A stretch of DNA of 63,413 nucleotides, the filler included. It is 7 parts of 7 records of this genome, joined end to end, with 100 filler letters (N's around TTAATTAATTAA, not from the genome) between each part and the next. Parts side by side here need not be neighbours in the genome. Positions count along the whole stretch, not along the records: positions 55,487 to 59,887 come from SRR20825010_3751; 6 more parts are not named here. One strand, 5' to 3'. The position numbers and the translations under genes were made by a program. Positions 1 to 63,413 of the stretch are shown in pieces. Position 1 is the stretch's first letter. Each line of letters starts with the position of its first letter. Below the pieces are notes generated by a model that was not told where the DNA came from, searched no databases, and saw nothing but the letters and a program-made list of their open reading frames with translations.

Positions 1-482
1 AGTGCCACAAAAGTTGAAATTTTCGCCAGAAAAGATGAAGCTCGTCGAATACAGTCTCCGGTAAGATGTATCAATCAGCATAGCCTTCTTTTCGCGTAGT
101 CCCTTTCGACGGATGCATTCGCTGATGCTCCGGGTGCTATTTTCCACGCACAATATGCTCGTATATTGCGAATAGTCGCGTAGCCCATCCGGCTTTAAGT
201 TCTCAGAAAACATTTCCAACGCAATCGTTCGACTTCAAACAAGGGTTCTTGCTTGAATGTTACCTGTCGAGTCCCAACTCAAGGTCTTGCAGGTAAAAGT
301 TTTGAAGCCGAAATAACTAACGTGGTCAAAAAATAATTTGAGACAAATCGAACATTTAATAGGCGAAATTTACGCCAAATAAATTCCCTTACCCTCTTTA
401 GATATTGAGGGAATTTGTTGCTCATTTTTGTCCAAATATGCAAGCGACGATTTGGTCGCGCTCCGGCATGCGTGTTCCTTAT

Positions 483-1328
483 TCATTTCTTGTGGTGCGC
501 AGATGCAGTGCCCGTTCCCAATTCAATGATTTCGGCTGTGATTTCTTCTTGACGGACTTGGCGCAATTTGGCTTGAAACAGATCAAGTTCGCGTTCGATT
601 TGGCTTGCTGCAGCCGACATTGCTTCCAGTCGCGCTTCGTTTTCGGCCGCAAATGCGTGCAGGCAAGATTTGCAAACCAGAGCATGAAAGTAATCAGCGC
701 TCAGGCTATCGAGCAAGGCTGCTTTCGGGAGCTGCATCATCGGTGGCTGGGAGGCATGAGATGCGAACTCGGTCAGATCAATTGGAAACAGACTGTGCCG
801 GACGATTTCGGGTCTTCCTGAATGCCATGTGGAATAGATGACATCAAGGCTGTCAATCTTGCCGACTTCGACGCTGCCATAGATGGCCTTGGTGATATTG
901 TCCGCCATTTTCGGAATGCCCGGTGTGTGGGAGGGCATTGCCGTGCTCCAGAAAGGATAAATCCCGCGTGTCCTTGCGATGGATAAACCGCGCGTTCCAA
1001 TCAAAAACAGGGTTGCTTTTTTAAGGTCTTCAGCAATTTTCTCAAGAACATGTTCACTGAAGGCACCGGCAAACCCCTGCTCGGCGCAGAAAACAAGAAG
1101 CCCCTTACCAGTATTGGCAGGTATCTTTGTTGTCGGTCGGTGTTCCTCCGGGGATAGGGTGCTTCGCATGGCATTTGCGATCGTGGATGCATAACCGTCG
1201 ACGGCTTTGATATGCTTCCTTGCGTCTCTGGAACGTGCTGCTGCGATGCCTTTCATGGCATTGACAACAGCGCCAAGCTGACGAATGCCTTCAATCCGCT
1301 CACTGACATCTGCCAAACGTTCGGTCAT
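483..1328 (-). CDS. atpG: N-ATPase F1 gamma subunit
   Basis: 281 aa; N-terminal [31 protein letters not shown] and C-terminal [12 protein letters not shown] gamma motifs; last gene of the operon. Confidence 0.95.
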
Positions 1329-2896
1329 GCTTTTTCACCGGTTCTCTCAGGATTGTGGCTCGCAATATCATGTGACGTGTCATTTTTGATGGCGGATAAC
1401 GAAGACGCAAGGCCGGTCATTGCTGCGATCAGCATGGCGCGGGCAGCTTCGTCCAGATTGCCTGTTTCGGAGATGACACGCACGCTTTCTGCTGCGTCAC
1501 TGTCCAATATGGCGGGCAGCCGTTCGCGGAATGCTGTGACGGCCGAAACAGGCAAGGGATCAAGCAACCCGGATTGCACGGCGATTAGCAGGGCAACCTC
1601 GTCGACAAGCCGGAATGGTGAGTGTTGTGACTGTTTCAGAGCTTCGCGTATCCTGGCACCACGCGTTAATTGTTGGCGTACACGCCCTTCGGGCATTCCT
1701 CCAAAACGTGTAAAAACTTCCAGTTCCAGAAATTGCGCATAATCAAGCCGCAATGAGCCGGCTGCTTCCCGTAATATTGGTGCCTGGGTCTTGCCGCCAA
1801 CCCGGCTTACACTGAGCCCGACATCAACAGCAGGTTTCTGGCCCTGATGGAACAGGGCGGAATCAAGCACGATCTGGCCATCGGTAATCGAAATCAGATT
1901 GGTCGGAATAAAGGCCGATAGATTGCCAGCATCTGTTTCCGCGATCGGGAGTGCTGTCAGCGAACCGCCGCCAAGATCCTTTGATAGTTTTGCCGCACGT
2001 TCAAGAAGGCGCGCATGAATATAAAAAACATCCCCAGGATAGGCTTCGCGACCTGGAGACTGGCGGGTCAGAAGGGCTATTTCACGATGTGTTGCTGCAT
2101 GCTTTGATAAATCGTCGATCACAACAAGGGCATGTTTTCCCTGATCGCGAAAGTATTCCGCCATGGTCATGCCAGCATAGGGGGCAATCCACTGCAATCC
2201 GGGGGCGCTCGCCGATCCGGCAACGAGAACGATACAGCGTTCAAATGCGCCTTCGGATTGCAGCGCATCAATGGCGCGGCGCACGCTGGATGTTTTCTGC
2301 CCTACGGCGACATATATGCAAATCATATCGCTTGCGTGTTGGGCAATCATGGCATCGATTGCCAATGTTGTTTTGCCGGTCGAATGATCGCCAACGATCA
2401 ATTCGCGCTGCCCCCGGCCAAGCGCAAATAATGTATCTACCACCAGCATCCCGGTCTGTACCGGTTCGGTAACAAGATCACGTTCTATGATTGATGGAGC
2501 AGGGCGTTCGATAGGCATCCTTTCGGTGGTGGAGAGCTCATCCTTTTCATCAAGCGGGCGGCCAAGAGGATCGACAATGCGACCAAGCAAGGCATCGCCG
2601 ACAGGAACCTGGATGATTTCACCTGTACCAAATACCGCGTCTCCCGCTTCGATTTCGGTTGCGGCATCAAGCAAGACGCAACCGATAAGATCCGGATCAA
2701 GAACCCGGGCAAAGCCAATCTGCCCGCCCTGGAAACGCAGCACCTCGTCAAGGCGAACATCGCGCAGGCCGGAGATCATCGCGACACCATCGCTAATTTC
2801 TTCGACTCTTCCTTTGTGTTCCGTTCGGGGCCCCAAGGGGACATTTTCAATCGCATGCCGCGCCGCAATGCGCCAATCGGGATCATCAGGCAGCAT
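1325..2896 (-). CDS. atpA: N-ATPase F1 alpha subunit
   Basis: [18 protein letters not shown]-loop, [33 protein letters not shown]. Confidence 0.97.
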
Positions 2897-3623
2897 TTTT
2901 TAGCTCCTTCAGAATCCCGGCAAGATCGGATTGCCAGCTGTTATGCAAAATGAAATGCGCGGTTCGGATTTCCAGTCCGGCAATCAGTTCTGGATCCGTC
3001 ATGAATGTAATATCAGGCGTACCGCCAAGGGCCTTGTGGATGGCGTTGCTGAATTTGGTCCGATCGGCATCCTCAAGCGCATATGCGCTGACCAGATCAA
3101 GGCCGTCTGCGTTCTGCGCCAATGCTGTGCGCTCCGCCTCTGGCAAGTTTGCGATACTATCGAGAAGCAATTGGAAAAATGCTTCCTGAACGATTGCCGT
3201 ATTAAGAGTTTCCAGCAGTTTTGATGCAATTTCTGTGGCAAGTTCAGCCGCCTGTGTGACCGTTTTCTTCTGTGCGGCATCTGTCGCGCGGGCGATTGAA
3301 ATTTGTGCTGTTGCGACGATTTTTTCCGTTTTTTCGTGCGCTTCGAGAAGTGCGGCCTTGGTTGCATTATCTGCATCTTGTCTTGCGGCAAGCAAGATGG
3401 CTTCGCGTTCCGCAGCGATGCTTTTGCGTTCTTCTGTCAATTCGGCACGTATTGCATCCGCTTTGGACTGAGCTGCCTTTGCGGCATCAAGCATTGCCTG
3501 TGATGCTTCTTTGCGCTTTGCGATTGCATTGGCAACCGGCCGCCAGAATACACGAGACAATAACCACATCAGGATCAGGACATTGACCGCCTGCAAGCCA
3601 AGGGTCCACCAGTCAATTGTCAT
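2886..3623 (-). CDS. atpF: N-ATPase Fo b subunit with C-terminal delta-like extension
   Basis: [23 protein letters not shown]-terminal TM, Ala/Glu/Lys coiled coil, C-terminal [10 protein letters not shown]; no separate atpH in the operon. Confidence 0.93.
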
Positions 3624-3627
3624 TGGA

Positions 3628-3873
3628 TCATCCCAGCAACGGATTGGCGAACAGCAACAAAAGCGCGATCACCAGGCAATAGATTGCGGTTGTTTCTATC
3701 ATTGCAAGGCCAACGAAAAGGGTTCGTGAAATGGTGTTTGCGGCTTCTGGCTGACGGGCAATCGCATCCATTGCGGCGGCAACTGCGCGACCTTCGGCCA
3801 GTGCCGGGCCGATTGCCCCGAATGAAACGGCAAATGCCGCACTTACGATACTGGCGAGGTTAAGGTAATCCAT
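3628..3873 (-). CDS. atpE: N-ATPase Fo c subunit
   Basis: Two hydrophobic helices, RQPEA loop, IETTAIY ion-binding motif, extra Glu in PALAEG. Confidence 0.96.
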   Translation of the reverse strand: MDYLNLASIVSAAFAVSFGAIGPALAEGRAVAAAMDAIARQPEAANTISRTLFVGLAMIETTAIYCLVIALLLLFANPLLG

Positions 3874-4586
3874 CACATGTCCTTTTGTTCGGGAGGAAGA
3901 GGGATCGTCTTTTCTGTGGGGTGACGTGTGCCGTCTCGGACGGCCGACGTGATGAAGACCATCGCCAGCACAGCAAAAATATAGGCCTGCACCAGTCCGG
4001 TTAGCAGATCGAGTGCGATGAGTGGGATCGGAACGATGAAACCTGCCAGGGTTGCAACAATCCCGATGACGAATACTCCGCTCATCACATTGCCAAACAG
4101 ACGTACGAACATGGAAAAAGCCCGCGTTACACTTTGGACCATGTTCAGCGGGATCATTACCGGATTTGGTGCTGCGAAAGATCGCAGATACCCGCCAACC
4201 CCGGCACCTTTGATGCCAAACCAGATAACAGACAGGAAAACCAGCATCGCCAATGCCGCGTCTGTCTCAAGTCGTGCTGTCGGTGGTTCAATTCCCGGCA
4301 CAAGTGATGACCAGTTTGCGATCAGGATGAACAGGAACAGCGATCCGATAAAACTGCGATAGGGAGCCGGCTCTGCACCGCTTGTTTCGCGAATTTGGTT
4401 ATCTATGGTGTCTACCAGAAGTTCCAGTGCTGCCTGGCGTTTGGTTGCAATCAACGCAAGTCGCCGTGTCAGAAGCATGGAGCCAACCACCAGGATGATC
4501 ATGATCACCCATGTGGTGACCACGGCCGCCGTAACGGGTATTGGGCCGACATAAAAAAGAGGAAGCGTTTCAAGAGGCGACTTCAC
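3873..4586 (-). CDS. atpB: N-ATPase Fo a subunit
   Basis: Hydrophobic; PPTA, RLFGNVMSG with the conserved Arg, GLVQAYIF; start reassigned to GTG 4586, overlapping the atpR stop. Confidence 0.93.
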   Translation of the reverse strand: MKSPLETLPLFYVGPIPVTAAVVTTWVIMIILVVGSMLLTRRLALIATKRQAALELLVDTIDNQIRETSGAEPAPYRSFIGSLFLFILIANWSSLVPGIEPPTARLETDAALAMLVFLSVIWFGIKGAGVGGYLRSFAAPNPVMIPLNMVQSVTRAFSMFVRLFGNVMSGVFVIGIVATLAGFIVPIPLIALDLLTGLVQAYIFAVLAMVFITSAVRDGTRHPTEKTIPLPPEQKDM

Positions 4587-4873
4587 GGCCGGGCTCCCCA
4601 TTTTATTCGGATGATCATTTCGCGCCCGCCGATAACGCCTGCCAAGGTTGCCAGAATTCCGAACCCGCCAGCCTGGAGAGCAAGCGCAAATCCACAAACC
4701 AGAAAAGCCAGCCTGCCAATTGCCAAAGCAATGACAAGCATCGGTCTTTGGCCCGATACAATCATGTCAGCCGTTATGCGGATGGTGTGGAAATAAACAA
4801 TACCCATGGCAAACCCACCTGAGAAACAGATAGGCAACAACAGAAGCATTGGCGACACATCGGAATTAATCAT
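4583..4873 (-). CDS. atpR: N-ATPase-specific membrane subunit AtpR
   Basis: About 96 aa, three hydrophobic segments with Arg residues (IGRLAF, GGREMII); lies between atpQ and atpB as in N-ATPase operons. Confidence 0.8.
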   Translation of the reverse strand: MINSDVSPMLLLLPICFSGGFAMGIVYFHTIRITADMIVSGQRPMLVIALAIGRLAFLVCGFALALQAGGFGILATLAGVIGGREMIIRIKWGARP

Positions 4874-5168
4874 TGTGTGTTCATCCATTTCCATGCAGTC
4901 CAGCCCCCAATTGCCAAGCCGACGATCAGCAATGGTCCTGTCCAGAAAATGCCCGTACCAAACTGTTTGTCGATCCAGTGTCCCAAAAAAAGTCCACCCA
5001 ATGTCGGTACAATAATGATCCAGCCCAGCATCCCGATTTGGGCCAATCGTCGACCGACTGACATATCGCCTTCGCGTAACCAGCGATTATGCCGTTCGCG
5101 TCGCCGCCTTACTTCCCGAACAAGCGGGTCTTCTTCCGGAGGCTGCGGAAATCTATCGGGGGCTTTGC

Positions 5169-5172
<4 letters not shown>
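4870..5172 (-). CDS. atpQ: AtpQ (AtpZ/gene1-like) membrane protein
   Basis: LAQIGMLGWIIIVPTLGGLFLGHWID two-TM pattern; operon position. Confidence 0.85.
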
Positions 5173-7072
<1,900 letters not shown>

Positions 7073-7083
7073 CTATTTCCCAA

Positions 7084-7128
7084 TTGATAGTATTCAATCA
7101 AGCACTGCGAGACACTGATTCAAATCAA
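7084..7128 (-). promoter_or_regulatory. FNR/FixK/DNR-type class II promoter for the N-ATPase operon
   Basis: Minus-strand TTGAT-TTGA-ATCAG at 7128-7115 (9/10 to TTGAT-N4-ATCAA) is centred 41.5 bp from the start site implied by -10 TACTAT (7092-7087); a second box TTGAT-AGTA-TTCAA lies at 7084-7097. Confidence 0.65.
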
Positions 7129-7395
7129 TATGGTGTTGGCTTCCGGCGTCAACCTGCCTAACGGTTAGATAGTGGGTGCTATTATATTCCCGCAATCAAT
7201 TTAATGACGGAGTTGCAATTAATTGAAGAGAGCAGTTCGGGAAATGTGAGCCCTTCTAGCATATAACCTCAGAAATTTATTTCTCATTACTTGAGTTGTA
7301 GCTTGCAAGCTCGCTAAGCCCGCTTGTCATGATTCGGGATTATGGCCTCTGGCGTGAACGCCAATCAAAGCCGTTCAGAAGGCATCACCGCGCGC

Positions 7396-7424
7396 TTTTA
7401 TCGGGGTTTTACGCATTTTTTATG
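7396..7424 (+). promoter_or_regulatory. Putative KdpE binding site
   Basis: TTTTA at 7396, 7407 and 7418 (exact 11-bp period), upstream of kdp; resembles the T-rich direct-repeat KdpE site of E. coli. Confidence 0.6.
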
Positions 7425-7519
7425 CCTGACATCGGTTCAGAACACATTTCTGCCATCGCATTTTTACGGCCCTCCCTCCTAGCCTGTAGCGGTTGATCCG
7501 AACACTACAGGAGTATCCC

Positions 7520-7603
7520 ATGTTCGATCTGATCTATGTCGTTTTGGCATTGGGTGCCTTTGCCATGTGCGGGCTTGCGGTACGCGGCTGCGCACGGATC
7601 TAG
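7520..7603 (+). CDS. 27-aa single-TM peptide upstream of kdpF (MFDLIYVVLALGAFAMCGLAVRGCARI)
   Basis: AGGAG RBS; hydrophobic core with a basic C-terminus; its stop overlaps the AGGAGG RBS of kdpF; below the ORF-track size cutoff. Confidence 0.7.
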   Translation: MFDLIYVVLALGAFAMCGLAVRGCARI

Positions 7604-7611
7604 GAGGTTCC

Positions 7612-7698
7612 ATGATCAGTTATATTCTTGGCGGCGCGGTATCGACCGCGCTTGTTATCTACCTGTTTTACGCCCTGATCCGGGCCGAAAAATTCTAG
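7612..7698 (+). CDS. kdpF: K+-transporting ATPase subunit F
   Basis: [28 protein letters not shown], with the KdpF C-terminal YLxYALxxxEKF signature; AGGAGG RBS; directly before kdpA. Confidence 0.9.
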
Positions 7699-7711
7699 GA
7701 CGGAGTTCCCG

Positions 7712-9421
7712 ATGACAACCGATCTCGGCCAGTTCGCGCTTTATTGCGCGATCCTGCTGGCGTGCGCCCCGTTGCTGGGCGGGTATATGTACCGGGTTTA
7801 CAGTGGACAGGCGGTTTTGCTGTCCCCCGTTTTCAAGCCGGTTGAGAAAGTCATTTATCGCATCTGCGGTGTCGATGCGCAGGCATCGCAACATTGGTCG
7901 CGCTATGCCGTGACGCTTCTGGCCTTTAACGCGGCCGGATGGGTTTTGCTGTTTGCCATTCTGCGTTTGCAGCATCTTTTGCCGTGGAATCCGGCCGGGC
8001 TGGCGCCAATGTCGTCCGATTTGGCGTTCAATACGGCGGTCAGTTTCGTCACCAATACCAATTGGCAGGCCTATGGCGGTGAAACTTCACTGTCCTATTT
8101 CAGCCAGATGGTCGGCCTGACCATGCAGAACTTTGTCAGTGCGTCGACGGGCATGGCGGTTGGTGTTGCCGTGATCCGCGGGTTTGCCGGTCGCAAGATC
8201 CGTGATCTTGGCAATTTCCATGTCGATATGACGCGCGGGGTTCTTTACGTTCTGCTACCGCTTTCGATTGTTGCGGCGATTTTCCTGATGTCGCAGGGCG
8301 TTCCGCAGAACCTGAATTCTTATGTCGATGCAACCACGCTTGAAGGCACAAAGCAGGTTCTGGCACAGGGACCGGCGGCATCGCAGATCGCGATCAAACA
8401 GCTTGGTACCAATGGCGGCGGTTTCTTTAACGTCAATTCGTCGCATCCGTACGAAAACCCGACACCGCTCAGCAATCTGCTTCAGATGGTTTATCTATTG
8501 CTGATCCCGGCGGCTTTTTGCTTCCTGTTTGGCAAAATGGTTAATGACAGGCGTCAGGGCATTGCGATTTTTGCCGTGATGGCCGTGCTGTTTGTCGGTG
8601 GATTTGCCGCGACCTATAGTGCGGAAAAGGCAGGCAATGCGTTGCTGGCCAATAGCAGCACGATTGTCGCCGATCCGGGCAATATGGAAGGCAAGGAAAC
8701 CCGTTTTGGTATCCTGAATTCCACCCTGTGGGCGACGGCGACAACTGCCGCGTCGAACGGGTCGGTCAATGCCATGCATGACAGCCTGACACCGCTTGGC
8801 GGTATGGTAACGATGTTGAACATGCAGCTTGGCGAAATCGTCTATGGCGGTGTTGGTGCCGGTTTCTACGGCATGCTGCTGTTTGTTGTTCTGACGGTCT
8901 TCATTGCCGGACTTATGGTCGGGCGGACGCCGGAATATCTGGGCAAGAAGATCGAAGCCCGCGAGATCAAGCTGGCCGTTCTGGCCATTCTGACCATGCC
9001 GATCGGCATTCTGGTATTCGGGGCCCTGTCGGCCACCGTTCCGGTCGCTATGACGGCAGTACAGGATGCCGGTCCGCACGGGCTTTCGGAAATCCTTTAT
9101 GCCTATAGCTCGGCGACGGGCAATAACGGCTCTGCCTTTGCCGGGTTCGGAGCAGGAATGCCGTTCCATACTACCTTGCAGGGCATTGCAATGTTGCTGG
9201 GGCGTTATGGCTTCATCATTCCGATCCTGGCGATTGCCGGGTCGCTCGGGACAAAGAATGTCGTTCCGGTTTCGGGCGGCACATTCCCGACCCACGGTCC
9301 GCTTTTCGTTACCCTTCTGATTGCCGTCATTCTGATTGTCGGCGGTCTCACTTTCTTCCCGGCACTGGCACTTGGTCCGATTGCGGAGCATTTCGCAATG
9401 TTGGCCGGAATTGCCTACTGA
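7712..9421 (+). CDS. kdpA: K+-transporting ATPase subunit A
   Basis: Selectivity-filter motifs TNTNWQ, TNGGG, SNGS and [17 protein letters not shown]. Confidence 0.97.
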
Positions 9422-9438
9422 CCGGGGGAGTACAGAAA

Positions 9439-11472
9439 ATGAAGAAAACAGAAAATTCCCGTCTGCTGGACGGGGCGCTTGTCCGGACTGCCAGTATTGA
9501 GGCGTTTCGCAAGCTTGATCCGAGGATCATGATCCGCAATCCGGTGATGTTCATGGTCGAAGCCGGTGCGGTGATGGCTACTGTCATCAGTATTCATACT
9601 GGTATGACGGGCGGTCCGGACCTATCTGCCCTGATCCAGATTACCGTCTGGCTTTGGTTTACAGTCCTGTTTGCCAATTTTGCCGAGGCGGTCGCCGAAG
9701 GGCGTGGTAAGGCACGTGCCGATAGTTTGCGATCAACCAACAAGGAAACCCAGGCAAAAAAGCTGCGGAACGGGGAAAAGACCGCCGTTGAAATGGTCGC
9801 AAGCAGCCGTCTTTCGCCCGGTGACTTTGTGCTGGTCGAGGCGGGCGATGTCATCCCGGTCGATGGCGAGATCGTTGAAGGCATTGCCTCGGTCGATGAA
9901 TCTGCGATTACCGGTGAATCTGCCCCGGTCATCCGCGAAAGTGGCGGGGACCGGTCGGCGGTAACCGGCGGAACGCGGATTGTGTCGGACTGGCTTAAAG
10001 TTTGTATCACCGCCAAACCGGGCGAAAGCTTCCTTGATCGGATGATCGCCATGGTCGAAGGCGCGCAGCGTCAGAAAACACCAAACGAGATCGCGCTTAA
10101 TATCCTGCTGGTCGGCATGTCGATCATCTTCCTGATCGTCGTCGTCACGCTTGAACCGTTCGCACTGTTTTCAGGGACGTCGATCCCGATGGCGTTTCTG
10201 ATTGCGTTGCTGGTGACCCTGATCCCGACAACAATCGGCGGGTTGCTGTCTGCCATCGGGATTGCCGGTATGGACCGTCTGGTCAAGGCCAATGTCATTG
10301 CCAAGTCCGGGCGTGCGGTTGAAGCATCGGGGGATGTCGATACGCTGCTGCTTGATAAAACCGGGACCATTACCTTTGGCAACCGGATGGCAGACGAATT
10401 TGTGCCGCTCAAAGGTGTCACAGATCGCGAATTGGCGGAAGCTGCGGCAATCGCATCGCTTGCCGACGATACGCCAGAGGGCAAATCGATTGTCGAACTG
10501 GCAGGCAAGCTGTTTGATTTCCGGGGTGATAAATCGAAATTGTCCAAGGCGATTGCCTTTAGTGCCGAAACACGGATGTCCGGGGCCGATATCGGCCCGG
10601 ATGAATATCGTAAGGGTGCCGGGGATGCGATGCGGGCTTATGCCGAAGCAGGTCCGCAGGTTGCCGAACTTGGCAGGATCGTTGATGGTATTGCCAAATC
10701 AGGTGGTACGCCGCTTGTGGTCGCGAAAAACCACAAGATCATGGGTGTCATTCATCTGAAAGACATCATCAAGCCGGGCATTCGTGAACGGTTTGCTGAA
10801 CTGCGTGCCATGGGCATCCGGACCGTCATGATTACGGGGGACAACCCGTTAACCGCTGCGGCAATCGCTGCCGAGGCCGGGGTGGATGATTTTCTGGCCG
10901 AGGCAACGCCGGAGAAAAAGCTGGAACTGATCCGTCAGGAACAGGAAGGCGGGCGTCTGGTGGCGATGTGCGGTGACGGATCGAACGATGCGCCGGCCTT
11001 GGCGCAGGCAGATGTCGGGGTTGCGATGAATGATGGCACCCAGGCCGCACGCGAGGCGGGCAACCTTGTCGACCTTGATAGCGATCCGACCAAGCTGATC
11101 GAGATCGTCCAGGTCGGCAAACAGTTGCTGATCAGCAGGGGCGCGTTGACAACATTTTCGATTGCCAACGATGTTGCCAAGTATTTCGCGATCCTGCCCG
11201 CGCTTTTCATTGCGGCCTATCCGCAGCTTGGTGCGCTGAACATCATGGGGCTTGCCAGCCCGCAAAGCGCGATCCTCTCGGCGGTGATCTTTAATGCCCT
11301 GATCATTATCGCCCTGATCCCGCTGGCTCTGCGCGGGGTACGGTTTACGCCGGGCAGTGCGGCGGCGCTGCTGCGTCGAAATCTTCTGATCTATGGCCTT
11401 GGTGGCCTGATCGTTCCCTTTGTCGGCATCAAGGTCATTGACCTTCTGATCAATGCCGTCGGTCTGGTTTAA
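9439..11472 (+). CDS. kdpB: K+-transporting P-type ATPase subunit B
   Basis: TGES, IPTTIGG, DKTGT phosphorylation motif, [15 protein letters not shown]. Confidence 0.98.
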
Positions 11473-11485
11473 CGGAGAATTTGTC

Positions 11486-12052
11486 ATGTTGAACTTGTTA
11501 CGTCCGGCCATTGGCATGGCTGCTGTGATGACGGTGATAACCGGTGTTGCCTATCCGCTGGCAATGACCGGGATCGGGCAGGGACTGTTCGCGGAAGAAG
11601 TTAATGGCAGCCTGATTGAAAAGAACGGTGTCGTGATCGGATCGCGCCTGATCGGCCAGAAGTTTGAAGGTGATCGCTATTTCCATCCGCGCCCTTCCTA
11701 TGCCGGCGATGGCTATGAGGGGGATAATTCCGGTGGTTCCAACCTTGGGGCGACGAACCGGGAACTGGTCAACGGGATCAAGGCCCGTGCCCTTGATCTT
11801 TCGGCGGAAAACGGCAATCGCCCGGTGCCAATAGATTTGCTGACGGCATCGGGCAGCGGACTTGACCCCGATATCTCGCCCGAAAGTGCCCGCTTCCAGA
11901 TGGAAAGGGTGGCTAAAGCCAGAAACATCCCGCTCAATGATCTGGAGGAACTGGTTGCAGCCCATATTGAAGACAGGACCTTTGGGTTGATCGGGGAGCC
12001 GCGGGTCAATGTTCTGATGTTGAATCTGGCTCTGGACGAAATGTCGTCCTGA
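11486..12052 (+). CDS. kdpC: K+-transporting ATPase subunit C
   Basis: GSRLIGQ, YFHPRPS, SGGSNL, TASGSGLDPDIS, GEPRVNVL; start reassigned to ATG 11486 (GGAG RBS). Confidence 0.96.
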   Translation: MLNLLRPAIGMAAVMTVITGVAYPLAMTGIGQGLFAEEVNGSLIEKNGVVIGSRLIGQKFEGDRYFHPRPSYAGDGYEGDNSGGSNLGATNRELVNGIKARALDLSAENGNRPVPIDLLTASGSGLDPDISPESARFQMERVAKARNIPLNDLEELVAAHIEDRTFGLIGEPRVNVLMLNLALDEMSS

Positions 12053-12077
12053 TCCGATGGATTATTCCAAAAATACA

Positions 12078-12111
12078 GGGTATCGGGCTGTCTTTCGGCA
12101 GTCCGGTGCCC
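12078..12111 (+). other. Strong intergenic stem-loop between kdpC and kdpD
   Basis: GGGTATCGGGCTGTC-TTTC-GGCAGTCCGGTGCCC, 15 bp with G-U pairs; no U-tract. Confidence 0.55.
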
Positions 12112-12260
12112 GGCAAAGACAGGTTCAGCGCGAGGCAGAGGAAATGCGCGCTGTCTGGCTCCGGAGCAAGGTGCTGTTAGTCTACCAGCGATTTATCCGG
12201 GCGATCCGCCGATGGTTCTGATATGACAGGATTAATACGAAAGGCTTTGATCGACGCAAC

Positions 12261-14990
12261 ATGACCGACGAAGAGGACCGTCCATCCCCTGAGGCCCTGC
12301 TGGAACAGACCCGCAGGGATGACAGGGGCAAGCTCAAGATCTTTCTGGGCGCCTATCCCGGCGTCGGAAAGACCTATGCCATGCTTCAGGCCGCACAGGA
12401 ACGGCGGAAGGAAGGGCGGGACGTTATTGTCGGCATTGTCGAAACCCACGGGCGCGTGGAAACCGAAAACCTCTTGCGCGGTCTTGAAGCATTGCCGCGC
12501 AAGAGGCTTTTGCACCGAGGTCGCGTCTTTGGGGAAATGGACATTGATGCGATCATCTGGCGCAAGCCGGAAATCGCCCTTGTTGATGAACTGGCACACA
12601 CCAATGTGCCGGGCAGTCGTCACGAAAAACGCTATCAGGATATCGATGAACTGCTTGATGCCGGGATTGATGTCTATACGACGCTGAACATCCAGCATCT
12701 TGAAAGCCTGAACGATATTGTTGCACGGATTTCACGTGTTCGCGTGCGCGAAACCCTGCCCGACAGTTTCCTTGAAAAAGCCAATGAAATCGAGCTGATC
12801 GACCTGCCGCCTGATGATCTTTTGCAAAGACTGCGTGATGGCAAGGTCTATGTCATCGATCAGGTGGGGCGCGCGCTCCGGCATTTTTTCAGCAAGGGTA
12901 ATCTGACAGCCCTTCGCGAACTGGCGATGCGTATTGCCGCCGAACGCATTGATGCGCAGATGCTGGAATATATGCGCACCCACGCAGTCAGCGGCCCATG
13001 GCCGACACAGGACCGCCTGATGGTGTGCCTGAATGAAAGTCCGGTGGCCAAGAAGCTGGTTCGCACGGCCAAGCGGATGGCAGAACGCCAGCGTGTTCCG
13101 TGGATCGCCTTGCATGTGGAAACACCGCGCGACGACCGGATGGCGAATGCCGAAAAGGATGACATTGCCGAAGCATTGCGTCTGGCGGAACAGCTTGGTG
13201 CGGAAATTGTCACGCTTCAGGCCGAAGCCCATTTGGCAAAAGAGATTTCCGCACTGGCGTCCAAACGCAATGTCACGCGTCTTCTGATCGGCCGGCCAAG
13301 GCGAAGGCGCTGGACCGGATTGTTGCGCGAGAATGTGGCGCGCAAGCTGCTTGAGAATGCCGAGGGCTTTGATGTTACGGTCATTGCTGCGGACACGGAT
13401 GAGAAAAAACGTTCGCTGATCTCGGACAATCCGTTCGAACGCGGAAACTGGCGATCACGCAGCCTTTCGTGGGTCTTTGGCAGCGTTACTGTGGCAACCG
13501 TTGCCGCACTTTTTGCTGACCGGTATGTGCCGCTTGGCAATCTGTCGCTGATTTATCTTCTGGCGGTGTTGTTAACTGCGATCCGTTGCGGCATGTGGCC
13601 GTCGATTGCCGCCAGTCTGCTGTCTTTCATTTCCTACAATTTCTTCTTCACCGTGCCCTATTACACCCTGTCGGTGTTCCATCATGAACAGCTTATTACC
13701 ATCGTATTTTTCCTGATTGTCTCGGTCATTGTTGGCAATCTGGCAGGGCGTTTGCGCCTTCAGGTCGATGCCATGAAAACCAGCGGCAAGCGCACCGCCA
13801 ATCTGTATGATTTCAGTCGCAAGATTGCGGCGGCGGCATCGCTTGATGATGTGTTGTGGGCGGCTGTGCATCATGTGGCCGCGACGCTTGATTGCCAGTC
13901 GATGGTCCTGCAGCCGGGCACGGAAGGATCGTTGGAAATTACCGCAGCCTACCCGCCAGAAGACCAGTTGGGGCTAAAAGATTGGGGGGCCGCCGAATGG
14001 GCGTGGGAGCATTCCAAACCGGCCGGATGGCGATCGGAAACCCTGCCGACCGCAGAATGGCTATTCATGCCGGTAAATACCCCGCAGGGACCGCTTGGCG
14101 TTCTTGGTGTCCGCTTCAGGGAAGATGCGCGCACTTTGGGGCCTTCCCAGCGTCGCCTGCTTGAGGCGCTTGTCGATCAGGTGGCCGTTGCTGTCGAACG
14201 TACCCGTCTTGCGACCGATATCGAAGAAGCACGCTTGCTGAGCGAGACCGAGCAGCTCCGCGCGGCACTTTTGTCTTCGGTATCGCATGATTTGCGCACC
14301 CCGCTGGTATCGATCATCGGGTCGGCGACGACATTATCAAGCTATGGCGACAGCATGGGAGAAGAGGATCGCGGGCAGCTTACCCAGACCATCCTTGAGG
14401 AAAGCGAACGTCTGAACCGGTTCGTCCAGAACCTTCTGGATATGACGCGCCTTGGCTATGGTGCCTTGCAGCCGAAAAAGGAATGGTCGGATCTGGCCGA
14501 GATCATCGGTCGTGCGATCAAGCATGTCCGCAAATATGCCGGGTCGCGATCCTTTGACGTGCAGGTATCGCCCGATCTGTCACCGATCCAGCTTGATCCC
14601 GTGCTGATCGAACAGGTTCTGTTCAATATTCTTGATAATGCTGTAAAGCATACTGCTGATGATGGCCGGATTACCGTAAAGGCCAAGGCAGATAAAACGC
14701 GGATGGTGGTCGAGATATCGGATAGCGGGCGTGGTATCCCGACCGAAGCCCGGCAGGCTGTTTTTGATGTTTTCTATCGTGTTCGCGCAGGCGATAGCCA
14801 GGTGGCGGGTACGGGGCTTGGATTGTCGATCTGCCGTGGTTTTATCGAGGCGCATGGCGGACGTATCGTCGCCCTTGACGGGCCGAAGGGTGTGGGCACA
14901 ACCATTGCCATAACGCTGCCGATGACCGCGATGCCGACGGTTGCAGAAGATGACGAGGATTTGCAGGATGGCAGTGCGGAAGGAAACTGA
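12261..14990 (+). CDS. kdpD: Sensor histidine kinase KdpD
   Basis: GKLKIFLGAYPGVGKT, VDELAHTN, Usp domain, four TM segments, SVSHDLRTPL H-box, G-boxes. Confidence 0.97.
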   Translation: MTDEEDRPSPEALLEQTRRDDRGKLKIFLGAYPGVGKTYAMLQAAQERRKEGRDVIVGIVETHGRVETENLLRGLEALPRKRLLHRGRVFGEMDIDAIIWRKPEIALVDELAHTNVPGSRHEKRYQDIDELLDAGIDVYTTLNIQHLESLNDIVARISRVRVRETLPDSFLEKANEIELIDLPPDDLLQRLRDGKVYVIDQVGRALRHFFSKGNLTALRELAMRIAAERIDAQMLEYMRTHAVSGPWPTQDRLMVCLNESPVAKKLVRTAKRMAERQRVPWIALHVETPRDDRMANAEKDDIAEALRLAEQLGAEIVTLQAEAHLAKEISALASKRNVTRLLIGRPRRRRWTGLLRENVARKLLENAEGFDVTVIAADTDEKKRSLISDNPFERGNWRSRSLSWVFGSVTVATVAALFADRYVPLGNLSLIYLLAVLLTAIRCGMWPSIAASLLSFISYNFFFTVPYYTLSVFHHEQLITIVFFLIVSVIVGNLAGRLRLQVDAMKTSGKRTANLYDFSRKIAAAASLDDVLWAAVHHVAATLDCQSMVLQPGTEGSLEITAAYPPEDQLGLKDWGAAEWAWEHSKPAGWRSETLPTAEWLFMPVNTPQGPLGVLGVRFREDARTLGPSQRRLLEALVDQVAVAVERTRLATDIEEARLLSETEQLRAALLSSVSHDLRTPLVSIIGSATTLSSYGDSMGEEDRGQLTQTILEESERLNRFVQNLLDMTRLGYGALQPKKEWSDLAEIIGRAIKHVRKYAGSRSFDVQVSPDLSPIQLDPVLIEQVLFNILDNAVKHTADDGRITVKAKADKTRMVVEISDSGRGIPTEARQAVFDVFYRVRAGDSQVAGTGLGLSICRGFIEAHGGRIVALDGPKGVGTTIAITLPMTAMPTVAEDDEDLQDGSAEGN

Positions 14991-14991
14991 C

Positions 14992-15675
14992 ATGCGCGAT
15001 CAGGCCAAAGTGCTGATCATTGATGACGAACCGCAAATTCGCAAATTCCTGCGGATCAGCCTTGGCGCGCAAGGGTATGAGGTGATCGAGGCAGAAAACG
15101 GCAAATCCGGCATCGAGAAATGTGCCCTTGAAACCCCGCATCTTGTCATTCTTGATCTTGGATTGCCTGATCTGGACGGGCAGGAGGTTTTGGAGAAAAT
15201 CCGGGAATGGAGTGAGGTCCCGATTATCGTACTGTCCGTGCGTGCGAATGAGGAAGAAAAAGTGACAGCCTTGGACCGTGGCGCAAACGATTACGTGACC
15301 AAGCCGTTCGGAATTGCCGAATTGATCGCACGGGTGCGGGCTATCTTACGCAGCCGCAAATCCGAAGGCCTGACCAGTAGCGAGATTGTTTCGGGCGATC
15401 TGAAGATCGACCTGGCCGCGCACAGGGTTTTCAAGGGTGAGAACGAATTGAAACTCACCAAAAAGGAGTTCGCACTCCTGACCCTGCTGGCGCGTAACGC
15501 AGGCCGGATTGTGACCCATCAACAGATTTTGCGCGAAATCTGGGGACCTGCGCAGGAAAGTGAAACGCATTATCTGCGTATCTATATCGGCCACCTTCGC
15601 CAGAAACTTGGCGATGATCCGCTGAACCCGACCTATATCGAAAACGAGCCGGGGGTTGGATACCGGTTTTGTTAA
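14992..15675 (+). CDS. kdpE: Response regulator KdpE (OmpR family)
   Basis: REC (DLGLPD) plus winged helix (YLRIYIGHLRQKL, EPGVGYRF); follows kdpD. Confidence 0.95.
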   Translation: MRDQAKVLIIDDEPQIRKFLRISLGAQGYEVIEAENGKSGIEKCALETPHLVILDLGLPDLDGQEVLEKIREWSEVPIIVLSVRANEEEKVTALDRGANDYVTKPFGIAELIARVRAILRSRKSEGLTSSEIVSGDLKIDLAAHRVFKGENELKLTKKEFALLTLLARNAGRIVTHQQILREIWGPAQESETHYLRIYIGHLRQKLGDDPLNPTYIENEPGVGYRFC

Positions 15676-15905
15676 TACCGAAGTATTCCGGAGGTGAAAA
15701 TGTGCGAGAGTTTCCTTTTGTCGCGGGCTCACAATTCGGGACTATATAGCTTTATGATATGAGCTTAACGGGACTTGAAAGTGCCGCCCATTTTGAGCGT
15801 TCTCGTCCCGTATGTCGTTTGGTATTGAAGTTTCGAAGACATCAATTTTAGAGAGCGTCATCAAAAATGACGTTTTTGCGTAGATAAAACGACAAGCTAT
15901 CAGGC

Positions 15906-15970
15906 AATTGCGATTTCGCAATTTTGACATGACGTGAGTCAAGTGAAGGCGTTTCCGGATCCGATAAGGT
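15906..15970 (+). promoter_or_regulatory. nosR promoter with tandem CRP/FNR-family boxes
   Basis: TTGCG-ATTT-CGCAA (15908-15921, NnrR-like); ATGAC-GTGA-GTCAA (15929-15942, FNR/DNR-like); -10 TAAGGT at 15965-15970. Confidence 0.6.
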
Positions 15971-16021
15971 CCCGCTCACTGGTTTTCAGATTATGGAGCA
16001 TCAGTTTGGTGGGGACGTGCC

Positions 16022-18361
16022 GTGGTTGTTGTATCCGGATCATTTTCGTTATCGGGTTTGCGCCTGCTTCTGCTGGCAGTGATCGGTTGGGGACTTGCGT
16101 TCACGAGCAGTTTTGCCGGTACGCTTGACGATTATGTCGTGTCGCTTGATGCCGGAAGCATCATGCCCGGAGCCGATCATATCGGCGAGGAGCAAACAAC
16201 AGATCATCTTGTTCCCGTCTATAGCGGCAGTAACCAGCTTGGTTACATTTTCCTCAATAGCGACTGGGCCAATTCGGTTGGTTATTCCGGCAAACCAATC
16301 GACATTCTGGTCGGCATCTCGATGCAGGGTGTTATTACCGGTGCACGACTGGTTGCCCACAAAGAACCGATCGTGCTGGTTGGCATTCCTGAAAGCAAAA
16401 TCACGGACTACATCGCGGGCTATACCGGTTTTAACATCGCCGAATATGCCCGCAGCGAAGAGCTGGATGCGTTGCCTGACGATATCGTGAGTGGTGCCAC
16501 CGTCACCATCATGGTGATTGACGATTCAATTCGGCGCTCGGCAATCAAGGTGGCCCGAACACTTGGTCTGGGCGGGTTGGCGCAGCCGGGCGGCAAGGGC
16601 GACAAATTCGCCGTCGATATGTCGCAAGACGGGCAGGCAAGCTGGGATGAATTGCTTGGCGACGGGTCGGTTAGGCGTCTGTCGCTATCGCATGGCGATG
16701 TTGCGCAGGCCTTCGAGGGAACTGACGACAGAGGGCAAGGTAAAGGTAGTGGCAACGATCAAGCCAGGATCGCTGCCGACGGCCCGTTCATTGATCTATA
16801 TACCGCTCTCGTTTCCATTCCGATGATCGGACATAATCTGCTGGGGGATGCGGAATATGCCAATCTTCAGAAGGTTCTGAAGCCCGGCCAGCAGGCGTTG
16901 CTTGTTGCGGCGAACGGTGAATATTCCTTCAAGGGATCGGGTTATGTTCGCGGTGGGGTGTTTGACCGTATTCAGGTTATACAGGGCGATAACAGTGTCC
17001 GTTTCCGTGACAAACATCACAAGCGCCTCGGGGAAATTGCGGCCGAGGGTGCGCCGCGTTTCAGGGAAGTTGCCCTTTTTGTTATCCCCGAAGAAGTGCC
17101 GTTTGATCCAACTGTGCCGTGGCATTTGCAGCTTCTGGTCCAGCGCCAGCTAGGCGCTTTGGAAAAGGCCTTTACGACATTTGGCGTCGATTATGCGCCA
17201 CCGGTCAAATATCTGCGCAAGATCGATGTTGCGACGGCGGCACCGGATAATGTTTCGGAAAAAGCCAACGAGGTTGGTGCACAGAAATCCGGTACCGATA
17301 CCCAAAACCGGGACGCGCTTTGGAAGCGGATATGGACGAACCGGATTGTCGATATTGTCATCCTGTCTTGCGCAATCCTGCTTCTGACCGGCTTGTTCTT
17401 CTTCCAGGACTGGTTTGTCCGCCGTCGCAAACTGACGCAGCGGATCCGGACTGGATTCCTGATCTTTACCGTGGTCTGGATTGGATATTATGCCAATGCA
17501 CAGCTTTCGGTCGTCAATGTCCTGACGGTTGCCAATTCCTTCGGGTCGGGTTTTGACTGGTCCTATTTCCTGATGGATCCGCTGATCTTCATGCTGTGGT
17601 TTGCGGTTGCGGCGTCACTGATATTCTGGGGACGCGGTGCATATTGCGGGTGGCTTTGCCCGTTTGGCGCACTTCAGGAACTTTTGAACAAGCTGGCCAA
17701 ACAGCTTCGCATTCCGCAAATCGCGGTTCCCTTTGGCCTGCATCAGCGCCTTTGGCCGATCAAATATATCGCCTTTCTGGTCCTGTTTGGCATCTCGTTC
17801 CATGCGTTCGATCAGGCCGAGCATCTGGCCGAGATCGAGCCGTTCAAGACGGCTATCATTCTGTCCTTTATGCGCGATTGGCCGTTCGTCCTGTTTGCGG
17901 TTCTGCTGTTGGTCGCGGGGCTTTTCATCGAGCGGTTTTACTGTCGTTACCTTTGCCCGCTGGGGGCGGCTTTGGCGATACCTGGCCGGATCCGGGTCAA
18001 TGACTGGCTGAAACGGTATCGTGATTGTGGTTCGCCCTGCCACCGGTGCGCAAACGAATGCATGGTTCAGGCCATTCATCCTGACGGGCACATTGACCCG
18101 AATGAATGCCTGTACTGCCTTCATTGCCAGGAACTGTATTACGACGACCAGAATTGCCCGGTCATGATCCAGAAACTGGCCCGGTTTGAACGCCGCATGG
18201 CACTGCAATCCGGTTCAAAAACTTCCAGACCTCAAACGAAAACCGAAACGACTTCTCATTCGAAACCATCGTCCGCGAGCTGTGGCTCCGGTGGATGCAG
18301 CGCAAGTTGTTCCAATCCGAAGTCTTCGGACGGAAACAACGGTGCGTCTAACCAGCTGTGA
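16022..18361 (+). CDS. nosR: NosR flavo-iron-sulfur membrane protein
   Basis: FMN-binding DIVSGATVT, CGWLCP and CRYLCP motifs, two ferredoxin Cys motifs; precedes nosZ. Confidence 0.96.
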   Translation: MVVVSGSFSLSGLRLLLLAVIGWGLAFTSSFAGTLDDYVVSLDAGSIMPGADHIGEEQTTDHLVPVYSGSNQLGYIFLNSDWANSVGYSGKPIDILVGISMQGVITGARLVAHKEPIVLVGIPESKITDYIAGYTGFNIAEYARSEELDALPDDIVSGATVTIMVIDDSIRRSAIKVARTLGLGGLAQPGGKGDKFAVDMSQDGQASWDELLGDGSVRRLSLSHGDVAQAFEGTDDRGQGKGSGNDQARIAADGPFIDLYTALVSIPMIGHNLLGDAEYANLQKVLKPGQQALLVAANGEYSFKGSGYVRGGVFDRIQVIQGDNSVRFRDKHHKRLGEIAAEGAPRFREVALFVIPEEVPFDPTVPWHLQLLVQRQLGALEKAFTTFGVDYAPPVKYLRKIDVATAAPDNVSEKANEVGAQKSGTDTQNRDALWKRIWTNRIVDIVILSCAILLLTGLFFFQDWFVRRRKLTQRIRTGFLIFTVVWIGYYANAQLSVVNVLTVANSFGSGFDWSYFLMDPLIFMLWFAVAASLIFWGRGAYCGWLCPFGALQELLNKLAKQLRIPQIAVPFGLHQRLWPIKYIAFLVLFGISFHAFDQAEHLAEIEPFKTAIILSFMRDWPFVLFAVLLLVAGLFIERFYCRYLCPLGAALAIPGRIRVNDWLKRYRDCGSPCHRCANECMVQAIHPDGHIDPNECLYCLHCQELYYDDQNCPVMIQKLARFERRMALQSGSKTSRPQTKTETTSHSKPSSASCGSGGCSASCSNPKSSDGNNGASNQL

Positions 18362-18379
18362 CATATCAGGAGTTCCATT

Positions 18380-20249
18380 ATGTCGAATGAAACAGAGAAC
18401 TATAAAATCAGCCGACGCGGCTTGCTCGGCGGAACAGCAAAGATGGCAGGATTGGCAGGAATTGCCGGTGCAACCGGTGCTGCGGGCATTGCCGCGGGTT
18501 CAATCCTCGCACCAACGGCTGCAAAAGCGGCTGCTGGATCGGTTGAGGTTTTGCCAGGTGATCTTGACGAATATTACGGCTTCTGGAGCAGTGGGCAGGC
18601 TGGCGAAGTCCGCATTATGGGGGTTCCCTCCATGCGCGAGCTGATGCGCATTCCGGTCTTCAACCGATGCAGCGCAACAGGTTGGGGCCAAACGAATGAA
18701 AGCCGCAAAATCCTGACCGAAGGTCTGTTGCCGGAAACCAAAAAGTATCTGGCCGACAAGGGTGAAATCTGGCTGAACGGGGATTTGCACCACCCGCATA
18801 TGTCCTTCACGGATGGGACCTATGATGGGCGATACCTGTTTGTGAATGACAAGGCGAACACGCGTGTGGCCCGCATTCGTTGTGACGTCATGAAATGCGA
18901 CAAGATCATCGAAATTCCGAACGCGTCGGACATCCATGGTCTGCGCCCGCAGAAATTCCCGCGCACCGGCTATGTCTTTGCCAATGGTGAACACCGGGTT
19001 CCGGTTCCCAATGACGGTAGCATTCTGGACGATCCGTCGCAGTATCATGCAATTTTCACGGCGATCGACGGCGACACGATGGAAGTTGCCTGGCAGGTAA
19101 TGGTCGATGGTAATCTTGATAACTGTGATGCCGATTATCAGGGAAAATATGCGGTTTCGACCTGCTACAATTCGGAAAACGGTGTGTCGCTTGCCGAAAT
19201 GACGGCAAGCGAGCAGGACTGGGCGGTCATTTTTTCGATCGAGCGCATCGAACAGGCGATCAAGAATGGCAATTACAAGGAAATCAACGGTGTTAAGGTC
19301 GTTGACGGCCGCAAAGGATCGCCGCTGACCCGTTATGTGCCGGTATCGAACAGCCCGCATGGTTGCAACACGGCACCGGATGGCAAGCACATTGTCATTA
19401 ATGGCAAGCTGTCCCCGACGGTTACCGTGCTGGATGTACGCAAGTTTGAAGATTGCTTCGAAAACAGGATCGAACCGCGCGGTGTTGTGGTGGCCGAGCC
19501 CGAGGTTGGATTGGGTCCGTTACATACCGCATTTGATGGTCAGGGGAACGCCTATACCACCCTGTTCCTTGATAGTCAGATGTGCAAATGGAACATCGAT
19601 GCTGCGGTTCGCAAGTTCAACGGTGAAGACGTCAATCCGATCCTTGCCAAGGTCGATGTCCATTATCAACCGGGCCATAACCATACTTCCATGGGTGAAA
19701 CCAAGGATGCGGACGGCAAATGGCTTATTTCCCTTAACAAGTTCTCGAAAGACCGGTTCCTTAATGTCGGTCCGCTGAAGCCGGAAAACGATCAGCTGAT
19801 TGACATTACCGGTGATGCACCAAAGGTCGTTCATGACGGTCCGACATTTGCCGAACCGCATGATTGCATCATCGTCCATAGTTCGGTGGTCAATCCGGTC
19901 AATCTCTGGGATCGCAATGATCCGATGTTTGCCGAAGCCCGCGACTGGGCGAAAAAGGACGGTGTCGATCTTGAAGGCGATTCAATCGTCATTCGGGATG
20001 GCAACAAGGTGCGTGTCTATATGTATTCCAACGCGCCGATGTTCAGCATGGACAAGTTCGAGGTCAATCAGGGCGACGAGGTTACCGTATTCATCACCAA
20101 TATCGATGATGTCGACGACCTGACGCACGGGTTCACAATCGGGAACTATGGTGTGGCAATGGAAGTCGCACCGCAGGCAACGGCATCGGTGACCTTCAAG
20201 GCCGATCGACCCGGTGTGCACTGGTATTACTGCCAGTGGTTCTGCCATG
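18380..20249 (+). CDS. nosZ: Clade I (Tat) nitrous-oxide reductase, 3' end cut by the contig end
   Basis: SRRGLL twin-arginine signal, DLHHPH, NSPHG, GPLHT, YQPGH, AEPHD, start of CuA motif YYCQWFCH. Confidence 0.97.
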
Positions 20250-20349
20250 NNNNNNNNNNNNNNNNNNNNNNNNNNNNNNNNNNNNNNNNNNNNTTAATTA
20301 ATTAANNNNNNNNNNNNNNNNNNNNNNNNNNNNNNNNNNNNNNNNNNNN
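20250..20349. other. Artificial contig linker
   Basis: N-run, TTAATTAATTAA (stops in all six frames), N-run; 100 nt. Confidence 0.98.
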
Positions 20350-20451
20350 GAACTGATCGCTGCAGCGGACCCCTATGCTCTTGCGGGCCTGTTCGAATCC
20401 GTTGAAATACGGGCCTGGAACTGGGTCTTCAACAATCCGGAGAATGCGTGA
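20350..20451 (+). CDS. yciI: YciI-family protein, C-terminal fragment
   Basis: Reads ELIAAADPYALAGLFESVEIRAWNWVFNNPENA*, with the DPY...GLF motif; TGA overlaps the EVE ATG. Confidence 0.75.
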   Translation, partial: ELIAAADPYALAGLFESVEIRAWNWVFNNPENA

Positions 20452-20876
20452 TGGCCTATTGGCTGTTCAAATCCGAGCCTTCCACCTGGTCGTGGGAAAT
20501 GCAGAAGAAAAAAGGCGCAGAAGGGGAGCAGTGGGACGGCGTGCGCAACTATCAGGCACGCAACAACATGCGCGAGATGAAGCTTGGCGATCTCGGCTTC
20601 TTCTACCACTCGGTCAAGGAAACTTCCGTGGTGGGCATCGTGGAAGTGTGTGCGCTGGCGCATCCCGACACCACGACGGATGACCCGCGCTGGGAATGCG
20701 TGGACATTCGCGCCGTCGAGGACATGCCCCGCCCGGTCACGCTGGCCGAGATCAAGGCCAATCCAGCGCTTTCGGAAATGATCCTGGTCAACAATTCGAG
20801 GCTCTCCGTGCAGCCAGTGCAACCGGACGAATGGGCCGAGATCTGCCGTATGGGCGGCCTCAAGAAAATTCCCTGA
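20451..20876 (+). CDS. EVE domain protein
   Basis: YWLFKSEP, WDGVRNYQARNNM, FFYHS, RLSVQPV. Confidence 0.95.
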   Translation: MAYWLFKSEPSTWSWEMQKKKGAEGEQWDGVRNYQARNNMREMKLGDLGFFYHSVKETSVVGIVEVCALAHPDTTTDDPRWECVDIRAVEDMPRPVTLAEIKANPALSEMILVNNSRLSVQPVQPDEWAEICRMGGLKKIP

Positions 20877-20886
20877 GAACGCGCTC

Positions 20887-21543
20887 ATGAGGCGCATCAC
20901 CCCGGACAATGCGGCGGCGTTCATCCACGCCAACACAGCGCTGACGCGCCCGCCGCATGTGCCCGAAATCGCGCTCCATCTGGCCGATGAGGCCCATGGT
21001 CTGTGGCAGCGCACAGAGGAGGAGCTTGCCGCGATCGGACTGCCACCGCCCTTTTGGGCCTTCGCATGGGCGGGCGGTCAAGGGCTTTCGCGCTACATCC
21101 TCGACCACCCCGAAACCGTGCGCGGGAAAAGCATTCTCGACTTTGCAACCGGATCCGGTCTTGTCGCCATTGCCGCCATGAAGGCAGGCGCTAAACATGT
21201 TTTGGCAGCGGACATAGACCCGTTCAGCGCCCCGGCCTGCGCGCTGAACATGGCCGCAAACGATGTGCAGTTCGAGACCACGCAGGACGACCTCACCGGC
21301 GCAACAGGCAAATGGGATGTGGTGCTTGCCGGCGACGTTTTCTACGACCGGGCGATGACCGACACGCTGGTGCCATGGTTCGAGCGCCTGTCGAAAGCAG
21401 GCGCGACGGTCATTGTCGGCGATCCGGGGCGCAGCTACCTGCCACGCGCACACCTTGCCGAACTGGCGAGTTATATCGTGCCGGTGACCCGTGCGCTCGA
21501 AGACGCAGAGGTGAAGCGCACAACCGTCTGGCAATTCGCTTGA
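20887..21543 (+). CDS. Class I SAM-dependent methyltransferase (METTL20/nicotinamide-N-methylase-like)
   Basis: PPPFWAFAWAGG, LDFATGSG motif I, LAGDVFY, GDPGR. Confidence 0.9.
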   Translation: MRRITPDNAAAFIHANTALTRPPHVPEIALHLADEAHGLWQRTEEELAAIGLPPPFWAFAWAGGQGLSRYILDHPETVRGKSILDFATGSGLVAIAAMKAGAKHVLAADIDPFSAPACALNMAANDVQFETTQDDLTGATGKWDVVLAGDVFYDRAMTDTLVPWFERLSKAGATVIVGDPGRSYLPRAHLAELASYIVPVTRALEDAEVKRTTVWQFA

Positions 21544-21598
21544 CCGCTTTGTGGAGTGCGGGTTCAATCCACCCTGCTGGACATGTGAGGAGAATCCC

Positions 21599-22006
21599 AT
21601 GGATTTCGCCGGTCTCAACTATCTCGCCATCCTCGTTGCCGCCATCGCAGCGTTCATGTTCGGCGCCATTTATTACGGCGCGCTCGGCAAGCCATGGATG
21701 AAGGCCGCTCGCATCAAGCCCGAAGACGCCAGGATGGAACCGTCGCTCTTTATCACCTCGTTCGTGGCCGAGCTGATCATGGCATGGGTTCTGGCCGGCG
21801 TGATCGGCCATCTGGGCGCGGGCCAGGTGACGTTCTGGAATGGCATCGTCTCCGGTGCCTTCATCTGGCTGGGCTTCATGGCCACGACCGTGGCAGTCAA
21901 CCAGCGCTATGAAGGCTTTGGCTGGAACCTGACCCTGATCGATGCCGGCCATTGGCTTGGCGTCGCGCTTGTCATGGGTGCAGTGATCGGAGTCTTCGGC
22001 GTATGA
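21599..22006 (+). CDS. DUF1761-family membrane protein
   Basis: NYLAILVAAIAAFMFGAIYYG..GKPWM pattern, four TM segments, IDAGHW; GAGGAG RBS. Confidence 0.8.
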   Translation: MDFAGLNYLAILVAAIAAFMFGAIYYGALGKPWMKAARIKPEDARMEPSLFITSFVAELIMAWVLAGVIGHLGAGQVTFWNGIVSGAFIWLGFMATTVAVNQRYEGFGWNLTLIDAGHWLGVALVMGAVIGVFGV

Positions 22007-22023
22007 CCAATTCAGAACCTCAT

Positions 22024-22046
22024 AATTGATGTTCTAGACATCAATT
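22024..22046. promoter_or_regulatory. Palindromic operator upstream of the HTH-sulP unit
   Basis: AATTGATGT-TCTAG-ACATCAATT, perfect 9-bp arms. Confidence 0.65.
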
Positions 22047-22083
22047 CTAAATCTATATATATAAATTAAAAGACGGAGCGCCA

Positions 22084-22356
22084 ATGATAACCGCCGCACA
22101 GATGCGCGCTGCCCGAGCCCTTTTGGGCATTGACCAGAAGCAACTGGCCGAGCTTTCGGGCGTTTCCCTGCCAACCATTCAGAGGATGGAGGCGAGCGAA
22201 GGCAATGTGCGCGGTGTTGTCGACACGCTTTCCAAGGTGGTCGAGGCGCTGGGGGCAGCTGGCATAGAGCTGATCGGCGACCATGCGCCCAGCCTCGGCA
22301 CCGGACGCGGCGTACGGTTCAGGGAGCCGACCCCGGCAAAGGCGAAATCCGTCTGA
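22084..22356 (+). CDS. XRE-family HTH regulator
   Basis: MITAAQMRAARALLGIDQKQLAELSGVSLPTIQRME. Confidence 0.9.
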   Translation: MITAAQMRAARALLGIDQKQLAELSGVSLPTIQRMEASEGNVRGVVDTLSKVVEALGAAGIELIGDHAPSLGTGRGVRFREPTPAKAKSV

Positions 22357-22361
22357 GACAA

Positions 22362-22407
22362 CGCAGTTCCAGCAAAAGTGGAAACCGGTTTTGCATCCGG
22401 AACTGCG
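22362..22407. repeat. Rhizobiales intergenic palindromic repeat (RIME/Bru-RS-like half element)
   Basis: CGCAGTTCC-AGCAAAAGTGGAAACCGGTTTTGC-ATCC-GGAACTGCG; recognised from the TTCCAGCAAAAGTG...CGGTTTTGC pattern. Confidence 0.65.
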
Positions 22408-22484
22408 GGAAACGATGAGAACGCAACGGCGACCGCCTGCAAGACGCCGACGGCCTTCCGCTGCGGATGGTATGAGGCTTTCCC

Positions 22485-24173
22485 ATGCAGGCGAGCGCAA
22501 CGCGCCCGGGTTTCATTGATCTTTTCACACCAAAACTGCTGACCGTGCTGCGCGAGGGCTACGGCCTCGACGCGTTCAGGGCCGACATTGTTGCAGCCTT
22601 GACGGTCGCGATCATCGCACTGCCCCTGTCCATGGCCATCGCCATTGCGTCTGGCGTGGGACCGGAGCGCGGGCTTTACACCGCCATCGTGGGAGGGTTT
22701 CTGGTCTCCGCCCTCGGCGGCAGCCGGTTCCAGATCGGCGGGCCGGCGGGGGCCTTCATCATTCTCGTATTCGCAACGGTTCAGGCGCACGGCATGGACG
22801 GGCTGATCCTCGCCACTTTTCTGTCGGGCTTCATCCTGCTTGCCATCGGTCTCTTGAGGCTCGGCACCTTCATCAAGTATGTGCCCTATCCCGTCACCGT
22901 GGGTTTCACCTCCGGCATCGCCGTGATCATCCTCACGAGCCAGCTCAAGGATTTCTTTGGATTGACGCTGACGGGTGCGGAGCCCGGACCTTTCATCCCC
23001 AAACTGCAGGCGCTGGCGGAGGCCGCCCCGACGGTGAACGCCTCAGCACTTTTGCTGGCGCTTGGCTCGGTGGCGGTGATCATCGGGCTGCGCCGCTGGC
23101 GGCCGCACTGGCCGGGCTTTCTGATCGCCGTGGTAGCGGCCACGCTTGTCGCCTGGGTGTTTGGCCTGCCGGTGGAAACCATCGGGACAAGGTTCGGCGG
23201 CATTCCAAAAATGCTGCCTGCCCCACACCTGCCCGACCTGAGCACCGAGAAGATCATTGCCGTTCTGCCCGCCGCACTTTCGTTTGCGCTTCTGGGTGGC
23301 ATCGAGAGCCTGCTTTCAGCGGTGGTGGCCGATTCCATGACGGGCCGCAGGCATCGCTCCAACAGTGAGTTGGTGGCGCAGGGGGCAGCCAATATCGGTT
23401 CGGCGCTGTTTGGAGGTTTCTGCGTGACCGGAACCATCGCGCGCACGGCGGCCAATGTGCGGGCTGGCGCACGCGGCCCTGTTTCGGGCATGCTGCATTC
23501 GCTGTTTCTTCTGGCGTTCATGCTGGTGGCTGCGCCGCTGGCACGCTTCATCCCGCTTTCGGCCCTTGCCGCCATACTGGCCGTGGTGGCCTGGAATATG
23601 GCGGAGAAGCACCAGTTCGCCGCCCTGCTACGCTCCTCATGGGGCGATGCAATCGTGCTTCTGGTGACGTTCCTGCTTGTGGTGTTCCGCGACCTGACGG
23701 AGGGCATCCTGGTGGGCTTCGGTCTCGGCGCGCTGCTCTTTCTGCACCGCATGTCGGAAGCGGTGCGCGTGGAGCATGGCGTTTCATCGCTGACCGACCA
23801 GCCAGACAGCGGCGAAGGCCCCTATTCGGCGGCGAACGCGACGGATGACGATGTGGTTGTCTACCGCATTGCCGGCGCATTCTTCTTCGGGGCGGCGGCT
23901 ACGGTGGGAGCGGCGCTCGACCGGATCGGCAGTCAACCGAAAGCCTTTGTCATCGACATCAGCTCGGTAAGCCTTCTCGATTCCACAGCGGCTGCAACCA
24001 TTGAAGGTTTCGTGCGCAAGGCGCGCCAGCAGGGAACCAATGTCTATCTCGTGGGGGCGAGCCAGCCGGTGCGCAAATTGCTGCGCACCCATGGGATGCG
24101 GCCACCCGCACTCCGGTTCTACAGCCGGCTGGACGACGCCATCGCCGCCGCAAGGCGGGATGCGTCCGGATAG
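22485..24173 (+). CDS. SulP/SLC26 anion transporter with STAS domain
   Basis: GLYTAIVGG, QIGGPAGAF, NSELVAQG, C-terminal STAS (FFGAA, LDST). Confidence 0.93.
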   Translation: MQASATRPGFIDLFTPKLLTVLREGYGLDAFRADIVAALTVAIIALPLSMAIAIASGVGPERGLYTAIVGGFLVSALGGSRFQIGGPAGAFIILVFATVQAHGMDGLILATFLSGFILLAIGLLRLGTFIKYVPYPVTVGFTSGIAVIILTSQLKDFFGLTLTGAEPGPFIPKLQALAEAAPTVNASALLLALGSVAVIIGLRRWRPHWPGFLIAVVAATLVAWVFGLPVETIGTRFGGIPKMLPAPHLPDLSTEKIIAVLPAALSFALLGGIESLLSAVVADSMTGRRHRSNSELVAQGAANIGSALFGGFCVTGTIARTAANVRAGARGPVSGMLHSLFLLAFMLVAAPLARFIPLSALAAILAVVAWNMAEKHQFAALLRSSWGDAIVLLVTFLLVVFRDLTEGILVGFGLGALLFLHRMSEAVRVEHGVSSLTDQPDSGEGPYSAANATDDDVVVYRIAGAFFFGAAATVGAALDRIGSQPKAFVIDISSVSLLDSTAAATIEGFVRKARQQGTNVYLVGASQPVRKLLRTHGMRPPALRFYSRLDDAIAAARRDASG

Positions 24174-24174
24174 C

Positions 24175-24822
24175 TCACTTCGTAGGCTCTTCCAGCGAGT
24201 GCTTCATGATGAGTGGCATCTGGCTCATCGTGAAGAGAATGGTGATCGGCATGATGCCCCACACCTTGAAGGCGACCCAGGTGTCGGTGGAGAACATCCG
24301 CCACACCACCTCGTTGACCACCGCCAGAAAGATGAAAAACAGACCCCAGCGAAGTGTAAGCTTGCGCCAGCCTTCCGCATCCAGCTTGAAGGCGGAATCG
24401 AACACATAGCCGAGCAGCGACTTGCCGAAGGCGAGACCGCCCAGAAGCACCACGCCGAACAGCGTGTTGACGATGGTCGGCTTCATCTTGATGAAGATTT
24501 CGCTGTGCAGGTAGAGTGTCAGCGCACCGAACACGAACACCACCACACCCGAGACAAGCGGCATGATGGGCAGTGTGCGGGTGAGAATCCATGACGCTGT
24601 CAGCGCGATGGCCGTGGCGGCCATGAAAAGCGCGGTTGCCACGAAAAGCGGCCCGCCCAGCTCCCCAAGAGCAGGAAAGCGCCCAGCCAGCCACTCGCCG
24701 CGCGAGTTGGCGAAGAAGAACACCATGAGCGGCCCCAGCTCCAGCGCCAGCTTTAAGAGCGGGTTGATCTCCTTGCGCCTGGGATCGGCGGGATCGCGTT
24801 CGAAGACGGGTTTTTCGCTCAC
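24175..24822 (-). CDS. yciB: Inner membrane protein YciB/IspZ
   Basis: [36 protein letters not shown]. Confidence 0.92.
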
Positions 24823-24824
24823 GC

Positions 24825-24981
24825 TTACTGAACTCCTGCAATCGCCTTGGCGAAATCACTCGCCGAGAAGGGTTCGAGATCGTCGACCTGCTCGCCGACG
24901 CCGATGAAATAGACCGGCAGCTTGTGCTTGGCGGCGATGGAAACAAGGATACCGCCGCGCGCCGTGCCGTCGAGCTTGGTC
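24825..24981 (-). CDS. ftsY: SRP receptor FtsY, C-terminal fragment
   Basis: Reads [51 protein letters not shown]. Confidence 0.93.
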
Positions 24982-25081
24982 NNNNNNNNNNNNNNNNNNN
25001 NNNNNNNNNNNNNNNNNNNNNNNNNTTAATTAATTAANNNNNNNNNNNNNNNNNNNNNNNNNNNNNNNNNNNNNNNNNNNN
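24982..25081. other. Artificial contig linker
   Basis: N-run + TTAATTAATTAA + N-run. Confidence 0.98.
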
Positions 25082-25618
25082 GGGGCTGCCCCGCTGTCGG
25101 CTGTTTTGCCGCAATGGGTCAAAGGTTCGGTCATTCTGGGTGACTTCCTGTTTTCTAAATATCGCCTTTTGATGTTGCTGGTCGTGGCCCTGATCCTTAC
25201 GGGTCTTTGGTTCCTGATGCACCGCACGTCATTTGGTCGTGTGGTCCGTGCGGGGATTGAACAACCTGACATGGTTGCCGCATTGGGCATTCGCCTTCAG
25301 CCCTATATGACGGCTGTTGTCATGCTTGGTGTCGGGCTTGCCGCCCTTGGGGGTGCTTTGTTCGCACCGATCACGATGGTCCATCCGGCCATGGGGGCGG
25401 AAATTATCACAATCGCATTTGTCGTGGTGGTCATCGGCGGTCTTGGCAGCTTTTGGGGTGTCATTGTTGCAGCCTTGCTGGTTGGGGTTTTGCGCGGGGT
25501 CACCGTGCATTTCATCCCTGCTGCGTCCGAGGCATCGATGTATGTGCTGATGCTGCTTGTCTTGTTGCTGCGCCCGCGTGGGTTGCTCGGCGAGGCGATC
25601 CAGAAATTTGAGCGGTAA
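25082..25618 (+). CDS. HAAT (Liv-type) ABC permease LivH-like, 5' truncated
   Basis: RTSFGRVVRA, AFVVVVIGGLGS, RPRGLLG; frame open to the contig start. Confidence 0.9.
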   Translation, partial: GAAPLSAVLPQWVKGSVILGDFLFSKYRLLMLLVVALILTGLWFLMHRTSFGRVVRAGIEQPDMVAALGIRLQPYMTAVVMLGVGLAALGGALFAPITMVHPAMGAEIITIAFVVVVIGGLGSFWGVIVAALLVGVLRGVTVHFIPAASEASMYVLMLLVLLLRPRGLLGEAIQKFER

Positions 25619-28152
25619 TGATAAAAATGATGTTGAAATCACGTACATTGCTGATCGGGTTTGCTGCCCTGGTCATTCTTCCGATAGTTTTGCCAATGAT
25701 CGGGTTGACGCTTAGTGCGGCGACCATGGTTGTTGCACTTGCCATTGCTGCCCTCGGCCTGAATATGATGATGGGCTATACTGGGCTTGTCTCATTTGGG
25801 CATGCCGCCTGGTTCGGGATTGGTGCCTATGCTGCGGCATTGGCACAACGCTATTGGTTTAACGATCAGATCATTCTGCCATTGTTGTTCGGGATGGTTT
25901 TCGTCGGGGTCTTGTCAGCCGTTATTGGCGCATTGATGTTGCGTCGTCGCGGGGTCTATTTCGCCCTGATGACCTTGGCCTTGTCGGCTTTGACTTTCTC
26001 TATCGCGTTCCGCTGGACCGAAGTGACCGGTGGCGAGGACGGGTTGGGTGGCCTGCAGCGTGGTATGGTTGGGCCGGTCAATCTTGATGACAATCTAAAC
26101 TATTATATCTTCGTCGCCGTGATCGGGTTTGCAACGCTTTGCTTTTTGCTGCGCGTCGTGCAATCGCCGTTTGGCCATGTGTTGGTTGCCATTCGTGAAA
26201 ATCAACAACGTGCATCTTTCCAAGGTTATGACGTCCAGCGTTACAAGCTTGCTGTGTTTGTTCTGTCATCGGTCGTAACGGCCTTGGCGGGCGGGTTGTC
26301 CGGGTTCCAGCATTACATTGTGACGGCTGAATCTACCTCGATCGAAATGTCGGGGGAATTGTTGGCGATGGTCGTAATTGGCGGCATGCATGCCAATATT
26401 CTTGGTCCGGCCGTTGGCGTTATCTTCTATGTTCTGTTCCGCGAACTGTTTTCAGCGTGGAGTTCGGACTGGCTGTTCTGGTTCGGCCTGACCTTTGTTG
26501 CATTCATTATGTATCTGCCCGGCGGCCTTGTTGGCTTGGGTGAGAAACTTCTGCGTTATTGGCGGCCGCTACCGGAAGAAACAGCTGCGATGAGCCGGCG
26601 CAAAATTTACGAAGGATTGACCCTTCCGCAATATCTGCGTCCCAAACCGGCAAGTGACATTGTTCTAGATGTTGAGGGTATTTCGAAAAACTTCGGTGGG
26701 ATCAAGGCTGTTCAGAATGTCAGTCTGAAAGTGCGCCCCCGCGAAATTCACGCACTTATCGGACCAAATGGGGCGGGGAAGACGACCCTGTTTAATCTGG
26801 TGTCGGGGCAACATGCCCAGACCGCAGGTAAGGTTACCTTGCTGGGACAGGAAATTCAGGGCAAAGACCCGTCCGCAATTTGTCATTCCGGTTTGGCGCG
26901 GTCTTTCCAGATCACCAATCTGTTCGAAGGTCTGACGATTGAAGAAAACCTGCGCTTGTCAGCACAGGCAAAGCATAGCGCACGGTTTAACTTCTGGCGC
27001 AATATCGATGAATTTGACGATATCAATGCCGAAACGGCAGAGCTTCTCAAATTCCTTGGCCTTGAAGGGATCGAAGATATCCGGGCAGGGGACTTGTCCT
27101 ATGGCGGGCAGCGGCTGGTTGATCTTGGCATTGCTTTGGCAAGTCGTCCGCAGATCTTGCTTTTGGATGAGCCGCTTGCAGGTTTGTCCGCAGCCGAGCG
27201 GGAACGTGTTGGTCGTCTGATCCAGACCATGGCGGAAAATATTCCGATCCTGATTGTTGAACATGACATTGACCGTATTCTTGGTTTTGCTGATGAAGTC
27301 ACGGTGATGAATGATGGCCAACGCCTTGTCACGGCAAAGCCTGCTGATATCCGTGCCAATGAACATGTTCAGGAGATTTACACCGGGTCTGGTGCAGCAG
27401 CAATTGCGGCAATGAAAACGTCGTTTGCAGCGCGACCAGGAACGGTGTTGAAAGTCACGGACATCAATACCTTCTATGGCAAAAGTCACATCCTTAACGA
27501 TGCCTGCCTTGAGATTGGGCATAGTGAAATTGTTGCCCTTCTGGGCCGCAATGGCGCGGGCAAATCAACATTCCTAAAAACCATCAGCGGTCTGGTGCCG
27601 GCAAAATCTGGTTCGATTGACTTTGAAGGTCAGGAACTTGTCGGCGTTGAGCCCCATTTGGTCGCCCGCATGGGCGTTGGCTATGTCCCGCAGGGGCGGG
27701 GTCTTTTTGCCGGGATGACGGTTGAGGAAAATCTGGCACTGGGCAGGCTTGCCCGCGAGACCGATGGCGAAAACGGCACGGTCTGGACGCTAGAGAAAAT
27801 CTACGAAATTTTCCCGCGCTTAAAAGAACGCCGGACCAGCCATGCTGATTACCTTTCTGGTGGTGAACAGCAGATGCTGGCTATTGCCCGTGCGCTTTCG
27901 GGCAATGTCCGATTGCTTCTGCTTGATGAGCCGTTCGAAGGATTGGCCCCGACAGTGGTTGAGGAACTTTTCCTTGTGCTCGACAAGCTGCGTGAACATC
28001 TGCCGATCCTGATTGTCGAGCATAACCTTGATCTTGTGCTTGCCCTGGCAGATCGGGTTTTTGCGCTTGAAAACGGGGCAGTATTCCATGAATGCACGGC
28101 TGAAAAGCTGCTGAATGATCTCGATTACCGCAAAGAAGTTCTGTGGTTGTAA
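25618..28152 (+). CDS. Fused LivM-like permease + LivG-like + LivF-like ATPases
   Basis: 844 aa: GYTGLVSFGHAA/RENQQRA permease, then GPNGAGKTT...LSYGG...DEP, then GRNGAGKST...LSGGEQQ...DEP. Confidence 0.9.
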   Translation: MIKMMLKSRTLLIGFAALVILPIVLPMIGLTLSAATMVVALAIAALGLNMMMGYTGLVSFGHAAWFGIGAYAAALAQRYWFNDQIILPLLFGMVFVGVLSAVIGALMLRRRGVYFALMTLALSALTFSIAFRWTEVTGGEDGLGGLQRGMVGPVNLDDNLNYYIFVAVIGFATLCFLLRVVQSPFGHVLVAIRENQQRASFQGYDVQRYKLAVFVLSSVVTALAGGLSGFQHYIVTAESTSIEMSGELLAMVVIGGMHANILGPAVGVIFYVLFRELFSAWSSDWLFWFGLTFVAFIMYLPGGLVGLGEKLLRYWRPLPEETAAMSRRKIYEGLTLPQYLRPKPASDIVLDVEGISKNFGGIKAVQNVSLKVRPREIHALIGPNGAGKTTLFNLVSGQHAQTAGKVTLLGQEIQGKDPSAICHSGLARSFQITNLFEGLTIEENLRLSAQAKHSARFNFWRNIDEFDDINAETAELLKFLGLEGIEDIRAGDLSYGGQRLVDLGIALASRPQILLLDEPLAGLSAAERERVGRLIQTMAENIPILIVEHDIDRILGFADEVTVMNDGQRLVTAKPADIRANEHVQEIYTGSGAAAIAAMKTSFAARPGTVLKVTDINTFYGKSHILNDACLEIGHSEIVALLGRNGAGKSTFLKTISGLVPAKSGSIDFEGQELVGVEPHLVARMGVGYVPQGRGLFAGMTVEENLALGRLARETDGENGTVWTLEKIYEIFPRLKERRTSHADYLSGGEQQMLAIARALSGNVRLLLLDEPFEGLAPTVVEELFLVLDKLREHLPILIVEHNLDLVLALADRVFALENGAVFHECTAEKLLNDLDYRKEVLWL

Positions 28153-28172
28153 TGATGAGGAAGGAAAAGAAA

Positions 28173-29630
28173 TTGAGCACAATAAATGCCAATAGTGCTG
28201 CGACCAGCTCATCGGAAACGTGCCACTTGTTGATCAATGGCGAATGGGTTGAAGGTGCGGCTGAAACGGTGACGGTTCTGGATAAATATTCCCAAGAACC
28301 AATTGCTGTTGCTGCCTCTGCATCTGATGACCAGATCGCGGTAATGATAGATGCTGCGCATGCTGCCTTTAAGCGTGGCGCACCGGACAATTACGAACGG
28401 GGATCGATCCTTGAACGTGCGGCCGTGCTGATCGAAGAAAACCGCGAAGACCTTGCCAAAACCATTCAGGCCGAAGCAGGCTTCACCCGATCAGATGCCA
28501 ATGGCGAAATTTCTAGATGTCTGCAAACGCTGCGTTTATCCGCCGAAGAAGCGCGCCGTCTTAGCGGGGATGTTGTCCCCATCGCAGGCGCACCGGGGCA
28601 ATCACATCGTATGGCGTTCACGCTTCGTGTGCCATTGGGCGTGGTTTTGGCGGTAACCCCGTTTAATTCGCCGCTCAATACCGTCATGCATAAGGTCGCA
28701 CCGGCCTTGGCGGCGGGCAATGCCGTTATTGTTAAACCATCAAGCAATACCCCGATTACAACCTGCAAAATGGCAAAAATACTGTTGCAGGCCGGTTTGC
28801 CTAAGGGGCTTTTGTCTGTTCTGCATGGCGGGGGGCGCGTGGTTAGCAAGGCAATGGAAGATCAACGTGTTCGCTTCATCGCCTTTACCGGCAGTACTGA
28901 AGTGGGACGAGCCATTCAGTCAAAGGCGGATTTGCGTCGAACCCAGATGGAACTGGGATCGATCGCCTTTACCATTATTAATGACGATGCTGATCTTGAT
29001 ATGGCTTTGCCCAAGGTCGTTTCGGCTGGTTTCAGAAAAGCGGGACAGGTTTGCACATCGGTTCAGATGCTGCTGGTGCAGAGGTCTGTTTATGACAACG
29101 TCGTTGCGAAGATGACCGACCTTGTCAAAGCAGTTCCGTTTGGCGATCCGGGTAATGAAACCACGGTGACGGGGCCGCTGATTACAATTGATGCCGCCAT
29201 TCGGGTTGAAGAATGGATCAAGGAAGCGGTCGCCAAAGGTGCCCGCCAATTGGTCGGCGGTCCGCGCGAAGGTGCGGTTGTTCCGCCAACATTACTGGTG
29301 GATGTATCAGCAGACATGCGGGTCGGATGTCAGGAAGTCTTTGGTCCGGTTGTCTCTATCATTCCGTTTGATGCCATGGATGAAGCATTTGATCGGGTGA
29401 ATTCAACGCCGTATGGGCTGGCCAGTGGCATTTTCACCAACAGAATGTCGGATGCCTTTGCCGCCGTTCGCCGCCTTGAAGTGGGTGGTGTACATGTCAA
29501 TGAAACATCAAGCTCGCGTGTTGATCTGATGCCTTATGGCGGCTCGAAAGACAGTGGCTTTGGCCGCGAAGGACCGCATTACGCCATCCATGAACTGACC
29601 GAAGAACGGGTTGTCTCAATTACGGCGTGA
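28173..29630 (+). CDS. NAD(P)-dependent aldehyde dehydrogenase
   Basis: TPFNSP, FTGSTEVG, MELG, catalytic GQVC, EVFGPV, PYGGSKDSG; exact start uncertain. Confidence 0.93.
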   Translation: MSTINANSAATSSSETCHLLINGEWVEGAAETVTVLDKYSQEPIAVAASASDDQIAVMIDAAHAAFKRGAPDNYERGSILERAAVLIEENREDLAKTIQAEAGFTRSDANGEISRCLQTLRLSAEEARRLSGDVVPIAGAPGQSHRMAFTLRVPLGVVLAVTPFNSPLNTVMHKVAPALAAGNAVIVKPSSNTPITTCKMAKILLQAGLPKGLLSVLHGGGRVVSKAMEDQRVRFIAFTGSTEVGRAIQSKADLRRTQMELGSIAFTIINDDADLDMALPKVVSAGFRKAGQVCTSVQMLLVQRSVYDNVVAKMTDLVKAVPFGDPGNETTVTGPLITIDAAIRVEEWIKEAVAKGARQLVGGPREGAVVPPTLLVDVSADMRVGCQEVFGPVVSIIPFDAMDEAFDRVNSTPYGLASGIFTNRMSDAFAAVRRLEVGGVHVNETSSSRVDLMPYGGSKDSGFGREGPHYAIHELTEERVVSITA

Positions 29631-29676
29631 TCGGCTCTTTGATCACTTAGAATTTCATTGGAAACGGAAGCTTACC

Positions 29677-30399
29677 ATGACGAAGAAAACAGCACTTGTA
29701 TTTGGCGGGTCGCGTGGCATTGGTGCCGCAATTGTCGAAGCATTGGCACGTGACGGATATGACGTCGCACTGACCTATGTCAGCAGCAAGCCAGACCCGA
29801 TGCCCGCCCCGGCAGGCGCAACGGTTAAAGCCTATCAGGTTGACATTCGTGATCCGAAATCGGTGGCGAATGTGTTTGGGAAAGTATCATCTGACTTTGG
29901 TGGTGCACCAAGCTGTGTTGTTGCCAATGCGGGGATCAATGTCCCACCGGGGCCGCTAGGTCAGTTTGATGACGAAAAGTTCCGTGATCTGGTCGAAGTC
30001 AATATTGTCGGGGCCTATAACATCCTGAAAGGTGCCGCTGCCAATGTTGCCGATGGTGGTACGATCATTGGATTGACGACGTCGCTTGTTCGGTTCGCTG
30101 CACCGGGTCTTGGCCCATACAGTGCAACCAAGGCAGCGGTTGAATGCCTGCTGCGTTCCATGCAAAAGGAACTGGCAGGGCGCGGTATACGGGTAAATGG
30201 TGTGGCTCCAGGGCCGGTTGATACCGACTTGTTCCGGTCGGGCAAGGACGAAGCTGCGGTTCAACGTTCAGCTGGCATGAGCCCGTTTAACCGGGTTGGT
30301 GATCCAAAAGAAATTGGGGAAGTTGTTGCCTTCCTTGCATCGGAAAAATCATCGTGGATTGCGGGCCAGATTGTGCAGCCAAATGGCGGTCTGGTCTGA
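29677..30399 (+). CDS. Short-chain dehydrogenase/reductase
   Basis: GGSRGIG, ANAG, YSATK, VNGVAPG. Confidence 0.93.
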   Translation: MTKKTALVFGGSRGIGAAIVEALARDGYDVALTYVSSKPDPMPAPAGATVKAYQVDIRDPKSVANVFGKVSSDFGGAPSCVVANAGINVPPGPLGQFDDEKFRDLVEVNIVGAYNILKGAAANVADGGTIIGLTTSLVRFAAPGLGPYSATKAAVECLLRSMQKELAGRGIRVNGVAPGPVDTDLFRSGKDEAAVQRSAGMSPFNRVGDPKEIGEVVAFLASEKSSWIAGQIVQPNGGLV

Positions 30400-30438
30400 G
30401 TTCTTGTCCCTGATTTCGGGGACAAAACTATGATGAAA

Positions 30439-30477
30439 GCGGGCGGCCCTCTTCCCCACAGGCTGCCCGTTTTTTTA
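30439..30477 (+). terminator. Rho-independent terminator
   Basis: GCGGGCGGCC...GGCTGCCCGT stem followed by a T-tract. Confidence 0.8.
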
Positions 30478-30954
30478 TGACCAAATTCGTCATAGTATTC
30501 TGAAAACTTATCACGTGCCAAGCGCGGGAATATGTCGTCGGTCTTTACTGAGATGTTATCGCGTCTTCTGTGTGATGGTTGGTGATAAACACCAGATATA
30601 TGCCGATTTTACCCCCATATATCTCATCAAAATCAGCGTAAGAGTGTCGGAAAAATGGTGAGAATCATCTACAGATGGAATACTTGTTTTGTTATTCTGC
30701 AACCATGCTTAATTAAAAAATCGTCCTCATTCTGCAGTTTTATGATGGAACTCAGAAAGATTGATGCATTTTTGTAATTATTTTCTGAGACGAATTTCAA
30801 TATAATCATTATATAACAAATAGTTATGTCGTTATATAAGTTGTGATTATATCTCTATCATTATTTCATGTTTCCCTGTGTTGTTCTTGGTCCTGTAGCG
30901 TGCACTGATCCAAAAAAGGGTGATCAGAATTCACCCGAAAATTGATCAGGGAAA

Positions 30955-31878
30955 ATGACGGTGTCCAAGGAAAAATCGCTGCACATTTATTGTGTCACGA
31001 AGAACGGAACTAACCCGGCATATGAAGGTGCGCGTATTGGCGTGCGTCGGGTCTTAGAAGAAGCTGGTTGTGCGATTACCAGCGTTTTTCCACAATCGCC
31101 TGATGATCCGGTCGAACAGGCTGCCTTGGTCGAGCAGGCCCTGTTGCAGAAGCCAGATGTGGTTTTGCTTGCACCGGCTCACCCCAGCCATCTCGATCCA
31201 CAAATCATCAAACTTCAGGAAGCCGGCATTCCAGTCGTTTCATTTGTCAGTCGCTCAAAGGCGATGGCGCCAAAATGCTTTGTGACGTCGGACAATTATG
31301 CGTTGGCCTATGAAATCACCAACTTCTTGCTCGCCCATCTTGGCGGGCGGGGGCGGCTGATCATTATGGAAGGCAACCCCAATTCTGAAACCAGTGCGCC
31401 ACGTACAAACGGGTTTGAAGATGCGATTGCCGCCAATCCAAGTGCGTCAATCGTTACGCGTGGGATTGGGAATTATCAGCGTGCAGATGCATACGCAGAA
31501 ATGGTCAAAATTCTTGCGGCGCAGCCGGAATTTGACGGGGTTTTGGTTGCCAATGACTTCATGGCGTTGGGCGTGATTCAGGCGCTTGAAGAAGCCGGGC
31601 ATAAAGTCCCTGTTGTCAGCGTGAATGCCATGCCAGATGCAATAGCCGCGTTAAAGAAGGGGACGTTGCTTGCAACGGCTGCCTTTGACGCGATGAAGAT
31701 AGCCTGTGCTTCGGCCCAGGCTGCTATTCGGATCGTACGCAATGAACAGGTGCCAGTCGAGATCAGTCTGCCGGTTTCAATTGTGACAGCAGAAAACTGT
31801 GCGGAGTACGACCGACCATACGAAGAACGGGCCCTGCCCACGTGGGAGTCCGCAGCAGGCGGATCAATCAACGCCTGA
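30955..31878 (+). CDS. RbsB-like sugar-binding-fold protein lacking a signal peptide
   Basis: AGIPVV, SDNY, RTNGF, ANDFMALG type I periplasmic binding protein motifs; in-frame TGA at 30943 excludes an N-terminal extension. Confidence 0.8.
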   Translation: MTVSKEKSLHIYCVTKNGTNPAYEGARIGVRRVLEEAGCAITSVFPQSPDDPVEQAALVEQALLQKPDVVLLAPAHPSHLDPQIIKLQEAGIPVVSFVSRSKAMAPKCFVTSDNYALAYEITNFLLAHLGGRGRLIIMEGNPNSETSAPRTNGFEDAIAANPSASIVTRGIGNYQRADAYAEMVKILAAQPEFDGVLVANDFMALGVIQALEEAGHKVPVVSVNAMPDAIAALKKGTLLATAAFDAMKIACASAQAAIRIVRNEQVPVEISLPVSIVTAENCAEYDRPYEERALPTWESAAGGSINA

Positions 31879-31910
31879 TTATCACATCGTTCTGAGGGAG
31901 GACAAATCCA

Positions 31911-32924
31911 ATGAAATTGAAAAGCAAGCTTCTTGCCTTGATACTTGGTGTCTCGGTCATGGGGGCCGCATCGGCACAGGCTGAAACCCGTGATTATCTT
32001 TTATCAACAGCTGGAACCGGTGGCTCGTTCTATCCAGTCGGGGTTGGCATTGCGACCTTGGTTAAGCTTAAGCTTGGCACGCGTCCGGAAAATTCGATCA
32101 ATCTGTCGGCAATTACGTCTCAGGGATCCTATGACAACGTCAATATCTTGTCTGACGAACGTGCTGACCTTGGCGTGATCCAATCGTTGATGACTGATTT
32201 TGGGTATTACGGAACCGGTGATTTTGAAGGTACACCCAAGAAAAGCCTGCGTGCGGTTACTGCATTAATGTTTAACACCAAGCAGTTCATTGCTCTCAAG
32301 GAGCTGGCACCAACCGGAACCATGGATGATCTTTTGGCATACAAAGGCAAAAAGGTCGTCTTGGGAGCGCGTAACTCGGGCGGGCTTTTGTCGTTCCAGA
32401 TGTTCATGCGTAAAATCGGCGTTGAAGACCCCGAACAGTTCGTTGATCAAAGCTATATGGGTTTCCGGCAGCGTGCAGAAGCCCTGATCAATGGCAATCT
32501 TGATGGGATTAACCTGACATCAGGCGTCCCAAATTCCAGTGCGACGCTTGCGATGGCTTCGATGGAAGGCGAGGTCACGATGCTGAGCTTTACGCCCGAA
32601 ATGCGGGCGAAAGTAACCGATGGCACCGTTTGGGGGCCTTACACTATTCCAGCCAATACCTATCCAGGGCAGCCTGATCCGATTGAAACAGTTGCACAGC
32701 CGAACCTTTTGGTGGCGGGTGCGCATGTACCAGATGACGTGATCTACGAGATCACCAAGGTCATGTATGAAAATCTTCCGTTTCTTAAAAGTGTTCATGG
32801 TTCGCTTAAGGACATGAACATTGAGACAGCACTTAAGGGCATTACCGTGCCGCTTCACCCCGGTGCGGTTAAATACTACCGCGAAGTAGGAATAGAAATT
32901 CCGGCCAAACTTATTGCCGAATAA
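31911..32924 (+). CDS. TAXI-family TRAP solute-binding protein
   Basis: Signal peptide (ASAQA), TAGTGGSFYPVG, GSYDNV, PLHPGAVKYYRE. Confidence 0.93.
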   Translation: MKLKSKLLALILGVSVMGAASAQAETRDYLLSTAGTGGSFYPVGVGIATLVKLKLGTRPENSINLSAITSQGSYDNVNILSDERADLGVIQSLMTDFGYYGTGDFEGTPKKSLRAVTALMFNTKQFIALKELAPTGTMDDLLAYKGKKVVLGARNSGGLLSFQMFMRKIGVEDPEQFVDQSYMGFRQRAEALINGNLDGINLTSGVPNSSATLAMASMEGEVTMLSFTPEMRAKVTDGTVWGPYTIPANTYPGQPDPIETVAQPNLLVAGAHVPDDVIYEITKVMYENLPFLKSVHGSLKDMNIETALKGITVPLHPGAVKYYREVGIEIPAKLIAE

Positions 32925-32949
32925 TCAAGACCGGAAGTGACTTACGGAT

Positions 32950-35103
32950 ATGCCAAAACAAAGTGCAGATAACTATCTGGCAAAGGAAGAGTGGCGTGAA
33001 CGCCGCTCTTCCCACCGTCTTGTCGTGTTGCTGTTTGCGATCACGGCACTGAGCACGTCAGTTGTTCATATTTATTTCAATTCGTTCGGCCTGATTTCCG
33101 AACTGCGTTTCGCCGCCATTCACTTCGGAACATTCGGGTTTCTGTGCGCTTTGGTTTATCCCTTGCGCGAAAAGAATGCCGATCAAACACCTTGGATATT
33201 GTTTGATGTTATGATTGGGTTCGTCGCTCTGTTTTGCGGTTTGTATTTCCTGTTTAACGACGTTGCATATTGGGACCGTGGCGGCAAAATGACGGATATG
33301 GACTGGTGGGTGGCCTTTACATCCGTTGCCGTTGCGCTTGAACTATTGCGCCGGACCATGGGGATATTCATCCCGATCCTGATTTTAATTGCGCTAAGCT
33401 ATGCGGCCTTTTGGGGCGAGCATATTGACGGCATTTTCAGGTTCCCGGGCATCTCGTTTGAAGAACTTCTTGCACGGTCTTATTTTGTCGATCTTGGTCT
33501 GTTTGGCGATATCGCCCAGATTTCGATGACCTATGTTTTCATGTTCGTGATGTTCGGTAGTTTTCTGGTCAAATCCGGGGCGGCTGAATTCATCATTGAC
33601 CTGTCGCGGGCGATGGCCCGCCGGGCTATCGGCGGATCTGGCATGGTTGCGGTTATGGGATCTGCCCTGATGGGATCGATCTCGGGTGCTGCAGTTGCCA
33701 ATATTGTTACGACCGGTGTTGTGACGATTCCTTTGATGAAAAAATCGGGTTACAAGCCAACCTTTGCAGCCGGTGTTGAAACAGCGGCTTCGACCGGTGG
33801 TGCGTTGTTGCCACCGATCATGGGAGCAGGGGCCTTTATCATGGCCAGCTACACCCAGATTTCCTATTTGACGATTGCGGCCATGGCGTTGCTTCCCGCG
33901 ATCCTCTACTTCGCCTCGGTGATGTTTTATGTCCGGATGGAAGCCATCCGCTTGAATCTGACTGAATTTGAAGATGACGGTGCGCGGTCGCTGTCACAGG
34001 TATTGCGCGAAGGCGGTGTCACGCTTTTGCCCATTGTTCTTCTGGTGGCATTGCTGGTTTACGGTTTTAGCGCGACATACGCTGCGGCTGCTTCGATCGT
34101 GGCGACCGTTGTTTGCTCATGGCTTAGCCGTAAGCACCGGATGGGTGTCATAGATATCTATGAAGCGATCATTCAGGGGGCACGCAACGCAGTGCCAACT
34201 TCAATCCTGTTATGCTCTATAGGACTTTTGATCGGTGTTCTGGGTACGACCGGTTTTGGTCCGACTTTCTCGTTGATGATCATTGAATGGGCGGGGGGTA
34301 ATCTGATCATCATGCTAGGTCTGATTACGTTGGTGTCGCTTGTTCTCGGCATGGGGTTGCCAGTCACGGCGGCCTACATTGTGCTGGCAACAATTTCCGC
34401 ACCGTCTTTGGCCGATCTGATCACGACCAATAATGTTGTCGATATTCTGGTGGCGGGAAATGTCCCGGCCGAAGTCACCATGCTGTTCCAGCTTGTTGAT
34501 CCGGAAATCGGGGCGAAAATTGCCGCTGGCCTAACCACCGATCAGGCCTATGACATGATTTCGGCCTTGCCGATTGAAATGCGTGCGGCCTTGCGTCCGA
34601 TGATGCTTGATGACGAAATCCTGATGGCGTCCCTTTTGTCAGCACACATGATCCTGTTTTGGGTTTCTCAGGACAGTAACGTGACGCCGCCAGTTTGTTT
34701 GCCTGCCTTTGTCGCTGCAGCCATTGCCAAAAGTCCACCGATGCGGACAGGATTTGCGGCGTTTCGAATGTGCAAGGGGCTTTATATCATTCCACTTTTG
34801 TTTGCCTATACGCCGTTGCTTGGAGGGGATTGGAACGAGATGTTCATCGTCTTTGGTCCAGCATTGGTCGGCATTCACGCGCTTACTGCGGCGATGTCTG
34901 GGGTGGTTGAAACCCGAATTGGCTGGATCGCACGTTTGGTTGTGGCAAGTTTTGGGGCGGTGTTGCTATGGCCTATGCCATTGGAATACAAGTTGGTGCC
35001 AATGGTGCTGTATCTGGCATACGTGGTCTATGACTGGTTGCGTCGTCGCCGTTTGGCCGATCTGCAAGCAGGTTCTGGTAATCCAGCCGATGTCGTGGGT
35101 TAA
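32950..35103 (+). CDS. TRAP 4TM/12TM fused permease
   Basis: GSISGAAVAN, AASTGG, PPIMGAGAF, LGMGLPVTAAY, TPPV. Confidence 0.93.
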   Translation: MPKQSADNYLAKEEWRERRSSHRLVVLLFAITALSTSVVHIYFNSFGLISELRFAAIHFGTFGFLCALVYPLREKNADQTPWILFDVMIGFVALFCGLYFLFNDVAYWDRGGKMTDMDWWVAFTSVAVALELLRRTMGIFIPILILIALSYAAFWGEHIDGIFRFPGISFEELLARSYFVDLGLFGDIAQISMTYVFMFVMFGSFLVKSGAAEFIIDLSRAMARRAIGGSGMVAVMGSALMGSISGAAVANIVTTGVVTIPLMKKSGYKPTFAAGVETAASTGGALLPPIMGAGAFIMASYTQISYLTIAAMALLPAILYFASVMFYVRMEAIRLNLTEFEDDGARSLSQVLREGGVTLLPIVLLVALLVYGFSATYAAAASIVATVVCSWLSRKHRMGVIDIYEAIIQGARNAVPTSILLCSIGLLIGVLGTTGFGPTFSLMIIEWAGGNLIIMLGLITLVSLVLGMGLPVTAAYIVLATISAPSLADLITTNNVVDILVAGNVPAEVTMLFQLVDPEIGAKIAAGLTTDQAYDMISALPIEMRAALRPMMLDDEILMASLLSAHMILFWVSQDSNVTPPVCLPAFVAAAIAKSPPMRTGFAAFRMCKGLYIIPLLFAYTPLLGGDWNEMFIVFGPALVGIHALTAAMSGVVETRIGWIARLVVASFGAVLLWPMPLEYKLVPMVLYLAYVVYDWLRRRRLADLQAGSGNPADVVG

Positions 35104-35162
35104 GTGACGCTGAATGAAAGGGCCAGCATGTCGAATTTTTGTCCTGACAAGGTCAGGACGTT

Positions 35163-36560
35163 TTGGATAACAGGCATCTGACAGGTATGAAAGCGACCTT
35201 CTTCAATAATCTGTCAGGTGCATTGTTCTTCCTGATCGCGATGCTGAGTGTTGTGGCGGAGCTGGCTTCGCTTCCGTTTCTGCGTGTGCCAGCTGTTTGG
35301 CTACTCGCGATGTTCTTGTTGTTGCAGATACCGCTTGTTTCAACACCACAAAAAGTTGCGGGAACCATTCTTGTTCTTTTGGGTTTTGTCATAGCCTGGC
35401 AGGAAAAAGCACTATTTTCGGTTCTATTTAATGGGTTGGAGCGGACCTTGCCGTTCTTGCTCATCTTTGCATCTGTCGGCTGGTTACAAACGGCTGCACG
35501 TCAAAGTCCGTCAATTCTGGCTCTTCGGGATCATGTTCTCGGCCTAGGGCCAGGCCGACGGTTTGCAGCCCTTTCGGCAAGTGCGCATGTATTGGCATCA
35601 AGCTTCAATCTCGCCGGGATGGCGTTATTGGTACCGATCCTTGATGATCAAAATGATGATCAATCCAAAAAAAGACTGGCCTGCTCGATCATGTGGGGCT
35701 TTACAGCAGCAACATGCTGGTCGCCATTTTTTGTGGGAACAGCAGTTGTTCTTGATCTCCTGCCAATGGTCGTCTGGGCCGATATCATGCTGATCGGGAT
35801 GGCGTTTGCCGGAATCATCTTGATTGTCGCATGGTTGTTTGATCGTACATTTGTCCGATCCGGCGTGACCAGCAGACTGGTCGGAAGCGTGAAAACAGAA
35901 CTTTCCGTTAAGCGCGCGGTAATAGGTGTGGTGACAGCGGCCGGTAGCCTGTTTTGCGTCGCAATCATCTTGGTTGATTATGTTGGGTTGCGTCTACCTG
36001 TTGCAGTTGCAGTTGCCGCACCGTCATTTTCATTGGTATGGATGTGTCTGACCAATACGCGATCAGGCATGGGGAATGTGTTAACTGGACTTCTGTCGGA
36101 TGCCAACGGGATTATTTGTCGTTATCCACATATGCGCAGTGAAACCTTTTTGTTTGTTTGCGCCAATGTTTTCGGTGCCGCGATGTCTATTCTGATTGCA
36201 GACACAGATGTCTTTCCAGATGTCGGAAGTTATCTTCCGCAATCAACGTTTCTGGCTGGGGTTGTTTTGATCATTGGGTATTTGATCGTTTCGGCACTGG
36301 GGATTCATCCGATTGTGTCACTGACTGTGTTTGCCGCCCTGTCATCGCCCGAAACACTCAACATTTCGCCCGACTTTCTAGCGGTTATCTTGATGGCGCT
36401 TTGGGGAATTGGTACAGCGATCTCGCCGCTATCGGGGACGACATTGTTCATGGGGCACGCTGTCCATGTTCCATCATCAAGAATTGCCTGGCGTTGGAAT
36501 GGACCCTACTACATGTGTTGCACGCTATTGCTATTCGTTGGGCTGATGTTTGTGCTGTAA
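35163..36560 (+). CDS. Multi-pass membrane protein, probable ion-transporter-superfamily member
   Basis: 465 aa with about 12 hydrophobic segments, WSPFF and GIHPIV motifs; start uncertain. Confidence 0.7.
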   Translation: MDNRHLTGMKATFFNNLSGALFFLIAMLSVVAELASLPFLRVPAVWLLAMFLLLQIPLVSTPQKVAGTILVLLGFVIAWQEKALFSVLFNGLERTLPFLLIFASVGWLQTAARQSPSILALRDHVLGLGPGRRFAALSASAHVLASSFNLAGMALLVPILDDQNDDQSKKRLACSIMWGFTAATCWSPFFVGTAVVLDLLPMVVWADIMLIGMAFAGIILIVAWLFDRTFVRSGVTSRLVGSVKTELSVKRAVIGVVTAAGSLFCVAIILVDYVGLRLPVAVAVAAPSFSLVWMCLTNTRSGMGNVLTGLLSDANGIICRYPHMRSETFLFVCANVFGAAMSILIADTDVFPDVGSYLPQSTFLAGVVLIIGYLIVSALGIHPIVSLTVFAALSSPETLNISPDFLAVILMALWGIGTAISPLSGTTLFMGHAVHVPSSRIAWRWNGPYYMCCTLLLFVGLMFVL

Positions 36561-36701
36561 CCGGTAGTCCCGGGATGACCGGCGATGAATGCAAAAGGTT
36601 GGCGGGCAAACACCAATCTATCGTCAAAACGTCTTCTCATCGCCGATCAAAATGTCTGGGCTTTTGCCCAATGCAGTGTGGTTTGGTCAGGTTTGTGACT
36701 G

Positions 36702-37583
36702 TTAGTTTTCAGGATCGTAAAGTCGGGTCGGATTGTCGATCAAAAGAGCTTGCTGCTGCTCCTTCGTCGGGGCAACGCGAAGGATATGATCGACCAGTTT
36801 GCCATCATCTGGGACGTGGCTTTTCATGTTCGGGTGAGGCCAGTCGGTGCCCCAAATGACACGGTCTGGAATTTCTTTAACAATGATTTTGCCGAATTCA
36901 ACAACATCTTCATAGGGTGGGCCTTCAACGGTAAGGCGTTCAGGGCACGTAACCTTGACCCAGATATGATCGTTTTCTTTGACCAGTTTGCGGAACCGCA
37001 GGAAATCAGGATGATCAATACCTTTGGTCACATCCGGGCGACCAAGATGATCAATGACAACGGTGACCGGCATATCGATCAGGAACTGTTCAAGTCCTTC
37101 AAGGTCGGCGGCTTCGAAATAGACAACGATGTGCCAGCCATAAGGTTTGATCAGATCAACGATTTGAAGGAAATCTTCGCGCGGGGTGTCATCCACCAGA
37201 CGTTTGACAAAGTTAAATCGAACACCTCGCACACCGGCAGCATCCAATTCATCAAGTTGTTCTTTGGTAACGCCCGGGCGAACTGTTGCAATGCCACGAT
37301 ACCGACCATTTGACGCATTCAGCGCGTCAACAAGCGCACGGTTATCTGCACCATGGCAGGTCGCCTGTACGATGACCGAACGTTCAACGCCGAGATGCTT
37401 GTGCAATTCAAACAGTTTGTCTTTGCCTGCATCTACAGGGGTATACTTGCGTTCCGACGCAAAGGGGAATTCAACCTCGGGCCCAAAAACATGACAATGT
37501 GCATCCCACGTGCCCTTCGGCAGGGTAAATTCTGGTTTGGACGGATTGGGATGGAAGGGAAGATAGTCCGGCGATGGGGGCAT
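36702..37583 (-). CDS. ligI: 2-pyrone-4,6-dicarboxylate lactonase (amidohydrolase)
   Basis: DAHCHVFGP, VQATCHGADN, RGVRFNFVKRLVD, DHLGRPD, WGTDWPHPNM; ligU in the same cluster. Confidence 0.88.
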   Translation of the reverse strand: MPPSPDYLPFHPNPSKPEFTLPKGTWDAHCHVFGPEVEFPFASERKYTPVDAGKDKLFELHKHLGVERSVIVQATCHGADNRALVDALNASNGRYRGIATVRPGVTKEQLDELDAAGVRGVRFNFVKRLVDDTPREDFLQIVDLIKPYGWHIVVYFEAADLEGLEQFLIDMPVTVVIDHLGRPDVTKGIDHPDFLRFRKLVKENDHIWVKVTCPERLTVEGPPYEDVVEFGKIIVKEIPDRVIWGTDWPHPNMKSHVPDDGKLVDHILRVAPTKEQQQALLIDNPTRLYDPEN

Positions 37584-37699
37584 CGGTGTCCTCGTTAAAA
37601 TCCGAAAAACAGTCACATATAGCATGCCCCTAAATCGATACTAAGGGCGTGCGATATGGTGGTGGCTTTCGTAATGCTTCCAATTACGTCTATGCGTGA

Positions 37700-38356
37700 T
37701 CAGCCAACATGTTTCGCCAAAAAGTCGTTGGTGCGCGCGTGGGCCGTATCGGCGGCATCGGCGACATATGATGGACGGGCGTCGTTGGCAAAGGCATGTC
37801 CGGCTTCGTACATGTGGATTTCCATTTCCGGAAGATACGCCTTGGCTTCATCAAGCATTTCGGCGGGGACATGGTCGTCTTTGGTGCCGAAATGACCAAG
37901 GAAAGCAGCCTTAAGCGGACGATCAAGATATTGCGGCAGACGTGTGCCATAAAAGGCAACCCCAGCTGAGATATCAAGGTCCTGCGCCGCGCGAAGGGCC
38001 AAGCCGCCACCCCAGCAAAAACCAATCACAGCGACTTTGCCACCATTGGCGGCAAGGGCCTTAACCGCGGCATCGATGTCAGCTGTGGTTTGTTCAAGAT
38101 CAGATGCCAGCATCATGTCACGACCACGTGGACCCTGATCAAACGGAACCACGGCATTACGTTCCTGACGGTCAAACAGTGCTGGGATTGCAACTTCGTA
38201 GCCAAGGGCTGCATATTTTGCAGCAACACCTTTAAGCTGGTCGGTAACACCAAAAATTTCCTGAAGGATAACGATCCCGCCGCGGCGGTCACCCACGGCT
38301 GGTTCAAACCAGCAGTTAAGTGTATGGCCATCCGATGCGGTAATGGTCTTCATCAT
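37700..38356 (-). CDS. Dienelactone hydrolase family protein
   Basis: QEIFG, nucleophile GFCWGG, AGHAF. Confidence 0.92.
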   Translation of the reverse strand: MMKTITASDGHTLNCWFEPAVGDRRGGIVILQEIFGVTDQLKGVAAKYAALGYEVAIPALFDRQERNAVVPFDQGPRGRDMMLASDLEQTTADIDAAVKALAANGGKVAVIGFCWGGGLALRAAQDLDISAGVAFYGTRLPQYLDRPLKAAFLGHFGTKDDHVPAEMLDEAKAYLPEMEIHMYEAGHAFANDARPSYVADAADTAHARTNDFLAKHVG

Positions 38357-38386
38357 GTCAAACGTTCCTGTTGTCTTGTGCGCGGT

Positions 38387-38426
38387 AAAAACGGCAGCAC
38401 CGATACTGCGATGGTCAGGTGCTGCC
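38387..38426 (-). terminator. Terminator-like hairpin after the TAXI binding-protein gene
   Basis: Minus strand GGCAGCACC...GGTGCTGCC followed by GTTTTT. Confidence 0.6.
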
Positions 38427-38439
38427 TTTATTGGGTCTG

Positions 38440-39414
38440 TTATTTACCGACCGGAATACCGGCTTCTTCAAAATATTTCAAAGCACCCGGGTGATATGGC
38501 ATAATGTTTTTCGGTGCCATTTTCTCCGGCTTTGCACCGGCAAAAGCACCAAAGCTTGCCTTAAGCGCATCACGGCCTTCGGCAATGGCTTTGGTCAGAT
38601 TGTAAACAAGCTCATCGCTCACATCGGCATTGGTCATCAGTACCCATGGGATCTGCATCAGGTTTACATCGTAACCTTGCAGGCCATTGATCTTTTCATT
38701 CTGTTTGAAGTTGACGATGTCGCCAGCTGGCAGGAAGCCTTTGAATAAGGACATGCCAATAACGGAATCATCAAGAGAGATGTAGCAAAGGCCGCCACGG
38801 TCCTGAAGTTTTACACTGGCCTGCTGACCTGCACCGGCATTCAGACTGACAAGGGCGATATCAACCAAACCATCGCCCAGCGCATCGATCCCGGCAACAA
38901 AGTTGGCCACAGGAACCATCTGAAAATCTTCGTATTTAAGCCCGGCATTGGCCAAGCCACCCATGATGTAATATGGGATGATGGTCGAAGATGTATATTC
39001 GGATGCAATGCGAAGTTCGCTTGCCTTGTCTTTCAGATCATCAACCGATTTCAGGCCAAGATCACATGCCGCCATCAGGCCGGTGGTCAGCGGGAACATG
39101 GTACCGACAAGGCGCATATTACCATTGGTGCGGTCATAGTTTCCTGTGCCGGAATAGGCATATTCAGCTTCAACACCGTTTGAAAAACCGAAATCAACTT
39201 CGCCGGAATTAATCAACGGAAGATAGCCAACCAGCGGCTGCGTACGGGCTGTGATGCCGACATCATTGGCAACCTTGGCGACAGCCTGCCCGGAATTGTA
39301 GGCAAGGGATCCTTGTGCGCCTGTTGCAACGGTCACGACCTGTGCTGATGCTGCACTTGCACCGATTGAAAGGCCAAATAGTCCGATGGATAGTGCTTTG
39401 CTAAGTTTGTTCAT
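38440..39414 (-). CDS. TAXI-family TRAP solute-binding protein
   Basis: Signal peptide (AASA), ATGAQGS, C-terminal PYHPGALKYFEE. Confidence 0.9.
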   Translation of the reverse strand: MNKLSKALSIGLFGLSIGASAASAQVVTVATGAQGSLAYNSGQAVAKVANDVGITARTQPLVGYLPLINSGEVDFGFSNGVEAEYAYSGTGNYDRTNGNMRLVGTMFPLTTGLMAACDLGLKSVDDLKDKASELRIASEYTSSTIIPYYIMGGLANAGLKYEDFQMVPVANFVAGIDALGDGLVDIALVSLNAGAGQQASVKLQDRGGLCYISLDDSVIGMSLFKGFLPAGDIVNFKQNEKINGLQGYDVNLMQIPWVLMTNADVSDELVYNLTKAIAEGRDALKASFGAFAGAKPEKMAPKNIMPYHPGALKYFEEAGIPVGK

Positions 39415-39415
39415 T

Positions 39416-41332
39416 TCAGTTTCCTCCTGATTTCAGTTCGTTTTTATGGGCACCCTGAATACGCAGTCCGACCGCAAGCAAGATGGCGGCAATGGCTGCG
39501 ATGATGTGAAGTTCTAGATTGAAGGCGTCCGGCAAGAAGCCGAGAGGCATGGCCAAGAAGCCCACTGCCGTGAAGCCAATGCGAAGGACCGGGCCAAGAC
39601 CACGCGACCAGTACCCGACAATCCCGGCGGTAACGGCGATCACACCAACAATCGCAAGACCGAAATTGACGGTGATATCGATCCAGTCGCCCTGCATCAG
39701 GATTGCCGGTGTCGCGACAAAGATGAAGGGCAGGATGAAGGCAGCCCAACCAATGCGCATCGATGCAAGTCCGGTTGCCAATGGATCATCCTCTGTGATG
39801 GTTGCTGCTGCAAATGCTGCAAGTGCCACCGGTGGGGTGATCATGGACATCATGCCGAAATACAAGATGAACAGATGGGCTGCGATGGGTTCGATCCCGG
39901 CTTCGACCAGCGATGGTGCGACAAGGGCAGCAAGCAGCACATAAACGCCCGACGTCGGCATGCCCATGCCAAGGATTACGCAAATTACCGCCGAAATGAC
40001 CAACAGTAAGAAGGCGTTCGATCCAACCGCATCGACCAGTACCAGAGTCAGGGCAAAGCCAAGGCCGGTAATGTTCAGAATGCCGATAACAAAGCCGGCT
40101 GCGGCAACGACAAGGATCAGATCGACCATGCCGGTGCCAGTCTCGACAAAGGTCCGGCCCAGCATTTTTGGGGTCAGACGATATCCGCGATATCCGCGCA
40201 CAAACCCGACAACCACAATGGCAACAGCGGCCATAAGGGCTGAATCTTCCGGATCCATCCGCCACCAGAACAGACCGGCAAGCAGGACTGCAAACGGAAT
40301 GATAAAGTGCCAGCCTTCTTTGAGAACCTGACGAACTGTCATGGTTTCAGCATCGGCCGGTTGGATGTTGTCGCGGCCAGCGATCAGATCAACCTGGGTA
40401 AAGACGCTCAGGTAATAAAGGGCTGCTGGGATCAGTGCGGCAGCGGCAACCGTGAAATAGGAAATATCAAGAAACTCGGCCATCAAAAAGGCCGCAGCCC
40501 CCATGATTGGCGGGGTTAACTGTCCCCCGGTTGATGCCACAGCTTCAATCGCACCAGCATCACGTTTGGTATAGCCACCACGCTGCATCAGAGGAATTGT
40601 GACAACACCGGTGGTGACAACGTTGGAAACGGCACTGCCGGAGATCGAGCCAAACAAAGCCGAACCAACGACCGAAATTTTTGCACTGCCGCCGCGCGAA
40701 CGGCCGGTTGCCGCCATGGCAAGATCGGTAAAGAAGTTACCACCACCTGCGGCAAACAACAGTTTGCCAAAGAAGACAAACAACATCACGATGATTGTGC
40801 CGACCGCAAGCGGGGTCGAAAACACCGCATTGGGATCAAAGCCGATATATTGCACCAATCGTTCAATCGTCAGTGCCTTGCCGATCAATTGGCCGGGAAC
40901 TTTGTCGGCAAACAGCGAATAGATCATGAAGACGACGACGATGCCAAATAGCATCCAGCCGGTGCGGCGGCGAATGCCTTCGACAACAGCCAGTGTAACA
41001 ACCGCACCAATAAGCGTGATCTGCCACGGACGATAAGCCTGTTCTTTCAGAAGCCACACGAAATCAATGGCGGCGTACATCAAAACAGCAAATATCGCTG
41101 CGGCGACGGTGCCGTGGAACCAACCAATGTTTGACTTTTCCTCACCCTGAAAACCGAATTTCATATAGGTGATGGTCAAAGCCAGACCAAGTTGGAATGC
41201 CATATATTGCTGTGGCAACAGGGCAAAACCCAACCGGGTCGGTGCCTCAAGATTCCAAAGAATACAGGCAACCACCATCGATGATGCCATAATGGTAATC
41301 AGATGAGTGCGTAATGCTGATGTGCTGATCAT
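39416..41332 (-). CDS. TRAP 4TM/12TM fused permease
   Basis: GSISGSAVSNV, VASTGGQ, PPIMGAAAF, LGMGMPT, ITPPVA; start reassigned to ATG 41332. Confidence 0.93.
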   Translation of the reverse strand: MISTSALRTHLITIMASSMVVACILWNLEAPTRLGFALLPQQYMAFQLGLALTITYMKFGFQGEEKSNIGWFHGTVAAAIFAVLMYAAIDFVWLLKEQAYRPWQITLIGAVVTLAVVEGIRRRTGWMLFGIVVVFMIYSLFADKVPGQLIGKALTIERLVQYIGFDPNAVFSTPLAVGTIIVMLFVFFGKLLFAAGGGNFFTDLAMAATGRSRGGSAKISVVGSALFGSISGSAVSNVVTTGVVTIPLMQRGGYTKRDAGAIEAVASTGGQLTPPIMGAAAFLMAEFLDISYFTVAAAALIPAALYYLSVFTQVDLIAGRDNIQPADAETMTVRQVLKEGWHFIIPFAVLLAGLFWWRMDPEDSALMAAVAIVVVGFVRGYRGYRLTPKMLGRTFVETGTGMVDLILVVAAAGFVIGILNITGLGFALTLVLVDAVGSNAFLLLVISAVICVILGMGMPTSGVYVLLAALVAPSLVEAGIEPIAAHLFILYFGMMSMITPPVALAAFAAATITEDDPLATGLASMRIGWAAFILPFIFVATPAILMQGDWIDITVNFGLAIVGVIAVTAGIVGYWSRGLGPVLRIGFTAVGFLAMPLGFLPDAFNLELHIIAAIAAILLAVGLRIQGAHKNELKSGGN

Positions 41333-41466
41333 ATGCCTGCCCCCAGTATGGGGGAGATACATACGGGTTGCGATACACCACCTTCACCACGGAAAGCGAT
41401 TTGCGCCAGGCAAGCACCATTGAATGGTGCTTTAATGTGTTCTGCCACACGCGGGTTCCGCGTCAT
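41329..41466 (-). CDS. 45-aa small ORF coupled to the TRAP permease
   Basis: AGGAGG RBS, ATG at 41466; TGA overlaps the permease ATG (ATGA); not in the ORF track. Confidence 0.55.
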   Translation of the reverse strand: MTRNPRVAEHIKAPFNGACLAQIAFRGEGGVSQPVCISPILGAGI

Positions 41467-41524
41467 GGTCTTCCTCCTACTTCCTTGGTTTTATTATTAT
41501 TATTCTTTTGTTTGGGTTTTGGTG

Positions 41525-42305
41525 TCAGTCGATAAAGACATCGCCGTCAAACAGCTTGCGCGCAGTGCGCAGCAAACCGGCCTTGTCGACTGCACCATCA
41601 TTTGTTTTTTCGATAATCACGCTCATTTCGCCTGACGGGTGTTCCACCGAAAGGGTCGAAAGTGCATTGGTATTGTTGGCTGCAACATCTGCAGCGGGTG
41701 ATCCCGGTAACAGGCAGGCTGTTGCGACACTGACCGCACCCAGAACCCCAATTGATGCATGGCAACGATGGGGGATAAAGGTTCGGGTCGATACAACTCC
41801 GCCATGTTCGGCCGGAGAAACCATGGTCATTTTCGGGACGGATGCGTCGCTGACATCGCCAAGATTCATCAGAGGCCCGCATTGCAGGCGGATGCTTTCG
41901 AGCTTGGCGCGAAGCACGTCATTAGCTTCAAGTTCTTCGCGGCTTTCGCGCCCGGTAATGCCCATGTCAGAAGCCGACAGAACAACAACCGGCATCCCGT
42001 TATCGATCATGGTGACATTCACACCATCGATCACATCAACATTGTTGCCGGTCGGCAGCAACGCGCCACAGGTGGTGCCTGCCGTATCACTGAATAATAG
42101 CGGGATTGGCGCAGATGTGCCCGGAACACCGTCAATGCGGGCATTTCCGGTATAAACCGGTTTGCCGTTCGGGGTTTCAATGGTGGCGGTGGCTGTCTGA
42201 CCGGTGTTTTCCATAAAAATGGTGACTTTGGTTTGACCATCTTTCGCGTCAACCAAACCCCGTTCAATGGCAAACGGCCCGACACCGGCAAGGATATTGC
42301 CGCAG
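41525..42305 (-). CDS. ligU: 4-oxalomesaconate tautomerase (PrpF/LigU/GalD family), 5' truncated
   Basis: CGNILAGVGPFAIERGLV, IDGVPG, IDNGMP, RTFIPHRCHASIGV, EHPSG, RTARKLFDG. Confidence 0.88.
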
Positions 42306-42405
42306 NNNNNNNNNNNNNNNNNNNNNNNNNNNNNNNNNNNNNNNNNNNNTTAATTAATTAANNNNNNNNNNNNNNNNNNNNNNNNNNNNNNNNNNNNNNN
42401 NNNNN
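42306..42405. other. Artificial contig linker
   Basis: N-run + TTAATTAATTAA + N-run. Confidence 0.98.
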
Positions 42406-42674
42406 TCGGGTGTATATCCGGTGTTCAGCGGCAGAAAGATCACGCCCGCCTGAATGCAGCCAAAGATCAGCGCCAGCGCATCGGGGCACTTTTCGACCTG
42501 AAGGGCGACCCTCTCACCCGGCTGCAAACCCAAATCGCTCAAGGCATTCGCGAACTGGGACACACGCCCGACAAAAGCCGCATAGCTGACAACGTCCCCC
42601 GCTGGCAGGTGCAAAAAAACCTTGTCGCTCTGCGAACGGGGACCAAGCAGCGTGTCGTAAAGCGGATTGGACAT
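42406..42674 (-). CDS. matB: Malonyl-CoA synthetase-like acyl-CoA ligase, N-terminal fragment
   Basis: MSNPLYD..., PGERVALQVEK, FLPLNTGYT; AGGAG RBS. Confidence 0.75.
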
Positions 42675-42741
42675 GGGGACTCTCCTGCGGGGTTTTCCGA
42701 GTGTTTACCGCCGCCGGGCGGAAAGGGTAAAGGCTCGGCGC

Positions 42742-45339
42742 CTATTGCGCCTGATCGGTCGTTTGCATCTCGACGGCCAACGCCAGTCGCGTGGACGCCC
42801 AACAGGCGGGCAACTCATCAAGGTCTGCGCTGATCGTCGCGTTGTCACTGGACAGGGCCTTGGTGTGGATCGCCTGAAGCCGCTCAGCAAGCGGAACAGC
42901 CCCCAGAACTGCAGCGGATCCCGACAGGCGATGTGCTTCGGATGCCAAGGCGGCCAGACCGTCGTCGCCCGACCCGAGCCATTCTGGAAGCGCGTGCAGA
43001 AAATCGGTCATTTCCTCGACAAAGCGGTCGTGAACAAACGTCATTCGGTGACTGGAAAGATGCCGGCGCATGTCCGATATCTGGGCCGTGTCGATGTCCC
43101 CATAGCGCACCGGGCCATAGACCGGGCGTTTGGGTCGCGGCATTTCCATCGTCATGGCTGTCTTCAAGGCTCGGCGGATCGCGTCCAGCGTGAGTGGCTT
43201 GATCAGGGCCCCCTGCATCCCGGCCGAAAGAAAGGCCTCTATCTCTTGCGGAAGGGCATGAGCGGTGGTGGCGATGATCGGCGTTCCGGCGTTGACGCCC
43301 ACACCCGCGCGCAGGGCACGAGCCACGTCGATCCCGTCCATGCCGGGCATCGAAATATCCAGCAAGACAACGTCATATGCGCGCGTCTCCGCCAATTTCA
43401 GGGCCAGTTCACCGCAGGCGGCGGTCTCGACATGATGACCGTCATGTTCCAGAAGTTCACGTCCGACAATTCGGTTGATCTCGTTGTCCTCGACCAGAAG
43501 GATCGTGCAGGCGGGTGGAATGGGGGCCGGTTTTGCGGGCGCTGTGAGGGGCACGGGCGCGTCCTCGACGACCCGCTCAGTTGGGGCCAGCGGCAACCGG
43601 AGCCAAAATACGCTACCGTCACCCGGCTCGCTTTCTACGTCCAGTTCGCCATCAAGCGCAGTGGCTAACCGACGCGAAATGCCAAGTCCTAGTCCGGTGC
43701 CTGATGAGCTGCGCCCATATGTGCTGTCAATGGTGACAAAATCCTCAAATATGCGGTCCAGATCCGTTTCGGCGATGCCGATGCCGGTATCGGTCACACG
43801 TAGTTCCACCGCCTCCAGGCCGTTGCTGCAGTCGGCCTCAATGGTGATGCGACCGTTCCGGGTGAACTTGATCGCGTTACTTACAAGGTTCAGTAGAATC
43901 TGGCGCACCCGATCGGGATCACCGTAGACCTGATGCAGTTCTGGGTTCGGCGGTGTCAGAACAAGGCTGTTGCCATGCGCCGACGCGTTCTGACGCTGGT
44001 TGTCGATGGTCTCTTCCAACAGAGCAATCAGATCGAATGCCGTCTTGCGCAGGCTCATCTTGCCGGCATCCAGCCGCGAGATGTCCAGAACCTCGTTCAC
44101 ATGGCGCAGCAACACGTTTCCAGAGTCTTTGACGATGCGCAAATAGCGCTGGTGCCGCGCGTCCAGCGCTGCTTCGTCGACCAGTTCCAGCGTGCCAAGC
44201 ATCCCGTTCAAGGGGGTCCGCATTTCGTGGCTCATGACAGCCAGCAGTTCGGCCTTTTGCTTTTCTCCGGCAATGGCCCGGTCGCGTGCGCGTTTTAAGG
44301 CAGCCTCGCTGCGGACCCGTTCGGAGATATCGCGCAGAAACGCGACGTAGATTTCGCCACTTGGACTGTGCGCCCGGGCAAGCGAGACATCGACTGGAAA
44401 GATTGTTCCGTCGCGTTTTTTGGCCTCCAGTCGAATGATGCCGTTGCCCATGAACCTTGGTTTCTCGCCGCGACGAAATCGGGCCAATCCTTCGCGGTGG
44501 GCCTCTCGAAAATGGTTGGGGATGATCAGATCGGCCATGTCTGCACCGTCGGCCTCGGCGCGGGTGTATCCGAAGACGCGTTCCGCCGCGCCGTTGTATT
44601 CAATGATGCGACCGGCGTAGTCTGACACCACAATGGCATCCAGAGACGTCGACAGGATGGTTTCGATCCGCTCTCGTGTTTCACGGTTTTCGCGCGCTTC
44701 GGCATCGCTTTTGCGGGCCAGCCGGAACAATGCCAATGACAGAACCGCAAGCATCGCCAACAAGGCGACCGTCAAAAGGCCGACACGGGCCATGCTGCGG
44801 CCCAGGCTGTCGCGCTGTTCATAGCCCAGTTCAGAAAAGTATTCGAGCCCGGCCAGCGTCGCGTCGCGCACCGCGCCACGGGTGGCGCGGGCCTCGTCAG
44901 CCATGCGGGGCAGGGCAGAGCGGAGCGCCGCATCCGGCCCGTCTATCACCGGCAGCCAGGTTGCCCGGAAGGCTAAAATCCGGGAGATCCCGTCGTTGAC
45001 ATCGCCGAGTTCGAGCAAGGTGGCAAACCGCGCACTGTCCTGGATGGTTTGCACCCGGCTGTAGAAGACATCATAGCGTAGGCGCACTTCTTCCAGCGTA
45101 TCGAGGCCAGAGTTCGCCCGCAGGGCGGCGATTTCCAGCGCCATAAGCTCGACCTCAGTCTGGCCCAGCGTCCATTGCATGTTATCTGCGGCCGACGTCG
45201 CCAGTCTGCGGACCTGCTGGCGCAGGTCCAGAACAAGCACGGCGATGGTCACAACGATCAGGAGGACGACCAACACGGCCAGCACGCGGCGCAGGCCGGT
45301 CATCCGTGAGAACATGGGCCGGATGTTCGCAGCGTCCAT
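42742..45339 (-). CDS. Hybrid histidine kinase (TM-sensor-TM-PAS-HisKA-HATPase-REC-Hpt)
   Basis: MSHEMRTPLNG, QILLNLVSNAIKFT, GTGLGL, LLDISMP, EAHRLSGSA; start uncertain (45375, 45339 or 45315). Confidence 0.93.
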   Translation of the reverse strand: MDAANIRPMFSRMTGLRRVLAVLVVLLIVVTIAVLVLDLRQQVRRLATSAADNMQWTLGQTEVELMALEIAALRANSGLDTLEEVRLRYDVFYSRVQTIQDSARFATLLELGDVNDGISRILAFRATWLPVIDGPDAALRSALPRMADEARATRGAVRDATLAGLEYFSELGYEQRDSLGRSMARVGLLTVALLAMLAVLSLALFRLARKSDAEARENRETRERIETILSTSLDAIVVSDYAGRIIEYNGAAERVFGYTRAEADGADMADLIIPNHFREAHREGLARFRRGEKPRFMGNGIIRLEAKKRDGTIFPVDVSLARAHSPSGEIYVAFLRDISERVRSEAALKRARDRAIAGEKQKAELLAVMSHEMRTPLNGMLGTLELVDEAALDARHQRYLRIVKDSGNVLLRHVNEVLDISRLDAGKMSLRKTAFDLIALLEETIDNQRQNASAHGNSLVLTPPNPELHQVYGDPDRVRQILLNLVSNAIKFTRNGRITIEADCSNGLEAVELRVTDTGIGIAETDLDRIFEDFVTIDSTYGRSSSGTGLGLGISRRLATALDGELDVESEPGDGSVFWLRLPLAPTERVVEDAPVPLTAPAKPAPIPPACTILLVEDNEINRIVGRELLEHDGHHVETAACGELALKLAETRAYDVVLLDISMPGMDGIDVARALRAGVGVNAGTPIIATTAHALPQEIEAFLSAGMQGALIKPLTLDAIRRALKTAMTMEMPRPKRPVYGPVRYGDIDTAQISDMRRHLSSHRMTFVHDRFVEEMTDFLHALPEWLGSGDDGLAALASEAHRLSGSAAVLGAVPLAERLQAIHTKALSSDNATISADLDELPACWASTRLALAVEMQTTDQAQ

Positions 45340-45613
45340 CACGTTACCAGAACAGAGGGGGGCTGCCGAAACCAACGGCCAGCAGAGGCATCAGGGTACA
45401 GGTCATGTCTGGCGCGCCTTTCCGAGTCCGGGCCTGTTCAGAAAATCCTCCAGAGCACGGTCATGCAAGGGGCATCACGTCCGTGCGCAGAGTCTTTGGA
45501 CGCAGGGTTTGGCAATGTATATTAATTCCTGTATCTAAATATGAAGAGCACAACGCACTGGGACGGCACCCGTATCCGGATAAAAACAGCGCGAGGGCGC
45601 GATTGAGGCGAAC

Positions 45614-46219
45614 ATGATGAGAATTCTTGTAGCGGACGACCACGATCTGGTGCGCGACACGATTGCCGCATATCTCGACGGGGCCGATGTGGATGAGGTC
45701 CGCACCGTGGCCACGCTACAGGATGCGGTGGCCATGGCTCAGGACAGCGGCAGTTTTGACCTGGTTCTCTTAGACTACAACATGCCGGGAATGAACGGTC
45801 TTGAGGGTCTGGAACTTATGCGAGCAGCCAACTCCGGGCGTCCGGTGGCAATTCTGTCAGGCAGCGCAACACGGGATGTGGCGAGCGCGGCATTGAAGGC
45901 GGGCGCGCAGGGGTTCATTCCTAAGACCCTGAGCGCGCGATCCCTGTTGTCTGCGGCGCGGTTCATGGCAGCGGGTGAGGTTTATACACCGATCGACTTC
46001 ATGAAACCCGGTCGTCCTGACACCGAAGGCGCGCTGACGCGGCGCGAACAAGAGGTGCTGCGGGGCATCTGCGAGGGCAAGGCGAACAAGGAAATCGCGC
46101 GGGATCTGGAACTGCAGGAGGTTACTGTCAAACTGCACGTCAAGACCCTGAGCCGCAAGTTGGAAGCTCGCAACCGGACCCATGCGGCGATGATCGCCCG
46201 CGACCGCGGGCTGGCGTAA
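45614..46219 (+). CDS. NarL/LuxR-family response regulator
   Basis: ADDHDLVR, LLDYNMPG, LTRREQEVL...NKEIARDL..TVKLHV. Confidence 0.95.
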   Translation: MMRILVADDHDLVRDTIAAYLDGADVDEVRTVATLQDAVAMAQDSGSFDLVLLDYNMPGMNGLEGLELMRAANSGRPVAILSGSATRDVASAALKAGAQGFIPKTLSARSLLSAARFMAAGEVYTPIDFMKPGRPDTEGALTRREQEVLRGICEGKANKEIARDLELQEVTVKLHVKTLSRKLEARNRTHAAMIARDRGLA

Positions 46220-46229
46220 CACGAGTATT

Positions 46230-46721
46230 CTACACCGGGCCGTAACGGCGACGTTCGATCGTAACCTGTCCTGCAGAGTCTGTACGAATGATGTGCAGGT
46301 CGCCATAGGACAGTGGTAGCGGTTCTGACAGACCGAGGGTCTCCCAGATCGACGCGATGTTGCCCTTGTTCCCCACCCACAGCACCACGGTTCCCGCGCC
46401 GCGTTCTACCAGCGCCGGTGTTGGGTTTTCCTGCGGCAGGCGCTTGACAGGCAGGCCGGTCGCTTGCGCCAATGGCGCCGCCGTATCCAGATTACGCTGA
46501 ATGCCTGGGCTGTAGATGTGCTTTACGCCCAACCCTTCGACAGCCGTGACCAAGGCCTGAGCGCGGGCGCGCCCCTTGTCGCTGAGATCTTCACCATCGC
46601 GGTCCCCGTGGCGCGTCACGATCACGGTGGAATTGGGAGATATTGCATGAGTGCCGGGGATCAAGGCGCAGGAAGCGGTGGTCAGCGACACCAATGCAAT
46701 CAGAATGTGGCGACGGATCAT
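46230..46721 (-). CDS. Histidine-phosphatase-family lipoprotein
   Basis: RHG motif, signal peptide ending TASC (lipobox-like); the second catalytic His position reads VGNK. Confidence 0.75.
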   Translation of the reverse strand: MIRRHILIALVSLTTASCALIPGTHAISPNSTVIVTRHGDRDGEDLSDKGRARAQALVTAVEGLGVKHIYSPGIQRNLDTAAPLAQATGLPVKRLPQENPTPALVERGAGTVVLWVGNKGNIASIWETLGLSEPLPLSYGDLHIIRTDSAGQVTIERRRYGPV

Positions 46722-46933
46722 TGGGCCCTCGGCAGTTTGTTGCAGCTACGTTACCCCGGATTGGCGCTGTTAGGCAATGAAACGGCGAACCAGGCCGATC
46801 AAATGCCGATTATTCTGCACCTGCAAAGTGCGTTTCGCGGCAGTCTTTTCAACATTTGGGCAATCTTGGCGACCCATATCCTGATCGCAGGACCGGATAA
46901 CAAACACGCGCGGTCCCAGAAAAAGGAGAAGCC

Positions 46934-47323
46934 ATGAATATGTCGATTTCTGCTGCAATGTTGCCCAGCATGTTGTCGAGCAACGGAATGCAGACCACGC
47001 AGCCAGCGGGCGAACAGGATGCAGTGGCCGAAATCGGGCGCACTGGACCGCCTTCGGGGCCCCCGCCTGGAGGTGGGGCCGGTGGACCCGGGGGCCCGGG
47101 TGGGCCGGGCGGTGCCGCGGGCGCAGGCGGCCCCCCTCCCGGTGGGGGCAAGGGCGGGGGAATGGATGCTGCGGGCGGCGCTGATGCAGAGTCTCTGATC
47201 CTGTCGTTGATCGAAGAAGCGGCCACTAGTGACGATGCCGATGAAGACGCCATAACCACCACGGCGGAAACCGCTGCCGATCTTTACGCTGACATGCAAG
47301 AGCTTGTTTCAGCCTTGCCGTAA
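46934..47323 (+). CDS. Hypothetical Gly/Pro-rich protein with an acidic C-terminus
   Basis: AAGGAG RBS, 129 aa, GPP/GGP low-complexity core, downstream hairpin. Confidence 0.75.
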   Translation: MNMSISAAMLPSMLSSNGMQTTQPAGEQDAVAEIGRTGPPSGPPPGGGAGGPGGPGGPGGAAGAGGPPPGGGKGGGMDAAGGADAESLILSLIEEAATSDDADEDAITTTAETAADLYADMQELVSALP

Positions 47324-47373
47324 CCCCATCGGGGTAGACCGGGGCAGGTCAATCACGACCGGCCCCGGCATTG

Positions 47374-47766
47374 TTACCCCAATGCGTCATTGCAACGCTT
47401 GCAGGTGGCTGGATGGGAATGTGTGCCCACGTCAGGCAGGATCTTCCAGCACCGCTGGCATTTCTCACCATCGGCTTTTTCAAACACGACCGTGACGCCA
47501 TCGACCTCTGGCAGGCGGAACGCCTCGGACGGTGCAGGATCCCCTGACAGAACAATGTCCGAGGTGATGCAGACGTCCTCAAACGCAACCGATTTCAGCG
47601 CGGTCAACAAGTCTGCCTCACGGACATGCACCACCGGCGCGGCCTCCAGCGAGGCGCCGATCACCTTGTCGGTGCGCTGCACCTCCAACGCGGCGGTCAC
47701 GGCACGGCGGGCGCGGCGCACCATCTGCCACTTGGCGGACAGCGGTTCATCCAGCCACTCCTTGGG
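47374..47766 (-). CDS. ileS: Isoleucyl-tRNA ligase, C-terminal fragment
   Basis: ALEVQRTDKVIGASLEA and the KCQRCW...CKRC zinc finger. Confidence 0.92.
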   Translation of the reverse strand, partial: PKEWLDEPLSAKWQMVRRARRAVTAALEVQRTDKVIGASLEAAPVVHVREADLLTALKSVAFEDVCITSDIVLSGDPAPSEAFRLPEVDGVTVVFEKADGEKCQRCWKILPDVGTHSHPATCKRCNDALG

Positions 47767-47866
47767 NNNNNNNNNNNNNNNNNNNNNNNNNNNNNNNNNN
47801 NNNNNNNNNNTTAATTAATTAANNNNNNNNNNNNNNNNNNNNNNNNNNNNNNNNNNNNNNNNNNNN
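47767..47866. other. Artificial contig linker
   Basis: N-run + TTAATTAATTAA + N-run. Confidence 0.98.
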
Positions 47867-47885
47867 GTCCGGTTGCCTGGGGCAT
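47867..47885 (-). CDS. Start of the next gene (MPQATG...), probably VgrG
   Basis: AAGGA RBS + ATG 47885; only 6 codons visible; call rests on position after tssM and recalled Marinobacter-type VgrG N-termini. Confidence 0.35.
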
Positions 47886-47966
47886 GTCTTCGATCCTTGA
47901 AGCAGTAAAATCCTGAACCGCCAATACGGAAAACGTCCTGTTTCCGTATTGGCTCTGGTGCATAGT

Positions 47967-50900
47967 CTAATACAGACTGCGTGGTATCTGGTACCCCGCC
48001 AGCAACTGCTGTGTGAACGGGTTGGTATTACTGCCCGCATGCAGGCGATAACGCATCTCGCCATCGTCCAACGCAAACCGCACATCCACGGCACTGCTGC
48101 TCACGCCGGTGATGTCGGCTTCGTCCAGCAGGCGAAACAACGCCCAAGGGCCGTTTTCCGAAATACTGCGTGGCGAGCGGTTCACTTCCGTGGGCACCAG
48201 GGTCACCCGGCTCTCAACCGAATCCCTCAGTGTATTGGGCCACACCAGCGGAATGCTCTGGCTGGGGCCGTGGCTGAACTCGACCAGTTGCCCGTCCACG
48301 TTCATCACGCTGCGGCGCTTGTTGGAAGACAGGTGCAACGGCTCCAGTGCAAACTCGACATCCAATGAGCCGCTTCGCGTGAAGAAGGCACGGCGGATAT
48401 TCTCGGCTTTCTCCAGCGAGGCCAGCACATCGCGACGAACCAGGCTGGCGCGTTTGGAACCGGCAATGTGTTCCGGATGGTCTTCCAGGAACAGTTTCAG
48501 GTTGTCGTTGTAAAACTGGTCCAGCACACCGTCCGGCGCAAAGAAGCGCTCGAAATCCTGCAGTGCGGCGTCGCGGCCGGCGCCCGGATTGAACGGGTAA
48601 TGCCTGGCCAGACTCTGCTGGAACGGCTGGTAGACTTCCTGGTACCACTGGCGTTCCAGCTGCGCCACGGCCTGATCCAGAACCACGCGCCAGCTTTCAG
48701 AGGCCAACTTCTCAAGCATGCGGTCCAGCGGTGCCGGCTGATTCGAGGCTACCCGTTGCAGGGTGAAGATTGGGTCCGCGCCTTGCAGGCCCATCCGGGC
48801 ACGGGCGGCGGAGAGTGCAGCCTTGCCACGATCCGGTGCTTCCTGGATGCCACGCAGATAGGTGTGCAGGTTCTGAACCACGTCCATCACCTGTTCCATA
48901 TCGCTGGGGTTGTCACCCCGTTTGTCGATCAATGCGTTCAGGTCGGTGAACTGTCGTTCAATCTCCTGAACCATCTGGAAGTGGGCGGACTGCTCCATCA
49001 CTTTGCGGGCCGCTTCGGCTTCTTCACTACCACCGGGAATCAATCGGGTATTGGCGGTAACCTGCGCCAGCAACTGATTCAGCGGCTCGTGACCGCTGGT
49101 CAGGCTTTCCAGAATACGCACACCATGGTTAAGGTCGCTGAAGCTCTGGATGTCCAGCCGGCTCAGCGCCCGACGCCAGCTCGCCACATAGTTTTCCGCG
49201 TACAGGGATTGCAGTTGCGCCTGCAGCCGCGCTTCATCCGCCTTGCTGAAGTTCACATCGTCCCGACGGCCCAATACCCAGGCATCAACCAGAGCCAGTT
49301 CCGTCACCGAGCCGGATTTGCGCAGGAACCAGGAATCCAGGCCTTCACGGGTCAACAGTGATGGAATCACCACCGGATCTTCCTGTTCGGTGTTCTCCTC
49401 ATCAAGAGGTTCGCCGAATTCATCCAGGCGTACGAATACGGTGCTGAAGGCCGGTCCGGACTCCCGGGCCAGATCCAGCGGTGAGCGGAAGTTCTGCTCC
49501 GCTTCTTTCTCCAGATCCCGATAAACCCGGTCCGGAGTCGCAATGCGGCCGAGCTCGTGCTGGGCCCATTGAACACTGCTGCGGAAGGGGGCCAGGGCCA
49601 TGTCGGCGGTCTTGTCACCCGCTTCCACCCTCTGGTTCAGGTCCGTGTGCAGCATGGCATAGTCCAGGTGACTGAGCAGCCGTTGTTGCAGGTCCCGCTG
49701 CGCCGGGTAGGCGCGTTGCCAATAATCGCTCATGTAGCTGTGAACAATGTCCCGGCGGCGGCCACTGGCATCGTAGAGCATCCGCAACACACGCAAGTGG
49801 TCGAGGCGCTCAGAGCTGGTGTCCGGGGCATCGCTCATCTCTTCCATCACGCCCAGCATCAGCGCGGGCATGAACTGGTAGGCCAGCATGTCCAGGTAGG
49901 ATTCTTCCACTTCCGGACCAACCTTGTGGCCTTTATACAGGCCCATATCCGCCACGACAGCCGGTTCCGCCCGGTAATCACCAAACGCCAGGGTGGCTTC
50001 CCGTAGCTGGTCCAGAGGCTCCAGCAAATTGCGGCCAGTGGTGTCAGGTTCGTAGCCGATGGGGCGCCAGTTATCGATAAAACTGCGTACCCGCTCCTCC
50101 ACCGCGGTAGCGGCCTGTGCATTTTCGATAAAGTAGTGCTGCCATCCGGCGGTCATACCCAGGCCGGCGGCAACGGCCACGACGGCCGCGACAGCAATGC
50201 GGCGACGCCGACTACCAACCACTTTCTGGTTGTCACCAGCCAGGCCCGCTTCGCGATAGATAATGTTGGGAAACAGCTTTTCGGTGAACAGGCTTGAGGA
50301 CTGCCCACCACGCTGAGCAGGCTGTATCGGGCTGGCAAGCCCATAATTCGCGGCAGCGGCTGAGACAAACGCATCTTCCGGTACGCCTTCCTGAACCACG
50401 GAGGTGAAGTAGGTGCCTCGCACCAGGGCCGGCGTTGAAAAGGCATCCGCAGAAAGCAGGTCTGCCAGGAACTGCTCAAGCACTGGCTTCAGGCCGGCCA
50501 ACTGGCGGGTAAAGGAATAAGCAGCGGCACGCTCTTCAGCATCCCTTGTGGCAGACAGCACGTCCGGAAGCCGCTCACCGAGTTGCTCCGCGAGTTTGCT
50601 GAAGCTTTGGTCAAACTCGCCCAGCCAGTCGTCGGCATCCAGTTGGCCGTCCAACTGGAAGGTAAAGCCCAGGGGCTGTTCACGCTCGGCTTTGGAGAGT
50701 GTGCGGGCAAATGGCGCAAACCCGTAGAGCAGGTCCATTTTGGTAAAGCTGATGTACACCGGCAACTGGGAGCCCAACTGCTCCATCAATTCCCGCAGCC
50801 GGGTACGAAGCAGGATGGCCTGGGCCTGGCGCTGCTGTTCATTGCCAGTGCTCAGACGGGCAAGATCAACCGCCAGCACAACGCCATTCAAGGGGCGCTG

Positions 50901-51569
50901 GGGGCGGTTCTTTTCCAGCCAGGTGATGAAGTGGGTCCACAACCGCTGCTGGATATCGCTGGTGGCGCCCTCGCCGTCGTTCTGGCTCAGCAGTTCGCCG
51001 TCCGGGTCAATCAGTACACCGTTGTCGCCCACCCACCATTCAAAACCGAAAGGGTTACGCTCGGTGCGAGGATTGCGGGTGACGTTGGTGAGGGTGTATG
51101 TCTGCCCTGAGCGCTGGATGAGGCTGGTTTTACCGGCATCTTCCAGGCCTATCACCAGGTACCAGGGCAAACGATAGACACCCTTTCGGCCCGGCAGGTT
51201 GCTCTTGAGTTCCGTCAGGCGGCGATCAAGCAGGCGCTGCTGGCGCCGTTCCAGCGGCAGGATGGGATCTTCCTCTTCCTTCTGCTCTTCCGCCTTGGCG
51301 ACGTTCACTTTACGCAGCTTGCGCGCCAGCATCATGCCCCAGACCATGGCCACCAGCAGTACCACCACCAGCGTCACCAGGGCACGCATCTGCCAGGCCG
51401 CCAACGGGTATTCACCGCCGATTTCCAGGCGCGGGCCCAACCACCAGGTTGCGGCCAGCAGTACCACCACACCCAGCGCCAGGGTAATCGGCGCCGCACT
51501 GCGCACAAAGGGCAGTATCCGTCGTCCAATGAGTAGGGCTTGTCTCCACATGGTGTCCATTCCTGTCAA
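47967..51569 (-). CDS. tssM: T6SS membrane complex subunit TssM (IcmF/VasK)
   Basis: About 1200 aa, N-terminal TM segments, LPWYLVIG..AGKTS, RPLNGVVL, RGTYFTS, YPF, GPWALFRL. Confidence 0.96.
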   Translation of the reverse strand: MTGMDTMWRQALLIGRRILPFVRSAAPITLALGVVVLLAATWWLGPRLEIGGEYPLAAWQMRALVTLVVVLLVAMVWGMMLARKLRKVNVAKAEEQKEEEDPILPLERRQQRLLDRRLTELKSNLPGRKGVYRLPWYLVIGLEDAGKTSLIQRSGQTYTLTNVTRNPRTERNPFGFEWWVGDNGVLIDPDGELLSQNDGEGATSDIQQRLWTHFITWLEKNRPQRPLNGVVLAVDLARLSTGNEQQRQAQAILLRTRLRELMEQLGSQLPVYISFTKMDLLYGFAPFARTLSKAEREQPLGFTFQLDGQLDADDWLGEFDQSFSKLAEQLGERLPDVLSATRDAEERAAAYSFTRQLAGLKPVLEQFLADLLSADAFSTPALVRGTYFTSVVQEGVPEDAFVSAAAANYGLASPIQPAQRGGQSSSLFTEKLFPNIIYREAGLAGDNQKVVGSRRRRIAVAAVVAVAAGLGMTAGWQHYFIENAQAATAVEERVRSFIDNWRPIGYEPDTTGRNLLEPLDQLREATLAFGDYRAEPAVVADMGLYKGHKVGPEVEESYLDMLAYQFMPALMLGVMEEMSDAPDTSSERLDHLRVLRMLYDASGRRRDIVHSYMSDYWQRAYPAQRDLQQRLLSHLDYAMLHTDLNQRVEAGDKTADMALAPFRSSVQWAQHELGRIATPDRVYRDLEKEAEQNFRSPLDLARESGPAFSTVFVRLDEFGEPLDEENTEQEDPVVIPSLLTREGLDSWFLRKSGSVTELALVDAWVLGRRDDVNFSKADEARLQAQLQSLYAENYVASWRRALSRLDIQSFSDLNHGVRILESLTSGHEPLNQLLAQVTANTRLIPGGSEEAEAARKVMEQSAHFQMVQEIERQFTDLNALIDKRGDNPSDMEQVMDVVQNLHTYLRGIQEAPDRGKAALSAARARMGLQGADPIFTLQRVASNQPAPLDRMLEKLASESWRVVLDQAVAQLERQWYQEVYQPFQQSLARHYPFNPGAGRDAALQDFERFFAPDGVLDQFYNDNLKLFLEDHPEHIAGSKRASLVRRDVLASLEKAENIRRAFFTRSGSLDVEFALEPLHLSSNKRRSVMNVDGQLVEFSHGPSQSIPLVWPNTLRDSVESRVTLVPTEVNRSPRSISENGPWALFRLLDEADITGVSSSAVDVRFALDDGEMRYRLHAGSNTNPFTQQLLAGYQIPRSLY

Positions 51570-51585
51570 TTTGATCCGTCAGTTG

Positions 51586-53022
51586 TTATGCGAGTCTGTC
51601 CAGCCTGGCCACCAGGCCGGGCTCCCAGTCTTCAAGATTCATCCCACGGGTCTGCTCACGCAGATCCTGCACCTGTTGTTTCGCCAGGCTTTTCATACCG
51701 CTGTCTTTCATCAACTGGCTGCTCATCAGCCGCCAGTAGAATCGGTCACGGGGCTCGCGGGCGGAATCCAGGCCTTCTTCCAGCAGCTTCATGGCCGGCG
51801 CCAGACCCTTCTGATCCATCACTGCCCGGGCATCCTCGTAAGCCTGTTCCCATGCACTCGCGCCGCCTGCGGCGCCACCTTTCGCCGGGCCGCTGAGCAT
51901 CCAGTCGGCTACCGCTTTGGGCAGAAAAGGCGTGCCGTCGTTAAAGGTCATGTCCGCCAACTCTGGCAACCGCTCAACGAAGGCTTTGACCGCCGTGCGG
52001 ATAGCTTCGGCACAGGTCTCGTGCCCCAATTCAGACGCCACTTGTGCGCTTAACCAGTGGCCCTCCAGCCAGAACGGACTGACCGACAGGCTTTGTTCGA
52101 TACGTTGCCAAAGTGCCAGATCCGGGGATTTGGACAGGCTCTCGCGATAGTCAGCCACCCTGTCGGCACTTACCGCCGCCAGATCGCTCTTGATGCCGTC
52201 GCGTGCTGGTGGAACCGAGGTAATGGTCTGCCAGATGGCGTAACGGCGGAGCTGATAGCCCAATGCATCGGCGGGCGTGGTTTCGGTCAGCATATCCGCC
52301 ACTTTAAGCAGGCTCTGGCGGGTGGCCCGCTCATTGGCGGGGTCCAGGGTCAGGCTGCCCAGAGACGCGGAAGAGGTGCTGCTGGCTTGCGGCGAAGAGG
52401 AGCCGGCCGATGACGTACCCGTGGTTTCGGTATTATCGGTGGCTTCCGACGGCCTGGGCGTATCGGAAGGCGATGGCAGTTTTTCCACGGCCCGACGCAA
52501 GTCCACCAGGCCGTCATCCGGCAGCTCCAGTGCACTCGCCTGTTCCAGCAGCTTGGCGAGCGTGGTCAGGCAGAATTCCCGGCCATCGCCCACGCCGCCG
52601 TCGAAGCTCAGTGCCGACACTTCCTTGAGGGCTCGTTGCAGAATCTGGGTCATCAGCATCTTGCGGGCGCGTTTGCCCTTGTCGCCCGGATAAGGCCAGG
52701 CATCGTGCCACCAACTGTCCAGTACCCGGTGCAACAGGTACAGCGACAGCGCAAACCGTTCACCGTTGCCGCCACGCTGCAGGCACAGCAGAAGAAAACC
52801 CAGCACCTTGAGGTCTTTACTGGTGTCCGACAGCAAGCGAAGCGATTCACTCTCCACCTTGCCCCATTCAACACCGGTGTGGGCCAGCGAGCCCACTTTC
52901 ATGATTTCGTTTTCGAGGTATTCCATGGTGGGGTCGTCCATCAGGTTCTCACCCGTGGCACTCTCACCGGAAAGCCTATTCAACACCTGTTCAACGTATG
53001 GATGCTGCTCTACTGCCTGCAT
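51586..53022 (-). CDS. tssA: T6SS TssA (ImpA_N + VasJ domain)
   Basis: EIMKVGSL..W...SKDLKV ImpA_N domain, S/T linker, SPFWLEGH, FNDGTPF, WEP. Confidence 0.9.
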   Translation of the reverse strand: MQAVEQHPYVEQVLNRLSGESATGENLMDDPTMEYLENEIMKVGSLAHTGVEWGKVESESLRLLSDTSKDLKVLGFLLLCLQRGGNGERFALSLYLLHRVLDSWWHDAWPYPGDKGKRARKMLMTQILQRALKEVSALSFDGGVGDGREFCLTTLAKLLEQASALELPDDGLVDLRRAVEKLPSPSDTPRPSEATDNTETTGTSSAGSSSPQASSTSSASLGSLTLDPANERATRQSLLKVADMLTETTPADALGYQLRRYAIWQTITSVPPARDGIKSDLAAVSADRVADYRESLSKSPDLALWQRIEQSLSVSPFWLEGHWLSAQVASELGHETCAEAIRTAVKAFVERLPELADMTFNDGTPFLPKAVADWMLSGPAKGGAAGGASAWEQAYEDARAVMDQKGLAPAMKLLEEGLDSAREPRDRFYWRLMSSQLMKDSGMKSLAKQQVQDLREQTRGMNLEDWEPGLVARLDRLA

Positions 53023-53072
53023 GTCCAATCCCTGTCTTTGCAAATGGCACTACACATTCTTGATAAAGATCA

Positions 53073-53753
53073 CTACCAGCCACACGCTTCCCGCAGTGGC
53101 TCAAGGGTTTCCCGAAACCCGGTCAGGTCGAACATCAACCCGTCGACGACACCACTGGACGACGCCACAGTCACTCCGGACGCGGCCGCCATGTTTCGCA
53201 CGGTTCGGATGGCGGGCAGCCCCCGACCACCACTGATCACGAAACCGTCGTCCCGGGCCCGCCAGATCTGACGGCCCTGGCCAAAATCGACGGTGACCCG
53301 TTCCTCTTTCACTGCCTCCGGCATCATCAACGTCAGTTCGGTGATGTTGTTGTGACACTGCACCGCCAGCAGCGGCCTCGGCGGTTTGACCCCAAGGGCA
53401 CTGAGCGTCAGCAGATGTCCTGTCAGCTCCGAAGTATTGCGATACAGCGGGCCGTCACCCGGGCGGCGGCGCTGTTCCTGAGCAAAGGCCTGGCGCCAGC
53501 GCTCGGGCTGGTTGCCAACGATGGCGTCTTCAACCGCCACTGAAAACGGGGTACCAAACACCTCGTCAAAACACGCCAACCGTTCCAGGCGCTGGCTCTC
53601 TTCGGTACACGCCATGGCCTCGGCCACCTGGGGATTGCCCTGCGCATTGGCAGCCAGAGACATCGTCGTACCAAGGGCGCAGAGCACAATGGCAAGGAGG
53701 CTGTTACTTCGAATACTTGGGTTCACGCTTCTGTCACCTGATACTTCAGACAT
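53073..53753 (-). CDS. vasI: T6SS-associated VasI/TagO protein
   Basis: C...RLERLACFD, CHNNITEL, GRGLPAI, LREACGW; lies between vasH and tssA. Confidence 0.85.
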   Translation of the reverse strand: MSEVSGDRSVNPSIRSNSLLAIVLCALGTTMSLAANAQGNPQVAEAMACTEESQRLERLACFDEVFGTPFSVAVEDAIVGNQPERWRQAFAQEQRRRPGDGPLYRNTSELTGHLLTLSALGVKPPRPLLAVQCHNNITELTLMMPEAVKEERVTVDFGQGRQIWRARDDGFVISGGRGLPAIRTVRNMAAASGVTVASSSGVVDGLMFDLTGFRETLEPLREACGW

Positions 53754-55297
53754 TTATGGGCCAGGGTGCGCTTGGGCAGCCCCAGGCTTTCCGCTGCCTG
53801 GGCACGGTTGCCACCGTACTGGCGCAGGCGTTCACGAATGATGGCTGCCTCGAACGCCTGGGCCGCAGCCCGAAGGTCGTCCACTTCATCCGCCAGGGGC
53901 ATGCCCGGTACGGCAGTTCCCTGAAAGTCACTGGCCACACAGGTTTCCTGGCTCGGAAACAAGTCATCCAGGCGCAGTACTTCCGGCTGGATATCGTCAC
54001 CCACCGGGGTTTGCAGACAGGCAAACTCAACAATGTTCCTCAGCTCCCGGGCATTGCCGGGAAAGTTATATGCCGCCAGCATGCCCAAGGCATGGCTGCT
54101 GATACCCAGTGGGCCGGCGCCCTCGCGGGCCGTGTACTCACGGATGAAATGCCGGCACAGGGGCTCCAGATCTTCCGGGCGCTCCCGCAATGGCTTGACC
54201 CGCAACGGGAACTGGCTGAGCCGGTAGAACAGGTCGCGGCGGAACCGGCCCTCTTCGATGCAGTCACTCAGTGGCTGATGGGTGGCCGCGACCAGTCGAA
54301 AATCAGAGTGTTGTTCCTGCTGAGCTCCGAGTGGGCGGAAGCGTCGGCTTTCCAGCACCCGCAGCAGTTTGGACTGCAGAGCCATGGGCATGTCGCCGAT
54401 CTCATCCAGGAACAGGGTGCCGCCATCCGCTTGCGCCAGCAGACCTTCCTTGGCTCGGTCGGCACCGGAAAACGCACCCTTGGCATGGCCAAAAAGTTCA
54501 CTTTCCAGCAACGAGTCCGGGATGGCGGCGCAATTGACCACCACTATCGGCCCTTCGGCCCGATCCGAAAACCGGTGAATGCCCTGAGCCACAAGATCCT
54601 TGCCGCAGCCGGTTTCACCCTGAACCAGAACCGACAGCTGACTACCGGCGGCCCGGACAATCTGGGCGCGAAGGTCGGTCATGCCTTTGGAGTTGCCAAC
54701 CAGAGTGGTCGCCAACTCTTCACAGCGCTGGCGTACGGCTTCTGCGTCGTGGAGGTGGTCGAGGGAGCGCTTGAGCATGCGCCGCTGCCAGACCTGGTCG
54801 CTGGTCTTGAGCTGGCTGACCCATTGGTGAGACAGCAGGGTCAACAAACCGCGGTACAGTGGCTGGGCGGTGATGCCGTCCCATTCGGGTTCTTCATTAC
54901 ACAGCACGAGGATGCCAAGAGTGCGGCCGTCTTCGCCTTTGATGGGTTCCAGCCAGAATGAGCGGGGCCGGTTGCTGGCGTCGACCAGGGCCTGGAAGCC
55001 CGGATGATCCAGGCGGTAGCTCGCGGCCCGTGACAATTCCCTGGGTTTGCCCTGTTGCAGCAGGTGGGCAAAGGGGTGGCTGAAGTCACCGCAGTCGAAT
55101 TCGCCCTGCTCGCCCAGTGCCGCACAGTGGAGCGTGCGGCCGCTGAGGTCGAGTTCGAGTGACCAGCAGCGGGTGAGGCCGAAGGTGTTTTCGAGTTGCC
55201 GTGAGGCGACTTTTAGCAGGGCTGGCAGGTTGTCCTGCCGGAGCAGTTCAACCGCCAGGTCTATGCCGGTGTGCAACTCCGTCTGCATCCGTCCCAT
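53723..55297 (-). CDS. vasH: Sigma54-dependent enhancer-binding protein VasH/Sfa
   Basis: [41 protein letters not shown]-terminal [11 protein letters not shown]. Confidence 0.9.
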
Positions 55298-55347
55298 TCT
55301 TCTTGTTCCCTGTGTTGGTTGTTCGCCGGCCGCGTACCCTGTGGTTC

Positions 55348-55386
55348 GGCTTTCCAAAACACGCTGTGAATACATCCCTGTACGCT
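55348..55386. repeat. Fragment of a Marinobacter-type intergenic repeat at the contig end
   Basis: TTTCCAAAACACGCTGTGAATACATCCCTGTACGCT resembles a repeat I recall from Marinobacter genomes; a contig break here fits a repeat; single copy in the window. Confidence 0.4.
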
Positions 55387-55486
55387 NNNNNNNNNNNNNN
55401 NNNNNNNNNNNNNNNNNNNNNNNNNNNNNNTTAATTAATTAANNNNNNNNNNNNNNNNNNNNNNNNNNNNNNNNNNNNNNNNNNNN
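55387..55486. other. Artificial contig linker
   Basis: N-run + TTAATTAATTAA + N-run. Confidence 0.98.
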
Positions 55487-55540
55487 GTTTCCGGGGCGGT
55501 TGCTCCTTCGGCGCCGGAATGCCCGGTCTCTCCCATCAGG
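55487..55540 (-). ncRNA. Glycine riboswitch, first aptamer (3' truncated)
   Basis: Minus strand GGGAGAGA-CCGG-gcatt-CCGG-CGCCGAAGGAGCAA-CCGCCCCGGAAAC matches the GGAGAG...CCGAAG.AGCAA core; cut just before the expected TCTCAGG. Confidence 0.9.
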
Positions 55541-55629
55541 ATAGTCAAGGAATGCCTGTTAACCGGCATTACAAAACGACCTTAGTGATCACGCGTCCGA
55601 ATTGTCAAGCTCGGGCATGCCGAAATGGA

Positions 55630-55980
55630 TTAACGCGCGCCGTATTTCAATACCCAAAGTGGCAGCAAAGCCGCAACATCGGCACTTTTCTCATCCAGTT
55701 CTATCGCCGTGGTCATGCCTCTTTCATCGATCCGCACGACGCGTCCACCAAAGCGGCAAATCTCGGGTGATCCAATCGGGCCGATAATTCCTTCGACGGG
55801 TTGATCCAGTGCGACATGATTTGCGATGCCGTTCAGAAGCATCCCGTCGAGCGACCAGTTTTCCGTTGAAAATCGCGCACCCTCAATCTCGACACTGAGG
55901 ACAGGATTCGATACGCGAAAAGCGCCACGCTTTTCGAATCTGTTTGCAACAGATTGTGTGTTCATTTCAGCTTGCAGCAC
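55630..55980 (-). CDS. Single-domain PilZ protein
   Basis: RxxxR (RGAFR) and NxSxxG (NWSLDG); GGAG RBS before GTG 55980, alternative ATG 55965. Confidence 0.75.
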   Translation of the reverse strand: MLQAEMNTQSVANRFEKRGAFRVSNPVLSVEIEGARFSTENWSLDGMLLNGIANHVALDQPVEGIIGPIGSPEICRFGGRVVRIDERGMTTAIELDEKSADVAALLPLWVLKYGAR

Positions 55981-56364
55981 GAATAGTCTCCATAAAAATT
56001 TGCCTGCTCTCTTGTATGCAGCCTTTATGCCAAACACCGGATCAAAGGGAAAACACTTGTAATCCCTTGCCTTTTTACGTGACGGGGAAGGGATGGAATT
56101 TCTATGAGGCAAGGCAAACGGCAAATTTTCCCGCTTAATAGGAAAAAACAGGCAGGGTTAATTTGGGTTTTACGAGGTGGATGATGAGGGCAAAAAGAGA
56201 ATCAAAATCAGTGAATCGGAGCGCCGAGACTTCATTTTGAGTTAAAATACGGAGTGACATCGACGGCACTGAATTTTTTTTAGATGCACCCGAAAGTAAT
56301 AATATTTTGTTTTTGAATGATTTTTCGCAATAATGCTGCAGGTGCGAAATAAAAAAATGAAATT

Positions 56365-56410
56365 TTGTCAATAATGACAATTTGTCATCTTTGAAAAAGC
56401 CTGCTACAAA
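56365..56410 (+). promoter_or_regulatory. Sigma70-type promoter with an overlapping palindromic operator
   Basis: -35 TTGTCA (56382-56387), 17-bp spacer, -10 TACAAA (56405-56410); half-sites TTGTCA-ATAA-TGACAA-T-TTGTCA. Confidence 0.6.
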
Positions 56411-56418
56411 ACTGGCCA

Positions 56419-56546
56419 AGCCGGGTAACTGGGCGGAAGATCCAAGCTTGGCTAAATAATTACAAGGTCGGGTAACTGGGCGCAAGATCCAGACTTAGCT
56501 CAACCATCTAAAGTCAGGTAACTGGGCGCAAGATCCAGGCCTGACT
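56419..56546 (+). ncRNA. Candidate cis-regulatory leader: three tandem 35-nt hairpins
   Basis: Units at 56419, 56466 and 56512 share GGTAACTGGGCG(C/G)AAGATCCA and have covarying closing stems. Confidence 0.75.
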
Positions 56547-56579
56547 AAATTATTCCAGTAATCAGGAGTCATCCCGTAA

Positions 56580-57551
56580 ATGACAATGCCGGCCGTTCTG
56601 GAAGGGAGTCTTTCTCTCCCAGTTATTGCATCGCCGATGTTCATCGTATCCGGGCCGGAGTTGGTAATTGCTCAGTGCAAGCAGGGCATCGTTGGATCAT
56701 TCCCGGCACTTAATGCGCGGCCGATTTCGCAGCTTGACGAATGGCTTCATCAGATCAAGTCGGAACTTGCCGACTATGCAGCGGCAAATCCTGATAAGAA
56801 GGTGGCGCCCTTTGCGGTCAATCAGATTGTCCATGCGTCAAACTCCCGGCTGGAAGAAGATGTGGCTCTCTGTGTAAAGCATGAAGTCCCGATTATCATC
56901 ACGAGCCTCCGGGCCCCGAATGAGATTGTTGAGGCGATACATTCTTACGGCGGAATTATTCTGCATGATGTGACAACTATCCGCCATGCACAAAAAGCGC
57001 TGGAAGCGGGTGTCGATGGGTTGATCCTGGTGTGTGCCGGCGCCGGCGGACATGCGGGAAGGTTAAGTCCTTTTGCGCTGGTTTCCGAAGTGCGGCAGTT
57101 CTTTGATGGGCCGATTGCGCTTTCCGGCGCGATTGCAAATGGACGTTCAATCCTGTCGGCTCAGGCGATGGGGGCAGACCTTGCTTATATGGGAAGTGCC
57201 TTTATCGCGACCAAGGAAGCGAATGCGGTAGACGACTATAAGAATATGATCGTGGAGAGTACCGGTGAGGATATTCTCTATACAAGCACCTTTACCGGCG
57301 TTCACGGGAACTACTTGCGTCCTAGTGTGGTGAAGGCGGGTCTCGATCCGGAGAATTTACCGGGTGCCGATAAAAGCCGGATGAATTTTGGCAGCGGTGG
57401 TACCGGTAAGTCAAAAGCCTGGAAGGACATTTGGGGTTCCGGGCAAGGTATTGGCAGCGTAAGCGATGTGCCAAGCGTTGAAGAATATGTTGATCGCTTA
57501 AAAGAACAGTATGCCCAGGCCAAGGCTGAAATCAATAATAAGGCCATTTAG
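56580..57551 (+). CDS. Nitronate monooxygenase / FabK-like FMN oxidoreductase
   Basis: PVIASPMF, GAGGHAG, LSGAI..G, AYMGSAFIATKEA, IWGSGQG. Confidence 0.9.
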   Translation: MTMPAVLEGSLSLPVIASPMFIVSGPELVIAQCKQGIVGSFPALNARPISQLDEWLHQIKSELADYAAANPDKKVAPFAVNQIVHASNSRLEEDVALCVKHEVPIIITSLRAPNEIVEAIHSYGGIILHDVTTIRHAQKALEAGVDGLILVCAGAGGHAGRLSPFALVSEVRQFFDGPIALSGAIANGRSILSAQAMGADLAYMGSAFIATKEANAVDDYKNMIVESTGEDILYTSTFTGVHGNYLRPSVVKAGLDPENLPGADKSRMNFGSGGTGKSKAWKDIWGSGQGIGSVSDVPSVEEYVDRLKEQYAQAKAEINNKAI

Positions 57552-57554
57552 ACT

Positions 57555-57592
57555 GAATTTTCCCTCACCCTAACGGGTGGGGGTAATTTCTT
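57555..57592. terminator. Hairpin between convergent genes
   Basis: CCCTCACCC-TAAC-GGGTGGGGG with AT-rich flanks. Confidence 0.6.
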
Positions 57593-57634
57593 CAAATTTC
57601 CGGTACATAAAAATGATGAGTTGAGGGTGCTGGA

Positions 57635-57826
57635 TCAGCGCCGAACGGTGATTGGTGAGCTGTTGCCCGCTGTTTCCCGAATGATATCGCGGATATTGGA
57701 TGTGCATTTCGCGCATTGCGGGGCAGCCCCCAGCGTTTCATAGACATTTGCGATGCGCTGCGCGCCAGAGGCGACGGCGCTTTTAATGTCTCGGTCCGTC
57801 AATCCGTTACAAAGGCAAATATACAT
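57635..57826 (-). CDS. bfd: Bacterioferritin-associated ferredoxin
   Basis: MYICLCNG...QCAKC [2Fe-2S] motif next to bfr. Confidence 0.93.
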   Translation of the reverse strand: MYICLCNGLTDRDIKSAVASGAQRIANVYETLGAAPQCAKCTSNIRDIIRETAGNSSPITVRR

Positions 57827-57846
57827 TTCACAACTTAATTAATATT

Positions 57847-57865
57847 AAAAATGACAATCATTCCT
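57847..57865 (-). promoter_or_regulatory. Fur-box-like site upstream of bfd
   Basis: AAAAATGACAATCATTCCT, 13/19 to GATAATGATAATCATTATC; minus-strand TTGACA about 25 bp further upstream. Confidence 0.55.
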
Positions 57866-57946
57866 AATAAATAAGCGATGTGCAATTAGTTGTCAATGGC
57901 AAGGGGAGTTTATGAGGCGGGAATCTGATACTAAAGGGTCAATTTT

Positions 57947-58414
57947 TTAAGACGTCTGCGACTGGATGTAGTTTTGGAGGCCCATCTTCTCGATTAAGCC
58001 AAGCTGTGTTTCCAGCCAATCAATATGCTCCTCTTCGGATTCCAGTATATCGGCCAGCAAATCACGGGAAACGTAATCCTGCTTGGTTTCGCAGTCGCTG
58101 ATAGCGGCTTTCAGATCGACATGACCGACATGCTCCATCTTAAGGTCGCATTCGATGATCTCCTTGACATCTTCGCCAATCATCAGCTTGCCAAGATCCT
58201 GCAGGTTGGGAAGCCCTTCCAGAAAGAGTATCCGCTTGATGAGTTTGTCCGCATGCTTCATCTCGTCGATAGACTCGTCATATTCTTTTTCGCCGAGTTC
58301 CTTGAGGCCCCAGTCTTCAAGCATGCGAGCATGCAGAAAATACTGATTAATGGCCGTCAATTCATTCTTAAGAATGACGTTGAGATGCTTGATAATTGAT
58401 GTGTCGCCCTTCAT
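57947..58414 (-). CDS. bfr: Bacterioferritin
   Basis: [41 protein letters not shown]. Confidence 0.97.
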
Positions 58415-58519
58415 GAATAGTTCCTTGCGTTGCGATGGTATGTCCCTTAACTATAGCGCAGTGGCAATGCTAAACAAATGCCATAACAAAGAAGACTTGA
58501 TAAACAAGTGAGGCGAGGA

Positions 58520-59005
58520 ATGTCAGACAATCAATTTAACCCAGAGAGCCACAAATTTGGCGAGGCAAGCTACTTCGAGGACTTGTCTGTCGGGCAGCGA
58601 TTTTACATTCCGTCGCGCACGCTGCGAGATGCCAATTTTTCTGCCTTTCAGGCGGCGTCCGGTGATAATCACCCGATTCATTATGATGTTGAGTATTGTA
58701 AAAAGCAGGGACATCCGGAATTGCTGGCGCATGGGTTCCAGGTCTTGATACAGACCGCATCTGGCGCCGGGATATTTCCGCATGTAATCGGCGAATCTCT
58801 GATCGCCTTTATTGATCAGTCATCAAAGTTCCTGGGTCCCGTGTACTATGGCGATACCGTTTATCCGGAACTGGTTATCACGGACCTCAAGGAACAGAAA
58901 TCAACAGGTGTGGTCACGGTACGCTCCACTATTCATAACCAGCGTCGCGAACTGGTTCTGGAGGGGGAACAGCGTTATCTGGTTCGTCGCCGTCGGGCCT
59001 CCTGA
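58520..59005 (+). CDS. MaoC-family (R)-hydratase/dehydratase
   Basis: YFEDL, SGDNHPIH, AHG, PVYYGDT. Confidence 0.9.
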   Translation: MSDNQFNPESHKFGEASYFEDLSVGQRFYIPSRTLRDANFSAFQAASGDNHPIHYDVEYCKKQGHPELLAHGFQVLIQTASGAGIFPHVIGESLIAFIDQSSKFLGPVYYGDTVYPELVITDLKEQKSTGVVTVRSTIHNQRRELVLEGEQRYLVRRRRAS

Positions 59006-59011
59006 CATTCG

Positions 59012-59458
59012 TTAAATTTTGAAATTTCGGGCAGAGGCCAGCACAGTGCCGCATAGCCGTTCTTCGCCTTTCGCGACGGAGTAAATATCCGCTGCACCAA
59101 CGGAGAGAGTGCGTCCATTCTGGAGGACGCAGCCGCGGGCGATTAGTTTCTCGCCTCGCGCCTGCCCGGTCATCTTTACTGTAAAGTCAAGCGTGGCACA
59201 TGCCCATCCAGCGGGCAGCAGGGACGTGCAGGCGCTGACGGCGGCAATATCTCCAATCGTGCCGACGAATGACGCCGGAAAGAGGTCAGGCGGTGTCGAA
59301 AGGGCCTTCTGAAACGGTGCTTCAATGACAATCTGTCCCGGTATTTCGTCCAGTATTTTCACTCCATAGGTTTGCACGAACGGCAAAAGAGGTAAAAAGT
59401 CGGAGGGCTTTGCATAGCCCTCCGCCTGTTGGGGCGTTTTTTGTCCTTTATGCGGCAT
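59012..59458 (-). CDS. PaaI-family hotdog thioesterase
   Basis: [27 protein letters not shown]; downstream of the acyl-CoA dehydrogenase. Confidence 0.8.
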
Positions 59459-59887
59459 AGCGCCCTACGATCTGTTTGCCGAGGGAGGACATATGCACTT
59501 GGTCCGGCCCATCAGCCAGCCTGACGGTGCGGGCGTAGGCAAAGGCTTCGGCAAGGAAAGTATCCTGGCTAAGCCCCATGGCGCCATGGACCTGAATGGC
59601 CCGGTCGATAACCGTTTGCGCCATGGTCGGAGCAACGATCTTGATCATGGCAATGAGGTCACGCGCCTCTTTATAGGACACTTCATCCATGCGTGCCGCC
59701 GCCTTCAGGGTGAGGAGGCGGGCCTGCTCCACCTCGCAGATGGATTTGGCGATGTCTTCCCGAACGGAACCCTGTTCACTTAGCTTCTTGCCAAAGGCAA
59801 CCCGATTCTCTGCCCGAACGCACATCAGCTCAATTGCTCGCTGGGCGCAGCCGATCAGCCGCATGCAGTGATGAATACGGCCCGGTC
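59448..59887 (-). CDS. Acyl-CoA dehydrogenase (ACAD10/11-like), C-terminal fragment
   Basis: [37 protein letters not shown]. Confidence 0.92.
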
Positions 59888-59987
59888 NNNNNNNNNNNNN
59901 NNNNNNNNNNNNNNNNNNNNNNNNNNNNNNNTTAATTAATTAANNNNNNNNNNNNNNNNNNNNNNNNNNNNNNNNNNNNNNNNNNNN
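59888..59987. other. Artificial contig linker
   Basis: N-run + TTAATTAATTAA + N-run. Confidence 0.98.
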
Positions 59988-60323
59988 CTGCAGGGTGGAC
60001 CCTCGCGCACCCGCCCCGGCAGCCCCTGCCCCGATGCGCCGCTAGAGGACGGCTATCTTCTGGATAAACTGGGCGGCGGGTTTGTCCTTCTGACCATAGA
60101 CGAACTGGCCCCAGACGAATTGGAAGAAGCAGGCATCGCACTGCGCCGGGTCGCCCTGACGACCTCCGGCACGGCCAGCGGCGTTCTGGCAGACCGCTAT
60201 CTGGGACAGGTCACCTCGGGCGTCTATCTGATCCGGCCCGACCAGCATGTGACCGCGCGCTGGGATCACTATGACGAGGCCGCCACCCGCGCGGCCCTGC
60301 GCCACGCGATTGGACTGGAGTAA
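59988..60323 (+). CDS. FAD-dependent aromatic monooxygenase-like protein, C-terminal fragment
   Basis: RPGSPCPDAP...YLIRPDQHVTARW thioredoxin-like tail; frame open from the contig start. Confidence 0.8.
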   Translation: MQGGPSRTRPGSPCPDAPLEDGYLLDKLGGGFVLLTIDELAPDELEEAGIALRRVALTTSGTASGVLADRYLGQVTSGVYLIRPDQHVTARWDHYDEAATRAALRHAIGLE

Positions 60324-60326
60324 GAC

Positions 60327-60524
60327 ATGGCAGATCTGACACTGACCCCGAACCTTGACCGGCCCGATGATTTCTACGCCGAATTAATCGCTGCCCATGA
60401 CGGATTGAGCGAGGACGAAAGCGCCGCCCTCAACGCGCGCCTGATCCTGATCCTTGCCAACCAGATCGGTGACACGCAGATCATCAGCGCGGCGCTAAAG
60501 GCCGCGTCGAAACCCGACCGATAA
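60327..60524 (+). CDS. DUF2783-family protein
   Basis: PDDFYAELIAAHDGLS..ES..LNARLILILANQIGD. Confidence 0.85.
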   Translation: MADLTLTPNLDRPDDFYAELIAAHDGLSEDESAALNARLILILANQIGDTQIISAALKAASKPDR

Positions 60525-60540
60525 ACCTGGCCGCGCCCCA

Positions 60541-61020
60541 ATGGACAAACTGACCCGACCGTTGGAAACCTTTTTCCCTTACCGCCTTGCAGTGGCGGCC
60601 GAAGGGTTTTCGCGCAATCTAGCCAACGTGTACGGGCGTGGTTACGGCCTCAGCCGCGAAGAATGGCGGCTACTGTTTCTGCTGGCTGGCGAGGCAGAGG
60701 TCACCTCGCGCGACCTCAGCCGCCGGTCCACGCTGGACCGCGTCCAGGTTAGCCGCGCCTCACAAAAGTTGGAGGACAAGGGGCTGATCACGCGCAACAT
60801 CGCCCCGAACGACAGGCGGTTGAAAGTATACGCCTGCACCGAACGCGGGCGCGCCTTGTTCGCGGATGCCTTGCCACAAGTCGAAGCACGGTCAAGCGAG
60901 ATCCTGCGCGCCATGTCTCCTGAGGATCGCGCCGCATTGGAACGTGGGCTTGCCGCCCTGTCCCAGGCTATCGCGACCTGTGCCGCCCCGCCCGAATTCG
61001 AACGCGGACCGCGGTCTTAA
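60541..61020 (+). CDS. MarR-family regulator
   Basis: FFPYRL, EWRLL, DRVQVSRA, DRR, TERG. Confidence 0.9.
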   Translation: MDKLTRPLETFFPYRLAVAAEGFSRNLANVYGRGYGLSREEWRLLFLLAGEAEVTSRDLSRRSTLDRVQVSRASQKLEDKGLITRNIAPNDRRLKVYACTERGRALFADALPQVEARSSEILRAMSPEDRAALERGLAALSQAIATCAAPPEFERGPRS

Positions 61021-61622
61021 TATGGATTCTTGGCGTCTCGGTCAGTCGACAAGGACTGCTGTCGCCGCTCGACCAGCAACTCGATGGCGTCGGCCAAATG
61101 CTCCCGATCAATGTGGTGGTCGCCGCGTCCGACTCGGATGCGGTGCGCCTCGATCATCACATCCGCATGGCGACAGCCCTCTGGCGGCTCAAACCGATAG
61201 CTTGCCAATTCAAGGCGAAGGCCCAGCGGATCGCGGAAATAGATCGAATCCATAAACCCCCGGTCCACCGGACCCGAATGCGATACACCACGCGCGTCCA
61301 GCCGCGCCGCCACCTGCCAAAAGCTGGCTTGGCTGACGTTCAGCGCAAGATGATGCAGCGACCCTGTCGCTTCGGGCACCGCTTTGGCATCAGCCTTACG
61401 GTTTTCATTGGTGAAGATCGTGATCAAGCGCCCGTCACCCGGATCGAAGTACAGATGCCCTTCGTTCGGGTCATCCAGATTCGGCTGGTCAAAGACGAAC
61501 GGCATCCCCAACACCCCTTCCCAGAAATCGATCGAGGTCTGCCTGTCTGCACCGATCAGCGTGATATGGTGCACGCCCTGTGTCTGGATTTTTCGGAAAT
61601 TGTCTGGCTGGCTCATCATCCC
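61017..61622 (-). CDS. VOC/glyoxalase-family protein
   Basis: GVHHI, HLYFD, LHHLAL, SIYFRDPLGLRLE; GAGGGGG RBS. Confidence 0.9.
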   Translation of the reverse strand, partial: GMMSQPDNFRKIQTQGVHHITLIGADRQTSIDFWEGVLGMPFVFDQPNLDDPNEGHLYFDPGDGRLITIFTNENRKADAKAVPEATGSLHHLALNVSQASFWQVAARLDARGVSHSGPVDRGFMDSIYFRDPLGLRLELASYRFEPPEGCRHADVMIEAHRIRVGRGDHHIDREHLADAIELLVERRQQSLSTDRDAKNPY

Positions 61623-61726
61623 CCCCTCAGCTTTGCACATGGCGTGCTCCACGCCCTACGGCATGAATGGCGCAGTTTGCGGAAACAACCAACATCGTCG
61701 AATGCTTGGTCTAAACCTATAGGGCG

Positions 61727-61862
61727 TCAACCCCCGTCCGGACTACATGACCATCTTTTGGCGTTGGGAGCCTTGCCGTAGCAACGGCGAAACGCCCGGT
61801 CAAAACGACTGGCCTCGGAGTATCCCAGACGGTCGGCGATTTCGGAGATCGACAGGCTAGCC
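61727..61862 (-). pseudogene. AraC-family regulator C-terminal HTH remnant
   Basis: Reads LSISEIADRLGYSEASRFDRAFRRCYGKAP...*; the N-terminal part is missing. Confidence 0.8.
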
Positions 61863-61869
61863 TTACCTG

Positions 61870-62527
61870 ATAGCGTCACGGCGTGGTGATCGCGGCCTTG
61901 CCGCACAGGAGCAGCGACTACTGGACCTGGACATCCTCACCGACGCCAGCCCGGCCAAGGCGGAACGCCTCGACATCAAGATCGAGAACTTTCCGCTGTT
62001 TACGATCATCCCGAACGAACGTGACCACCAGCTGCAATCTAGCTTGCACCTACTACGACAAGGAGGATCTTGATACCCCCGGCGCCGGGCGTAAAACGGC
62101 CTTTGACTCGGCGGAGCAGTCGATCGATCTGTTGCTGAACGAAAGCCCGAACCACAAAGCCTATAACATCGTCTTGTTTGGCGGTGAGCCGCTGTCGAAC
62201 ATGCCACTGATCCGCGACATGGTCGCCCACGCAAAGCCGCGTTTTGCGGCACTCGGCAAGGAAGGGCGCTGCACCCTGACCACCGACGTAACACTGCTTA
62301 CGGAATCGTTGGCAGACTGTCTGGACGATCATTGTTTTGGCCTGACCGTGTCGATGGACAGACCAAGGACGCTGCATGACCTCAACCACAAGACGATCGG
62401 CGGCAAAGGATCCTACGACGCGGTTGCCGCCAAGGCACGGATGCTGCTGTCACGCCACAAAGCGCGCCCGGCGAGAGCACGGGTGACGGTGACGACTGGC
62501 GTGCACTTGGCACCGTCTTCTCCATAG
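61870..62527 (+). pseudogene. qhpD: QhpD/PeaB radical SAM maturase pseudogene
   Basis: IENFPL.TII.NV then CNLACTYYDKEDL (third Cys lost), FGGEPL, LTVSMD, RVTVT; GAAC duplication frameshift at 62013-62020; truncated at both ends. Confidence 0.8.
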
Positions 62528-62546
62528 CCTCGAACACATGAGGCGC

Positions 62547-63413
62547 ATGACGACACACGCATTTCCACTAACCGCTCTTTATGTGGCGACCGCACCCGCC
62601 GCCGCGAAGGATCTGCTAGTCGTCGTGGCCGAACCCGGCAACCTCTATGTTTTTGACACGTCCGAACCTGCCGTGATCAAGGAGCGCCCTAAGGGCACGG
62701 AAATGAGCCCGAGCTTGATCCAGATGACACCTGACGACAATCCGGCCTATGTGCCGGTCAACCGCTGGCAGGAGGTGATCGGGATCGACATCAAAACCTG
62801 TGAAAAGGTGTTCTACGTCGCCCGGCCCACGGACGAGATCTCGCGCCGGTCCATCGGCTCTTTGGCAGTCGCAGCGGATGGGTCAGAAAACTCCCCCACC
62901 AAAAAGCTGATCGACTGCAATAAGGTAGTGGAGCCGGAATTCGCAGTCTACGCCGCCAGTGGCGGGTTAGAGACAGAGCCGGTCCGCACTTATCCTGCCC
63001 GCGCCGGTCAACCGTGATGTAGACCGGCGATGACGGCACGATCGATATCGGCGCGCATGAGATCTACGACATGGACCCCGCAACCGGCACACGAGAGGTC
63101 GCCATTCCCCAATCCAGCTGGGGACCGCCCCCTGCACAGCCCGCCGACTGTTTTGGCCTTTCGGCCCATAGGCATCCAGAACGCTGGGTTCATGCTGATG
63201 TACACCGCCGCAGTCTTCAGCGACGACACGCAGACAGAACTTGCGGATTTCGTCTAAGGCTATTCCGCGGTCGATCTGGAAACCGGCGAAACAGAGGTAC
63301 AGGGTTTTGCCTCGCTTGACGTGTTGATGTTCTCTGGCGTGCGCGATCCGAACGCGGAGAACCTGCTGTACGGCGTCTACACCCAACTGTCGCAACATGA
63401 CGTGGACACCAGA
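62547..63413 (+). pseudogene. qhpB: Quinohemoprotein amine dehydrogenase beta subunit pseudogene
   Basis: Segments in different frames (PGNLYVFD, GIDIKTC, PVRTYPA, IYDMDPATG, DRPLHSPP.VLAF, AVDLETG, LYGVY) follow the beta-propeller subunit in order; frameshifts and a TAA at 63255. Confidence 0.8.

Follow-up and report, generated by a model that had tools for sequence, protein, structure and literature searches.

Tandem small-hairpin riboswitches exist, guanidine-II and NAD+-I among them. Together with the maeB motif, guanidine-II (mini-ykkC) and NAD+-I elements are short tandem hairpins in 5′ leaders, with a conserved loop or bulge and covarying stems. The eukaryotic iron-responsive element (IRE) and the bacterial IRE-like hairpins to which aconitase binds are bulged hairpins placed 5′-terminally on an mRNA; their upper stem has 5 bp, a C-G pair spans the loop, and in other contexts IREs occur in several tandem copies. 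Stabilizers such as the ompA leader place a stem-loop a few nucleotides from the 5′ end. The CsrB/RsmZ and CrcZ sponges are encoded at a unique locus and carry repeated hairpins in varying copy number, separated by A/U-rich linkers, with an A-rich stretch of the AAnAAnAA type near the 3′ end. ToxI arrays, finally, consist of a promoter, tandem RNA repeats of ~36–47 nt and then a gene. The locus described here resembles each of these systems in the features just named, and its hairpin array adjoins bacterioferritin genes.

Results

Three hairpins in the leader of an NMO-family gene

The window, the whole 63,413-base stretch of DNA that we analyzed, carries three 35-nt units within positions 56419–56546 of the plus strand (unit 1, 56419–56453; unit 2, 56466–56500; unit 3, 56512–56546). 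The units start 47 and 46 nt apart, are joined by linkers of 11–12 nt and are each followed by an A-rich linker; the sequence agrees with the units and period given in the initial annotation, and their coordinates were confirmed. Unit 1 has a lower stem of 8 bp, an AA bulge, an upper stem of 5 bp and the loop CGGAAGA, and units 2 and 3 have the loop CGCAAGA. Unit 2, of a type also found in two other loci (L005 and L006), has the weakest stem of the three, with one C-A mismatch. Each unit folds as had been drawn, with energies of −13.4, −8.1 and −17.3 kcal/mol for units 1, 2 and 3 on the plus strand and weaker energies of −6.9, −3.5 and −14.0 kcal/mol on the minus strand. Relative to shuffled sequence, unit 3 has a z of −3.73, the middle unit alone folds no better than shuffles (z −0.43), and the whole leader has a z of −2.02 on the plus strand and −0.49 on the minus strand. 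A covariance model built from the units (R1), run over the window with filters off, scored the three units at 61.7, 57.3 and 62.1 bits, with the next best match at 12.7. Likewise, a 21-nt core allowing up to 3 mismatches has three sites in the window, all in the array and all on the plus strand, and none of 100 shuffles contained any match.

Downstream of the array lie an AGGAG ribosome-binding site (56564–56568) and, with its ATG at 56580, a plus-strand gene for a 323-aa FMN enzyme of the nitronate-monooxygenase (NMO) family (56580–57551; Pfam NMO PF03060, E 3e-25). NCBIfam gave only a distant, FabK-like match to this protein, at 83.6 bits against a cut-off of 453. The gap between the end of the array and AGGAG is 17 nt, and a terminator scan over 56400–56580 found no terminator between the array and the gene, both as annotated. 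None of the units combines a G+C-rich hairpin with a U run, as an intrinsic terminator or attenuator does, and we found no alternative pairing of the hairpin to the ribosome-binding site.

Upstream, a 24-nt operator that is conserved across the order (TTGTCAATAATGACAATTTGTCAT, also given as TTGTCAANAATGACAANTTGTCAT; 56365–56388, plus strand) is made up of three TTGTCA/TGACAA half-sites, the last of which (TTGTCA, 56382–56387) doubles as the −35 element. A 17-nt spacer containing TG leads to the −10 element TACAAA (56405–56410), forming an extended −10, TGC TACAAA (56402–56410, plus strand), that is conserved in the aligned loci; most relatives have TAATAA as the −10, the extended −10 there being TGCTAATAA. 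The hairpin begins ~9 nt after the −10, with 0–3 unpaired nucleotides at the predicted 5′ end. Judged by this promoter-like sequence, transcription would start at ~56416–56418. The start site just 5′ of the array, as previously annotated, is predicted from this promoter-like sequence, and a strict promoter scan does not include this promoter in its list. Farther upstream in the aligned leaders is an inverted repeat, TTCGCA-N13-TGCGAA (56324–56348), that is conserved only where the NMO gene is kept and not in loci lacking the reading frame; it is a candidate site for a possible second regulator.

We also sought a sigma-54 promoter (GG-N10-GC) by eye, and none was present. On the minus strand at 53073–55375 are genes for a VasI-family type VI secretion protein and a VasH-like protein with GAF, sigma-54-activator and HTH_8 domains; this sigma-54 activator groups with type VI secretion genes, and the VasI/VasH-like genes seem unrelated to the sigma-70-like promoter of the hairpins. 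Between them and the array lies a small divergent ORF (55630–56124, minus strand; likely start MNTQSV...) with the PilZ-like sequence RGAFRVSNPVLSVEI..., for which neither Pfam nor NCBIfam gave a match. A similar ORF is found upstream of the locus in relatives of both groups, those with and those without the NMO reading frame (L029, L034, L035).

For evidence of transcription, a metatranscriptomic library (X19) contains a 103-nt contig that runs from the 3′ half of the last hairpin into the first NMO codons in an L006-like relative, and other contigs of the same RNA study cover the NMO ORF of that relative. The X19 contig is compatible with co-transcription of hairpin and NMO and gives no 5′ end; the evidence is weak, because it consists of contigs and may include DNA carry-over. 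No X18 or X19 contig covers 56250–56543 of the window sequence, so these libraries are uninformative on leader expression here.

The hairpin occupies a single locus in Sneathiella and its relatives

The exact core was found in 13 genome loci, one per genome, 11 of them titled Sneathiella; the carriers are marine Sneathiella-type bacteria. When R1 was run over five whole genomes it gave 13 matches of 53–65 bits, all at one locus, with the next best at 19.9, in a search that scored 150 of ~2,600 first-look candidates per genome and could therefore miss weak extra copies. Two further R1 matches (L040, 22.8 bits; L041, 21.8 bits) lay away from the operator within unrelated sequence and were dropped as chance. 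A broader covariance model (R2) matched none of the 149 other alphaproteobacterial genomes sampled.

The operator provides a route to the locus that is independent of the hairpin. It is single-copy in 37 of the 39 genomes of the order (up to 3 mismatches; the backwards control gave 0), and a hairpin of the same design starts 27–29 nt after it in 36 of these 37. The remaining genome (G031), whose operator has 3 mismatches and no convincing hairpin, was left unaligned. A single unit is present in 28 of the 37 genomes and 2–4 units in eight: two in G004, G011 and G027, three in G003, G005, G026 and G037, and four in G002. We took G026, whose NMO protein is 100% identical to that of the window, as a stand-in genome for the window. 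In metagenomes, the operator scan returned 26 loci, of which 17 have operator and hairpin, one is cut short (L105, which ends before the hairpin) and eight are unrelated; these hairpin-less loci (L106, L115, L116, L118, L119, L120, L122 and L124) were set aside.

The tally of copy numbers and downstream genes, proposed in the initial annotation together with a covariance-model search, gave 1–4 copies per locus, with NMO behind 20 of the 37. The annotation had also raised a REP-like repeat, with copies scattered in both orientations, as a way in which its reading could fail; we found one locus per genome, in the same orientation and place. These distributions are best explained by a module that is specific to one transcription unit in one alphaproteobacterial order, comprising Sneathiella and its relatives.

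In many assemblies the locus lies 6–8 kb from a contig end (L001, L003, L004, L008–L010, L013), and the window itself ends 6.9 kb downstream of it. These recurrent ends suggest that a repeat in the vicinity, possibly an rRNA operon, breaks the assemblies; an Rfam search found no rRNA inside the window.

The hairpin is under selection as plus-strand RNA

We aligned units at two depths, using substitution-only matching, since indel-tolerant matching gave noise in coding regions. In the alignment of 28 close units, 18 of them distinct (A1), 95.2% of cells are paired and 5 pairs have changed on both sides, and none of 500 shuffles scored as high. The deeper alignment (A2) contains 50 units, 42 of them distinct, with the diverged units found via the operator rather than the hairpin; one pattern match, "G024 unit 2", was left out as spurious. 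A2 spans very different stems (ATGCTAGCG/GAGTGGCAT, AGATCAGAG/GATTGGTCT and, as an inner stem, CTAAA/TTTAG), and yet 91.8% of its cells are paired, with changes to both partners in 10 of the 14 pairs and in 34 cells. Four of five measures were reached by none of 500 shuffles and the fifth by 1 of 500, and alignments slid out of register were 10–53% paired. G-U pairs make up 120 of 588 cells (20%), and only 74.5% of cells would pair on the opposite strand. The RNA hairpin of the plus strand is under selection. Both parts of the earlier proposal, selection on plus-strand RNA structure and G-U pairs that work on that strand only, are borne out, and the covariation with relatives is far stronger than that within the window.

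Across the family, the hairpin has a lower stem of 7–8 bp, an upper stem of 5 bp (columns 12–16 paired with 27–31, above the AA on the 5′ strand) and a loop of the form C-N(1-5)-AAGA. The AA bulge, which sits in an internal loop with (U/G)AA opposite G, the first C of the loop and its last AAGA are invariant over the 50 units. What had been annotated as an invariant AAC internal loop is therefore correct for AA and not for the C as an unpaired base, as 33 of the 42 distinct units have this C paired to the G that follows CCA. The loops vary from 7 to 10 nt, the most common being CGCAAGA (20 units), CAAAAAGA (11) and CGGAAGA (8), plus others. Given this variety, the GNRA tetraloop that was recognized in this window, and that holds there, is no feature of the family.

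Searching the whole window against Rfam 15 at the gathering score gave no matches. At E values up to 10, the region 56250–56650 had six matches far below threshold, the best of them to mir-344 (17.4 against 52.5 bits). The annotation could not assign the array to any known riboswitch class, and the Rfam 15 result, with maeB among the families tested, supports it there. Nor did we find a description of the hairpin family in the full text of the literature, supplements aside.

The RNA unit persists where the NMO reading frame has been lost

NMO homologs are present in every genome of the order. In 20 of the 37 operator loci an NMO gene lies directly 3′ of the hairpins, encoding a protein 87–100% identical to that of the window, with 100% identity in G026. 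In the other 17 the NMO reading frame is absent from the locus, and the promoter, hairpin, 3′ element and terminator remain. The best NMO homolog in these 17 genomes is only 49–64% identical and is encoded elsewhere, behind a different operator (GGACAAATGTCC twice). At these paralogous NMO genes (L060–L067) the twin operator GGACAAATGTCC is accompanied by an adjacent divergent TetR-type gene; we considered its product as the repressor, but the query was unmatched in all three ORF-keeping (Sneathiella) genomes searched.

The ORF-less loci are units of ~250–470 nt from promoter to terminator. Each begins with the operator, the −35 and −10 elements and one hairpin (two in G027), often followed by ACCGAG, a remnant of the ribosome-binding site. 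A middle part of 70–400 nt cannot be aligned between genomes. The 3′ part consists of the last NMO codons, now non-coding and with in-frame stops (GCCGAGGCCAAGGCATAAATCAATAATAAGGCC and variants; stops in L033, L034, L036 and L038), and then the terminator. In one metagenome locus (L104), decayed N-terminal NMO codons are still present. The C-terminal tail of the NMO protein is homologous to that of the paralog (EYKAAKDRINAA versus EQYAQAKAEINNKAI), which indicates that the 3′ element was once coding and that the ORF was lost rather than gained. Shared remnants, from which we judge the number and age of such losses, point to a single ancient loss.

The hairpin stems covary among the ORF-less loci themselves, as in L038 (CTAAA/TTTAG), and all the ORF-less loci inspected have terminators with different, compensating stems. 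We conclude from the stem covariation that selection on hairpin, promoter and terminator continues without the reading frame; several recent ORF losses, rather than one, would weaken this argument and not remove it. The annotation placed the array in control of the nitronate-monooxygenase-family gene. Because 17 of the 37 loci keep the unit without the ORF, that description is too narrow, and the hairpin is more than a switch for NMO translation.

In the window, the 3′ element is an A-rich stretch, TGCCCAGGCCAAGGCTGAAATCAATAATAAGGCC (57512–57545, plus strand), that encodes the last residues of the protein and is non-coding in the ORF-less relatives. Conservation of these last 11 NMO codons holds at the nucleotide level and extends to synonymous sites, and the element persists with in-frame stops among L033–L039, L071, L072, L083, L085 and L091. 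Just 5′ of the terminator, two GGCC blocks could pair around the A-rich AAUAAUAA segment. The 3′ element may itself be a separate RNA element. We also considered pairing between a hairpin arm and the 3′ element, for which the window offers a 6–7 nt complement, and rejected it by eye, as it fails in diverged loci.

The terminator scan placed an intrinsic terminator at 57562–57593 on the plus strand (stem 57562–57583 plus a T-rich tail), which is common to NMO and the convergent bfd. On the minus strand at 57635–58414 are genes for a BFD-like [2Fe-2S] protein (bfd) and bacterioferritin (bfr), convergent to NMO. L034, L036 and L039 also have a bfd gene 3′ of their ORF-less RNA unit, and in some loci the neighbor is an acyl-CoA dehydrogenase gene, not bfd.

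A subgroup of the ORF-less loci (L071, L072, L091, L103) has a second conserved hairpin-like block, ACUGUCUCCUAUUUCUC...GAGGAAACUGUCAGUGA, ~5–50 nt after the hairpin, in which what is left of the ribosome-binding site may pair with an anti-SD-like CUCCU. One of these, L103, is a compact unit of ~170 nt. No conserved small ORF was found in the ORF-less units; in L103 a GTG follows the second hairpin, with a stop two codons on.

The operator core recurs at acyl-CoA genes

The core palindrome of the operator, TTGACAANTTGTCAA (TTGACAA-N-TTGTCAA), also lies 5′ of acyl-CoA dehydrogenase genes in all five ORF-keeping genomes examined. In two ORF-less genomes it adjoins an acetyl/acyl-CoA synthetase-type gene and lies between an NMO-family and an SDR gene. 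The neighbors in the window include genes for a MaoC-type dehydratase and a hotdog thioesterase. Together, the operator core at acyl-CoA genes and these neighbors suggest that the RNA probably belongs to an acyl-CoA/fatty-acid catabolic regulon. We rejected a Fur-, Irr- or NsrR-type operator on the grounds that its related sites are found at acyl-CoA genes. The passages of PMC5343134 that we consulted do not give binding motifs, some of which its supplements may list.

Discussion

Our tentative reading, which we find plausible but stop short of calling probable, is that the hairpin is where a trans-acting factor, probably a protein, would dock, and that the RNA carrying it has a role of its own. 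A repressor would control both this RNA and genes of acyl-CoA/fatty-acid catabolism. The factor would dock on the hairpin and set the fate of the RNA, through its stability, its processing and perhaps, in Sneathiella, its translation; or else the RNA would titrate the factor. In the window the module would serve as the leader of the NMO mRNA, and in the ORF-less relatives the same unit of ~250–470 nt would be a non-coding RNA. The invariant unpaired nucleotides, the fixed 5′ position, the conserved internal copies and the persistence without the ORF fit a docking site best. Moreover, arrays arose in both groups, with two units in G027 and four in G002, and the bulge and loop stay invariant in their internal copies, which argues for a sequence-specific partner rather than mere protection of the 5′ end. 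Extra copies would raise avidity or capacity. Multivalency, which the initial annotation had built into its proposal, is optional, because single hairpins suffice in 28 of the 37 genomes. Against the docking reading, a factor dedicated to one site per genome would be unusual.

It is possible, if somewhat doubtful, that the history of the locus goes further and that an mRNA leader has outlived its gene. Deletion of NMO in about half of the order would then have left a non-coding RNA of ~250–470 nt, which keeps only the bulged hairpin at its 5′ end, the A-rich, Hfq-like 3′ module and the terminator. The hairpin would be an autonomous regulatory module, for instance a decoy or docking site for an RNA-binding protein, expressed within the acyl-CoA catabolic regulon; in Sneathiella, an NMO mRNA carrying 1–4 copies would be dual-function.

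A purely structural element is an unlikely alternative to the docking site, even though the placement of the hairpin suits it well: a 5′-terminal stem could protect the RNA against 5′-end-dependent decay by pyrophosphohydrolase and RNase E with no specific partner. In 36 of 37 genomes the hairpin starts 27–29 nt past the operator, with 0–3 unpaired nucleotides at the predicted 5′ end, and where the ORF is gone it has stayed together with promoter and terminator, which suits a stability element. For this purpose, however, a stem alone would do, yet it is the AA bulge and the C...AAGA loop that are invariant over 50 units and the stems that drift; units inside arrays, which are not 5′-terminal, keep the same invariant nucleotides, and repeated expansion to 2–4 copies would bring no benefit.

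We think it improbable, too, that the RNA acts as a base-pairing sRNA, probably with Hfq, whose loop and bulge or A-rich 3′ element pair with target mRNAs, with the Sneathiella NMO mRNA being dual-function. In favor of such an sRNA, the ORF-less loci are complete promoter-to-terminator units of ~250–470 nt with no conserved small ORF, and their 3′ element has A-R-N repeats of the AAUAAUAA type followed by a terminator with a U tail, an arrangement that we take to resemble an Hfq-binding module. But the conserved unpaired stretch of the hairpin, at 2 plus 5–7 nt, is short for a seed, and our target search was unsuccessful.

Much less likely is a small-molecule riboswitch, in which single or tandem aptamers for, say, acyl-CoA, FMN or NAD(H) would control NMO. 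The position in the 5′ leader of a metabolic gene, the conserved internal loop and the precedent of tandem small-hairpin riboswitches all suggest it, and tandem aptamers had been offered in the initial annotation. Against this, 17 of 37 loci have no downstream gene and the loop varies from 7 to 10 nt; nothing resembles an expression platform, with at least 17 nt from hairpin to ribosome-binding site, no alternative pairing and no terminator; and Rfam gave no match to the hairpin above threshold even when hits of E up to 10 were admitted.

An IRE-like hairpin bound by apo-aconitase and tied to bfd-bfr would be a special case of protein binding, and we regard it as highly improbable. The resemblance lies in the 5-bp upper stem, the unpaired 5′-strand nucleotides five pairs below the loop, the invariant cross-loop C...G that leaves one unpaired base 3′, and the position at the mRNA 5′ end; bfd and bfr are convergent just downstream, and bfd also follows several ORF-less loci. 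The CAGUGN loop and the bulged C are absent, however, and the operator is common to acyl-CoA genes, not iron-uptake genes, with acyl-CoA dehydrogenase replacing bfd in some loci.

Finally, a selfish or DNA-level repeat without RNA function (REP/BIME-like, CRISPR-like, ToxI-like or a protein-binding DNA palindrome), which might be suspected from tandem direct repeats of an imperfect palindrome that vary in copy number between species, is contradicted, and scarcely credible, given one locus per genome in constant orientation and place, G-U in 20% of paired cells, which would be mismatched in DNA and on the other strand, "spacers" of only 11–12 nt, and a downstream FMN enzyme rather than a ToxN/AbiQ-type nuclease, with no terminator between.

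If the docking reading or the outlived leader is true, the locus would provide a well-supported structured RNA family in which the same unit is an mRNA in one clade and apparently non-coding in sister lineages, and hence a natural experiment in the conversion of mRNA leaders to independent regulatory RNAs. It would also represent post-transcriptional control within alphaproteobacterial fatty-acid/acyl-CoA catabolism, where few such RNA elements have been described. Within what was searched, the family does not extend beyond one order or beyond one locus per genome.

Comparison with known systems

REP/BIME elements occur in many copies, in both orientations and at gene 3′ ends, a pattern that the hairpin does not show among the 150 of ~2,600 candidates per genome scored with R1. 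CRISPR arrays have spacers of ~26–40 nt, whereas the linkers here are 11–12 nt and the units differ and yet keep their pairing. In ToxI systems the repeats are followed by a terminator and a ToxN/AbiQ-family endoribonuclease; here an NMO-family FMN enzyme follows with no terminator before its gene, many loci have a single copy, and the RNA can do without the gene, which 17 of the 37 loci lack. The CsrB/RsmZ and CrcZ sponges differ in that most genomes here have one hairpin and the RNA of the window is also an mRNA, and the GGA that CsrA/RsmA would require in most loops is found in a minority of units (10 of 50, of the CGGAAGA and CGGAAAGA types). Compared with stabilizers of the ompA type, the unpaired nucleotides here are invariant in sequence, and tandem copies inside the array are conserved to the same degree.

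The IRE has a CAGUGN loop with a C-G cross-loop pair and a bulged C, whereas this hairpin has a C-GNRA-like-G-A loop and an AA bulge, so that only the cross-loop C and G are held in common; its 5-bp upper stem above unpaired 5′-strand nucleotides matches that of the IRE as a likeness of shape only, and its regulon context is acyl-CoA catabolism. Unlike the maeB, guanidine-II and NAD+-I elements, one hairpin suffices here (28 of 37 genomes), no Rfam family is matched, nothing serves as an expression platform, and loss of the downstream gene leaves the element in place; guanidine-II in particular has two hairpins with ACGR tetraloops, in place of which we find C-N(1-5)-AAGA loops. The hairpin defines a new family of structured RNA whose general type, the leader or sRNA hairpin, is familiar; its unusual traits are the tandem copies at the extreme 5′ end and an RNA unit that survives the loss of its gene.
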